Origin: Escherichia coli
Lineage (GTDB): Bacteria; Pseudomonadota; Gammaproteobacteria; Enterobacterales; Enterobacteriaceae
Assembly: GCF_003334305.1 (NCBI RefSeq)
Contig: NZ_QOWS01000010.1
Direction: 5' to 3' (one strand)
Length of the DNA stretch: 64,000 bases
Shown: one piece after another, positions 1 through 64,000 of the stretch
How positions within the stretch are numbered: position 1 is the first letter of the stretch
Layout of the letters: each line of letters opens with the position of its first letter
Program-made: the position numbers and the translations under genes
The notes under the pieces: model-generated
What the model saw: the letters and a program-made list of their open reading frames with translations, nothing else
Told to the model about the DNA's origin: nothing
The model's database searches: none

Positions 1-1203
1 CCCACCCGGCACTTTAAATTTCAGCGCCTTAACTTCTTCTGGCGGCAAACGGCGACGGAAGGCAATTTGCGACAGCAGGATCATAATCCACACCCACACC
101 GTGGCGAAGGTTGCCAGCGAAGCGATCACCAGGAAGACGTTTTCCGGCATGATGTAGTTCAGATACACCGCAAACAGCAGCGCGGTAGTCATCACCAGCA
201 CCGTAACCCACGGAATACCGCGACGCGACGTTTTGCTGAAAATTTTCGGTGCGCTGCCCTGCTCTGCCATACCGTGGAGCATACGGCCTACGCCAAATAC
301 GTCACTGTTAATTGCCGACAGCGAAGCGGTCAGCACAACAAAGTTAAGAATGCTGGCGGCAAAGGTAATGCCCATATGCTGGAACGTCAGCACGAACGGG
401 CTACCGGCAGTGCCAACCTGATTCCACGGGTAAATAGACATAATGACGAACAGCGTACCGACGTAGAACACCAGAATACGCATCGGCACGGAGTTAATCG
501 CACGCGGAATCGATTTCTCAGGATCTTTCGCTTCACCGGCGGTAATCCCGATAATTTCGATCCCACCATAAGCAAACATCACCATTTGCAACGACATCAC
601 CATCCCAAGCCAGCCGTTACTGAAGAAGCCGCCGTTGCTCCACAGATTATGAATACCGGTCGGTTGCCCACCGTTGCCAATCCCCCAGATGATGATGCCG
701 AAACCGGCGACAATCATGATGATGATGGTGGCGACTTTAAAGAACGAGAACCAGAATTCCAGCTCACCGAATACCTTCACGCTCATCAGGTTTACGGCGC
801 AAATGATCAGCACCACACTCAGTACCCAAATCCAGTGCGGCACCGTCGGGAACCAGACACCCATATAGATACCAAAAGCGGTCACATCGGCGATGGCGAC
901 AATAAGGATTTCAAAGCAGTAGGTCCAGCCGGTAATGTAACCTGCCAGCGGGCCGAGGTTTTCCTGCGCATAACGCGAGAAAGAGCTGGCGGCCGGGTTA
1001 TGTACCGACATTTCCCCCAGCGCACGCATAATGATATACGCCGCGATACCACCGATAATATAGGCCAACAACACGCTCGGACCGGCCATTTTGATGGCGT
1101 CTGCCGAACCGTAAAACAGCCCGGTGCCAATTGCTGAACCCAGTGCCATAAAGCGTATGTGGCGGGTACTTAGCCCACGCTTTAGCTTGTTCTTACTTTC
1201 CAT
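1..1203 (-). CDS. proY: Proline-specific permease ProY, N-terminal ~400 codons; gene runs off the left edge of the window
   Basis: Minus-strand frame open from ATG at 1201-1203 to position 1; translation starts [26 protein letters not shown] and includes ...[40 protein letters not shown]; absent from ORF track because no stop lies inside the window; the + ORF 67..1137 is its antisense shadow. Confidence 0.85.
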
Positions 1204-1278
1204 CAATTCCTAACCCATCAACACAATAAAAAACCACGGGGCATCGCAGCCCCGTGGTTAAAACAAATGTTCAGTGAT

Positions 1279-2598
1279 TTAGTGAGCGCTGGAGGTCACC
1301 TGACGACCTGCCGCGCGATCCCAGATAATGGCCAGAACCACCATCACCACTGTTGGCATTAACCACGCCAGACCTTGTTCGGCCAGCGGTAAACGCTGCG
1401 CCCAGGACGGTAAGATATCGCTGAATGCAGATGCTTTGATCCCGTCGAGAATACCAAAAAGCAGGCTGATAAACATCGGCGGAGCAATCACGCGGGACGA
1501 ATTATGCCACCATGAGCGTGTAAAACTTAATACAACCAGTGCGATACACGGCGGATAAATAGCGGTCAGCACCGGTACGGAGATCTGGATCAGCTGGCTT
1601 AAGCCGAGGTTAGAAACCACCATCGAGAAGCCGCCGAGGATAAACACCAGCGTACGATAAGAGAGCGGTACGTACTGGGCAAAGAATTCTGCACAAGCAC
1701 AGGTCAGGCCAACTGCCGTTACCAGGCAGGCGATGAAGATTAACGCCGCCAGCAGGAAGCTACCGCCGCCGCCAAAGGTGTGCTGAACGTAAGCATGCAG
1801 AATAGCAGCGCCGTTTGCAGACTGATCGACCAGCGACGCGCTGTCTGAACCCAGACGGAACAGCGCCAGGTACAGCAGAGTCAGACCAACACCCGCCATC
1901 AGGCCAGCCCAGACGGTATAACGGGTCAGCAGACGCGCTTCGGTAACGCCACGAGAACGCGCCGCGTTAACAATAACGATACCAAACACCATTGCGCCCA
2001 GCGTATCCATGGTCAGATAGCCGTTAACGAAGCCGTTAGAAAACGCAGCGTTTTGATAAGCCTCAGTCGCCGTGCTGATAGAACCCGCCGGCCAAACAAT
2101 CGCGGCAACAGACAGGATGACCAGCGCGATAATTTTCAGCGGCGCAAGGAAGTTGCCCACGGTATCCAGCAGCTTGCCCGGATAGAGCGAAACCAGAATA
2201 ACGATAGCGAAATAGACCAGGCTGTAGATAAACAGCGGCAGCGCGGAATCACCAGTCAGCGGCGCAATCCCCACTTCAAAGGAAACGGTAGCTGTACGCG
2301 GCGTAGCGAAAAGCGGCCCCACCGCCAGGTAACAAACCGTTGCCAGCAGCACGCCAGCGACTTTACCGATTGGCGTGCTGAGGCTGTCAACACCGCCGCC
2401 AACTTTTGCCAGCGCCACTACCGTTAATACCGGCAGGCCAACGGCAGTAATGAGGAAGCCGAATGCCGCAGTCCAGACGTGTTCGCCTGCCTGCAAGCCG
2501 ACCATTGGAGGGAAAATAATGTTACCTGCGCCGACGAACAACGCAAATGTCATAAAGCCCAGAGCGATGATATCGCGCGATCTTAATTGATGGGTCAT
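1279..2598 (-). CDS. brnQ: Branched-chain amino acid transport system II carrier BrnQ
   Basis: 439-aa ORF, polytopic membrane protein, recognised as BrnQ; position between proY and phoR as in E. coli. Confidence 0.93.
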
Positions 2599-2948
2599 AA
2601 ATCATACTGCCTGTGGATGTGGTGTTGTAACGTTAAATTTTTGTGCCAATCCCTGGGGATGATACAGCGGTATATTTAAACAATTTTAGCGGGAAATACT
2701 CCCAACCAGGCGCGGCGAAGAATAGTTTTTCGATTTACCGCGTTAATGCAGTCAGTATGACAGCACCTGAAGCGCAATTTAAACGCTTATAACGTTTTAA
2801 AGCAAGGAGGGATCTAAAAACCAGAGGTATATAGCGATAAGAAATCACCAACCAGTATAAAACACTATTTCCGTGAAAAAGACATGGCTAATCATGCGAA
2901 CAAAAAATCACCAACCGTTGTAAAATCTAACGCCCGTATTTTGACTGC

Positions 2949-2977
2949 AAAGAAAATAAGCCAGCATCGGCTGGCTT
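2949..2977 (-). terminator. Putative intrinsic terminator downstream of phoR
   Basis: Perfect 8-bp stem AAGCCAGC/GCTGGCTT with 4-nt loop at 2958-2977, followed on the minus-strand transcript by a U-rich run (ATTTTCTTT). Confidence 0.55.
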
Positions 2978-3004
2978 ATGGCAATAAAAGATGACAAAGG
3001 CGGA

Positions 3005-4300
3005 TTAATCGCTGTTTTTGGCAATTAAACGTTCCGGGATAACAAAACTGAAACGTGTTCCTTTTCCTACTGTACTCTCAATATTCAGGCGACTTTCGTG
3101 ATGATTCACAGCATGTTTCACGATCGCTAACCCTAATCCGCTACCGCCGGTTTGCCGGGAACGCGCTTTATCAACGCGATAAAAACGCTCGGTCAGGCGC
3201 GGAATATGCTCCGCTGCAATGCCCGGTCCGTTATCTTCAACGCTAAATTCGGCACCGTGCGGCACTCGCTGCCAGCGTACGGTGATATGCGTGCCTTCTG
3301 GAGTATGATTCACGGCGTTATAGACCAGGTTCGAAATCGCACTGCGTAGCTGATCTTCGTTGCCAGACACTTTGAGGCCGTTATCTATCTCAAAGGTAAA
3401 TGTCTGTTTTTTCTGACTCAGAGTCTGAGCCTCACGCTCAACAACGCGCAGCATCATCGGCACATCAACCTTTTCATTGAGCAAATGCGTCGGTGCGGCT
3501 TCTATTTTCGACAGCGTCAGCAACTGCTTCACCAGCCCTTCCATCCGCTGGGTCTGCTCGCGCATGGTGTGCAACGCTTTTTCGCGTACCGCGCCTTCCA
3601 GCGGCTGCTCATCCATCATCTCCAGGTAACCCTGTAACACGGTCAATGGCGTACGTAACTCATGGCTCACGTTGGCAAAAAAGTTACGCCGCGCCCCTTC
3701 CAGTTGATGCATTTGCGTGACATCACGCGCCACCATCAGCAACTGTTTGTGGGTATAAGGCATGACGCGAATTTCCAGATGCCGCCCGGTGTTGAGCACC
3801 AGATTGAGCGGGCGAGAAAAATCACGCGTTTTCAGATATTGCGTAAACTCCGGGTAACGCAGCAGGTTAAGGATGTTCTGCCCGTTATCTTCCGGCCAGC
3901 GCAAACCAAGAATCTGTTGCGCCAGACCGTTACACCAGAAAATACCGCCCTCTTCCGTGGTCAGCACCACTGCGTCGGGCAGCGACTCCGCGCCGCTACG
4001 AAAGCGTTTAATCAGATTGCCCAGTTCACGGCGGCGTTTTTTATTTCGCAGCTGCATCTGGTGTAAGCCGTATAGTAGCGGTTCCCAGCTACCACGCCCC
4101 GGTGGCGGGGTCATACTACGATCCACCCACAGCCACCATGAAAGGCGCAATAAATTCCAGAAATGCCAGATAAGCAGTCCCGTTACCGATGCCAGCAAAA
4201 ACCAGGGCAGGTAACCAAAAAATGCACCCAGGATGAAAGCCGGGAGGCAGCAAAGTAACAGCTCCAGCACCAGCCTTTTCCACGACAGCCGTTCCAGCAC
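3005..4300 (-). CDS. phoR: Phosphate regulon sensor histidine kinase PhoR
   Basis: 431-aa ORF; N-terminal membrane anchor, histidine kinase motifs (HELRTPL), ATPase domain; adjacent to phoB. Confidence 0.95.
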
Positions 4301-4357
4301 GTAAGATACTCCAGTTAAGAAATCATAAGCCCTGCTCTGCGTCCGATGAGCAAGGCG

Positions 4358-5047
4358 TTAAAAGCGGGTTGAAAAACGATATCCTGTACCGCGCACGGTC
4401 TGCACCATGCGGTCATGCCCGCCGGGCTCCAGTGCTTTACGCAGGCGACGAATGTGGACATCGACCGTGCGGTCTTCCACATACACGTTAGTTCCCCAGA
4501 CGTGGTTTAACAGCTGCTCGCGGCTGTACACGCGCTCAGGATGCGTCATAAAAAAGTGCAGCAGTTTAAATTCTGTCGGCCCCATCTCCAGCGGCTCTTC
4601 GCCCGCCATCACCCGGTGAGATGTCGGGTCGAGACTTAATCCCTGCATCTCAATCACCTCTTCCACCGCCATTGGCGAAATACGGCGCATTACCGCTTTG
4701 ATTCGCGCCACCAGCTCCTTCGGCGAAAACGGCTTGGTGATATAGTCATCCGCGCCGGTTTCAAGGCCGCGCACGCGATCTTCTTCTTCCCCTCTGGCGG
4801 TCAACATCACCACTGGAATATCCCGGGTCATCGACTCGCGCTTGAGGTGTTTGATGAACTGGATACCGGAGCCGCCAGGTAACATCCAGTCAAGGAGAAT
4901 TAAATCCGGCCAGGGTTCATTCAGTTGATTCACAGCACTGTCATAATCTTCCGCTTCGACCGGCTGAAAGCCATTTTGTTCGAGCACGAAGCAGACCATT
5001 TCGCGAATTGGAGCTTCATCTTCTACGACCAGAATACGTCTCGCCAT
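4358..5047 (-). CDS. phoB: Phosphate regulon response regulator PhoB
   Basis: 229-aa ORF, receiver domain plus OmpR-type winged helix; recognised as PhoB. Confidence 0.96.
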
Positions 5048-5083
5048 GATTTGCCCTGTTGTAATAAATAGGTTGCGATCATT

Positions 5084-5127
5084 AATGCGACGTCATTATG
5101 CGTCAGATTTATGACAGATTTATGAAA
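5084..5127 (-). promoter_or_regulatory. Pho boxes of the phoBR promoter
   Basis: Minus-strand reading gives TTTTCATAAAT CTGTCATAAAT CTGACGCATAA TGACGTCGCAT, tandem 11-bp PhoB direct repeats (CTGTCAT-type) upstream of phoB. Confidence 0.75.
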
Positions 5128-5236
5128 AGCTCGTCGCACATATCTTCAGGTTATTGATTTCCGTGGCGCAGAAAAAAGCAAATGGCACATCTGTTTGGGT
5201 ATAATCGCGCCCATGCTTTTTCGCCAGGGAATCGTT

Positions 5237-6439
5237 ATGCGCATCCTTCACACCTCAGACTGGCATCTCGGCCAGAACTTCTACAGTAAAAGCCGCGAAG
5301 CTGAACATCAGGCTTTTCTTGACTGGCTGCTGGAAACAGCACAAACCCATCAGGTGGATGCGATTATTGTTGCTGGTGATGTTTTCGATACCGGCTCGCC
5401 GCCCAGTTACGCCCGCACGTTATACAACCGTTTTGTTGTCAATTTACAGCAAACTGGCTGTCATCTGGTGGTACTGGCAGGAAACCATGACTCGGTCGCC
5501 ACGCTGAATGAATCGCGCGATATCATGGCGTTCCTCAATACGACCGTGGTCGCCAGCGCCGGACATGCGCCGCAAATCTTGCCTCGTCGCGACGGGACGC
5601 CAGGCGCAGTGCTGTGCCCCATTCCGTTTTTACGTCCGCGTGACATTATTACCAGCCAGGCGGGGCTTAACGGTATTGAAAAACAGCAGCATTTACTGGC
5701 AGCGATTACCGATTATTACCAACAACAATATGCCGATGCCTGCAAACTGCGCGGCGATCAGCCTCTGCCCATCATCGCCACGGGACACTTAACGACCGTG
5801 GGTGCCAGTAAAAGTGACGCCGTGCGTGACATTTATATTGGCACGCTGGACGCGTTTCCAGCACAAAACTTTCCACCAGCCGACTACATCGCGCTCGGGC
5901 ATATTCACCGCGCACAGATTATTGGCGGCATGGAACATGTTCGCTATTGCGGCTCTCCCATTCCACTGAGTTTTGATGAATGCGGAAAGAGTAAATATGT
6001 CCATCTGGTGACATTTTCAAACGGCAAATTAGAGAGCGTGGAAAACCTGAACGTACCGGTAACGCAACCCATGGCGGTGCTGAAAGGCGATCTGGCGTCG
6101 ATTACCGCACAGCTGGAACAGTGGCGCGATGTATCACAGGAGCCGCCTGTCTGGCTGGATATCGAAATCACTACTGATGAGTATCTGCATGATATTCAGC
6201 GCAAAATCCAGGCATTAACCGAATCATTGCCTGTTGAAGTATTGCTGGTACGCCGGAGTCGTGAACAGCGCGAGCGTGTGTTAGCCAGCCAACAGCGTGA
6301 AACCCTCAGCGAACTCAGCGTCGAAGAGGTGTTCAATCGCCGTCTGGCACTGGAAGAACTGGATGAATCGCAGCAGCAACGTCTGCAGCATCTTTTCACC
6401 ACGACGTTGCATACCCTCGCCGGAGAACACGAAGCATGA
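5237..6439 (+). CDS. sbcD: Nuclease SbcCD subunit D (Mre11-like)
   Basis: 400 codons from ATG 5237 ([12 protein letters not shown]..., calcineurin-like phosphoesterase motifs); upstream in-frame extension of track ORF 5195 judged non-coding. Confidence 0.9.
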
Positions 6440-9400
6440 AAATTCTCAGCCTGCGCCTGAAAAACCTGAACTCATTAAAAGGCGAATGGAAGATTGATTT
6501 CACCCGCGAGCCGTTCGCCAGCAACGGGCTGTTTGCTATTACCGGCCCAACAGGTGCGGGGAAAACCACCCTGCTGGACGCCATTTGTCTGGCGCTGTAT
6601 CACGAAACTCCGCGTCTCTCTAACGTTTCACAATCGCAAAATGATCTCATGACCCGCGATACCGCCGAATGTCTGGCGGAGGTGGAGTTTGAAGTGAAAG
6701 GTGAAGCGTACCGTGCATTCTGGAGCCAGAATCGGGCGCGTAACCAACCCGACGGTAATTTGCAGGTGCCACGCGTAGAGCTGGCGCGCTGCGCCGACGG
6801 CAAAATTCTCGCCGACAAAGTGAAAGATAAGCTGGAACTGACAGCGACGTTAACCGGGCTGGATTACGGGCGCTTCACCCGTTCGATGCTGCTTTCGCAG
6901 GGGCAATTTGCTGCCTTCCTGAATGCCAAACCCAAAGAACGCGCGGAATTGCTCGAGGAGTTAACCGGCACTGAAATCTACGGGCAAATCTCGGCGATGG
7001 TTTTTGAGCAGCACAAATCGGCCCGCACAGAGCTGGAGAAGCTGCAAGCGCAGGCCAGCGGCGTCGCGTTGCTCACGCCGGAACAAGTGCAATCGCTGAC
7101 AGCGAGTTTGCAGGTACTTACTGACGAAGAAAAACAGTTACTTACCGCGCAGCAGCAAGAACAACAATCACTAAACTGGTTAACGCGTCTGGACGAATTG
7201 CAGCAAGAAGCCAGCCGCCGTCAGCAGGCCTTGCAACAGGCGTTAGCCGAAGAAGAAAAAGCGCAACCTCAACTGGCGGCGCTCAGTCTGGCACAACCGG
7301 CACGAAATCTTCGTCCGCACTGGGAACGCATCGCAGAACACAGCGCGGCGCTGGCGCATACTCGCCAGCAGATTGAAGAAGTAAATACTCGCTTACAGAG
7401 CACAATGGCGCTTCGCGCGAGCATTCGCCACCACGCGGCGAATCAGTCAGCAGAATTACAGCAGCAGCAACAAAGCCTGAATACCTGGTTACAGGAACAC
7501 GACCGCTTCCGTCAGTGGAACAACGAACTGGCGGGTTGGCGTGCGCAGTTCTCCCAACAAACCAGCGATCGCGAGCATCTGCGGCAATGGCAGCAACAGT
7601 TAACCCATGCTGAGCAAAAACTTAATACGCTTGCGGCGATCACGTTGACGTTAACCGCCGATGAAGTTGCTAGCGCCCTGGCGCAACATGCCGAGCAACG
7701 CCCACTGCGTCAGCGCCTGGTCGCGCTGCATGGGCAGATTGTTCCCCAACAAAAACGTCTGGCGCAGTTAATGGTCACTATCCAGAATGTCACTCTGGAA
7801 CAGACGCAACGTAATGTCGCACTTAACGAAATGCGCCAGCGTTATAAAGAAAAGACGCAGCAACTTGCCGATGTGAAAACCATTTGCGAGCAGGAAGCGC
7901 GCATCAAAACGCTGGAAGCCCAGCGTGCACAGTTACAGGCGGGTCAGCCTTGTCCACTTTGTGGTTCCACCAGCCATCCGGCGGTCGAGGCGTATCAGGC
8001 GCTGGAGCCTGGCGTTAATCAGTCTCGATTACTGGCGCTGGAAAACGAAGTTAAAAAGCTCGGCGAAGAAGGTGCGGCGCTGCGCGGGCAACTGGATGCA
8101 TTAACGAAGCAGCTTCAGCGCGATGAAAACGAAGCGCAAAGCCTCCGACAAGATGAGCAAGCACTTACTCAACAATGGCAAGCCGTCACGGCCAGCCTCA
8201 ATATCACCTTGCAGCCACAGGACGATATTCAACCGTGGCTGGATGCACAAGATAAGCACGAACGCCAGCTGCGGTTACTCAGCCAACGACATGAATTACA
8301 AGGGCAGATTGCCGCGCATAATCAGCAAATTATCCAGTATCAACAGCAAATTGAACAACGCCAGCAGCAGCTCTTAACGGCATTGGCGGGTTATGCACTG
8401 ACATTGCCACAGGAAGATGAAGAAGAGAGCTGGTTGGCGACACGTCAGCAAGAAGCGCAGAGCTGGCAGCAACGCCAGAACGAATTAACCGCGCTGCAAA
8501 ACCGTATTCAGCAGCTGACGCCGATTCTGGAAACGTTGCCGCAAAGTGATGATCTCCCGCACAGCGAAGAAACTGTGGCGCTGGATAACTGGCGGCAGGT
8601 TCATGAACAATGTCTCGCATTACACAGCCAGCAGCAGACGTTACAGCAACAGGATGTTCTGGCGGCGCAAAGTCTGCAAAAAGCCCAGGCGCAGTTTGAC
8701 ACCGCGCTACAGGCCAGCGTCTTTGACGATCAGCAGGCGTTCCTTGCGGCGCTAATGGATGAACAAACACTAACGCAGCTGGAACAGCTCAAGCAGAATC
8801 TGGAAAACCAGCGCCGTCAGGCGCAAACGCTGGTCACTCAGACAGCAGAAACGCTGGCACAGCATCAACAACACCGACCTGACGGGTTGGCTCTCACTGT
8901 GACGGTGGAGCAGATTCAGCAAGAGTTAGCGCAAACTCACCAAAAGTTGCGTGAAAACACCACGAGTCAAGGCGAGATTCGCCAGCAGCTGAAGCAGGAT
9001 GCAGATAACCGTCAGCAACAACAAACCTTAATGCAGCAAATTGCTCAAATGACGCAGCAGGTTGAGGACTGGGGATATCTGAATTCGCTAATAGGTTCCA
9101 AAGAGGGCGATAAATTCCGCAAGTTTGCCCAGGGGCTGACGCTGGATAATTTAGTCCATCTCGCTAATCAGCAACTTACCCGGCTGCACGGGCGCTATCT
9201 GTTACAGCGCAAAGCCAGCGAGGCGCTGGAAGTCGAGGTTGTTGATACCTGGCAGGCAGATGCGGTACGCGATACCCGTACCCTTTCCGGCGGCGAAAGT
9301 TTCCTCGTTAGTCTGGCGCTGGCGCTGGCGCTTTCGGATCTGGTCAGCCATAAAACACGTATTGACTCGCTGTTCCTTGATGAAGGTTTTGGCACGCTGG

Positions 9401-9579
9401 ATAGCGAAACGCTGGATACCGCCCTTGATGCGCTGGATGCCCTGAACGCCAGTGGCAAAACCATCGGTGTGATTAGCCACGTAGAAGCGATGAAAGAGCG
9501 TATTCCGGTGCAGATCAAAGTGAAAAAGATCAACGGCCTGGGCTACAGCAAACTGGAAAGTACGTTTGCAGTGAAATAA
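6436..9579 (+). CDS. sbcC: Nuclease SbcCD subunit C (Rad50-like SMC ATPase)
   Basis: 1047-aa ORF; Walker A (GPTGAGKTT), long Q-rich coiled coil, CxxC zinc hook (CPLCGS), C-terminal signature motif; start overlaps sbcD stop (ATGA). Confidence 0.94.
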
Positions 9580-9704
9580 CTATTCAGCAGGATAATGAAT
9601 ACAGAGGGGCGAATTATCTCTTGGCCTTGCTGGTCGTTATCCTGCAAGCTATCACTTTATTGGCTACGGTGATTGGTAGCCGTTCTGGTGGTTGTGATGG
9701 TGGT

Positions 9705-10889
9705 ATGAAAAAAGTCATTTTATCTTTGGCTCTGGGCACGTTTGGTTTGGGGATGGCCGAATTTGGCATTATGGGCGTGCTCACGGAGCTGGCGCATAAC
9801 GTAGGAATTTCGATTCCTGCTGCCGGGCATATGATCTCGTATTATGCACTGGGGGTGGTGGTCGGTGCGCCAATCATCGCACTCTTTTCCAGCCGCTACT
9901 CACTCAAACATATCTTGTTGTTTCTGGTGGCGTTGTGCGTCATTGGCAACGCCATGTTCACGCTCTCTTCGTCTTACCTGATGCTCGCCATTGGTCGGCT
10001 GGTATCCGGCTTTCCGCATGGCGCATTTTTTGGCGTCGGAGCGATCGTGTTATCAAAAATTATCAAACCCGGAAAAGTCACCGCCGCCGTGGCGGGGATG
10101 GTTTCCGGGATGACAGTCGCCAATTTGCTGGGCATTCCGCTGGGAACGTATTTAAGTCAGGAATTTAGCTGGCGTTACACCTTTTTATTGATCGCTGTTT
10201 TTAATATTGCGGTGATGGCATCGGTCTATTTTTGGGTGCCGGATATTCGCGACGAGGCGAAAGGAAAGCTGCGCGAACAATTTCACTTTTTGCGCAGCCC
10301 GGCCCCGTGGTTAATTTTCGCCGCCACCATGTTTGGCAACGCAGGTGTGTTTGCCTGGTTCAGCTACGTAAAGCCATACATGATGTTTATTTCCGGTTTT
10401 TCGGAAACGGCGATGACCTTTATTATGATGTTAGTTGGGCTAGGGATGGTGCTGGGAAATATGCTAAGTGGCAGGATTTCAGGACGTTATTCACCACTGC
10501 GCATTGCAGCAGTGACTGACTTTATAATTGTACTGGCACTGCTGATGCTCTTTTTCTGCGGCGGCATGAAAACAACGTCGCTTATTTTTGCTTTTATTTG
10601 TTGCGCGGGATTATTTGCCCTTTCAGCACCGCTACAAATATTGTTACTACAAAACGCCAAAGGCGGAGAGTTATTAGGTGCCGCAGGTGGGCAAATAGCG
10701 TTTAACCTCGGTAGCGCCGTCGGCGCATATTGCGGTGGTATGATGCTGACGCTGGGGCTGGCATATAATTACGTGGCGCTGCCTGCCGCCCTGCTTTCGT
10801 TTGCTGCGATGTCGTCGTTGCTGCTGTATGGTCGCTATAAGCGCCAGCAAGCGGCGGATAGTCCGGTGCTGGCGAAACCACTGGGGTAG
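9705..10889 (+). CDS. araJ: MFS transporter AraJ
   Basis: 394 codons from ATG 9705 (MKKVILSLALGTFGLGMAEFGIMGV...); 12-TM MFS-like hydrophobicity. Confidence 0.85.
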   Translation: MKKVILSLALGTFGLGMAEFGIMGVLTELAHNVGISIPAAGHMISYYALGVVVGAPIIALFSSRYSLKHILLFLVALCVIGNAMFTLSSSYLMLAIGRLVSGFPHGAFFGVGAIVLSKIIKPGKVTAAVAGMVSGMTVANLLGIPLGTYLSQEFSWRYTFLLIAVFNIAVMASVYFWVPDIRDEAKGKLREQFHFLRSPAPWLIFAATMFGNAGVFAWFSYVKPYMMFISGFSETAMTFIMMLVGLGMVLGNMLSGRISGRYSPLRIAAVTDFIIVLALLMLFFCGGMKTTSLIFAFICCAGLFALSAPLQILLLQNAKGGELLGAAGGQIAFNLGSAVGAYCGGMMLTLGLAYNYVALPAALLSFAAMSSLLLYGRYKRQQAADSPVLAKPLG

Positions 10890-10915
10890 GTTATAGTCTC
10901 GGTGCTCATTACTTA

Positions 10916-11007
10916 TTGCCGGATGCGGCGTGAACGCCTTATCCGCCCTACGCGGTTCTGGCACATTTTGCAGGCCTGATAAGACGCGGCAAGCGTCGCA
11001 TCAGGCA
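10916..11007. repeat. BIME: two REP units in inverted orientation
   Basis: TTGCCGGATGCGGCGTGAACGCCTTATCCGCCCTA and AGGCCTGATAAGACGCGGCAAGCGTCGCATCAGGCA in the araJ-mak intergenic region. Confidence 0.8.
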
Positions 11008-11031
11008 TGATGCGCCAATTGCCTACGTTTT

Positions 11032-11940
11032 TTACTCTTGTGGCCATAACCACGCAGCGCCGCGTACGCCGCTGGAATCACCGTGCTTCGCCTTACGCAC
11101 CGGCGTTTCACATTCGCCGCCGAAGACAAATTGTTTAATCAACTGCCCAACCGTTTGATATAAACGGTCTACATTGCTCATCCCGCCCCCCAGGACAATC
11201 ACATCCGGATCGAGAATATTCACGACATGTGCCAGCGATTTTGCCAGCCGCAGCTCGTAGCGACGCAATGCCAGTTCCGCTACCGGATCGCTTTCTTCAA
11301 CCAGGCGGATAATTTCACTGCCTTTCAGCGCATGTCCGCTCAAACGACGATAATCCGTCGCGAATCCCGTGCCCGAAATAAAGGTTTCAATACAACCTTG
11401 TTTACCGCAATAACAAGGGACTTCCTCGCGATAACGCAGTTCGTCTTCGTCCATCCACGGTAGCGGATTGTGTCCCCACTCACCTGCCGTGCCATTGCCG
11501 CCGATATGCGCCCGCCCATTGAATGCCACGCCCGCGCCGCATCCCGTGCCGATAATCACGGCAAATACTGTCTGCGCTCCCGCTGCCGCGCCATCTACTG
11601 CTTCTGAAACCGCCAGACAGTTGGCGTCATTTGCCAGCCGCACTTCCCGCTGCAACCTCGCGCTTAAGTCTTTATCGAATGGCTGACCGTTGAGCCAGGT
11701 TGAATTGGCATTCTTCACCACACCGGTGTAAGGCGAAATTGAGCCAGGAATGCCCATACCTACCGTTCCGCGCTGCCCTGTCGCCTGCTCCGCCATATCA
11801 ACCAACGTGGCGATCGTTTCAATAGTTTGCCGGTAATCATCACGCGGCGTGGGCAGACGATGGCGGTACAACTGCTCCCCTGCATCGCCCAGTGCAATCA
11901 CTTCAGTTTTGGTGCCGCCTAAATCGATACCTATACGCAC
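11032..11940 (-). CDS. mak: Fructokinase / manno(fructo)kinase Mak (ROK family)
   Basis: 302 codons from GTG at 11938-11940 ([14 protein letters not shown]...), ROK-family motifs; track ORF extends further upstream but canonical N-terminus begins at this GTG. Confidence 0.85.
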
Positions 11941-12064
11941 GGTACTCTCCTTATTTTTTTCAATATCAATAGCGTAGAGACGGACAACCGGATTGGCAAT
12001 GCAAGGCCGCCGACAATTCGTTATCATGCCCGCTAAATTTAACGACAAGGCCGTGGAAATTATC

Positions 12065-12976
12065 ATGCTGTGGTTCAAAAATTTAATGGTTTACCGTCTT
12101 AGCCGCGAGATTTCGCTGCGTGCAGAAGAGATGGAAAAACAGCTAGCCTCGATGGCATTTACCCCATGCGGCAGCCAGGACATGGCGAAGATGGGCTGGG
12201 TTCCTCCGATGGGATCGCACAGCGATGCGTTAACGCACGTTGCCAATGGTCAAATTGTTATCTGCGCACGCAAAGAAGAAAAAATCCTCCCGTCTCCGGT
12301 GATTAAACAGGCGCTGGAAGCGAAAATCGCCAAACTGGAAGCGGAACAGGCGCGTAAGCTGAAGAAAACCGAAAAAGATTCGCTGAAAGACGAAGTGCTG
12401 CACTCTCTGCTGCCGCGAGCTTTCAGCCGTTTTAGCCAGACAATGATGTGGATCGACACGGTTAATGGTTTGATTATGGTGGACTGCGCCAGCGCCAAAA
12501 AAGCGGAAGATACGCTGGCATTACTGCGTAAAAGCCTGGGGTCGTTACCTGTTGTACCATTGAGCATGGAAAACCCGATTGAACTGACGCTAACCGAATG
12601 GGTTCGCTCCGGTAGCGCAGCACAGGGCTTCCAGTTGCTTGATGAAGCCGAGCTGAAATCGTTGCTGGAAGATGGCGGCGTGATCCGCGCGAAGAAACAA
12701 GATCTGACCAGCGAAGAGATCACCAATCACATCGAAGCCGGAAAAGTGGTGACTAAACTGGCGCTCGACTGGCAGCAGCGCATTCAGTTTGTGATGTGCG
12801 ACGATGGTTCGCTCAAGCGTCTGAAGTTCTGCGACGAGCTGCGCGATCAAAACGAAGATATCGACCGTGAAGATTTCGCCCAGCGTTTTGATGCCGATTT
12901 CATCCTGATGACTGGTGAACTGGCAGCGTTAATTCAAAACCTGATTGAAGGATTAGGTGGCGAAGCACAACGTTAA
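12065..12976 (+). CDS. rdgC: Recombination-associated protein RdgC
   Basis: 303 codons from ATG 12065 ([18 protein letters not shown]...). Confidence 0.9.
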
Positions 12977-12994
12977 TTGCTGATTTTCCTTTAA

Positions 12995-13033
12995 TGCCGG
13001 ATGCGACGCCTGCCGCGTCTTATCCGGCGTACG
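12995..13033. repeat. REP element downstream of rdgC
   Basis: TGCCGGATGCGACGCCTGCCGCGTCTTATCCGGCGTACG palindromic unit. Confidence 0.75.
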
Positions 13034-13133
13034 ATGCCACACCAGGCATATAATTATTCGCTACGGCGGGCAATAATTTTTAGCGCAGCAATATTATGCG
13101 TTTTATGCTGTAACTTGCTCCATGGACGTTGTG

Positions 13134-13415
13134 TCATTGTTTTTCCTCAAGCCAGTGACGCGCTTCACTGCGAATTTTCCGCATTGCCCCGGTTTTCACT
13201 AAATCCCGTAACAGCGAAAGATCGGGTTGTTCGACAAATAAGAGTAATGATGGATCCTCTTTTAACCACGTCGTTTTCACATCGGCAGCGAGCTGTGGAT
13301 TATTCATAGCTAGCGACCGATGCCGAGACTCGGTCAATGTCGTTAACAACGACGCCGGGGTATGTGCGTTGCGTAATGCCGTTTGGCGCAAATGATCATT
13401 GCGACTTTGCAGCAA
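13134..13415 (-). CDS. ykiA: Small hypothetical protein, probably YkiA; TTG start, possibly a degenerate gene
   Basis: 93-aa ORF between rdgC and ppnP on the expected strand; non-repetitive charged composition; start codon TTG and no convincing SD. Confidence 0.4.
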   Translation of the reverse strand: MLQSRNDHLRQTALRNAHTPASLLTTLTESRHRSLAMNNPQLAADVKTTWLKEDPSLLLFVEQPDLSLLRDLVKTGAMRKIRSEARHWLEEKQ

Positions 13416-13622
13416 TGCACGCCACCATTCATCATCTGATTTATCTTTTATCGTAGCCAGTTCCGCAACAATATCTGGAGATCTTCACTGATATTTATAT
13501 CAACCTTGATGAATTATGAATATATCGGAAATTGAAAAAATCGCAGCAAAGGAAATATTATTATGGGTTAAAGAGAGGATATTTCAGAAAAATGCCCTCC
13601 CGTTCAAGGGGAAGGCGAGGAA

Positions 13623-13907
13623 TTACAGATAGCGACACAGATAAGAGGTGGGTTCGGCAACTTGCAGATGAAACTCACTGTGACCGGGAACATTAAACAC
13701 CGAACCGGCTTCATACACCTGCCAGTCGGTCGCGTCAGGCAGTAACACATTCAGCGCGCCACTGATTACCGTCATCTCTTCCGGCTCAGCGGTGCTGAAG
13801 GTGTATTCGCCTTCAACCATAACACCCACGCTGGCGCGACCAGTGCTGCTGCTGGAAAAGCCGATTGATTTCACTTTGCCGGAAAAGTACTCATTACTTT
13901 GAAGCAT
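13623..13907 (-). CDS. ppnP: Pyrimidine/purine nucleoside phosphorylase PpnP (YaiE)
   Basis: 94-aa [20 protein letters not shown]..., cupin-like small protein. Confidence 0.9.
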
Positions 13908-13978
13908 AAACTGGCCCTGTCTGGTAGTTGAACATCTACTTCACTATAGGGGCCAGAGGCGCTGGCTGTCACGCAAAA

Positions 13979-14656
13979 TTACACCAGTAATTCCGCAGCC
14001 AGCCGTGCAATCAATACGTTAGACAGCAAGACAGGAACATCGAGCTGTTTTTGTAGTAAATCGCGATGACGTTGGTGAAATCCTAAACAATCCAGCATGA
14101 TGACATCAGCCCCTTTTGCCAGTAATTCTTTCCCGGCATCAATGATTTTTTGTTCTGAATCATGAATGGGGTTACCCAATGAAAATACCGGCGATTTCTG
14201 CAAAATTTGCCATTTTTGCGCCTGAACGGGCAGCATCTCCTCAACCGGAACGATAACCCCCACCTGATGATCTTCAACAATAGAGGAAACCAGTGGAGGC
14301 AATATTCGCGACGGCTCAAGAAAGATCGTATTACGCGCAGTCATACTACTAATGTTTGCTGTACTCATTAATAAAATGACGTCATAACCCTGATTATCGA
14401 GCACTTCAACCACACCTTGCAGGTCTCGCTCCACTTTACGACGCGAAACATGGGCCAGCTGGTTGTCATTTAATAATGTGAGAATGGTGTCTTCGCCTGC
14501 TTCTGGCGCGTACTCCGCCATCACTTCTTCACGACTTAACTTCCCCAGCAGGCTATGATGGGAAATATTATCTTCGTCAATGTATTCCGTCAGGAGCGGC
14601 AAAACCTCCTGCATAGGTACAATGCCGATGGTCAGGATCGCCAACGACGCACTCAT
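13979..14656 (-). CDS. aroM: AroM protein
   Basis: 225-aa ORF downstream of yaiA/aroL in same orientation. Confidence 0.88.
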
Positions 14657-14913
14657 TGTTCATCCACCTTACTTTTCTTTCGTCGTTAATTACCGGGCAA
14701 GTGTGAAGCACCACTGCTGACACTTACTTGTGCTACAAATGACAAAAAGCGTAGCAGCAGACGTGCACGGCATAATGTAAAGATTCCAAATGATTCCAGT
14801 AATGGATTGTTATTGTTTAATATTCTAATTATTAGAAAAACATGAATTATGAAAAATGTGACGCAGATCCCTTGTAGTGGCACTCAGAATCCCTTCCGAG
14901 CAGTCTGATGCGG

Positions 14914-15114
<201 letters not shown>

Positions 15115-15154
15115 TTATTTCACGGGATGAACGTTAAGTATAGGCGCTCTAAAA

Positions 15155-15679
15155 TCAACAATTGATCGTCTGTGCCAGGGCGCTACGAATTTCAGAAATC
15201 ACCTGGCTGGGTTCGTTTGTTGCGTCGATGATAATATGCGCAACTTCGCGATATAGCGCATCGCGTTCTTCCAGCACTTCCTGAACTTCTTCGCTCAGCG
15301 GTTTTCCCGTTAAGGTTGGCCGTAAATCTTCTTCCGGTGCAGCTTGCAGTCGGTTAACCAGGACTGATACTGGCGCACACAAATAAACCACGATCCCGTT
15401 ATTTTGCATAAAGTGACGATTAAATTCCGTCAGAATAATGCCGCCGCCTGTAGCGATAACGGTGGATGGCGCAGTTACCGCTTCCAGCGCCGCCGTTTCT
15501 CTGGCGCGAAATCCCGCCCACTCTTCCCTTTCGACGATCTCCGCGACCGTCATATTGAGCTGTGATTGCAACCACTGATCGGTATCGACAAACCGACGGT
15601 TAAGCGAATCGGCAAGGGCCATTCCGACCGTTGTTTTACCACAGCCCCGAGGCCCGATCAGAAAAAGAGGTTGTGTCAT
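15155..15679 (-). CDS. aroL: Shikimate kinase II
   Basis: 174-aa ORF with P-loop GPRGCGKTT; recognised as AroL. Confidence 0.95.
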
Positions 15680-15742
15680 CGTGGGTTTTCCCCAATAGGT
15701 CGCAATGCGGCGAAAGCCGGTGTCATGAGAATAGCGATCATA

Positions 15743-15860
15743 CCATCAAACTAGTACAATTTCGATTGTAAAGAAAAAATTCCACTTAAAGTGAAAATCT
15801 CAATACATCCCTTACTATACCAATAAATATTCAAGAATGAAGTGTAAATAATAAATTACA
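15743..15860 (-). promoter_or_regulatory. aroL regulatory region: TrpR operator-like site and TyrR boxes
   Basis: ACTAGTAC half-operator at 15750-15757; TGTAAA-N6-ATTCCA at 15767-15784; strong TyrR box TGTAAATAATAAATTACA at 15843-15860; positioned upstream of aroL. Confidence 0.55.
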
Positions 15861-15861
15861 T

Positions 15862-16320
15862 TTAGCCACGACTACGTTGCACTTCCAGCCACCACTTCTC
15901 CAGCTCCGCGGCAAAGGCCTGGCGGTCACGTTGTGAAAGGCTATCTGGTCCGCCGGTCTGGATCCCACTGGCACGTAAGGTATCCATAAAATCGCGCATC
16001 GTCAGGCGCTCACGAATGGTCGCTGGCGTGTAACGTTCGCCGCGCGGATTAAGCGCCGCTGCGCCTTTCTCGATGGCTTCAGCAGCCAAAGGTATATCTG
16101 CGGTGATCACCAAATCGCCCGCTTCACACTGCCGGACAATTTCGTTATCGGCAACGTCGAAACCTGCCGCGACGCGCAGCGTACGAATAAATCGCGATGG
16201 CGGCACGCGTAAACTCTGGTTTGCTACCAGTACCAGCGGCATCTGCATACGTTCCGCCGCGCGATACAAAATCTCTTTAATTACATTGGGACACGCGTCG
16301 GCATCCACCCAAATTGTCAT
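15862..16320 (-). CDS. yaiI: DUF188 family protein YaiI
   Basis: 152 codons from ATG at 16318-16320 ([26 protein letters not shown]...); track ORF extends upstream into the proC start region. Confidence 0.8.
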
Positions 16321-16439
16321 AAAGTCATCCTTTGTTGGGTAATCCTCTATTGTGTCGCGCTTTTGCCTTCCGGCATAGTTCTGTTTATGCTTCTGCCAGC
16401 GATTATCAAAACAATGAATTTCACGGCAGGAGTGAGGCA

Positions 16440-17249
16440 ATGGAAAAGAAAATCGGTTTTATTGGCTGCGGCAATATGGGAAAAGCCATTCTCGGCGGTC
16501 TGATTGCCAGCGGTCAGGTGCTTCCAGGGCAAATCTGGGTATACACCCCCTCCCCGGATAAAGTCGCCGCCCTGCATGACCAGTTCGGCATCAACGCCGC
16601 AGAATCGGCGCAAGAAGTGGCGCAAATCGCCGACATCATTTTTGCTGCCGTTAAACCTGGCATCATGATTAAAGTGCTTAGCGAAATCACCTCCAGCCTG
16701 AATAAAGACTCTCTGGTCGTTTCTATTGCTGCAGGTGTCACGCTCGACCAGCTTGCCCGCGCGCTGGGCCATGACCGGAAAATTATCCGCGCCATGCCGA
16801 ACACTCCCGCGCTGGTTAATGCCGGGATGACCTCCGTAACGCCAAACGCGCTGGTAACCCCAGAAGATACCGCTGATGTGCTGAATATTTTCCGCTGCTT
16901 TGGCGAAGCGGAAGTAATTGCTGAGCCGATGATCCACCCGGTGGTCGGTGTGAGCGGTTCTTCGCCAGCCTACGTATTTATGTTTATCGAAGCGATGGCC
17001 GACGCCGCCGTGCTGGGCGGGATGCCACGCGCCCAGGCGTATAAATTTGCCGCTCAGGCGGTAATGGGTTCCGCAAAAATGGTGCTGGAAACGGGAGAAC
17101 ATCCGGGGGCACTGAAAGATATGGTCTGCTCACCGGGAGGCACCACCATTGAAGCGGTACGCGTACTGGAAGAGAAAGGCTTCCGTGCCGCAGTGATCGA
17201 AGCGATGACGAAGTGTATGGAAAAATCAGAAAAACTCAGCAAATCCTGA
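16440..17249 (+). CDS. proC: Pyrroline-5-carboxylate reductase
   Basis: 269 codons from ATG 16440 ([20 protein letters not shown]... Rossmann NAD(P)-binding motif). Confidence 0.95.
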
Positions 17250-17265
17250 TGACTTTCGCCGGACG

Positions 17266-18381
17266 TCAGGCCGCCACTTCGGTGCGGTTACGTCCGGCTT
17301 TCTTTGCTTTGTAAAGCGCCAAATCTGCCGATTTCAACCACTCACGATAGTGACTCATTTGTGGGTTCAGCGGCGCAACCCCCACACTAATCCGTAAAGT
17401 TACCTGTGGCGTATTCGGCAAGCGTAACGTGTTTAGCCCTTCACGCACCCGTAACATGGCGGTAATGGCGCTCTCAGCTGGCGTACCGGACATGATTACT
17501 GCAAACTCATCGCCGCCAAACCGACCAATCACATCGCTACCGCGCAGGGTAATTTGTAACTGTCGGGTAAGCGCCACAATCGCTTCATCGCCCACATCAT
17601 GACCCCAGGTATCGTTGATGCTCTTGAAATGGTCGATATCGATAATCAGTAACGTTGCATCGCGATTATGCCGCCGACAGTTATCAAATTCATTGCGTAA
17701 CATAGTTTCCCAATGACGTCGGTTATACACGCCCGTCATGCCGTCGCGGGTACTCATGACCTGCAACCTGCGTTTATGTTCCGCCAGTTTGGTTGCCGTC
17801 TGGTAGCTGACCCAGCCAAACAGCAGAGGATAAACGACAATAATGGGAAGGGAGAGCCACCATTCCAGCGGCGCACTATTGAACGACACGGTAATGCCCG
17901 TAAGCTCGAGGGTGACAAGGCAGGAAACCACCATCAACACCAGACCCGCGACAAACAGACGGGGGCCGCCTGCCCCCATCAAATTCAGACACATAATCAT
18001 CAACATAGCGGTGGAAGGCAGCACGTTTACGCCCATTACGCCTACCCACATTCCCGCTAATACTGCATCGGTTTTTAAGTTGTAAATTTCCCGGCTAAGC
18101 GGATCGACGGCCCTGCTCGCTATCTGCCAGGCTAAATGCGGCCAGACGAACGCCCAGCCGACCAACACCAGCCACCACCAGCCCGGCGGCGGGTGCGAAA
18201 CCAGCGTTGAAGCAATCGGTAAGAACATGCCAGCCAGGCCAACCGCACGGGGTAGTCTGACGCGACGGGCGAAGCGCAGCCCGGACCGCTGATGTTCGTT
18301 TTGAGGAGTTAAAGGAGGTTCCTCCCCATGCGCCGCCGCTTTTTTGAAAAAGTTTTCATCATTCATTATTTTTGGGAACAT
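17266..18381 (-). CDS. dgcC: Diguanylate cyclase DgcC (AdrA/YaiC)
   Basis: 371-aa ORF; N-terminal MASE2-like membrane domain and C-terminal GGDEF domain (RFGGDEF). Confidence 0.9.
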   Translation of the reverse strand: MFPKIMNDENFFKKAAAHGEEPPLTPQNEHQRSGLRFARRVRLPRAVGLAGMFLPIASTLVSHPPPGWWWLVLVGWAFVWPHLAWQIASRAVDPLSREIYNLKTDAVLAGMWVGVMGVNVLPSTAMLMIMCLNLMGAGGPRLFVAGLVLMVVSCLVTLELTGITVSFNSAPLEWWLSLPIIVVYPLLFGWVSYQTATKLAEHKRRLQVMSTRDGMTGVYNRRHWETMLRNEFDNCRRHNRDATLLIIDIDHFKSINDTWGHDVGDEAIVALTRQLQITLRGSDVIGRFGGDEFAVIMSGTPAESAITAMLRVREGLNTLRLPNTPQVTLRISVGVAPLNPQMSHYREWLKSADLALYKAKKAGRNRTEVAA

Positions 18382-18439
18382 TCAGAAACAATTTTCCCAA
18401 ATTATAGAGACGGGGCTAAAGGCAGAAGTATGAAATTTC

Positions 18440-18465
18440 GGGTGAGCCACTTTCGTAGCTCACCC
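18440..18465 (-). terminator. Stem-loop between psiF and dgcC (weak terminator candidate)
   Basis: GGGTGAGC ... GCTCACCC inverted repeat; following U-run is poor. Confidence 0.35.
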
Positions 18466-18482
18466 GTTAGCACTATCAGGTA

Positions 18483-18803
18483 TCAGGCGGCTTTCTTGAG
18501 GCAGGCACTCATAAACTTATTACGATCATCACCTTTCAGAGATTGTTGCGTTGCTTGATTATTACATTCGCGCATCTTTTGCTGCTGTGGCGTCAAACTT
18601 TTTTCACCAGGCGCAGACTTGCTGTTCTTCAGGCAATCACTCATGTAGGTCTTACGAGCATCCCCTTTCAACGCCTGCGCCGTCGCCTGCTGATTACAGG
18701 AGGTCATACGCTGTTGTTGTGGGGTTAAGGTTCTCTCGGCAGCGCCGACGGTGGTTAAAAAAACCAGACCAAAAAGCAAGGTAACCAGTAATGTTATTTT
18801 CAT
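18483..18803 (-). CDS. psiF: Phosphate starvation-inducible protein PsiF
   Basis: 106 codons from ATG at 18801-18803 (MKITLLVTLLFGLVFLTTVGA signal peptide; duplicated TPQQQ.M..CN.QA motif). Confidence 0.85.
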   Translation of the reverse strand: MKITLLVTLLFGLVFLTTVGAAERTLTPQQQRMTSCNQQATAQALKGDARKTYMSDCLKNSKSAPGEKSLTPQQQKMRECNNQATQQSLKGDDRNKFMSACLKKAA

Positions 18804-18878
18804 AGCACCATCCCTCTTCATGTTTTAACCATGAGCGTTTGCGCCCGTGATCTGCCATTAAGTCTGGTTGCTAACAGC

Positions 18879-18914
18879 AAAAAAACCACCCGGCAGCGAA
18901 AATTCACTGCCGGG
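18879..18914 (-). terminator. Intrinsic terminator downstream of phoA
   Basis: CCCGGCAG...CTGCCGGG stem-loop at 18889-18914 followed on the minus-strand transcript by a U7 run (18879-18888). Confidence 0.7.
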
Positions 18915-18921
18915 CGCGGTT

Positions 18922-20337
18922 TTATTTCAGCCCCAGAGCGGCTTTCATGGTGTAGAAGAGATCGGTCTGGTCGGTCAGTCCAACAACATTGGCGGCATGC
19001 GGGCCATACGCCGCAATACGCAACTGACTGCCGGTATGTTCTTGTGAATCCTCTTCGGAATTCCCGTAACTCATCACCATCACTGCGCCATCTTTAGTAT
19101 TTAGCGCCTGAGTGAGGCCCGGCGCTTTGGTATCCGGCGCAACAACCTGGCTGGCGTGGGCGTGATCAGCGGTGACTATGACCAGCGTGTTACCCTCCTT
19201 TTTAGCGAATTCCAGCGCCCGTTGTACGGCTTCATCGAGATCGACCGTCTCGCCAATTTGCCCACAAGGATTCGCAGCGTGATCCTGTTTATCGATTGAC
19301 GCACCTTCAACTTGCAGGAAAAATCCTTTCTCATTTTTACTCAACAATTCAATGGCTTTGTCGGTCATCTGCGCCAGGGTTGGTACACTGTCATTACGTT
19401 GCGGATTAGGCGTACAGGTGACTGCGGGCTTATCGATATTGCCGTGGTACGTTGCTTTCGGTCCTAGCCAGCGCACTGGCATATTGCCGTCAGCAAACAG
19501 TCCAAGCAGAGGTTTTTGCTGATTCGCTTCCGTCACCGCATTTAGCGAGGCGGCATCGCTGACCAACTGATAACCACGCGCCTGTGCCTGTTCACGCAGC
19601 GTTTTTCCCTGCCATTCACCAGCGGTTGCCGTTTCAGCAAAGGTTTTTGCGCCGCCGCCAAGCGTAACGTCGGCACGAGCGTTAAGCAGCTGTTCGGTAA
19701 TCGCTCCTTTTCCGCCTTTTTCCAGAGCGTTACCCGGACATTTTTCACTGGTCGCGCTCGGACCGTAGCATTTGCGCGAAGTCACATGTGCCACCAGCGC
19801 AGCGGGCGTGGCATCCTGCAACTCTGCGGTAGAAACGTTACCGGTCGCCAGACCTGCGGCTTTTGCCATTTCCAGAATCGTTGGGTGATCTTTTTCGTGA
19901 ATATCGACGCCCAGCGCGCCGTTATAGGTTTTGACACCGGTTGACCAGGCGGTTGCTGATGCAGCCGAGTCGGTGACGTAGTCCGGTTTGCCAGTTTTTT
20001 TATTCAGCGCATAGTGAGTGTATTGCCCGGTAAGCGGTAAGGCATCGATACCTTTAAAAAAGCCGCCCGCACCTTCGGCATAATTACGTGCGGCAGTAAT
20101 TTCCGAATCCCCCATCCCATCGCCAATCAGCAAAATAATATTTTTTGCAGGTTTATCGCTAAGAGAATCACGCAGAGCGGCGGTCTGATCACCCGTTAAG
20201 CGGCGAGCACCGCCGGGTGCAGTAATATCGCCCTGAGCAGCCCGGTTTTCCAGAACAGGCATTTCTGGTGTCCGGGCTTTTGTCACAGGGGTAAACAGTA
20301 ACGGTAAGAGTGCCAGTGCAATAGTGCTTTGTTTCAC
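18922..20337 (-). CDS. phoA: Alkaline phosphatase
   Basis: 471 codons from GTG at 20335-20337 ([21 protein letters not shown] signal peptide, [12 protein letters not shown] active-site region); phoA is known to use GTG. Confidence 0.95.
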
Positions 20338-20383
20338 TTTATTTTCTCCATGTACAAATACATTAAAAAATAAAAACAAAGCG

Positions 20384-20417
20384 ACTATAAGTCTCGGCCG
20401 TGACAACTTTATGACAG
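20384..20417 (-). promoter_or_regulatory. phoA promoter with Pho box
   Basis: Minus-strand CTGTCATAAAGTTGTCACGGCC (two 11-bp PhoB repeats) replacing a -35, with -10 TATAGT downstream. Confidence 0.75.
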
Positions 20418-20437
20418 CTGTTGAAAAGATTAACTTT

Positions 20438-20698
20438 TTACTGACGAGGATGCTTCAATAACTTCTTTACGTAATCGCGCAGCAGCTCCGTATCGTCGTC
20501 AGGAATGCTGGCATCGGGCTTTACCTCGTACAGCGCCCCCTCTACCTGATCAATCAACCGCTGTTGGTCATTTTGCGCCATATTGCGAAGCATTGCAGTG
20601 ACGATAATCTCCAAAGCTTCTACCTGCGCACACAGTTCTTTCGACTCTTCTTCTTTTTGGGCAAGCTTAAATAACAACTCAGCAATGAGATTTTTCAT
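20438..20698 (-). CDS. iraP: Anti-adapter protein IraP (RpoS stabiliser)
   Basis: 86-aa [35 protein letters not shown]... Confidence 0.9.
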
Positions 20699-21160
20699 GT
20701 CTGTATTTCCTTATCCAAAGTATGGAGAAGTTAACATTATGTTTCACAACTTCATAGTGTCTGGAAGTATTATTTTTATGACAAAGGAAATACTTTGCGC
20801 AAATATTTTTTGTTTGATTACCAGCGAAACGTTTCTCTTATTTAAATAATTACCCACACAAAATATAGGCTTTTAATTATCAACCTTTATTATAAATAAA
20901 AGTTATGAAATATATTCTCTTCGTTAACTTATAATTAAGAGAAAAAAACTCACCGCATGGCCATTTAAGCCAGGAATAAATTAGCTTCCCGTTCATCATT
21001 TTTGTGATCTTGCGCACATCTTTGAGATAACGCACTTTCTTCACCAGTACGTTGCACGCTTTGTCAGCAGAAGATTGCAACAATCTTTCAGAAGGCCGCG
21101 AATCCCCCGTTTTGTCGTGGTAATGTATGCACTTTGTGTTAGACGGGATAGGTTTTTAAG

Positions 21161-22255
21161 ATGGAAAAACTGCGGGTAGGAATCGTTTTTGGTGGTAAAT
21201 CAGCGGAACATGAAGTGTCTCTGCAATCGGCAAAAAACATTGTCGATGCCATTGATAAAAGTCGCTTCGACGTTGTGCTGCTGGGCATTGATAAACAAGG
21301 GCAATGGCACGTCAGCGATGCCAGCAATTATCTGCTAAATGCAGACGATCCTGCCCATATTGCGTTGCGCCCTTCGGCGACCAGCCTTGCGCAGGTGCCA
21401 GGTAAACATGAGCATCAGCTTATCGACGCGCAAAACGGTCAGCCGTTGCCGACGGTGGATGTCATTTTCCCGATTGTCCACGGTACGCTGGGCGAAGATG
21501 GTTCCTTGCAGGGAATGCTGCGGGTCGCCAATTTACCGTTTGTAGGTTCTGATGTTCTGGCTTCAGCAGCCTGTATGGATAAAGATGTCACCAAACGTCT
21601 GCTACGCGATGCCGGGCTGAACATTGCGCCATTTATTACCCTGACGCGCGCTAATCGTCACAACATCAGTTTTGCCGAAGTGGAGTCTAAACTGGGGTTA
21701 CCACTGTTTGTAAAACCGGCTAATCAGGGCTCTTCTGTTGGTGTCAGCAAAGTAACCAGTGAAGAACAGTACGCAATTGCCGTCGATCTGGCGTTCGAGT
21801 TCGATCATAAAGTGATCGTTGAGCAAGGGATCAAAGGTCGTGAGATCGAATGCGCAGTTCTGGGCAACGACAATCCGCAAGCCAGCACCTGTGGCGAGAT
21901 CGTACTCACCAGCGATTTCTATGCCTACGACACCAAGTACATTGACGAAGATGGCGCGAAAGTGGTAGTTCCGGCAGCCATTGCACCAGAGATCAACGAT
22001 AAGATCCGGGCGATTGCCGTTCAGGCTTATCAGACGTTGGGATGCGCAGGCATGGCGCGTGTAGACGTGTTTTTAACCCCAGAGAACGAAGTGGTGATCA
22101 ACGAGATCAACACACTGCCTGGCTTCACCAACATCAGTATGTATCCGAAGCTGTGGCAAGCCAGCGGTCTGGGTTACACCGATCTGATCACACGTTTGAT
22201 TGAGCTGGCGCTGGAGCGTCACGCTGCGGATAACGCATTGAAAACCACAATGTAA
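21161..22255 (+). CDS. ddlA: D-alanine--D-alanine ligase A
   Basis: 364-aa ORF, ATP-grasp fold, recognised as DdlA. Confidence 0.95.
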
Positions 22256-22261
22256 TATTTT

Positions 22262-22293
22262 AACGCCCGATAATATTCTTATTGGGCGTTTTC
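22262..22293 (+). terminator. Intrinsic terminator after ddlA, overlapping the 3' end of convergent yaiZ
   Basis: AACGCCC-loop-GGGCGTT stem followed by TTTT. Confidence 0.6.
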
Positions 22294-22491
22294 AGTTTCT
22301 TCATCGCGACGACGAATAATCAACCCCGCCAGCCAGAAACTAAGCACCCACGTCACCAGACCGACGGCATAGGTCTGCCAACCTTTTGCTTCAAATCCCA
22401 GTAACCCCACCACGCCATTAAGAATGAATATAAGGCCAATGGCGAACGCATAGTAGTGCCAGTCACGGCGGATTTTTACAGGCAGATTCAT
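22279..22491 (-). CDS. yaiZ: Small inner-membrane protein YaiZ
   Basis: 70 codons from ATG at 22489-22491 (MNLPVKIRRDWHYYAFAIGLIFILNG...), two hydrophobic helices. Confidence 0.75.
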   Translation of the reverse strand: MNLPVKIRRDWHYYAFAIGLIFILNGVVGLLGFEAKGWQTYAVGLVTWVLSFWLAGLIIRRRDEETENAQ

Positions 22492-22750
22492 GGCAGCTCC
22501 GTTAACGAAAAACAACATCCTTGCATATTCTGTAACAACCGTCTGTGGTGTAGACAACATTTTCGTAATTGTTAATAAATTTAACTTAAGGTTGCCATTT
22601 TGTGACTCACAACGAAGATTCACGCTTCGGGAATATTCCCAACATCAATTTACCATGATTCTGATATTGACAATCTAAATGACCTGTCAGACTTGCCATA
22701 AGCCGCTGGTATCACACCAGAAGAGAAGCAGATGACTTCCGGAGGTTTTT

Positions 22751-23059
22751 ATGGCTGATTTCACCCTGTCAAAATCGCTGTTTAGCGGAAAATATCGCAA
22801 TGCCTCTTCAACGCCTGGCAACATTGCCTATGCGTTGTTTGTGCTGTTTTGCTTTTGGGCTGGGGCGCAATTGCTGAACCTGTTAGTGCATGCGCCCGGC
22901 GTCTATGAGCGTTTAATGCAGGTCCAGGAAACAGGTCGCCCACGGGTGGAAATTGGTTTAGGTGTCGGCACCATTTTCGGGCTGATCCCGTTTTTAGTAG
23001 GCTGCCTCATTTTTGCAGTGGTGGCGCTATGGCTGCACTGGCGACATCGCCGCCAGTAA
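22751..23059 (+). CDS. yaiY: Inner-membrane protein YaiY
   Basis: 102-aa ORF with two hydrophobic helices. Confidence 0.85.
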
Positions 23060-23069
23060 GATTTACGTT

Positions 23070-23100
23070 GCCAGATACGGCCTAAAACGCCTTATCTGGC
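23070..23100. repeat. REP-like hairpin between convergent yaiY and yaiW
   Basis: GCCAGATA-CGGCCTAAAACGCC-TATCTGGC, 8-bp stem; degenerate REP or bidirectional terminator. Confidence 0.4.
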
Positions 23101-23117
23101 ATGACATTCCTGTTTGA

Positions 23118-24212
23118 TCACTGTTTCATACAACGCGCCCGCCGTTCGTCTACGCGCTTCGCAAACCAGGCCGTAGTCAGGTTGCGGGTGATTTTCGGGC
23201 TTTCCAGTTGAATGCCAGGCAACATTTCGCGGGGTAGTGATTTACCCGTTTTCGCTTCGGCAAGTTGATAAACTTTCTTGTACAGCGCCGTCTCCTCAAA
23301 AGAGAAGCTGTCACCTTTCTCTAACTGACGGCGAATTTCGCTGTCGCTCATCCCCAGTTTTCCCGCCAGTTTGCGCGTTGCCAGTTCGGTTTTCCCGGGT
23401 TCTTTACTGTCGTAACGAATTAAATCACCGTCCAGTGCCAGCTTCACGCCGCTGGCCTTACTGACTGCGTTCTGAAACGCGGCATTACGGCTGGCGTACC
23501 AGCCAGCGTTAAAATCAGCAAAGCGGTATATCGGTGCGCTATAGCTGGCGGGATAATTCAGTAAATGGTAAGTACCAAACCACAACCCGCCGCGGCGACT
23601 GAAGACTTCCTGACGAACTGTACCGTCCATTTTCCACGGATACCCTTTGGTATGCTGTTCGGCAAAAGCAATGCTGACCTGCATCGGCCCACCGGTGCGC
23701 ACAGGATTAAGCGAACCAAACAGCGTCTGCCCCATTGGTACCATGCTGATCAGATCGTCAAAAATCGCGCTCAATTGCTTTTCTGTACGCACCGAATCTA
23801 ACCGTTCGCTATAACTTTTGCCGTTTGGCGATTTGATTTTTAGCGCGGTATGAACCAGAAAAGCAGGAATGTGCATCCGTTCAGCACGACGGTCAATCTC
23901 TTGCCAGGCGATCTTGCTTAAGCCCGGAACGGCCGGATCTGCCTGATAATTTGACTCCTGCTGCGCCACCGCCAGCACCGAGCAGACGTTTTCCAGCGTC
24001 GGTGCCAGCCCCTGACTTTCAAAGGTGGTGGCGAGATCTTTCGCCCAGGCATCGCGGTCTTTCACGCTCGCAGGCATCTTCTGCCGCACGACGCTCGCTA
24101 CATCTATCGCTTTTTCGCCCTTTTTCAACGGTTGCGGAGCCTGACTACTACACCCCGCTAAAACCAGAACCGCCAACAATGACAGCGAAGATAGATGATT
24201 GACGCGCGACAT
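23118..24212 (-). CDS. yaiW: Lipoprotein YaiW
   Basis: 364-aa ORF; lipobox LAGC after signal peptide. Confidence 0.88.
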   Translation of the reverse strand: MSRVNHLSSLSLLAVLVLAGCSSQAPQPLKKGEKAIDVASVVRQKMPASVKDRDAWAKDLATTFESQGLAPTLENVCSVLAVAQQESNYQADPAVPGLSKIAWQEIDRRAERMHIPAFLVHTALKIKSPNGKSYSERLDSVRTEKQLSAIFDDLISMVPMGQTLFGSLNPVRTGGPMQVSIAFAEQHTKGYPWKMDGTVRQEVFSRRGGLWFGTYHLLNYPASYSAPIYRFADFNAGWYASRNAAFQNAVSKASGVKLALDGDLIRYDSKEPGKTELATRKLAGKLGMSDSEIRRQLEKGDSFSFEETALYKKVYQLAEAKTGKSLPREMLPGIQLESPKITRNLTTAWFAKRVDERRARCMKQ

Positions 24213-24224
24213 TACTTCTCCTTT

Positions 24225-25445
24225 TTAGCTCAAGGTATGGGTTACTTCCTGAATTTTGTCACCATCCAGCTCATGTTCAAAGCTGCGCAGACGTTTGTAG
24301 ATAGACATCAACTCAACCAGTGTGGTCCATGAGTTAATCAGGTACTGGAAAGCACCGCGAACCTGACCAAAAACGTTGGTAATCTGCGTCATCAGGCCGA
24401 GCGTAATCGTACCGGCAACAATTGACGGAAACAGCAAGAACAAACCGAAAACGTTATCGACCTGCAAATAGAGAATGCGGGCGATGTTGAAATACATATA
24501 GTGAAAATAGAGGCGAAAATAGTTTTTCCGTACGGCGCTAAACAGCTCGCGTACCGTAGGCGGCGTCGCGCGCGTGGCATCGTCTTCACCATAAACCAGC
24601 TCTTTACGGTAGGCGGCCTCTACTCGCTGGTTTTTAAACTCCAGCCCCGGCAGTTTGATCCCTACCACTGCCAGCAATCCGGTCCCCATCAGCGACCAGA
24701 CGATAGCGGCAATCACCAGACCATACGGAATGTGCCCGACAATTGGCAGCTCCGGCACATGTGCGGAGAGCGTTACCAGCACCGGCAGGAAGGCGATCAA
24801 CGTCATGATGGCGTTGATAAAACTGACGCCCATATTCTCCAGCGTTGAAGCAAAACGCATGGTGTCTTCCTGCACACGCTGTGCGGCCCCTTCGATATGA
24901 CGCAGTTGTTGCCAGTTCGCCATGTAATATTCGTTCATCGCCGTACGCCAGCGGAACACGTAGTGACTGACAAAGAAGTTGTTCAGTACACTGATCACCA
25001 CCGCGATCAGCGCAATCCCCAGAAAGACGCCCACTTCGCGGTAAAATTGTTCGATAGTGACTTTATGCGGCGAACTTAGCGCGGTTTGAATCAGATCATA
25101 GAACGGTGCATACCAGGCGTTGACGGCGACCCCGACTTCCACCAAAAACCAGGTGACGAAGATGATCAGTGCAGTACCGAGTATTGACCAGTATTGCCAA
25201 CGGTGCGGGCTGTAGATAAACCAGAAAAATGCAAAAAGTCCTACGCAAACAATGTAGTAAGCGTAAAAAATCAGGAAATCCAACGACCAGAAACGCGCGG
25301 CGCTAATCGGGATCTGCCCGGAAGCGCCGGTGATACGCGCCACCCAGTCACCCCCACCGGCTTGCCAGAAGATAACGGCAATCAATGCCCAAACAAAGGC
25401 CGAGAGAAAAAACGTTCCCGGCTTTGGGAAAAAAGACTTAAACAT
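24225..25445 (-). CDS. sbmA: Peptide antibiotic / microcin transporter SbmA
   Basis: 406 codons from ATG at 25443-25445 ([24 protein letters not shown]...), polytopic membrane protein. Confidence 0.9.
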
Positions 25446-25796
25446 ATGCACTCCTGCTAACTTCTTATCGTTTTAACAACTGCTGTGTATTAACCGCATG
25501 ACCGCTACAAAGCGTCAGCCAAATGAAACCGCCCATTGTGACCCATAGCAAGGCGCTTAGTTCGCCAGCCTGACCATAAGAATTGTTTCGACGGATTTCA
25601 CAAACCAAAGATTGTTTACATAAGCGGATTAACACGCGCAGGATCACAAATGCAGGCATTGGTGAGCAGGAAAAAGATCGTGTTTACGCGCCGTTACGTT
25701 TTTAACACTATTATTGCACTAATTCGCCCTTTGCAATCCATCAATGAGTAGTATAAATACGCTCAGTTACCTTCATTCAATCTATGGACACCACCG

Positions 25797-26954
25797 TTGA
25801 AACGTAGTCTGCTTTTTTCTGCCGTGCTGTGTGCGGCGTCATTGACCTCCGTCCATGCGGCGCAGCCGATCACTGAACCGGAGTTTGCCTCTGATATTGT
25901 CGATCGTTATGCCGATCATATTTTTTACGGCAGCGGTGCCACGGGGATGGCGCTGGTTGTTATCGACGGTAACCAGCGCGTCTTTCGCAGTTATGGCGAA
26001 ACGCGACCTGGTAATAACGTTCGCCCGCAGCTGGATTCGGTCGTGCGTATTGCTTCCCTCACCAAGCTAATGACCAGTGAAATGCTGGTGAAATTGCTCG
26101 ACCAGGGGACCGTGAAGTTAAACGATCCGCTAAGTAAATATGCTCCGCCAGGCGCACGCGTGCCAACCTACAATGGGACGCCCATTACCCTAGTGAATCT
26201 GGCAACCCATACCAGCGCCCTGCCCCGTGAACAGCCCGGTGGCGCGGCACATCGTCTGGTGTTTGTCTGGCCAACGCGCGAGCAACGCTGGAAATACCTT
26301 TCTACGGCGAAGCTGAAAGCCGCGCCAGGCAGTCAGGCGGCGTACTCTAACCTTGCGTTCGACCTGCTGGCAGATGCACTGGCGAATGCGTCCGGCAAGC
26401 CTTATACCCAGTTGTTTGAAGAGCAGATTACCCGTCCATTGGGGATGAAAGACACCACCTACACCCCCTCACCGGATCAGTGCCGCCGTTTAATGGTTGC
26501 TGAGCGCGGTGCCAGTCCGTGCAATAACACGCTGGCGGCAATTGGCAGCGGCGGCGTCTATTCCACGCCTGGCGATATGATGCGCTGGATGCAGCAGTAT
26601 TTGTCATCTGATTTTTATCAGCGCAGTAACCAGGCAGATCGCATGCAGACGTTGATTTATCAGCGCGCGCAGTTTACGAAAGTGATTGGCATGGATGTCC
26701 CCGGCAAAGCGGATGCGCTTGGTTTAGGCTGGGTATATATGGCCCCGAAAGAGGGTCGTCCGGGGATTATTCAGAAGACAGGCGGTGGTGGCGGTTTCAT
26801 TACCTATATGGCGATGATCCCGCAGAAGAATATTGGCGCGTTTGTGGTGGTCACTCGTTCGCCGTTGACGCGCTTTAAAAATATGAGCGATGGCATCAAT
26901 GATCTGGTGACCGAGCTAAGCGGGAATAAACCGTTGGTTATCCCCGCATCCTGA
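25797..26954 (+). CDS. ampH: Penicillin-binding protein AmpH (class C beta-lactamase fold)
   Basis: 385-aa ORF, signal peptide, SxxK motif (SLTK). Confidence 0.93.
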   Translation: MKRSLLFSAVLCAASLTSVHAAQPITEPEFASDIVDRYADHIFYGSGATGMALVVIDGNQRVFRSYGETRPGNNVRPQLDSVVRIASLTKLMTSEMLVKLLDQGTVKLNDPLSKYAPPGARVPTYNGTPITLVNLATHTSALPREQPGGAAHRLVFVWPTREQRWKYLSTAKLKAAPGSQAAYSNLAFDLLADALANASGKPYTQLFEEQITRPLGMKDTTYTPSPDQCRRLMVAERGASPCNNTLAAIGSGGVYSTPGDMMRWMQQYLSSDFYQRSNQADRMQTLIYQRAQFTKVIGMDVPGKADALGLGWVYMAPKEGRPGIIQKTGGGGGFITYMAMIPQKNIGAFVVVTRSPLTRFKNMSDGINDLVTELSGNKPLVIPAS

Positions 26955-30572
<3,618 letters not shown>

Positions 30573-31095
30573 TTGTCATCCCTCCTCAGGGACGTAATAA
30601 GTTGATCCATCAATTATCAATGCATAGAAAACATATTATGTTTCGCGCTAACGATTATGCTGCGTTACAGACGAATGGTTCAATTATTCTTTCCCCTAAG
30701 TCCGAATGTGGACATATATAATTTATGGAGAAAAACACGCATCAAATTGATAAAAGGACGATATTTCAACATGTTGCAGATAATGTTATTTTTGATACAT
30801 ACGCGTTATAAATATCAAAAACACAAACCAGATAAATATCTTATCAATATACAACAAAGTTTGAATAATTCAATTTATAGCAGCACAACCAAACGCCAAA
30901 AAATAATAACCAAGAGCTATAAATAAAGATTAAAAATATTTTCAGTGAATATGAAATTATTGCTATTTCTATTACAAAGATGTCCTGGCCTCTCTTCCAT
31001 TCTCTTCTTGTCAACATCGCGACAACTTTCGTAAAACACTCCTGCCCCGCTTCAGGTATACTGTGCACCTTAATTCCACAAACATCAGGCAGACC

Positions 31096-32070
31096 ATGAC
31101 AGACTTAATCCAACGCCCTCGTCGCCTGCGCAAATCTCCTGCGCTGCGCGCTATGTTTGAAGAGACAACACTTAGCCTTAACGACCTGGTGTTGCCGATC
31201 TTTGTTGAAGAAGAAATTGACGACTACAAAGCCGTTGAAGCCATGCCAGGCGTGATGCGCATTCCAGAGAAACATCTGGCACGCGAAATTGAACGCATCG
31301 CCAACGCCGGTATCCGTTCCGTAATGACTTTTGGCATCTCTCACCATACCGATGAAACCGGCAGCGACGCCTGGCGGGAAGATGGACTGGTGGCGCGTAT
31401 GTCGCGCATCTGCAAGCAGACTGTGCCAGAAATGATCGTCATGTCAGACACTTGTTTCTGTGAATACACTTCTCACGGTCACTGCGGTGTGCTGTGCGAG
31501 CATGGCGTCGACAACGACGCGACTCTGGAAAATTTAGGCAAGCAAGCCGTGGTTGCAGCTGCTGCAGGCGCAGACTTCATCGCCCCTTCCGCCGCGATGG
31601 ACGGCCAGGTACAGGCGATTCGTCAGGCGCTGGACGCTGCAGGCTTTAAAGATACGGCGATTATGTCGTATTCGACCAAGTTCGCCTCTTCCTTTTATGG
31701 CCCGTTCCGTGAAGCTGCCGGAAGCGCATTAAAAGGCGACCGCAAAAGCTATCAGATGAACCCAATGAACCGTCGCGAGGCGATTCGTGAGTCACTGCTG
31801 GATGAAGCCCAGGGCGCAGACTGCCTGATGGTTAAACCTGCTGGAGCGTACCTCGACATCGTGCGTGAGCTGCGTGAACGTACTGAATTGCCGATTGGCG
31901 CGTATCAGGTGAGCGGTGAGTACGCGATGATTAAGTTCGCCGCGCTGGCGGGTGCTATAGATGAAGAGAAAGTCGTGCTCGAAAGCTTAGGTTCAATTAA
32001 GCGTGCGGGTGCGGATCTGATTTTCAGCTACTTTGCGCTGGATTTGGCTGAGAAGAAGATTCTGCGTTAA
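31096..32070 (+). CDS. hemB: Porphobilinogen synthase (delta-aminolevulinate dehydratase)
   Basis: 324 codons from ATG 31096 ([23 protein letters not shown]...). Confidence 0.95.
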
Positions 32071-32175
32071 TTTTTTTCCTCTCAGAAAGGGGGAGTTAAC
32101 CTGTTGAAAGTACGGTGAACGCCCCCTCACCCTAACCCTCTCCCCAAGGGGGCGAGGGAACCGTCCGCACTCGTA

Positions 32176-33027
32176 TCACCCCGCCCGATAAAACGGTTTA
32201 TCCCCAAGGATCGTCGCCCGATGCATAATCCGCCGCTGTGGCAGGTAATCGGCATTGGCATAGTGCTGAGTCACGCGGTTATCCCAAATCGCAATATCAT
32301 TCGGTTGCCAGCGCCAACGCACCTGAAACTCCGGTTTAGTGATATGGGCGAATAAAAAGCCTAACAAGGCTTCGCTCTCTTTCTCGCTGACATCGACAAT
32401 TCGCGTAGTAAAGCCTTCATTCACAAACAGCGCCTGTTTACCGCTCACAGGATGCGTTCGCACCACCGGATGTAGCAACGGAGGATTTTTCGCGACCGCC
32501 TCGCGCCAGCGTTGATGTTCCTCCTCGGTTTTGCGGTATTTGTATTCCGGGAACGATTTACGGAAATCATGCTCCGCACGCAGCCCGCTCAGCAGCTGGC
32601 GGAAGGGAACAGAGAGCGCCTCATAGGCCGCAATACCGCTGGTCCAGAGCGTATCACCGCCGGTCGAAGGTAACTCTTTAGCTGCCAGAATCGCCCCTGC
32701 GGGTGGCGTTTCAATAAATGTCACATCGGTATGCCAGTTGTCGTTATCCGGCGGATTATCGTTATGGGTATCCAGCACGATGATCTCGTCAACCCCTTCG
32801 GCATGAGGGTAAACAGGGTGAATATGCAGTTCGCCAAAACGCTGGGCCAGCGCGCGTTGCTGCTGCGGCGTAATAGTTTGATCGCGCAGAAACACCACCT
32901 GATGGCGCAGCACCGCATGGTAAAGCTGTTCAAACTGATTATCGCTTAACGGGCGCGTCAGGTCGGCACCCGAAATTTGTGCGCCGATATACGGCCCCAG
33001 CGGGGTAATGCTCAGACGTTCACTCAT
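32176..33027 (-). CDS. tauD: Taurine dioxygenase (alpha-ketoglutarate dependent)
   Basis: 283-aa ORF recognised as TauD. Confidence 0.95.
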
Positions 33028-33851
33028 TGTACTTCTCCATGCCAGGGCGTCAGACGGCGCTGTAACGCGCGCAAACCCAGTTCTAAAAGAAAGGCGATAA
33101 TCGCAATCACCGCGATTCCCGCCAGCACCACGTCAGTCGCGAGAAATTCACCCGCTGACTGAACCATAAATCCTAAACCGCGCGTCGCGGCAATCAGCTC
33201 CGCCGCTACCAGCGTAGACCAGCCCACACCCAGACCAATGCGTAATCCGGTGAGGATTTCCGGCAGCGCGCCGGGCAAAATGACAAACCACAGCACCTGC
33301 GCACGGCTGGCACCCAGCGACTGGGCGGCACGAATGCGAACCTGCTGCGCGCTTTTCACCCCCGCCAGCGCCGACATCGCCACCGGTGCAAAAATCGCTA
33401 AATAGATCAGTAAGATCTTCGAGGTTTCACCAATACCAAACCAGATCACCATCAGCGGCAAATAAGCCAGCGGCGGCACCGGACGATAAAGTTCGATTAC
33501 CGGATCCAGAATGCCGCGCACCGTCGGGCTTAGCCCCATGGCGATCCCGACCGGAATACCGATCACCACCGCCGCGAGTAGCGCCAGCACAATGCGCGTC
33601 AGGCTGGCTGCCAGATGCTGCCACAGCGTGGCGTCCATAAATCCCTGCGGTCCGGCAATGGTGAGCAGTTTTGCCAGTACTTGTTGCGGCGGCGGCAAAA
33701 ACAGCGGGCTAATCAGTTGCAGCGCCGCCACCGTCCACCATACAGTGAGTAAAACCGCTAACGTGCCAATGCTTAAGGTCACCTGACGCGAGAGCGGCCA
33801 GCGCCATTTCAGCCGCCGCGAATGCAGTTTTTCATTAATGAGCACACTCAT
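33024..33851 (-). CDS. tauC: Taurine ABC transporter permease
   Basis: 275-aa ORF, ABC permease signature; 4-nt overlap with tauD start. Confidence 0.95.
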
Positions 33852-34615
33852 GAGAACGCCTCCCGTTGCTCAAATACGCGGCTTAAAACATATTCGCGCA
33901 TGGCGATGAATTGTGGATCGGACTTGATGCTGCGGCTCGACTCTCCCGCAACAAAGCGGCGAGCAAAGTTGAGCGGCAGCCGCTCCAGCACACGGCCAGG
34001 GCCGGATGAAAGCAGAACCAGTTCAGTCGCCATAAACACCGCTTCTTCTATATCGTGGGTAATCAACAGCACCTGCTTGCCCGTCTCCTGCCAGAGTTTC
34101 AGCAGCAGAGTTTGCATCTGGTCGCGGGTGAAGGCGTCCAGCGCACCAAACGGTTCGTCGAGTAATAACAGCTGGGGATTCGCCGCCAGCGCGCGGGCAA
34201 TCCCCACCCGCTGACGTTGACCACCGGAAAGCTGCCAGATATAGCGTTTTTCTGCGCCTTCCAGCCCCACTTTTTTCAGCATCTGGTGCGCGATTTCCAG
34301 TCGCTGCATTTTCTCTATACCTGCCAATTGCAGGCCGAACGCCACGTTGTCCTGTACATTGCGCCACGGTAGTAGCCCTTCATTCTGAAAAACCACCCCG
34401 CGCTCTGCTCCCGGTCCCTCAATACGCTTACCCGCCAGTTGAATGCTGCCATGCTGATAAGGCACAAAACCGGCAATCAGATTCAGCAACGTGGTTTTAC
34501 CGCAGCCGGACGGCCCCAGCACCACCAGTAGCTCGCCGCTTTCCAGCGTCAGGTTGATATCTTCCAGTGCCGGTTTGCCGCCATAATCGGCATAGAGATG
34601 AGAGATTTGCAGCAT
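33848..34615 (-). CDS. tauB: Taurine ABC transporter ATP-binding protein
   Basis: 255-aa ORF, Walker [18 protein letters not shown] signature. Confidence 0.95.
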
Positions 34616-34627
34616 CTGCGCCTCCTT

Positions 34628-35590
34628 TTATTGCACGAAGCGCGAGGTAACGTACTGGCTGTAATCATTCGCTACAGCCGGGACCTTGCCCTGCTCTTTC
34701 AAAAACTGCGCGGTGTCGATGATTGCTTTGTTCACCGGTCCGGTCAGTTCTGCCGTTTGTTGCTGCGGCGTCAGATAGGTATTTCCCTTCACCAGCCCCG
34801 GAACGTCACCTTCAGGCACGCCGCTTAAACGCGCCAGTTTGCTGATGTTTTCCGGCTGTTTCAGCCACGCGTCTGGGTTAGCAATGTACGGTTGCTGAGC
34901 ATCGATGGCGCTTTTAGCGAACGCTTTCACGACCTCAGGATGTTTCTCGGCAAAATCTTTGCGCACCACCCAGACGTCCAGCGTTGGCGCACCCCACTGC
35001 CCGACCTGTTCAGAATCGGTCAACACCTTGCCGTCTTTTTCCAGGGCGTTAACCGCCGGTGCCCAGACATAAGCACCATCAATATCTCCCCGCTGCCAGG
35101 CAGCGATAATCGCGGGCGGCTGCAGGTTCACAATCTCCACTTGCCCGGGTTTAATCCCCCAGTGTTTCAGCGCCGCCAGCAGGCTGTAGTGGGTGGTGGA
35201 GATAAACGGTACGGCGATGCGTTTGCCAATCAGATCTTCCGGTTTGCTGATAGTTTTCTTTACCACCAGCGCTTCGGAGTTACCCAGTTTTGACGCCAGC
35301 AAGAAGACTTCAATCGGCACCTGTTGGCTGGCTGCAACCGCTAATGGGCTGGAACCGAGGTTGCCGATTTGCACGTCGCCAGAAGCCAGCGCCCGCACGA
35401 TGCTGGCTCCGCTGTCAAACTTACGCCAGTCCACGGTTGCTCCGCTTTCTTTAGCAAAGGTGTTGTCGGCCTGAGCCACTTTCGCCGGTTCGGCTGAGGT
35501 TTGATACGCCACGGTGACGTTCACCGCCTGTGCCTGAAAAGCGATGAATGCCAGTGCGGCAAGAAGTGTGTTACGCGATGAAATTGCCAT
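34628..35590 (-). CDS. tauA: Taurine ABC transporter periplasmic binding protein
   Basis: 320 codons from ATG at 35588-35590 (MAISSRNTLLAALAFIAFQAQA signal peptide); GGGGAG-like SD upstream. Confidence 0.9.
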   Translation of the reverse strand: MAISSRNTLLAALAFIAFQAQAVNVTVAYQTSAEPAKVAQADNTFAKESGATVDWRKFDSGASIVRALASGDVQIGNLGSSPLAVAASQQVPIEVFLLASKLGNSEALVVKKTISKPEDLIGKRIAVPFISTTHYSLLAALKHWGIKPGQVEIVNLQPPAIIAAWQRGDIDGAYVWAPAVNALEKDGKVLTDSEQVGQWGAPTLDVWVVRKDFAEKHPEVVKAFAKSAIDAQQPYIANPDAWLKQPENISKLARLSGVPEGDVPGLVKGNTYLTPQQQTAELTGPVNKAIIDTAQFLKEQGKVPAVANDYSQYVTSRFVQ

Positions 35591-36205
35591 GATTGTCTGC
35601 TCCCCTGTCTTGTTATGTGAGCAGTATTCAGGAATAAAAACATTCATTAAAAGAATTAGTCGTTATCGCACAGATGATTTTATTCTTAGCAAAAAAACGG
35701 CAAAGGAAAGATTAAATATGCAATTACTCCGTTCTAACAATTGGGAAAATTACTACACTTCATTTTAGTGATGCATAAACAACCACATTACGAGATTTAT
35801 TACTTCATTATTTCTATCAATATCAATACATATAATAAAACTATTATATTCGCATTGTATATATCACTGTATCATTCTCAATCACTCGCATATTACATTC
35901 ACATAATGTATATAAACAATACTTGTTCACAGAACATATTTTTTAAATGCAATTAATTGACAAACTAAATCACATCTAAATACAATGTATAACACAAAAT
36001 AACTATACATACCAAACATACAAACACTTAACATATGAATTGCATAAAAACATTACCCAGTCGAACCTCCGGGTCTGAAAGCCCTTGCTTTTCAGTTATT
36101 AGCAACATTTAACATTTATAAATTAACATCTGGCTGCGCCAGAGATTACGTCTCTGAGTGCATCGTTGTGCTTGTAGTATAATAAATAAAATGGAGTGTC
36201 ATTAA

Positions 36206-36877
36206 GTGGATAAGGTTTTAGATTCAGCCCTCCTTTCTTCGGCAAATAAAAGAAAGGGTATCCTTGCTATTGGCGCACATCCTGACGATATAGAATTAGG
36301 CTGTGGCGCATCGCTTGCTCGTCTTGCGCAAAAAGGAATTTATATCGCAGCCGTGGTGATGACTACCGGCAACTCTGGTACAGATGGAATAATCGATCGC
36401 CATGAAGAATCGCGCAACGCCCTAAAGATATTAGGGTGCCACCAAACTATTCATCTTAATTTTGCTGACACCCGCGCTCATTTACAGCTCAATGATATGA
36501 TTTCCGCTCTGGAAGACATCATTAAAAATCAAATTCCTTCTGATGTTGAAATCATGCGGGTATATACCATGCATGATGCCGACCGCCATCAGGATCATCT
36601 CGCTGTTTATCAAGCTTCAATGGTTGCCTGCCGCACTATTCCACAAATTCTCGGCTACGAAACCCCAAGTACCTGGCTTTCATTTATGCCTCAGGTTTTT
36701 GAATCCGTTAAAGAAGAATATTTCACAGTCAAACTTGCTGCATTAAAAAAACATAAAAGCCAGGAACGACGCGATTATATGCGTCATGATCGCCTGCGTG
36801 CAGTTGCACAATTTCGCGGGCAACAGGTCAATAGCGATCTGGGTGAAGGCTTTGTAATTCATAAAATGATTCTTTGA
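36206..36877 (+). CDS. yaiS: PIG-L/LmbE family N-acetylglucosaminyl deacetylase-like protein YaiS
   Basis: 223 codons from GTG 36206 (GGAG 9 nt upstream); AHPDD motif near N-terminus and HQDH motif typical of LmbE-like zinc deacetylases. Confidence 0.8.
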   Translation: MDKVLDSALLSSANKRKGILAIGAHPDDIELGCGASLARLAQKGIYIAAVVMTTGNSGTDGIIDRHEESRNALKILGCHQTIHLNFADTRAHLQLNDMISALEDIIKNQIPSDVEIMRVYTMHDADRHQDHLAVYQASMVACRTIPQILGYETPSTWLSFMPQVFESVKEEYFTVKLAALKKHKSQERRDYMRHDRLRAVAQFRGQQVNSDLGEGFVIHKMIL

Positions 36878-36886
36878 GCAAATTGC

Positions 36887-38083
36887 ATGAAAACCTGGAT
36901 ATTTATCTGTATGTCCATAGCAATGTTGCTATGGTTTTTAAGTACGCTAAGACGTAAACCCAGTCAAAAGAAAGGCTGTATTGACGCCATTATACCTGCG
37001 TATAACGAAGGCCCGTGTCTGGCGCAGTCACTGGATAATCTACTGCGTAACCCTTATTTTTGCCGGGTAATTTGCGTTAACGACGGCTCCACGGACAATA
37101 CCGAAGCGGTCATGGCGGAAGTCAAACGCAAATGGGGCGACCGCTTTGTTGCCGTCACGCAAAAAAATACCGGTAAAGGTGGTGCGCTGATGAATGGCCT
37201 CAATTATGCCACCTGCGACCAGGTTTTTTTAAGTGATGCCGACACCTATGTTCCGCCCGATCAAGACGGAATGGGCTATATGCTGGCAGAAATTGAGCGC
37301 GGTGCTGATGCCGTAGGCGGCATTCCCTCTACTGCGTTGAAAGGCGCGGGGCTGTTACCGCACATCCGCGCGACCGTAAAGTTGCCGATGATTGTTATGA
37401 AGCGCACGCTACAGCAGCTCCTGGGCGGCGCACCGTTTATTATCAGCGGTGCCTGCGGAATGTTCCGCACTGATGTATTGCGTAAGTTCGGTTTCTCAGA
37501 TCGTACTAAAGTCGAAGACCTTGATCTCACCTGGACATTAGTGGCAAACGGCTACCGTATTCGGCAGGCGAATCGCTGCATCGTATACCCACAGGAATGC
37601 AACAGCCCGCGTGAGGAGTGGCGTCGCTGGCGGCGTTGGATTGTGGGATACGCGGTCTGTATGCGCCTGCATAAAAGACTTTTATTTAGCCGCTTCGGTA
37701 TCTTCAGTATATTTCCTATGCTGTTGGTTGTGATTTATGGCGTTGGGATTTATCTCACTACCTGGTTTAATGAATTCATCACCACCGGGCCGCATGGTGT
37801 GGTGTTGGCAATGTTTCCGCTTATCTGGATCGGCGTAGTTTGTGTTATTGGTGCTTTTAGCGCCTGGTTTCATCGTTGCTGGTTGTTGGTGCCTTTAGCG
37901 CCGCTTTCCGTTGTGTATGTATTATTAGCTTATGCCATCTGGATTATTTATGGACTTATTGCCTTTTTTACTGGACGCGAACCTCAGCGCGACAAACCCA
38001 CCCGCTATTCCGCACTGGTGGAAGCGTCAACCGCTTATTCCCAACCTTCTGTCACAGGAACTGAAAAACTATCTGAAGCTTAA
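36887..38083 (+). CDS. yaiP: Membrane-anchored family 2 glycosyltransferase YaiP
   Basis: 398-aa ORF; N-terminal TM helix, GT2 core (IIPAYNEG, DAD), RRWRRW motif, several C-terminal hydrophobic helices. Confidence 0.85.
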   Translation: MKTWIFICMSIAMLLWFLSTLRRKPSQKKGCIDAIIPAYNEGPCLAQSLDNLLRNPYFCRVICVNDGSTDNTEAVMAEVKRKWGDRFVAVTQKNTGKGGALMNGLNYATCDQVFLSDADTYVPPDQDGMGYMLAEIERGADAVGGIPSTALKGAGLLPHIRATVKLPMIVMKRTLQQLLGGAPFIISGACGMFRTDVLRKFGFSDRTKVEDLDLTWTLVANGYRIRQANRCIVYPQECNSPREEWRRWRRWIVGYAVCMRLHKRLLFSRFGIFSIFPMLLVVIYGVGIYLTTWFNEFITTGPHGVVLAMFPLIWIGVVCVIGAFSAWFHRCWLLVPLAPLSVVYVLLAYAIWIIYGLIAFFTGREPQRDKPTRYSALVEASTAYSQPSVTGTEKLSEA

Positions 38084-38642
38084 TGTTAAAGAGAAAAATA
38101 TTCAGATTGCAGACCAGGTAATTATTGATGAAACTGCAGGTGAAGTTGTTATCGGCGCGAATACCCGTATTTGTCATGGTGCCGTTATTCAGGGTCCGGT
38201 AGTAATTGGCGCAAACTGCCTGATAGGTAATTATGCGTTTATTCGTCCTGGCACAATAATCAGCAATGGTGTAAAAATTGGTTTTGCCACCGAAATTAAA
38301 AATGCGGTTATTGAAGCGGAAGCAACGATTGGTCCGCAATGTTTTATTGCCGACTCGGTAGTTGCAAACCAGGCATATTTGGGCGCACAAGTACGTACCA
38401 GTAATCATCGTCTGGATGAACAGCCTGTGTCTGTTCGAACTCCAGAGGGAATTATCGCTACCGGATGCGATAAATTAGGTTGTTATATCGGGCAGCGTTC
38501 ACGCCTTGGCGTACAAGTTATAATTTTGCCTGGGCGAATTATTTCCCCGAACACGCAACTTGGCCCGCGCGTGATTGTAGAACGTAATTTACCTGCCGGA
38601 ACTTATTCACTCCGACAAGAACTTATCCGTACAGGAGATTAA
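37932..38642 (+). CDS. yaiX: Hexapeptide-repeat (left-handed beta-helix) acyl/acetyltransferase YaiX; start uncertain
   Basis: Repeated [LIV]GxxxxI hexapeptides (IGANTRICHGAVIQGPVVIGANCLIGNYAFIRPG...); frame overlaps yaiP 3' end by 152 nt and no ATG/GTG/TTG lies in frame downstream of the yaiP stop. Confidence 0.65.
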   Translation: MPSGLFMDLLPFLLDANLSATNPPAIPHWWKRQPLIPNLLSQELKNYLKLNVKEKNIQIADQVIIDETAGEVVIGANTRICHGAVIQGPVVIGANCLIGNYAFIRPGTIISNGVKIGFATEIKNAVIEAEATIGPQCFIADSVVANQAYLGAQVRTSNHRLDEQPVSVRTPEGIIATGCDKLGCYIGQRSRLGVQVIILPGRIISPNTQLGPRVIVERNLPAGTYSLRQELIRTGD

Positions 38643-38643
38643 A

Positions 38644-39417
38644 ATGATAAAACGGACGTTATTAGCGGCGGCCATTTTTAGCGCATTGCCCGCTTATGCC
38701 GGGTTAACTTCCATTACCGCGGGCTACGATTTTACCGATTATTCTGGCGATCATGGCAACCGTAATTTAGCGTATGCTGAACTGGTGGCGAAAGTTGAAA
38801 ACGCAACGCTGCTTTTTAATCTTTCCCAGGGGCGTCGTGATTATGAAACTGAACATTTCAATGCCACTCGCGGTCAGGGTGCGGTCTGGTATAAATGGAA
38901 TAACTGGCTGACAACCCGAACGGGTATTGCCTTTGCGGATAATACGCCGGTCTTTGCCCGCCAGGATTTTCGTCAGGATATTAACCTGGCCCTGTTGCCA
39001 AAAACGCTTTTCACGACCGGTTATCGCTACACTAAATATTACGATGATGTCGAAGTCGATGCCTGGCAAGGCGGCGTATCACTCTATACTGGCCCGGTGA
39101 TCACCAGCTACCGCTATACCCATTATGACTCCAGCGATGCAGGTGGTAGTTATAGCAATATGATTTCCGTGCGTCTGAATGACCCGCGCGGCACTGGTTA
39201 TACGCAACTATGGCTAAGCCGCGGAACAGGCGCTTACACCTATGACTGGACGCCAGAAACACGCTACGGCAGCATGAAGAGCGTCAGTCTGCAACGTATT
39301 CAACCGCTGACTGAGCAACTTAATCTCGGGCTGACGGCAGGTAAAGTGTGGTACGACACCCCAACCGATGATTATAACGGTCTGCAACTTGCAGCCCATC
39401 TGACCTGGAAATTCTGA
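38644..39417 (+). CDS. yaiO: Outer-membrane beta-barrel protein YaiO
   Basis: 257-aa ORF, signal peptide (…ALPAYA|G), alternating amphipathic strands, C-terminal …LTWKF; AGGAG SD; ATG one nt after yaiX stop. Confidence 0.88.
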   Translation: MIKRTLLAAAIFSALPAYAGLTSITAGYDFTDYSGDHGNRNLAYAELVAKVENATLLFNLSQGRRDYETEHFNATRGQGAVWYKWNNWLTTRTGIAFADNTPVFARQDFRQDINLALLPKTLFTTGYRYTKYYDDVEVDAWQGGVSLYTGPVITSYRYTHYDSSDAGGSYSNMISVRLNDPRGTGYTQLWLSRGTGAYTYDWTPETRYGSMKSVSLQRIQPLTEQLNLGLTAGKVWYDTPTDDYNGLQLAAHLTWKF

Positions 39418-39526
39418 TTCCTTCTGCCGCCCGCTATCCGGGGCGGCCTTCCCTGCCGATTAGCCCCCCCCTTTCCTCTTTGTTTTCCGACCACATTCAC
39501 CGGATAAATTTTATTCTCCAGTGTTA

Positions 39527-39577
39527 TATACTATAGGGGGGTATGCATTGACATATAGCATACCCCCCTATAGTATA
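39527..39577 (+). promoter_or_regulatory. frmRAB promoter embedded in FrmR operator palindrome
   Basis: Perfect 20-bp inverted repeat TATACTATAGGGGGGTATGC / GCATACCCCCCTATAGTATA around an 11-bp spacer containing TTGACA (39548-39553); TAGTAT -10 candidate 17 bp downstream. Confidence 0.7.
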
Positions 39578-39602
39578 TTGTGTGCAGATAATGAGGTGCG
39601 AA

Positions 39603-39878
39603 ATGCCCAGTACTCCGGAAGAGAAGAAAAAGGTCCTTACTCGAGTTCGTCGTATTCGAGGGCAGATTGATGCTCTGGAACGGTCGCTGGAGGGTGATGC
39701 CGAATGCCGTGCCATACTCCAACAGATCGCTGCCGTTCGGGGCGCGGCTAATGGGCTGATGGCAGAAGTGCTTGAAAGCCATATCCGGGAAACGTTTGAC
39801 CGAAATGACTGCTACAGCCGCGAAGTCAGCCAATCCGTTGACGACACTATTGAACTGGTTCGAGCCTATCTTAAATAG
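39603..39878 (+). CDS. frmR: Formaldehyde-responsive repressor FrmR (RcnR/CsoR family)
   Basis: 91 codons from ATG 39603 ([30 protein letters not shown]...). Confidence 0.9.
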
Positions 39879-39882
39879 CTGA

Positions 39883-41022
<1,140 letters not shown>

Positions 41023-41114
41023 TTTCCCGCAGGTATACCCCGTCCACTTCAGACGGGGTTCTTAATACTCTCCCTGGGCAGCCGTCCGGGGGATTAACCG
41101 TGAGATAATGACTG

Positions 41115-41948
41115 ATGGAACTCATTGAAAAACATGCCAGCTTTGGCGGCTGGCAAAATGTGTATCGGCATTATTCCCAATCACTGAAATGTGAAATGAA
41201 TGTCGGCGTCTATCTCCCACCAAAAGCCGCGAATGAAAAATTGCCGGTGCTGTACTGGCTTTCGGGCCTGACCTGCAACGAGCAGAATTTCATTACTAAA
41301 TCGGGGATGCAGCGTTACGCGGCTGAACACAACATTATTGTTGTTGCGCCGGACACCAGTCCGCGAGGCAGTCATGTCGCAGATGCCGACCGTTACGATC
41401 TCGGGCAAGGTGCCGGGTTTTACCTGAACGCAACGCAAGCGCCGTGGAATGAACATTACAAAATGTATGACTATATCCGCAACGAGCTGCCGGATTTAGT
41501 GATGCAACATTTTCCGGCAACGACCAGAAAGTCTATCTCTGGTCATTCTATGGGCGGGCTGGGCGCGCTGGTGCTGGCGTTACGTAACCCAGATGAATAT
41601 GTCAGCGTCTCGGCGTTTTCGCCCATTGTCTCCCCATCGCAAGTACCGTGGGGACAGCAAGCCTTTGCCGCATATCTTGGTGAAAATAAAGATGCCTGGT
41701 TGAATTACGATCCGGTGAGTCTTATTTCACAAGGTCAACGCGTTGCGGAAATCATGGTTGATCAGGGGTTGAGTGATGATTTTTACGCGGAACAGCTGCG
41801 GACTCCAAATCTTGAAAAGATCTGCCAGGAGATGAATATCAAGACGTTAATCCGTTATCACGAGGGTTACGACCACAGCTATTATTTTGTCTCCAGTTTT
41901 ATTGGCGAGCATATTGCCTACCACGCCAATAAACTGAATATGCGTTGA
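41115..41948 (+). CDS. frmB: S-formylglutathione hydrolase
   Basis: 277-aa ORF, esterase D fold with GHSMGG nucleophile elbow. Confidence 0.93.
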   Translation: MELIEKHASFGGWQNVYRHYSQSLKCEMNVGVYLPPKAANEKLPVLYWLSGLTCNEQNFITKSGMQRYAAEHNIIVVAPDTSPRGSHVADADRYDLGQGAGFYLNATQAPWNEHYKMYDYIRNELPDLVMQHFPATTRKSISGHSMGGLGALVLALRNPDEYVSVSAFSPIVSPSQVPWGQQAFAAYLGENKDAWLNYDPVSLISQGQRVAEIMVDQGLSDDFYAEQLRTPNLEKICQEMNIKTLIRYHEGYDHSYYFVSSFIGEHIAYHANKLNMR

Positions 41949-41962
41949 TAATAGTGCACGAC

Positions 41963-42050
41963 TGCCGGATGCGGCGTGAACGCCTTATCCGCCTACATTT
42001 CGCCCGCAGGCCGTAGGCATGATAAGACGCGCATAGCGTCGCATCAGGCA
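41963..42050. repeat. BIME (two inverted REP units) between frmB and yaiL
   Basis: TGCCGGATGCGGCGTGAACGCCTTATCCGCCTAC and AGGCCGTAGGCATGATAAGACGCGCATAGCGTCGCATCAGGCA. Confidence 0.8.
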
Positions 42051-42072
42051 TCTGCGCACGACTTATCTATGT

Positions 42073-42612
42073 TTACCACATCAAATCATCAGGCACTTTG
42101 AAGTCGGCATATGGGTCGTCTTCATCCTGCTCTTCGGCGCTGAGCGCGCTGTGCAACACTATACTGCTGGCATCACGCTGAGCTATTTTATCGGCAACGC
42201 TGGCGGGAATAATGGCGTATTCACCTTCGCTATTGTTATCGACCAACAAGCGAGCAATCGCCAGACGACCATTAATCAACTGCGCCTGTGTGAGCTTATC
42301 GACAAAAATCTTCTTAATCAGATTGCCGTCAGTGAAGTTAAAACCAATATCGCCATTGGCAATGGTGATTCGGTTCATTTCAATGAGCTGCTTCACCTGA
42401 GCTTTATATTCTTTCGCCAACGCAGCTTGTTTTTGTTGCTCGCTAAGCTGTTTATCACGCTCAAGCTGTGCCTTTTTATTTTCTTCTACCGCCGCCCGAG
42501 CTTCACGCGCCTGAACGCGCGATTTTTTCGCCGTTCTCTCGACCTTCGCCGCTTTTTTGCTGGTGACTAATCCTGCTTTGAGCAACTGCTCTTGTAAGGT
42601 AAGTTTTGCCAT
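42073..42612 (-). CDS. yaiL: DUF2058 protein YaiL
   Basis: 179 codons from ATG at 42610-42612 (MAKLTLQEQLLKAGLVTSKKAAK...), Lys/Ala-rich, acidic C-terminus. Confidence 0.85.
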   Translation of the reverse strand: MAKLTLQEQLLKAGLVTSKKAAKVERTAKKSRVQAREARAAVEENKKAQLERDKQLSEQQKQAALAKEYKAQVKQLIEMNRITIANGDIGFNFTDGNLIKKIFVDKLTQAQLINGRLAIARLLVDNNSEGEYAIIPASVADKIAQRDASSIVLHSALSAEEQDEDDPYADFKVPDDLMW

Positions 42613-42713
42613 CTTTGTTTCCAAACCCGCTGAATAATTTTTAGCGAGTATACCTGTAAACGCCGTGGGTGTATTGGGGGCAAGTCCCTTTCGCCCCTGC
42701 TTAATAAGGCGCG

Positions 42714-43925
42714 TCAGGCATCGGCACACGGCTGCATTCTTGATCTCCGACTCATCAAAATAAACACCGCCAACCCAGCAACAAGAATACCCGGTGCAGA
42801 AGCGGCCATTACGCCGACCGTGCCAGTGCCTAATGCCAGCATTTTCCCGGCCAGTAACGGACCGCTCATAGCCCCCAGACGCCCTACCGCCACGGCTGTT
42901 CCCACACCTGTTGCGCGGATCTGCGAACTGTAAAACAACGGTGCCAGGGCATACAAAACGCTTTGTCCACCTGTCGCAAACAACCCCGCGACAAATCCCG
43001 CCAGCAACATACCGTTAAATGACGACACCGTTCCAAGCGCCAGCAGCGAAGCTAACATGCCGCTATAAATCAGTAGCGACATGGTTACTGGACGCAGCTT
43101 ATCCATCAATGCGCCCAACATTAACGTCCCGCTTGCCGCCCCCATTTGCAGGGCAAACATCACCCCTGCCGCCTGCGATGGCTGGAATCCTTGCTCCACC
43201 AAAAGTAGCGGTAGCCAGTTGATCAACATATAAACCACCAGCAGAGTGAAGAAATAACACAACCACAGCAGCAGCGTCGCGGTTGCCGTTTCTGGCGCAA
43301 ATAAGGCACGCAGTGGTGGCGCAGCCTGTTTTTCGCCAGCGAAAACCGCTGACTCCGGCAGCCAGCGCATTAATAGCGGCACCAGAATCAACGGCACCAC
43401 ACCACCTACCCAAAACACCGTTTGCCATGCTAAGTTTGCCCCCGCGAAACCCAGTGTCGCCGCCAGCGCCGCGCCAATGGGAACACCGCAATACATCAGG
43501 CTCACTGCCGTCCCACGAAAACGTGGACCCGCGGCTTCAGACGTCAGGGCGATAAGATTCGGCAACGCCGCCCCCAGCCCGACACCGGTCATCAGCCGCG
43601 CAAAGACCAGTGAGGGGAAATCCCAGGCAATCGCCGTTGCCAGTGAGAACAAACCAAACAGCGCAACTGAGCCAATCAAAATACGCTTACGACCATAACG
43701 GTCTGCCAGCATCCCGCCAACCAACGCGCCGGGTAGCAAACCGAGTATTCCGGCGCTAAATATCCAGCCCATTTGCATTTTATCGAGTGCGAAAGCCTGG
43801 GCGATGCCACCCGCCGCAATGCCAGCCGCCTGAAGATCCAGCCCTTCCATCAGAGCGACCAAAAAACAAAGCCCGATGGTCAGCATCAGGCGGGATGAAG
43901 ATGATGAAGGGGTACGAGTCGACAT
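42714..43925 (-). CDS. mhpT: 3-hydroxyphenylpropionate MFS transporter
   Basis: 403 codons from ATG at 43923-43925 (MSTRTPSSSSSRLMLTIGL...). Confidence 0.9.
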   Translation of the reverse strand: MSTRTPSSSSSRLMLTIGLCFLVALMEGLDLQAAGIAAGGIAQAFALDKMQMGWIFSAGILGLLPGALVGGMLADRYGRKRILIGSVALFGLFSLATAIAWDFPSLVFARLMTGVGLGAALPNLIALTSEAAGPRFRGTAVSLMYCGVPIGAALAATLGFAGANLAWQTVFWVGGVVPLILVPLLMRWLPESAVFAGEKQAAPPLRALFAPETATATLLLWLCYFFTLLVVYMLINWLPLLLVEQGFQPSQAAGVMFALQMGAASGTLMLGALMDKLRPVTMSLLIYSGMLASLLALGTVSSFNGMLLAGFVAGLFATGGQSVLYALAPLFYSSQIRATGVGTAVAVGRLGAMSGPLLAGKMLALGTGTVGVMAASAPGILVAGLAVFILMSRRSRMQPCADA

Positions 43926-44018
43926 AAGATGAACCTCATTGCGAGTGCAGGTGAATCGCGACTGATACATTGCCAGCCGCGTAATCAGAACTATTTAATG
44001 ACTGCCTACGGGCGAAAT

Positions 44019-44060
44019 GTAGGCCGGATAAGGCGTTCACGCCGCATCCGGCAGTCGTGC
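44019..44060. repeat. REP element between mhpE and mhpT
   Basis: GTAGGCCGGATAAGGCGTTCACGCCGCATCCGGCAGTCGTGC, reverse complement of the REP at 41955-41996. Confidence 0.8.
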
Positions 44061-44100
44061 TGGGATGGGCATACAAAATGCACGTTCTCGGCAGTCATCA

Positions 44101-45110
44101 TTATTTGTTGTTGCGCAGATCCAGCGCCACGTCAACGATCATATCCTCCTGGCCGCCAACCATCCGGCGTTTGCCCAGCTCAACGAGAATATCCACCGCA
44201 CTTAAGCCATAACGCGCCGCCGCCGTTTCACAGTGACGCAGGAAGCTCGAGTAAACACCAGCGTATCCCAGCGCCAGCGTTTCGCGATCGACTCGTACCG
44301 GTCGATCCTGCAACGGACGCACCAGGTCGTCGGCGGCATCCATTAACGCATAGAGATCGGTCCCATGCTGCCAGCCCAGTTTATCCGCGGCGGCAATAAA
44401 CACTTCCAGCGGTGCGTTACCTGCGCCCGCGCCCATTCCCGCGAGGCTGGCGTCGATTCGGTCGCAGCCCTCTTCCACCGCCGCGATAGAGTTCGCCACG
44501 CCAAGACTCAGGTTATGGTGAGCGTGCATGCCAGTTTGCGTTTCTGGTTTCAGCTCTGCTTTCAGGGCGCGGAAACGGTCACGGATATCGCTCATGTTCA
44601 TCGCACCGCCAGAATCCACCACATAAATACAGGTCGCACCGTAGCCTTCCATCAGCTTTGCCTGCTTTGCGAGATTCTCCGGCGTGGTCATATGGCTCAT
44701 CATCAGAAAACCAACGGTGTCCATTCCGAGCTCGCGGGCATACTGAATATGCTGGGCGGAAACATCAGCTTCGGTACAGTGCGTTGCCACACGAACCACC
44801 CGCGCGCCAGCCTGCCAGGCATTTTTCAGATCGTGAATAGTGCCGATTCCTGGCAGCAACAACGTCGCGATTTTGGCGTGCTTCACCACATCCGCCGCTG
44901 CTTCAATCCATTCAAGGTCGCTATGTGCGCCGAAACCATAGTTAAAGCTGGAACCCTGCAAACCGTCGCCATGGGCCACTTCAATCGAATCCACGCGGGC
45001 ATCGTCCAGTGCTTTGGCAATCTGGCGAACGTTTTCCAGCGAATACTGATGACGAATGGCGTGCATACCGTCACGCAACGTGACGTCCGAGATATAAAGT
45101 TTTTTACCGT

Positions 45111-45114
<4 letters not shown>
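44101..45114 (-). CDS. mhpE: 4-hydroxy-2-oxovalerate aldolase
   Basis: 337-aa ORF recognised as MhpE. Confidence 0.95.
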
Positions 45115-46876
<1,762 letters not shown>

Positions 46877-47743
46877 TTAAGGGCGTGCGAGGAAATTCAG
46901 CACCAATTGATTGAAAGCGTCGGCATGTTCCCACTGCGCCCAGTGACCACAGTCGCGGAAGATATGCAGTTCAGAACCGGCAATGCCGGACAGCAGACGC
47001 AGACCCGCATCCATCGGCACAAAGCGGTCGTTGCGCCCCCAGACAATCAGGGTTTGCGCTTTGATTTCCGCCAGACGTGGGCCAAAATCCGGGAACTGTT
47101 TCGGATTAGCTTCCAGGCTCTTAACGAAGTTTTCCAGGTGATCGCGGCGCGACAGCATATTATTCAGGCGCGCTTCAAACAGGGCGTCGGTCAAATCGCT
47201 GGTATCGAAAACGAAGATATCCATCATCAGCTTCAGGTTTTCGATAGTCGGCTGACGATAAAGCTGATTCAGTCGCTTAATACCTTCGGTTGGCATCGGC
47301 GTAAACAAACTCATGCCGCCCGTACCGCCGCCCATCAGCACCAGTTTGCCGACGCGCTCCGGCCAGTTAAGGGTGAACGCCACAGAACTATGGCCGCCCA
47401 TCGAGTTGCCCAGCAGGTGGATTTTGGCGATATCCAGTTGATCCACCACGCTTTTCAGGATTCGTGCATTAAGATCCGATCGTGAACCACTATTAACGAT
47501 CGAATCGCTTTTGCCCCAACCCGGACAATCCAGCAGGATTACCCGATAGCCCGCCTCTACCAGCGGATCGATATTGCGGCTGAAGTTCGCCCAGCCAGTA
47601 GCACCCGGGCCGGAACCATGCAGCAGGACAACGGTTTCGTCGCCTTGTCCGCAGTCATTAAAATGGATGCGCAGCGTTTTACCCGCTTCTTCTACATTCA
47701 GAAAACGGCTGGTGGCGGCTTCGGTTTGTGGCTGATAACTCAT
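46877..47743 (-). CDS. mhpC: 2-hydroxy-6-ketonona-2,4-dienedioate hydrolase
   Basis: 288 codons from ATG at 47741-47743 ([14 protein letters not shown]...), alpha/beta hydrolase GNSMGG; longer upstream starts possible. Confidence 0.9.
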
Positions 47744-47760
47744 CATCTTCTCCTGCATAT

Positions 47761-48705
47761 TCAGTTCTCTGTTCTGGCGCTTAACGAGCCAAATCCGGCA
47801 ATCCACTCCGGGATTGGGCGGTAATAACGCCCTTCGCTACGCCAGTTGCCAAATGTAGAAATAGCGGCAAAAGCGGCGACCCAGGTTTTGATTTCATGTG
47901 TCGACTTTCCGGCAATGGCGGAAAGCTCTTCGTTACTGACGGCATCCAGTTCCTGTATGCGTCCCTGCTCCAGCAAAGTCATGAACTGGTTATCCCAAAT
48001 CGGGTTGAGCGGATGCAGAGTTCTCTGATCCTCAACAAACTTCTCAGCGGCGCTAATCACCCGTTGCTGACGCAATTCGCGCTCACTGGCGGGTAAATCT
48101 TTCCCGCTCCCCAACAGACGGTCGCGCATATGGGCATCGGCTTTCGCCAGTTCGGGCACCGGCGGCTGATGGGAAAGCCCACCGGAACCCAGGAACAGCA
48201 CGCGTTTATTGAGAGTGCTGGTGAAACGTCCAATGGCTTCACCCAACATGCGGGTACGCTGGAAACCGGGCAGCGGCGTGGCGACACCGTTGATGAACAC
48301 AGGCAGAACTGGCACCTTATCCAGCCCACCGAGCAGGAACTCCAGCGGCTGGGCGAACCCGTGGTCCACCTGCATACAGTAAGAAACGGCAAGATCGATC
48401 CCGCTCTTCATGACAGCATGCGCACAGGCCTCCGCCAGCTCCACAGGCACGGGCAGCTCTCCTGCCGCACTGCCGAAATCACCAATTGCCGTCGCTCCAA
48501 CGCCTAAACAGAACGGTGGCATCACGTCATAGAAAAAGCCGTTGTAGTGATCTGGCGCAAACAGCACCACCAGTTCAGGGGAGAAAGCCGCAATACGCTC
48601 GCGGGCGCTGGCAATCACGCCATTGACCTCATCGAGTACCTCTTGCGCCGGGTCGACATACCCCACCAACGGCGAGTGGGAAAGACAGTGAAGATAAGCG
48701 TGCAT
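47761..48705 (-). CDS. mhpB: 3-carboxyethylcatechol 2,3-dioxygenase (extradiol)
   Basis: 314-aa ORF recognised as MhpB. Confidence 0.95.
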
Positions 48706-48706
48706 A

Positions 48707-50371
48707 TCAGGCTACCTTTTCGACAGAAACGTCGGCATCAGGGCGGGTCAGCGTCATCACCGACGCCAGTTTATTCAGCGTATTGCCCAGGATTTGCGGA
48801 ATGGCGGTGGCGGCAACAAAGCGATCCGGGCGCATCACCACCAGCGAAGCATTGTGTTGCGCGAACCAGCTACGCAGACGACCTTGCGTATCGCCCACGC
48901 GTAGCACGCCGTCGTGGTTATCCTGTGCGGTATGAATTTGCACTTCCGGCACCACCTGAATGAAGCGTGTGCCCAACGCGCGCCACTGCTGGATTTGCTC
49001 GTCGCTCATCCCCCACAGTGGATTGCATCCCCAGCCAATTACCGCGAAGTTCGCGCCAATCGCGTTATCGAGCAGCGTCACGTCGCCGTTTTCCAGCGTG
49101 ACTTTCGGCTGAATAAACATCTTGCCGACCGGAGAGTGCTTCGCTTCGCCCTCACGTACCAGCGCACCGCCGTAATATTGCGGCATCGGCTTGAAGCGCA
49201 TTTCGAGGAAGTAGCGTTTTACTGGCGGCAGATAATTCAGTAGCCAGGAAACGCCGTCACGTAACGTACCCTGCCAGCGTTTCGGCGGAGCCAGCACGTT
49301 GCCCGCCGTCACGGACAGGTCAATCATCGCTTTGGCGTGATCGCGACGTTCTTGTTGATAGGTATCGAGCAGCGCATCGCGGGCTTTCCCCTGGATAACC
49401 AACGCCAGTTTCCAGGCGAGGTTAAAGGCGTCGCGCATACCACTGTTATAGCCCTGCCCCTGCCACACCGGCATGATGTGCGCGGCATCGCCCGCCAGCA
49501 GTACGCGATCAATACGGAAACGTTGCGCCAGTCGCGCGTTATGGGTGTAGACACGCTGGCGAATCAATTCAACATTGTCCGGATTAGGCAGCACTTTGCT
49601 TAACAGCTTGCGCATATTTTGCGGCTCACGCAGCTGCTCTTCGGTTTCTCCCGGCATCACCATAAATTCAAAGCGACGTACCGCATGAGGCAGCGCGGCA
49701 GAAACATACGGGCGCACCGGATCGCAACACAAATAGATATGCGGCGTACTTAACGGATCGTTGGCGATATCTACCACAATCCACTGATTTGGCGCAGTTT
49801 TACCTTCAAACGGCACATTCAGAGTGCGACGGACAAAACTTGCTCCACCGTCACAGGCTACCAGCCACTGGGCTTTGACCGTTTCCCGCTGCCCTTCTGC
49901 CGTTTTCAGGTGCAAGGTCACTTCGTCATTTTGCTGGCTGAAGGCCTCCAGCTCGCGGGCAAACAAGCAGCGCACATTCGGAAAACGCGACAACCCTTCC
50001 AGCATCACCGCATCGACCTGTGGCTGAATAAAGGCGTTACGGCGCGGCCAGCCAAATTCATCGGTCATTGGCTGAATATCAGCAAAACAGCGGCCTTTTG
50101 GGGTGAGAAAACGCATCGCGTGCCACGGTGTAGTGTGCGGCAGAACATTCTCGACCAGGCCGACCGACTGCATGGTGCGCAGCGCCTCGTCATCAATACC
50201 AATCGCACGCGGGTAGTCGATCAACTTATCGAGTTTCTCCACCACCAGCACGTCAATGCCCATCTGACCGAGATAGTTCGCCATCATCAGCCCAACCGGA
50301 CCGGCACCAGCGATCGCCACCTGAACGCTATGGTTAACAGCAGGCTGGATGTCAGGGTGTTGTATTGCCAT
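48707..50371 (-). CDS. mhpA: 3-(3-hydroxyphenyl)propionate hydroxylase (FAD monooxygenase)
   Basis: 554-aa ORF, FAD-binding GAGPVG motif. Confidence 0.95.
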
Positions 50372-50561
50372 TTCAGTACCTCACGACTCGGACAAAATGC
50401 CGTTGCGCGCACAGTACAGCGCAACTTATTTTGTTAAAAACATGTAAATGATTTTTTATTGTGCGCTCAGTATAGGAAGGGTGTTTTCGGCTACAATCAA
50501 AACATGCCCGAATGTGCACCAGGTGCACAACGTTGTTTTAACTATAGAAATGTCAATTAAT

Positions 50562-51395
50562 ATGCAGAACAATGAGCAGACGGAATACAAAACCGTGCGC
50601 GGCTTAACCCGCGGTCTAATGTTATTAAATATGTTAAATAAACTTGATGGCGGTGCCAGCGTCGGGCTGCTGGCGGAACTCAGCGGCCTGCATCGCACCA
50701 CTGTGCGGCGAATGCTGGAGACGCTGCAGGAAGAGGGATATGTCCGCCGTAGCCCCTCCGATGATAGTTTTCGACTGACCATCAAAGTGCGGCAATTAAG
50801 CGAAGGATTTCGTGACGAACAGTGGATTTCTGCACTGGCGGCCCCACTGCTGGGCGATCTGTTGCGCGAAGTGGTATGGCCGACAGATGTGTCCACGCTG
50901 GATGTTGATGCAATGGTGGTACGCGAAACCACTCACCGTTTCAGCCGCTTATCCTTTCACCGGGCAATGGTCGGGCGACGTTTGCCGCTTCTGAAAACCG
51001 CCTCGGGCCTGACCTGGCTGGCCTTTTGCCCGGAACAAGAACGCAAGGAATTAATCGAAATGTTAGCCGCCCGCCCCGGTGATGACTATCAACTGGCACG
51101 AGAACCGTTAAAGCTGCAAGCCATTCTGGCGCGCGCGCGCAAAGAGGGTTACGGACAGAACTACCGCGGCTGGGATCAGGAGGAGAAGATTGCCTCTATC
51201 GCCGTACCGCTGCGCAGTGAACAACGGGTGATTGGCTGTCTGAATCTGGTGTATATGGCGAGCGCAATGACCATTGAACAGGCAGCGGAAAAGCATCTTC
51301 CGGCGCTACAACGGGTAGCAAAACAGATCGAAGAAGGGGTTGAATCGCAGGCTATTCTGGTGGCCGGACGGCGAAGCGGCGTGCATTTACGTTGA
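50562..51395 (+). CDS. mhpR: IclR-family activator of the mhp operon
   Basis: 277 codons from ATG 50562 (MQNNEQTEYKTVRGLTRGLMLLN...); divergent from mhpA. Confidence 0.9.
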   Translation: MQNNEQTEYKTVRGLTRGLMLLNMLNKLDGGASVGLLAELSGLHRTTVRRMLETLQEEGYVRRSPSDDSFRLTIKVRQLSEGFRDEQWISALAAPLLGDLLREVVWPTDVSTLDVDAMVVRETTHRFSRLSFHRAMVGRRLPLLKTASGLTWLAFCPEQERKELIEMLAARPGDDYQLAREPLKLQAILARARKEGYGQNYRGWDQEEKIASIAVPLRSEQRVIGCLNLVYMASAMTIEQAAEKHLPALQRVAKQIEEGVESQAILVAGRRSGVHLR

Positions 51396-51471
51396 CACCA
51401 TCGAATGGCGCAAAACCTTTCGTGGTATGGCATGATAGCGCCCGGAAGAGAGTCAATTCAGGGTGGTGAAT

Positions 51472-52554
51472 GTGAAACCAGTAACGCTATACGATGTCGC
51501 AGAGTATGCCGGTGTCTCTTATCAGACCGTTTCTCGCGTGGTGAACCAGGCCAGCCACGTTTCTGCGAAAACGCGAGAAAAAGTGGAAGCGGCGATGGCG
51601 GAGCTGAATTACATTCCCAACCGCGTGGCACAACAACTGGCGGGCAAACAGTCGTTGCTGATTGGCGTTGCCACCTCCAGTCTGGCCCTGCACGCGCCGT
51701 CGCAAATTGTCGCGGCGATTAAATCTCGCGCCGATCAACTGGGTGCCAGCGTGGTGGTGTCGATGGTAGAACGAAGCGGCGTCGAAGCCTGTAAAGCGGC
51801 GGTGCACAATCTTCTCGCGCAACGCGTCAGTGGGCTGATCATTAACTATCCGCTGGATGACCAGGATGCCATTGATGTGGAAGCTGCCTGCACTAATGTT
51901 CCGGCGTTATTTCTTGATGTCTCTGACCAGACACCCATCAACAGTATTATTTTCTCCCATGAAGACGGTACGCGACTGGGCGTGGAGCATCTGGTCGCAT
52001 TGGGTCACCAGCAAATCGCGCTGTTAGCGGGCCCATTAAGTTCTGTCTCGGCGCGTCTGCGTCTGGCTGGCTGGCATAAATATCTCACTCGCAATCAAAT
52101 TCAGCCGATAGCGGAACGGGAAGGCGACTGGAGTGCCATGTCCGGTTTTCAACAAACCATGCAAATGCTGAATGAGGGCATCGTTCCCACTGCGATGCTG
52201 GTTGCCAACGATCAGATGGCGCTGGGCGCAATGCGCGCCATTACCGAGTCCGGGCTGCGCGTTGGTGCGGATATCTCGGTAGTGGGATACGACGATACCG
52301 AAGACAGCTCATGTTATATCCCGCCGTTAACCACCATCAAACAGGATTTTCGCCTGCTGGGGCAAACCAGCGTGGACCGCTTGCTGCAACTCTCTCAGGG
52401 CCAGGCGGTGAAGGGCAATCAGCTGTTGCCCGTCTCACTGGTGAAAAGAAAAACCACCCTGGCGCCCAATACGCAAACCGCCTCTCCCCGCGCGTTGGCC
52501 GATTCATTAATGCAGCTGGCACGACAGGTTTCCCGACTGGAAAGCGGGCAGTGA
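51472..52554 (+). CDS. lacI: Lactose operon repressor LacI
   Basis: 360 codons from GTG 51472 (VKPVTLYDVAEYAGVSYQTVSRVVNQ...), ends ...QVSRLESGQ; codon 135 reads GAT (Asp) where I recall GCT (Ala). Confidence 0.96.
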   Translation: MKPVTLYDVAEYAGVSYQTVSRVVNQASHVSAKTREKVEAAMAELNYIPNRVAQQLAGKQSLLIGVATSSLALHAPSQIVAAIKSRADQLGASVVVSMVERSGVEACKAAVHNLLAQRVSGLIINYPLDDQDAIDVEAACTNVPALFLDVSDQTPINSIIFSHEDGTRLGVEHLVALGHQQIALLAGPLSSVSARLRLAGWHKYLTRNQIQPIAEREGDWSAMSGFQQTMQMLNEGIVPTAMLVANDQMALGAMRAITESGLRVGADISVVGYDDTEDSSCYIPPLTTIKQDFRLLGQTSVDRLLQLSQGQAVKGNQLLPVSLVKRKTTLAPNTQTASPRALADSLMQLARQVSRLESGQ

Positions 52555-52567
52555 GCGCAACGCAATT
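52547..52567 (+). promoter_or_regulatory. lac operator O3
   Basis: GGCAGTGAGCGCAACGCAATT overlapping the lacI stop. Confidence 0.85.
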
Positions 52568-52589
52568 AATGTGAGTTAGCTCACTCATT
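52568..52589 (+). promoter_or_regulatory. CRP (CAP) binding site of lac promoter
   Basis: AATGTGAGTTAGCTCACTCATT, wild-type palindrome. Confidence 0.9.
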
Positions 52590-52602
52590 AGGCACCCCAG
52601 GC

Positions 52603-52632
52603 TTTACACTTTATGCTTCCGGCTCGTATGTT
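52603..52632 (+). promoter_or_regulatory. lac promoter (-35 TTTACA, -10 TATGTT, 18-bp spacer)
   Basis: TTTACA at 52603-52608 and TATGTT at 52627-52632; wild-type, not lacUV5. Confidence 0.9.
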
Positions 52633-52638
52633 GTGTGA

Positions 52639-55751
<3,113 letters not shown>

Positions 55752-55757
55752 TAATAA

Positions 55758-57056
<1,299 letters not shown>

Positions 57057-57064
57057 GCAATCAA

Positions 57065-57100
57065 TGTCGGATGCGGCGCGAGCGCCTTATCCGACCAACA
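57065..57100. repeat. REP element in lacY-lacA intergenic region
   Basis: TGTCGGATGCGGCGCGAGCGCCTTATCCGACCAACA. Confidence 0.75.
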
Positions 57101-57121
57101 TATCAGGACGGAATGATCGCA

Positions 57122-57733
57122 ATGAACATGTCGATGACAGAAAGAATAAAAGCAGGCAAGCTATTTACCGATATGTGCGAAGGCTTACCTGAAAAAAGAC
57201 TTCGTGGGAAAACGTTAATGTATGAGTTTAATCACTCGCATCCATCAGAAGTTGAAAAAAGGGAAAGCCTGCTTAAAGAAATGTTTGCCACGGTAGGGGA
57301 AAACGCCTGGGTAGAACCACCTGTCTATTTCTCTTACGGTTCCAACATCCATATAGGCCGCAATTTTTATGCAAATTTCAATTTAACCATTGTCGATGAC
57401 TACACGGTAACAATCGGTGATAACGTACTGATTGCACCCAACGTTACTCTTTCCGTTACGGGACACCCTGTACACCATGAATTGAGAAAAAACGGCGAGA
57501 TGTACTCTTTTCCGATAACGATTGGCAATAACGTCTGGATCGGAAGTCATGTGGTTATTAATCCAGGCGTCACCATCGGGGATAATTCTGTTATTGGCGC
57601 GGGTAGTATCGTCACAAAAGACATTCCACCAAACGTCGTGGCGGCTGGCGTTCCTTGTCGGGTTATTCGCGAAATAAACGACCGGGATAAGCAATATTAT
57701 TTCAAAGATTATAAAGTTGAATCGTCAGTTTAA
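57122..57733 (+). CDS. lacA: Galactoside O-acetyltransferase
   Basis: 203 codons from ATG 57122 (MNMSMTERIKAGKLFTDMCEGLPEKRL...), hexapeptide repeats. Confidence 0.93.
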   Translation: MNMSMTERIKAGKLFTDMCEGLPEKRLRGKTLMYEFNHSHPSEVEKRESLLKEMFATVGENAWVEPPVYFSYGSNIHIGRNFYANFNLTIVDDYTVTIGDNVLIAPNVTLSVTGHPVHHELRKNGEMYSFPITIGNNVWIGSHVVINPGVTIGDNSVIGAGSIVTKDIPPNVVAAGVPCRVIREINDRDKQYYFKDYKVESSV

Positions 57734-57743
57734 ATTATAAAAA

Positions 57744-57775
57744 TTGCCTGATACGCTGCGCTTATCAGGCCTACA
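57744..57775. repeat. REP element downstream of lacA
   Basis: TTGCCTGATACGCTGCGCTTATCAGGCCTACA followed by a partial second unit (TAGCCGTATCCGGCATG). Confidence 0.7.
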
Positions 57776-57835
57776 AGTTCAGCGATCTACATTAGCCGTA
57801 TCCGGCATGAACAAAGCGCAGAAACAAGAGTCGCA

Positions 57836-59017
57836 TCATGCCTCTTTGACCCACAGCTGCGGAAAACGTGCTGGTGCAAAACGCAGGGTTATAATCATCA
57901 GCCCAACGACGCACAGCGCATGAAATGCCCAGTCCATCAGGTAATTGCCGCTGATACTACGCAGCACGCCAGAAAACCACGGGGCAAGCCCGGCGATGAT
58001 AAAACCGATTCCCTGCATAAACGCCACCAGCTTGCCAGCAATAGCCGGTTGCACAGAGTGATCGAGCGCCAGCAGCAAACAGAGCGGAAACGCGCCGCCC
58101 AGACCTAACCCACACACCATCGCCCACAAGACCGGCAATTGCAGCGGCAACCAGATAAAGCCGCAGAACCCCACCAGTTGTAACACCAGCGCCAGCATTA
58201 ACAGTTTGCGCCGATCCTGATGGCGAGCCATAGCAGGCATCAGCAAAGCTCCTGCGGCTTGCCCAAGCGTCATCAATGCCAGCAAGGAACCGCTGTACTG
58301 CGCGCTGGCACCAATCTCAATATAGAAGGCGGGTAACCAGGCAATCAGGCTGGCGTAACCACCGTTAATCAGACCAAAGTAAACACCCAGCGTCCACGCG
58401 CGAGGAGTGAAAACCACGCGAACCGGAGTGGTTGTTGTCTTGTGGGAAGAGGCGACCTCGCGGGTGCTTTGCCACCACCAGGCAAAGAGCGCAACAACGG
58501 CAGGCAGCGCCCACCAGGCGAGTGTTTGATACCAGGTTTCGCTATGTTGAACTAACCAGGGTGTCAGGGCGGCACCAAGCCCACCGCCGCCCATCAGAGC
58601 CGCGGACCATAGCCCCATCACCAGTGGCGTGCGCTGCTGAAACCGCCGTTTAATCACCGAAGGCATCACCGCCTGGATGATGCCGATCCCCACCCCACCG
58701 AGCAGTGCGCTGCTAAGCAGCAGCGCACTTTGGGGGTAAAGCTCACGCATCAATGCACCGACGGCAATCAGCAACAAACTGATGGCGACGCTGCGACGTT
58801 CGCTGACATGCTGATGAAGCCAGCTTCCGGCCAGCGCCAGCCCGCCCATGGTAACCACCGGCAGAGCGGTCAACAGGGCAGCCACGCTAAAGCTCATTCC
58901 GCTCGCCTGGCGCAATTGCGGTAGCAGTGGCCCGACGGAGGTGAGCAGTGGTCGCATATTAAGACCAATCAGCACCAGAACCAGCAGTATCGTGAACGTC
59001 TTTTGATGGTTGCGCAT
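57836..59017 (-). CDS. cynX: Cyanate MFS transporter CynX; exact start uncertain
   Basis: 393-aa ORF from ATG 5 nt after cynS stop, no obvious SD; polytopic MFS-like protein. Confidence 0.85.
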   Translation of the reverse strand: MRNHQKTFTILLVLVLIGLNMRPLLTSVGPLLPQLRQASGMSFSVAALLTALPVVTMGGLALAGSWLHQHVSERRSVAISLLLIAVGALMRELYPQSALLLSSALLGGVGIGIIQAVMPSVIKRRFQQRTPLVMGLWSAALMGGGGLGAALTPWLVQHSETWYQTLAWWALPAVVALFAWWWQSTREVASSHKTTTTPVRVVFTPRAWTLGVYFGLINGGYASLIAWLPAFYIEIGASAQYSGSLLALMTLGQAAGALLMPAMARHQDRRKLLMLALVLQLVGFCGFIWLPLQLPVLWAMVCGLGLGGAFPLCLLLALDHSVQPAIAGKLVAFMQGIGFIIAGLAPWFSGVLRSISGNYLMDWAFHALCVVGLMIITLRFAPARFPQLWVKEA

Positions 59018-59022
59018 GGCTG

Positions 59023-59511
<489 letters not shown>

Positions 59512-59523
59512 TTAAAAATAAGG

Positions 59524-60183
59524 TTACGCTGCGGTCGGTTGGCGTAGCGGTATGGCACAAACGCGCGGATTAGCTGCCAGTGGCACAAACTGGCGGGTTG
59601 CGCCGTCAAACGCTGCGATGCTGCCGCTTTCAATGTCGTAGACCCAGCCGTGCAGGGCGATCCGCCCCTCTTCGAGCGCCAGGCGCACCGATGGATGAGT
59701 TTGCAAATTAGCCAACTGAGCAATGACGTTTTCACGTACCATCGCCGCAGCTTTTGACGGTAAATCGGAATGCGGGCGCGCCTCATTAACGACGCGGGCT
59801 GAATCGGCATAACGCAGCCAGTGGGAGACGGCAGGCATATGGTCCATGCACTGACAGCTGGCAATGGCGGTCATCGCGCCACAGTTGGAATGACCGCAAA
59901 TCACAATGTCAGATACCCGAAGCGCAGCGACGGCATACTCCACCGAAGCAGAAACGCCACCGGGTTCCGGCCCGTAGGAAGGGACGATATTGCCCGCGTT
60001 GCGAATAACGAACAGATCGCCAGGCTCACGTTGCGTCACCAGCTCAGGGACCAGACGGCTGTCGGAGCAGGAGATAAAAAGTGTGCGCGGGCTTTGCTGT
60101 GTCGCCAGCTGTTTAAACAAGGCTTCCCGCTTCGGAAATGCCTCGCGCTGGAATTTAAGGAATCCATCAATAATCTCTTTCAC
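59524..60183 (-). CDS. cynT: Carbonic anhydrase (beta class)
   Basis: 219-aa ORF with CxDxR and HxxCG motifs (SCSDSRL, GHSNCG). Confidence 0.95.
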
Positions 60184-60292
60184 CGTTAACCTCTGTCTGT
60201 CTCTGGAATGAGAGGCAGACTACTCGCCGATTGTCATAAGGTAAAAGTCTCATTTATGATGAGTTCTATTGGATTTACTTATAGGTTGGCGA

Positions 60293-61192
60293 ATGCTCTC
60301 TCGACATATCAATTATTTTCTTGCCGTGGCTGAACATGGCAGCTTCACCCGTGCCGCCAGTGCGTTGCACGTCTCTCAGCCTGCGCTTTCCCAGCAGATT
60401 CGCCAGTTAGAGGAGAGTTTAGGCGTGCCGCTGTTTGACCGTAGCGGGCGAACGATTCGTCTCACCGATGCAGGAGAAGTCTGGCGACAGTACGCCAGCC
60501 GGGCGTTACAGGAACTGGGAGCGGGTAAACGGGCGATTCATGATGTTGCCGATCTGACGCGAGGATCGCTGCGTATCGCCGTCACCCCCACCTTTACAAG
60601 CTACTTTATCGGCCCTTTAATGGCGGATTTCTATGCGCGCTACCCCGGCATCACGCTCCAGCTACAGGAAATGTCGCAGGAGAAAATCGAAGATCTGCTT
60701 TGTCGCGACGAGCTGGACGTTGGGATTGCCTTCGCGCCTGTGCATTCGCCGGAGCTGGAGGCAATTCCTTTACTGACAGAAAGTTTAGCGTTAGTCGTGG
60801 CGCAACATCATCCGCTGGCTGCCTGTGAACAGGTGGCGTTGAGTCGCTTGCATGATGAAAAACTGGTCCTGCTCAGCGCGGAATTTGCCACCAGAGAGCA
60901 AATTGACCACTACTGCGAGAAAGCGGGGCTACATCCACAGGTGGTCATTGAGGCGAACTCAATTAGCGCGGTTCTGGAGCTGATTCGCCGCACTTCCCTT
61001 TCCACATTGTTACCAGCAGCGATTGCCACACAACATGACGGGCTTAAAGCGATTTCTCTTGCCCCGCCACTACTGGAGAGAACGGCGGTTTTGTTGCGGC
61101 GGAAAAATAGCTGGCAGACAGCCGCCGCGAAGGCATTTTTGCACATGGCGTTGGAGGAATGTGCGGATGTTGGCGAGAATGAATCACGGTAG
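60293..61192 (+). CDS. cynR: LysR-family regulator of the cyn operon
   Basis: 299 codons from ATG 60293 ([36 protein letters not shown]...); divergent from cynT. Confidence 0.92.
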
Positions 61193-61231
61193 CCACTGAC
61201 ACAGGTCAGTGGCTCTTCAACACAGAGGAAA

Positions 61232-62515
61232 TTACCGTTTGTAATCGATGGCTTCTGGCTGCTCCAGATATACGGTGGTTTGTGCCGGTTGTGTACTGGC
61301 AATCACCTTGCCGCCACGTACCGAATAACGTACCGGAACCTGACGGCGCAGCGCATCAAATCCATTTTCAGCCGGCAGGATAATCAGGTTTGCGCTGTTT
61401 CCGGCGGCAATGCCGTAATCCTGCAAATTCAATGTTCTGGCACTGTGGTGGGTGATTAAATTCAGGCCATCGTTAATCTGCCCGTAGCCCATCAACTGGC
61501 AAACATGCAGCCCCATATGCAGCACTTGCAGCATATTCGCCGTTCCCAGCGGATACCACGGATCGAAGACATCATCGTGACCAAAGCAGACGTTAATGCC
61601 GGACTCCAGCATCTCTTTAACGCGCGTGATGCCGCGACGTTTTGGATACGTATCGAAACGTCCTTGCAGATGAATATTGACCAGCGGGTTGGCGACAAAG
61701 TTAATACCGGACATTTTCAGCAAGCGGAACAGGCGTGAGGTATACGCCCCGTTATAGGAGTGCATTGCCGTGGTGTGGCTGGCGGTGACTCGCGCGCCCA
61801 TGCCTTCACGGTGCGCCAGGGCAGCAACGGTTTCGACAAAGCGCGACTGCTCGTCATCGATCTCATCACAGTGAACGTCGATGAGACGGTCGTATTTTTG
61901 CGCCAGGGCGAAGGTTTTATGCAGCGACTCCACGCCGTATTCACGGGTAAATTCAAAATGCGGAATCGCCCCCACTACATCTGCCCCTAAGCGTAACGCC
62001 TCTTCCAGCAACGCTTCACCGTTGGGATACGACAAAATCCCTTCCTGAGGGAAGGCGACAATTTGCAGATCAATCCACGGCGCGACTTCCTGCTTCACTT
62101 CCAGCATTGCTTTCAGCGCAGTTAGCGTTGCATCCGAAACATCGACATGGGTACGCACATGCTGAATGCCGTTGGCAATCTGCCATTTCAGCGTTTGCCA
62201 GGCGCGTTGTTTCACATCGTCATGGGTTAATAACGCTTTGCGCTCGGCCCAGCGTTCAATGCCTTCAAACAGCGTGCCGGACTGATTCCAGTTCGGTTGT
62301 CCGGCGGTTTGCGTGGTGTCCAGGTGAATATGCGGCTCCACAAACGGCGGTATAACTAAACCTTGTTCGGCATCCAGGCTGTTTTCAGTTATGGGCATCA
62401 CGCCGGATTGCGCATCAATGGCGCTGATTTTTCCGTCCTGCAGATGAATCTGCCACAGCCCCTCTTTGCCTGGTAACCGGGCGTTAATAATTGTTTGTAA
62501 AGCGTTATTCGACAC
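61232..62515 (-). CDS. codA: Cytosine deaminase
   Basis: 427 codons from GTG at 62513-62515 ([16 protein letters not shown]...), amidohydrolase HxH metal site (EPHIHLD). Confidence 0.93.
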
Positions 62516-63764
62516 TGTTAACCTCCACATGCGTCATTGCTGCTGTCGTTTTACGATTCAAAATCGGGTTAAGGATCAGATAGCTCAGCGCGCCACCTAA
62601 TACCGCGTTGACCGGAACAATTCCCGGTAACCAGTGGCCTGCGGCAATCCCCAGCGCGACCGCCAGAATCGCCACCCAATTGACACTCATCATACGCGTG
62701 GTCGCAAAGTGCTCATAGCGGCGACGGTTCATCAGATAGTCGGCGATGATCACGCCCCCTACCGGAGGAATAGCTGCCGAAAGGAAGGTCAACCAGCCGA
62801 CAAAATTGTTATACAGCCATAATGCGCAGACCGTACCGATAATACCGTTGATTACCGAAAGGGTTTTGCTCGACATACCGGTAATGTTGGCGAAACCTAA
62901 ACCCGACGCATAGAGTGCGTTATCGTTGGTGGTCCAGATATTCAGCCCCAGCACCACAATCGCGGGCAGCAGCAGTCCCTGAGCAATCATCACATCAGAG
63001 ATATCTGCCATCCCCAGTGCCGCAGCGCCCGCTGCACCGAAAATAAACATCAACGAGTTGCCGAGGAAAAAGGCCACCATCGCCACCAGCACCGCCAGTT
63101 TGGCATTGCGACCAAACCGGACAAAGTCAGCGGTGAGCGTACCCGCACTGATAAATGACCCCACAACCAGCGCCAGCGCGACATTGAAATCTAACGGTTG
63201 TGCGGGAACGACCGCTTTTAATGCGTCCAGGCCGCCCATGCCGTTAACAGCCAGCCACACGGAATAACCGCCCAGGCAGGCGATAGCCGGAACCGCAATC
63301 ACCGAAAGAACCGTCAGCGCCGAAATGCCAAAAAAGACGGTGACGGTCATCAGTAAACCGGAAACGGCAATCAGCAAATTAATATCCAGCCCGGTTGCCT
63401 TACCCACCGGAATGGCAAACATCGCCACACCGACGCCAAACCAGCCAACCTGAGTTCCGCCCAGTAGCAGTGAAGGCAGCCATGAGCCTTTAACACCAAA
63501 CGAGAAGCGAGCAAGAAGATGAGTGGTCAGGCCGGTTTTTGCGCCAATGTAACCGAGAAATGAAGTGTAAATACCGAGGAGAAGATTACCGATGAGAACT
63601 GCGAGGAAGAAATCATGATAGCTAAGACCGGTTCCGAGAGTGCCGCCGGTCCACATACTGGCGGAAAAGAAGGTTAATCCCAGCATGACGAACGTCAATG
63701 CCAATACCCCTTTCCGCGCCGACTGCGGGACTGGCCCCTGGCTAAAGTTGTTATCTTGCGACAC
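62505..63764 (-). CDS. codB: Cytosine permease (NCS1 family)
   Basis: 419-aa [33 protein letters not shown]...; 11-nt overlap with codA start. Confidence 0.95.
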
Positions 63765-63830
63765 GAAATTCCCCCTTTTTGCTGTTTGAAACCCAAAAAA
63801 TCCGCCGCATTCTATTCATCTGAAGATAAA

Positions 63831-63850
63831 AAGCAATCGTTTTCGTGGGG
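63831..63850 (-). promoter_or_regulatory. Candidate PurR box in codBA promoter
   Basis: Minus-strand ACGAAAACGATTGCT resembles PurR operator consensus ACGCAAACGTTTGCGT; position upstream of codB. Confidence 0.4.
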
Positions 63851-63923
63851 AAATATATTTTTTATATGAATGAGTGCAAAAAGGTGGGGGAAAAATTATC
63901 GGTGTAAAAACAGTGGGTAGTGG

Positions 63924-63982
<59 letters not shown>

Positions 63983-64000
63983 GCCAGACACAGCGCCGTC

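What the first reader, a model, noticed from the sequence alone, without database searches (positions are those of the whole stretch)
52636..52640. G-to-A difference at position -1 of the lac promoter, immediately flanking operator O1
Window reads TGTGTGAAATTGTGAGCGGATAACAATT; the textbook sequence is TGTGTGGAATTGTGAGCGGATAACAATT. The changed base (52638) is just upstream of the transcription start and inside the extended ~35-bp pseudo-symmetric operator region but outside the 21-bp core. It may subtly alter start-site selection or repressor affinity, or simply mark a non-K-12 allele.
Basis: partly seen in the sequence, partly recalled or inferred. Interest (0 to 1): 0.25.

Follow-up and report, generated by a model that had tools for sequence, protein, structure and literature searches.

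The report
Common natural lac promoter allele
The A just upstream of the lac transcription start is the normal, probably ancestral base carried by about 84% of sequenced E. coli, so the laboratory K-12 "textbook" G is the odd one out and the finding is ordinary.

Summary
Window base 52638 (position -1 of lacP1, one base upstream of the 21-bp O1 core at 52639-52659) is A, where K-12 MG1655 has G. It is the only difference from MG1655 in the 122-bp lacI-lacZ intergenic region. The -35, -10, CAP site, O1, O2 and O3 are identical to MG1655.

It is not a mutation of this strain. Allele-specific probes against 5,426 complete E. coli genomes give about 4,358 genomes with A and about 807 with G. About 300 of the G genomes carry the K-12 haplotype, and almost all of those sampled are laboratory K-12 derivatives. 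The other G genomes sit on a lac haplotype about 2.3% diverged from K-12 (042, ST69, ST38 and similar). Three natural Escherichia outgroup loci, including E. whittamii, all carry A. So A is the majority and probably ancestral state. The window is essentially E. coli strain A7.

No effect on function was measured. Sequence-based rules predict little change: the swap is purine for purine, and it lies outside the core operator. Small effects on minor start sites, A-tract slippage or repressor affinity cannot be excluded. It is already known and of low interest.

The parts
52638..52638 (+). Polymorphic base at position -1 of lacP1: A here, G in K-12
52639..52659 (+). lac operator O1, 21-bp core AATTGTGAGCGGATAACAATT, identical to K-12. 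Position +1 is 52639.
52632..52666 (+). 35-bp extended pseudo-palindrome around O1. 30 of 35 positions are self-complementary here against 28 of 35 in K-12. The arms TGTGTGAAATTGT and ACAATTTCACACA are a perfect 13-bp inverted repeat.
52627..52632 (+). lacP1 -10 hexamer TATGTT. Position +1 is the 7th base downstream of it.
52603..52608 (+). lacP1 -35 hexamer TTTACA, separated from the -10 by an 18-bp spacer
52570..52585 (+). CRP (CAP) site TGTGAGTTAGCTCACT centred at -61.5, identical to K-12
52547..52567 (+). Auxiliary operator O3 GGCAGTGAGCGCAACGCAATT centred at -82, identical to K-12
53040..53060 (-). Auxiliary operator O2 inside lacZ, centred at +412. The + strand reads GGTTGTTACTCGCTCACATTT. 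Identical to K-12.
51472..52554 (+). lacI. It has one amino-acid difference from K-12 (A135D), and the DNA-binding headpiece is identical.
52677..55751 (+). lacZ

Best explanation
Base 52638 is the ordinary wild-type state of the E. coli lac promoter. A at -1 is the majority and probably ancestral allele of the species. The G printed in textbooks is a derived minority allele. It is found on the K-12 laboratory lineage and, separately, on a diverged D/F-type lac haplotype. In this window the site sits in an otherwise K-12-identical regulatory region that should work in the classical way: CRP at -61.5 activates lacP1, and LacI bound at O1 and looped to O2 or O3 represses it. The A/G difference is inferred to be nearly neutral, because it swaps one purine for another outside the -10 hexamer and outside the 21-bp operator core. 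Shown here: the allele's identity, frequency, polarity and haplotype backgrounds, and the identity of every other regulatory element. Inferred only: near-neutrality of function.
For: Allele-specific 30-mers centred on the SNP hit 4,069 genomes for A and 796 for G, out of 5,426 complete E. coli genomes. Two further local haplotypes add 289 genomes with A (plus the O1 +12A variant) and 11 with G (plus -3C). That classifies 5,165 of the 5,219 genomes carrying the promoter, 84% A and 16% G. A stratified sample of 15 genomes taken down the similarity ranking gave 12 A and 3 G. The K-12-type haplotype with G occurs in 300 genomes, and a 60-row spread sample is almost entirely recognisable K-12 derivatives: MG1655, W3110, C600, DH5alpha, J53, TOP10, XL1-Blue, HB101 and others. 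In a 2.66-kb lacI-lacZ comparison, K-12 lies 0.30-0.45% from the A-carrying CP53 and the window, but 2.3% from the 042-type clade that holds every other sampled G allele. The three natural Escherichia loci recovered from GTDB representative genomes all carry A: E. whittamii, Escherichia sp. E1V33 and a divergent 'E. coli' SCPM-O-B-8794. The SNP is the only difference from MG1655 in the intergenic region, and that matches the 0.96% background divergence. The -35, -10, CAP site, O1, O2, O3 and the LacI headpiece are unchanged. On function, the published start-site rules concern purine versus pyrimidine at -1 and +1, distance from the -10, and G at +2, and a G-to-A change at -1 alters none of these for the +1 start. 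Razo-Mejia et al. [quoted passage not shown] Vlkova & Silander (bioRxiv 10.1101/2022.03.17.484780) found that only two other sites (-7 and +6 relative to the ATG) track the noise phenotype among natural variants. Phillips et al. (PMC6851279) found little association between lac-region SNPs and regulatory parameters.
Against: No expression, start-site or binding measurement exists here for the isogenic A/G pair, so near-neutrality is an inference. I could not see the figures of the cited surveys, so I cannot confirm that they display this exact site. The A allele does change three physical properties. It creates an AAA run at -1 to +2. It makes the 35-bp operator region more symmetric, 30 of 35 positions against 28 of 35. 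It lowers stacking stability of the -11 to +3 bubble region by 0.83 kcal/mol. The RefSeq complete-genome set is a biased, clonally oversampled collection, so the percentages are not population frequencies. The outgroup scan required an exact O1 match, so species with diverged operators were not sampled.
Confidence: 0.88

Rival explanations
1. The A allele is a functional promoter variant. It makes AAA at -1 to +2 and replaces a G:C pair with A:T at the edge of the bubble. This would shift minor start sites (loss of a GTP-initiated -1 start, possible ATP-initiated -1 start). It would also promote productive reiterative initiation (extra 5' A residues), because a slipped pppApA can pair with template T at -1.
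For: A genome-wide 5'TNET-seq study found that AAA and TTT initiation regions give the highest slippage, that longer A or T tracts add more nucleotides, and that AAA with a 5-nt spacer gives medium slippage (PMC12709180). Position -1 is 6 bp from the -10 hexamer, which is within the usable start-site range. Stacking in the bubble region is 0.83 kcal/mol weaker with A.
Against: The preferred start is the 7th base downstream of the -10, which is +1 and is A in both alleles. The initiation region from +1 is AAT in both alleles. The change at -1 is purine to purine, so the Y(-1)R(+1) rule is unaffected. No lac-specific data were found. Surveys of natural lac promoter variants did not single out this site.
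Confidence: 0.1
2. The A allele changes LacI repression. It perfects the outer 13-bp arms of the extended palindrome and so alters flanking DNA shape or the affinity of the left half-site.
For: Symmetry rises from 28 of 35 to 30 of 35 positions, with perfect 13-bp arms. The literature acknowledges in general that flanking sequence and DNA shape can modulate transcription-factor binding (PMC6375646).
Against: The site is outside the 21-bp core, which is the span the published in vivo LacI energy matrices model. From my own knowledge, not tested here: operator-constitutive mutations map inside the core, and the 20-bp ideal symmetric operator needs no flanks. The LacI headpiece is identical to K-12, so there is no sign of co-evolution between repressor and operator.
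Confidence: 0.05
3. The A is a sequencing or assembly error, or a private new mutation of this strain.
For: None beyond the difference from the textbook sequence.
Against: The identical 30-mer is present in 4,069 independent complete genomes. The whole 64-kb window matches E. coli A7 with 0 mismatches.
Confidence: 0.01

Closest known systems
E. coli K-12 lacP1/O1 regulatory region (textbook sequence)
   Same: The architecture and every functional element are identical: -35 TTTACA, 18-bp spacer, -10 TATGTT, CRP site at -61.5, O1 at +11, O3 at -82, O2 at +412, with lacI upstream and lacZYA downstream.
   Different: One base, at -1: A here and G in K-12. K-12's G is the derived, minority state.
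Natural lac promoter polymorphisms catalogued in wild E. coli (Razo-Mejia et al. 2014, bioRxiv 10.1101/003772; Vlkova & Silander 2022, bioRxiv 10.1101/2022.03.17.484780; Phillips et al. 2019, PMC6851279)
   Same: A segregating single-base variant in the lacI-lacZ intergenic region, at a position predicted to have low regulatory impact.
   Different: Those papers' text does not name the -1 site, and their figures are not available to me. The sites they highlight are in the CRP site and O3, and at -7 and +6 relative to the lacZ ATG.
Operator-constitutive (Oc) mutations and lacUV5-type promoter-up mutations
   Same: Single-base changes in the same 40-bp stretch.
   Different: Oc changes lie inside the 21-bp O1 core and lacUV5 changes lie in the -10 hexamer. 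This site is in neither, and both elements are unchanged here.

Membership tests
E. coli lac promoter-operator region (lacP1 with O1, O2, O3 and the CRP site) | -35 TTTACA and -10 TATGTT separated by 18 bp, with the start 7 bp downstream of the -10 | tested here: met
   -35 at 52603-52608, -10 at 52627-52632, +1 at 52639
E. coli lac promoter-operator region (lacP1 with O1, O2, O3 and the CRP site) | Primary operator O1 AATTGTGAGCGGATAACAATT spanning +1 to +21 | tested here: met
   Exact match at 52639-52659
E. coli lac promoter-operator region (lacP1 with O1, O2, O3 and the CRP site) | Auxiliary operators O3 (-82) and O2 (+412) and the CRP site (-61.5) | tested here: met
   O3 at 52547-52567, O2 at 53040-53060 and the CRP site at 52570-52585, all identical to MG1655
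E. coli lac promoter-operator region (lacP1 with O1, O2, O3 and the CRP site) | Lies between lacI and lacZYA | tested here: met
   ORFs. The RefSeq annotation of the essentially identical A7 record gives lacI, lacZ, lacY and lacA.
K-12 (textbook) allele of the lac promoter | G at -1 (TGTGTGGAATTGTGAGC) | tested here: not met
   A at 52638
Operator-constitutive (Oc) mutation | Base change within the 21-bp O1 core | tested here: not met
   The O1 core is identical to K-12 and the change is one base outside it
Operator-constitutive (Oc) mutation | Reduced LacI binding or raised basal expression | not testable with these tools
   Needs a binding or reporter assay
Promoter-up mutation of the lacUV5 type | Change in the -10 hexamer towards TATAAT | tested here: not met
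   The -10 is TATGTT, as in wild-type K-12

The most novel reading that the evidence does not exclude
The species-typical A at -1 may measurably change lac initiation or repression relative to K-12's derived G. Candidate routes are start-site distribution, 5' A-slippage, bubble opening and the more symmetric extended operator. If so, decades of quantitative lac models would have been calibrated on an atypical laboratory allele.
Probability: 0.1. Interest if true: 0.3.

Novelty: already known. Interest (0 to 1): 0.05.

Why it matters
It matters little. The useful point is a caution: the textbook lac promoter-operator sequence is the K-12 allele, and at -1 it is not representative of the species. 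A difference from K-12 should not be read as a mutation without checking other strains. If the A/G difference did have a measurable effect, quantitative lac models built on K-12 would need a small correction before being applied to wild E. coli.

Tried and rejected
- These were meant as allele-specific 55-mers, but both left an exact 28-base word clear of the SNP, so each query also hit genomes with the other allele. They also covered different ranges: 52612-52666, and the K-12 equivalent of 52621-52675. I use them only for the total number of genomes with the promoter and for the count of K-12-type haplotypes. The allele counts come from the 30-mers.
- This was mis-designed. It did not include the -22 marker and simply reproduced. 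It was redone correctly.
- **O2 search.** O2 was not found at first because I searched the wrong strand. One search found it.
- **Window against A7.** The ungapped comparison failed because of a 2-base offset. BLAST resolved it.
- **Literature.** The classical in vitro work on lacUV5 5'-end heterogeneity and start-site context (Carpousis et al. 1982; Jeong & Kang 1994) is not in the library. My recollection that a minor GTP-initiated -1 start exists on the K-12 sequence therefore remains unverified.
- **Malformed calls.** Searches were malformed queries.
- **Rejected readings.** Sequencing error and private mutation are rejected. An Oc or UV5-like mutation is rejected. Repressor-operator co-variation is rejected because the LacI headpiece is identical.

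Full report
**Observation**

The window reads TGTGTGAAATTGTGAGCGGATAACAATT once, at 52632-52659 on the + strand, with no chance expectation. I fetched the MG1655 lac region (L001). It aligns to window 49621-55675 without gaps at 99.04% identity. Of the 58 substitutions, exactly one falls in the 122-bp lacI-lacZ intergenic region: 52638, G in K-12 and A here. The lac mRNA 5' sequence AATTGTGAGCGG... starts at 52639 and the lacZ ATG is at 52677. So 52638 is position -1. It is one base upstream of the 21-bp O1 core (52639-52659) and inside the 35-bp pseudo-symmetric region (52632-52666). One difference in 122 bp matches the 0.96% background divergence, which predicts about 1.2, so the site is not unusual against its surroundings.

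**Anatomy of the region**

All other regulatory elements are present and identical to MG1655.

| Element | Window coordinates |
|---|---|
| -35 TTTACA | 52603-52608 |
| -10 TATGTT (18-bp spacer) | 52627-52632 |
| CRP site TGTGAGTTAGCTCACT, centre -61.5 | 52570-52585 |
| O3, centre -82 | 52547-52567 |
| O2, centre +412, opposite orientation | 53040-53060 |

- LacI differs from K-12 by a single residue (A135D) outside the DNA-binding headpiece.
- The gene order is proY-brnQ-phoRB-sbcDC ... mhp operon-mhpR-lacI-lacZYA-cynXST-cynR-codAB, colinear with an annotated E. coli chromosome.
- The whole 64-kb window matches E. coli strain A7 (orangutan faeces, NZ_CP028767.1) with 0 mismatches and 2 gap openings.

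**Allele frequency**

I probed all 5,426 complete E. coli genomes in RefSeq with 30-mers centred on the SNP. With megablast's 28-base word, only genomes carrying the queried allele can hit.

| Probe | Genomes |
|---|---|
| A at -1 | 4,069 |
| G at -1 | 796 |
| A at -1 with A at O1 +12 | 289 |
| G at -1 with C at -3 | 11 |

The last two local haplotypes turned up in sampled genomes. Together the four probes classify 5,165 of the 5,219 genomes that carry the promoter, 84% A and 16% G. A stratified sample of 15 genomes taken evenly down the similarity ranking gave 12 A and 3 G. Familiar reference strains carry A: ATCC 8739, O157:H7, ATCC 25922 and an ST131 isolate, and APEC O78, which is 100% identical over 301 bp. 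These are counts in a biased, clonally redundant database, not population frequencies.

**Who carries G**

A 30-mer spanning both the -22 marker (T on the K-12 and window haplotype, G on the other) and G at -1 hits 300 genomes. A 60-row spread sample of these is almost entirely K-12 derivatives, including MG1655, W3110, C600, DH5alpha, NCM3722, J53, TOP10, XL1-Blue, HB101, EPI300 and WG1. The exact K-12 55-mer count of 302 records agrees. The remaining roughly 500 G genomes are natural isolates such as 042, ST69 and ST38.

In a 2.66-kb lacI-lacZ alignment of 27 sequences:
- K-12 lies 0.30% from CP53 and 0.45% from the window, both of which carry A.
- K-12 lies 2.3% from the 042-type cluster, which contains every other sampled G allele.
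- The nearest sites that distinguish K-12 from 042 on either side of the SNP are 52617 and 52670.

K-12's G is therefore either an independent transition on a phylogroup-A-type haplotype or a conversion tract shorter than 53 bp. Excluding the K-12 haplotype, G is at about 10%.

**Polarity**

One scan of GTDB species-representative genomes for GTGTGNAATTGTGAGCGGATAACAATTTC returned 18 loci. The three natural Escherichia loci all have A. They are E. whittamii (7% diverged in the lac region), Escherichia sp. E1V33, and a divergent genome labelled E. coli SCPM-O-B-8794. The other 15 hits all have G and come from non-Escherichia assemblies, including SAR11, Streptomyces and cyanobacteria. Their G is followed by pUC-type polylinkers or sits within a tac-promoter/GST cassette, so they are K-12-derived cloning-vector contamination. 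A is therefore most likely ancestral and the textbook G derived. One limitation is that the scan needed an exact operator match, so species with diverged operators were not sampled.

**Likely function**

Nothing was measured here, and what follows is inference. Published start-site rules are summarised in PMC5730371 and PMC12641261:
- The start is preferred at the 7th base downstream of the -10.
- A purine is preferred at the start and a pyrimidine at -1.
- A G is preferred at +2.

Position +1 (A) is the 7th base in both alleles, and -1 is a purine in both (GAA against AAA). So the main start should be unchanged, and the mRNA from +1 is identical.

Razo-Mejia et al. (bioRxiv 10.1101/003772) mapped natural SNPs of 91 strains onto Sort-Seq energy matrices. 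They report changes below 1 kBT for the RNAP site, with natural variation concentrated at low-impact positions. Vlkova & Silander found that only the -7 and +6 sites relative to the ATG segregate with a transcriptional-noise phenotype among 18 natural variants. Phillips et al. found little association between lac-region SNPs and regulatory parameters. I could not see these papers' figures, so I cannot confirm that they display this exact site.

**What the A allele does change physically**

- It raises the symmetry of the 35-bp operator region from 28 to 30 of 35 positions and gives perfect 13-bp arms, TGTGTGAAATTGT and ACAATTTCACACA.
- It creates an AAA run at -1 to +2.
- It weakens nearest-neighbour stacking of the -11 to +3 region by 0.83 kcal/mol.

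A recent genome-wide study links AAA and TTT initiation regions, and longer A or T tracts, to productive reiterative initiation (PMC12709180). A slipped pppApA could pair with template T at -1 only in the A allele. These points motivate the minor rivals (altered minor start sites or slippage, altered LacI affinity through the flank). None has direct support for lac.

**Comparison with what is known, and verdict**

The locus passes every sequence-testable defining feature of the lac promoter-operator region. It fails only 'K-12 allele at -1'. It is not an Oc mutation, because the O1 core is unchanged. It is not a UV5-type mutation, because the -10 is unchanged. The allele is present in thousands of public genomes, and natural lac promoter variation has been surveyed repeatedly. 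The finding is real but ordinary: already known and of very low interest. The one mildly instructive point is that the textbook base is the derived, largely laboratory-lineage state.

Noticed in passing
Related loci L033 (about position 1536), L037 and L040; equivalent to window 52650: There is a natural variant inside the O1 core, G(+12) to A, giving AATTGTGAGCGAATAACAATT, always with A at -1 in the sample. It occurs in 289 complete E. coli genomes, including O145:H28, APEC O2:K1:H5 and SF-468. Unlike the -1 site, this one lies next to the operator centre and could plausibly affect LacI binding.
   Followed up: partly
Loci L002, L003, L005, L006, L008, L010-L019: Fifteen GTDB species-representative assemblies of non-Escherichia organisms contain the K-12 lac promoter/O1. 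They include SAR11/Pelagibacter HIMB058, Streptomyces, Raphidiopsis, Psychromonas and Ca. Omnitrophus. The promoter is followed by pUC-type polylinkers or sits within a tac-promoter/GST cassette, which indicates cloning-vector contamination of public genomes.
   Followed up: partly
window 1-64000: The whole window matches E. coli strain A7 (orangutan faeces, NZ_CP028767.1) with 0 mismatches and 2 gap openings over 64 kb. The 6-kb lac region is also 100% identical to NCTC9088, H15, TUM1887 and others.
   Followed up: yes
window 52670 and 52682: The window carries A at -7 and C at +6 relative to the lacZ ATG. This is the 'AC genotype' that Vlkova & Silander associate with high transcriptional noise in glucose and with phylogroups A and B1. 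The D/F/B2/E-type haplotypes carry T and T.
   Followed up: partly
window 51875 (lacI codon 135); lacZ 52677-55751: LacI differs from K-12 by A135D, outside the headpiece. LacZ differs at 10 residues within the first 999 codons (the stretch compared), six of them between residues 733 and 774.
   Followed up: no
Loci L033, L035, L036, L037 and L038, positions 1-321 (upstream of lacI): The left neighbour of lacI differs by lineage. It is mhpR in the window, K-12 and the 042-type strains. It is a GlxA-family regulator (annotated ovrA, OI-19) in O157:H7, O145:H28 and 23CRST011. In ATCC 25922 and APEC O2:K1:H5 it is only a GlxA remnant next to yaiL. The mhp cluster is therefore not universally adjacent to lac.
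   Followed up: no
window 27666-30572 (- strand): There is an intact 968-aa ORF, annotated in A7 as an autotransporter outer-membrane beta-barrel protein. From memory, the K-12 counterpart (yaiT) is an IS-disrupted pseudogene. I did not check this.
   Followed up: no

Follow-up and report, generated by a model that had tools for sequence, protein, structure and literature searches.

A likely cynX start codon without a Shine-Dalgarno sequence, five nucleotides past cynS in Escherichia coli, and the case for its coupling to cynS translation

The cynS-cynX junction

The sequence under study is a 64,000-nt stretch of one strand of Escherichia coli DNA, here called the window, in which the lac-cyn-cod region occupies 55.8-63.8 kb with the gene order lacY, lacA, cynX, cynS, cynT, cynR, codA and codB. 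On the minus strand, cynT (59524-60183) is followed by cynS (59023..59493), which encodes the 156-aa cyanase behind a Shine-Dalgarno (SD) sequence of its own (CAGGAG, -7.4 kcal/mol), and then by cynX (57836..59017); beyond cynT, cynR lies on the plus strand and is followed by codA and codB. Read from its first ATG, which we call ATG1 and from which codons are numbered, cynX is an ORF of 393 codons for an MFS transporter of the CynX/NimT type. This long form is 98% identical to proteins named cyanate transporter CynX, and its homologues carry precomputed PF07690 matches; by homology it belongs to the CynX/NimT (cyanate porter) family of the MFS, with an MFS_1 domain. CynX has been called putative (PMC6627978).

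The initial annotation had described a cynS stop and a cynX start only 5 nt apart with no SD between them. Both statements are borne out. The junction, which spans exactly 59015-59025, reads CCG TTC TGA CAGCC ATG CGC AAC on the minus strand: the TGA of cynS (59023..59025) has a C as its next base, the 5-nt spacer CAGCC (59018..59022; CAACC or AAGCC in other Escherichia) contains no purine run, and ATG1, our proposed true start of cynX, is at 59015..59017. The same TGA-N5-ATG layout occurs in five exact 30-mer haplotypes that together account for 3,523 of the 4,259 E. coli genomes carrying the locus, the remaining genomes having other SNPs inside the 30-mer and so falling outside the haplotype count, and it was kept in all ten junctions that were read base by base. 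The arrangement is stable within E. coli. RefSeq places the cynX start at ATG1 (393 aa, WP_001244048) in a strain identical to the window over a 451-nt junction query.

SD strength was compared with that of the 54 annotated CDS of the matching 64-kb stretch of strain WCHEC020031, computed on that record's own sequence (NZ_CP033401.1), which matches the window at 99.6% identity over 30.5-63.9 kb and without a difference across the 451-nt query. The best duplex between the 3′ end of 16S rRNA (ACCUCCUUA) and positions -20..-4 relative to ATG1 has an energy of +0.7 kcal/mol. This is the second weakest value among the 54 CDS, whose median is -6.15 kcal/mol and only four of which pair at or above -2 kcal/mol, and no canonical SD lies 5-10 nt before ATG1. 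Elsewhere in this stretch, 11 of the 12 other tight or overlapping pairs (spacing of 12 nt or less) have an SD of -4.1 kcal/mol or better inside the upstream gene (sbcC, tauD, tauC, tauB, mhpE, mhpF, mhpD, mhpB, yaiO, yaiW and codA), the exception being an acetyltransferase gene whose annotated start is CTG. The missing SD at cynX is thus real and unusual for its neighbourhood. A search farther upstream gave a single strong SD-like run, GGAAGGTGG, which is inside cynS about 65 nt before ATG1 and too far away to act.

Two features of the comparison stretch deserve separate mention. The acetyltransferase gene, at about 38063 on the plus strand downstream of yaiP (38062-38643 in its record), overlaps yaiP by 23 nt, lacks an SD (+1.5 kcal/mol) and is alone in the stretch in having a weaker start than cynX; its start call looks doubtful. 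In addition, the cyn region matches NZ_CP033401.1 almost perfectly, whereas window positions 1369-30122 match it at only 97.8% identity and with a 1,368-nt offset, and at 26-30.6 kb NZ_CP033401.1 carries an IS2 transposase and fragments of an autotransporter pseudogene. This pattern suggests a recombination or insertion difference between the halves of the window.

Conservation of ATG1 and of the reading frames that end there

Downstream of ATG1, codons 2-9 (RNHQKTFT; 58991..59014) form a short basic N-terminal tail, codon 10 (58988..58990) is ATA (Ile) in the window, and codons 11-26 (LLVLVLIGLNMRPLLT; 58940..58987) make up the conserved core of the first transmembrane segment (TM1). Counted by exact 30-mers over the 4,259 complete E. 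coli genomes with the locus, 317 have ATA at codon 10 and 3,935 have ATG. Before codon 11 the frame contains no ATG, GTG or TTG other than ATG1, and the canonical in-frame candidates left downstream in the window strain are GTG15 and ATG21.

We examined comparison DNA from 10 loci obtained by exact-protein look-ups and from 28 species-representative loci obtained by a DNA-pattern scan anchored on the TM1 motif, the latter set being limited to loci with the exact motif. Across 25 sequences, pairwise variation in codons 11-26 at the three codon positions is 0.14, 0.00 and 0.44, that is, almost purely synonymous, and residues L11-N20 are invariant or nearly so across genera. Translation must therefore start at or before codon 11. 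An ATG stands exactly 12 codons before the TM1 motif, at the position of ATG1, in 23 of the 28 species. Orthologues from Yokenella, Trabulsiella, Hafnia, Citrobacter, Klebsiella, Salmonella and Pluralibacter are mostly 393-398 aa long, their N-termini being predictions, and have a 9-residue tail followed by conserved (M/T/I)LLVLVLIGLNMRPLLTS.

The eight tail codons (25 sequences, 200 codons) are of fixed length and contain no stops, with K or R at 39 of the 200 positions, D or E at one, and K or R at tail position 6 in 24 of the 25 sequences. A basic tail free of acidic residues fits the cytoplasmic, positive-inside tail that is typical of N-in membrane proteins. By codon position the tail varies by 0.49, 0.52 and 0.59, a weak periodicity, compared with 0.585, 0.594 and 0.63 in the 24 nt upstream, and it is thus nearly as variable as the flanking DNA. 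Codon 10 is likewise Met in 23 of the 28 species; it is ACG in a Klebsiella MAG and the K. variicola type, ATA in Pantoea coffeiphila and CTG in two Serratia. The cynX-like genes of Serratia share the TM1 motif and have a different N-terminal region (…LRRWFNPLLW…), with no Met at codon 10 and with a GTG start candidate 20 codons upstream that is preceded by CAGGAA.

The most informative loci are those in which no stop codon adjoins cynX, and here a strong SD precedes the long-form ATG. In Pluralibacter the gap between cynS and cynX is 57 nt and holds a hairpin with a T-run, followed by AAGGAG (taAGGAGagtttATG; -9.1 kcal/mol), and in Yersinia the sequence GAGAGGAA / GAGAGGAAtcaaccATG (-6.5 kcal/mol) stands before the long-form ATG, although Y. 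alsatica is nonetheless annotated with the short form. In no species compared is the better-placed SD at codon 10. The weakest ATG1 SD of all the species compared is that of E. coli. The Pluralibacter gergoviae hairpin (locus positions 1444-1500) is GC-rich, gagacgatacgc-aaag-gcgtatcgtctttttttg with the T-run and then the strong SD, and might act as a terminator or attenuator within the operon, uncoupling cynX from cynS.

Of 25 loci, 18 have an SD-bearing ORF whose end falls within -8 to +1 nt of ATG1, and the identity of this ORF differs between genera. It is cynS in E. coli, in E. whittamii (TGAaagccATG) and in Yokenella (TGATGgcgATG). In Hafnia, two species of Trabulsiella, two strains of C. 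amalonaticus, R. ornithinolytica and a Klebsiella MAG it is a 152-aa gene that overlaps ATG1 as ATGA or TAATG, and the same gene overlaps it in Salmonella and the K. variicola type. The product has a cytidine/deoxycytidylate-deaminase fold and is TadA-like, at a level far below the NCBIfam cut-offs. The deaminase-like gene is absent from E. coli. At the K. variicola-type locus it pairs with cynX beside a LysR gene, and no cynT or cynS was called in the 1.5-kb upstream flank.

A third arrangement is a short ORF of 18-42 codons with an SD of -4.1 to -7.4 kcal/mol, situated within the 60-130 nt upstream and ending in ATGA at ATG1. Such ORFs are carried by K. michiganensis, K. oxytoca, K. spallanzanii, R. 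terrigena, Enterobacter sp. 10-1, Enterobacter sp. JUb54, Raoultella sp. BIGb0138 and Y. frederiksenii. This amounts to 8 of 15 stand-alone loci against 0.94 expected from a shuffle control, the loci being phylogenetically non-independent, with about five lineages among the positives. The encoded peptides are not conserved; for example, the ORFs of K. michiganensis and K. oxytoca both have 18 codons and differ in sequence. Two of them, in JUb54 and BIGb0138, have DNA similarity to the deaminase-like gene and are demonstrably deletion remnants of it, as judged from this similarity. Such similarity was found for these two alone, and for the other short ORFs, the Klebsiella trio included, an origin from the deaminase-like gene is a possibility. 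Several of the other short ORFs begin with MSVH.. or MSSSHD.., resembling the deaminase-like gene.

Yersinia vastinensis has CTT in place of ATG at the ATG1 position (TM1 motif at 496-456, minus strand), and 31 codons upstream, in frame with cynX, an ATG has its own SD (-5.4 kcal/mol). The residues encoded from this ATG onwards, MSPSHNN, are similar to the N-termini of both the deaminase-like protein and the short-ORF peptide of Y. frederiksenii, which suggests that the N-terminal extension is a remnant fused to cynX.

Some loci lack an abutting ORF of substance. Apart from Pluralibacter, whose SD is strong, these are three Pseudocitrobacter loci, with a hairpin and a weak AAAGAA, and the loci of Pantoea and Erwinia, in which a one-codon ORF (ATG-TGA or ATG-TAA) overlaps ATG1 in the presence of a weak GAGAG. 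Since the Pseudocitrobacter, Pantoea and Erwinia sequences provide no strong SD and no sizeable ORF next to ATG1, coupling does not extend to the whole family.

How translation of cynX begins

Several features of the junction fit a translationally coupled start. In this model, a ribosome would terminate at the cynS UGA, 5 nt upstream of ATG1, the ribosome or its 30S subunit would stay on the mRNA and advance to the AUG, a step of 8 nt from the stop codon, and it would re-initiate there, with CynX synthesis tied to cynS translation and kept low. That ATG1 is the cynX start and is served mainly by termination-reinitiation after cynS is the account we prefer, and we hold it with moderate confidence. 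Both the use of ATG1 and its dependence on cynS translation are inferred. The initial annotation had raised such dependence as a possibility, and the proposal now has comparative support in the conserved position of ATG1 and the SD-bearing ORFs that abut it, alongside the lack of an SD and of RNA structure at the junction.

In silico, cynS and cynX are co-directional across a gap of 5 nt, as expected of genes that share one transcript and are closely spaced, and a consensus scan revealed no promoter- or terminator-like site near the junction. No structure that could sequester the start was found: the 131-nt junction folds worse than 186 of 200 shuffled versions (z = +1.3), the minimum free energy (MFE) of the region -20..+20 is -1.0 kcal/mol, with only three of the 54 starts less structured, and opening the start in a 120-nt context costs 10.4, equal to the median of 10.4 (rank 28 of 54). 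We therefore rejected a different form of coupling, in which translation of cynS would unfold a hairpin hiding the start. The form that we favour depends on proximity. A ribosome that terminates at the cynS UGA would have ATG1 within its footprint, and reinitiation is favoured because of this position, because the family keeps SD-bearing ORFs ending there, and because reinitiation is distance-dependent. In E. coli reporter pairs the loss of reinitiation is 5-70% at +2 nt and 80-100% at +38 nt, with coupling retained at +2, variable at +14 and mostly gone at +38 (PMC10666635). Coupling is most efficient at small spacing and is possible in vivo without an SD; the choice between 30S and 70S scanning is unsettled, RRF-depletion data speak against scanning, and the mechanism of coupling is disputed (PMC12548453). 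Two considerations count against coupling at this junction, namely that the optimal arrangement is a -4 or -1 overlap rather than a spacing of +5 nt, and that reinitiation without an SD is usually inefficient.

Alternatively, ATG1 might be used by free 30S subunits, through SD-independent initiation de novo in an unstructured, A/C-rich context and independently of cynS translation. We regard this as unlikely, yet as an explanation to be taken seriously. The region -20..+27 is 68% A+C and the immediate surroundings of ATG1 are nearly unstructured; genome-wide work in E. coli documents that initiation can find the correct sites in the absence of SD pairing (PMC7043885); and the Pseudocitrobacter, Pantoea and Erwinia loci have only weak SDs and no substantial abutting ORF. 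However, the opening energy of the start in its longer context is merely average, and on a translated mRNA termination and initiation cannot be independent, since the ribosome that finishes cynS covers ATG1. Moreover, the retention of SD-bearing ORFs that end on ATG1, far in excess of the shuffle expectation, is hard to explain if free subunits suffice.

The initial annotation also allowed for a true start farther downstream, which would be codon 10 in K-12-type strains and, in the window, ATA10, CTG11, CTG12 or GTG15/ATG21. This was a reasonable suggestion, as the K-12 annotation assumes codon 10: the reference cynX of K-12 starts 27 nt downstream and is nine residues shorter (384 aa, WP_000927953), a length that presumably also applies to UniProt P17583 (CynX). 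The short form is annotated in K-12 MG1655, PD4, SCU-109, STLIN_13, EC28 and others, and the long form in strains identical to the window, in BL21(DE3) and in strain 319. However, RefSeq/PGAP gives identical junction DNA two different starts, the long one in BL21(DE3) and strain 319 and the short one in K-12, PD4, STLIN_13 and EC28, and because identical DNA is annotated both ways its choice carries no evidential weight in either direction. Sequences of the window's type are always called long because their codon 10 is ATA, compared with ATG in K-12.

The conservation of a Met at codon 10 remains in favour of a downstream start, but codon 10 is ATA here and is ACG, ATA or CTG in other taxa with intact ORFs, no candidate is preceded by an SD (-0.9 to -2.8 kcal/mol), and a start at GTG15 or ATG21 would remove the invariant TM1 residues L11-N20. 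The strong SDs of Pluralibacter and Yersinia, as noted, serve the long-form ATG. Codon 10 is also 32 nt past the cynS stop, where most reinitiation would already have been lost, and given this steep dependence ATG1 (+5) is a far likelier target of reinitiation than codon 10 (+32). A downstream start is therefore highly improbable, and for the window strain the suggestion fails. That ATG1 is the start in the window strain is a conclusion in which we have high confidence, and the comparative sequences indicate that the 384-aa model of K-12 CynX is probably nine residues too short. Strains of the K-12 type may use both ATG1 and ATG10.

Less probable still is that cynX is little or not translated in the window lineage, the change of ATG to ATA at codon 10 having killed the real start and the juxtaposition with cynS being a by-product of deletion: cells can do without the cyn operon, the ATA allele, found in no more than 7% of genomes, could be a clonal, tolerated loss of function, and E. 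coli has the weakest ATG1 SD, but the 393-codon ORF is intact and closely matches other E. coli CynX, the same TGA-N5-ATG junction is kept in E. whittamii and Yokenella, and the comparative evidence favours ATG1 over codon 10 as the start of the family.

We found no start-site or N-terminal data on cynX in the literature searched, including the supplements of the TetRP (PMC4909307) and TRAINSPOTTER N-terminomics (PMC13245402) papers, as is expected because the operon is uninduced. The predicted tryptic N-terminal peptides that distinguish the two forms are very hydrophobic, namely TFT(M/I)LLVLVLIGLNMR after K for the long form and (f)MLLVLVLIGLNMR for the short form.

Origin of the junction and comparison with known systems

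The closest relatives of CynX outside Escherichia and Yokenella are those of Trabulsiella and Hafnia (73% identity), and these carry the deaminase-like gene; its loss in Escherichia and Yokenella is therefore the parsimonious assumption. Speculatively, the E. coli junction probably arose by loss of this gene, with cynS becoming the upstream partner of cynX. At four of five positions the spacer CAGCC of E. coli agrees with CAGTC, the five bases with which the deaminase-like gene ends before the ATG, a match that was picked post hoc and proves little.

A broader reading, which we advance tentatively and rate somewhat below an even chance, is that the CynX-family start is obligatorily dependent on coupling, that an ORF delivering ribosomes has been preserved before it through repeated gene loss, and that the cynS-cynX junction is one instance of a recurring partner swap. 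An ancestral TadA-like gene may have overlapped cynX by ATGA, and upon its decay an SD-bearing remnant or an ORF of 18-42 codons may have stayed open to the ATGA. Where the gene was excised, in Escherichia and Yokenella, cynS may have become the new partner, and in Y. vastinensis an ATG preceded by an SD may have come into frame with cynX.

The practical consequence is small, in that work on CynX expression, tagging and models of operon stoichiometry should use the ATG 5 nt past cynS. Beyond this, the cynX family is a natural series for the study of reinitiation without an SD, comprising full-gene overlap, overlap by a decayed short ORF, a +5 spacing and replacement by a strong SD, and it would also show how coupling constrains gene loss. 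Furthermore, the pairing of cynX with a deaminase-like gene, even where cynT and cynS are lacking, casts doubt on the label 'cyanate transporter'.

Among known systems, the nearest are the termination-reinitiation pairs of E. coli, classically trpE-trpD and trpB-trpA, together with the pairs hyfH-hyfI, ydbH-ynbE and menD-menH tested in PMC10666635 (reviewed in PMC12548453). Like these, cynS and cynX are co-directional genes, presumably on one transcript, with only a short gap from stop to start; no effective independent ribosome-binding site serves the downstream gene, although the unstructured start region could permit some SD-independent initiation, and the predicted distance dependence favours the nearest AUG. 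The differences are a spacing of +5 nt in place of the typical -4 or -1 overlap, and a cynS 3′ end without any SD, whereas 11 of the 12 other tight pairs of the stretch have one. Coupling by RNA unfolding (model A of PMC12548453) would likewise make cynX translation depend on cynS, but it differs in requiring an inhibitory structure that the junction does not have. Short upstream ORFs that deliver ribosomes are represented before cynX itself by those of the Klebsiella, Raoultella, Enterobacter and Yersinia relatives, each with its own SD and an ATGA; in E. coli the full-length enzyme gene cynS would take that role, and nothing indicates a role in stalling or attenuation. The 384-aa annotation of K-12 refers to the same gene and frame as the 393-aa form, with a start codon that is absent from the window strain. 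Hence the best reading of these sequences is that cynS-cynX is an ordinary operon-internal coupled start, slightly atypical in its +5 spacing, its lack of an SD and its lack of structure.
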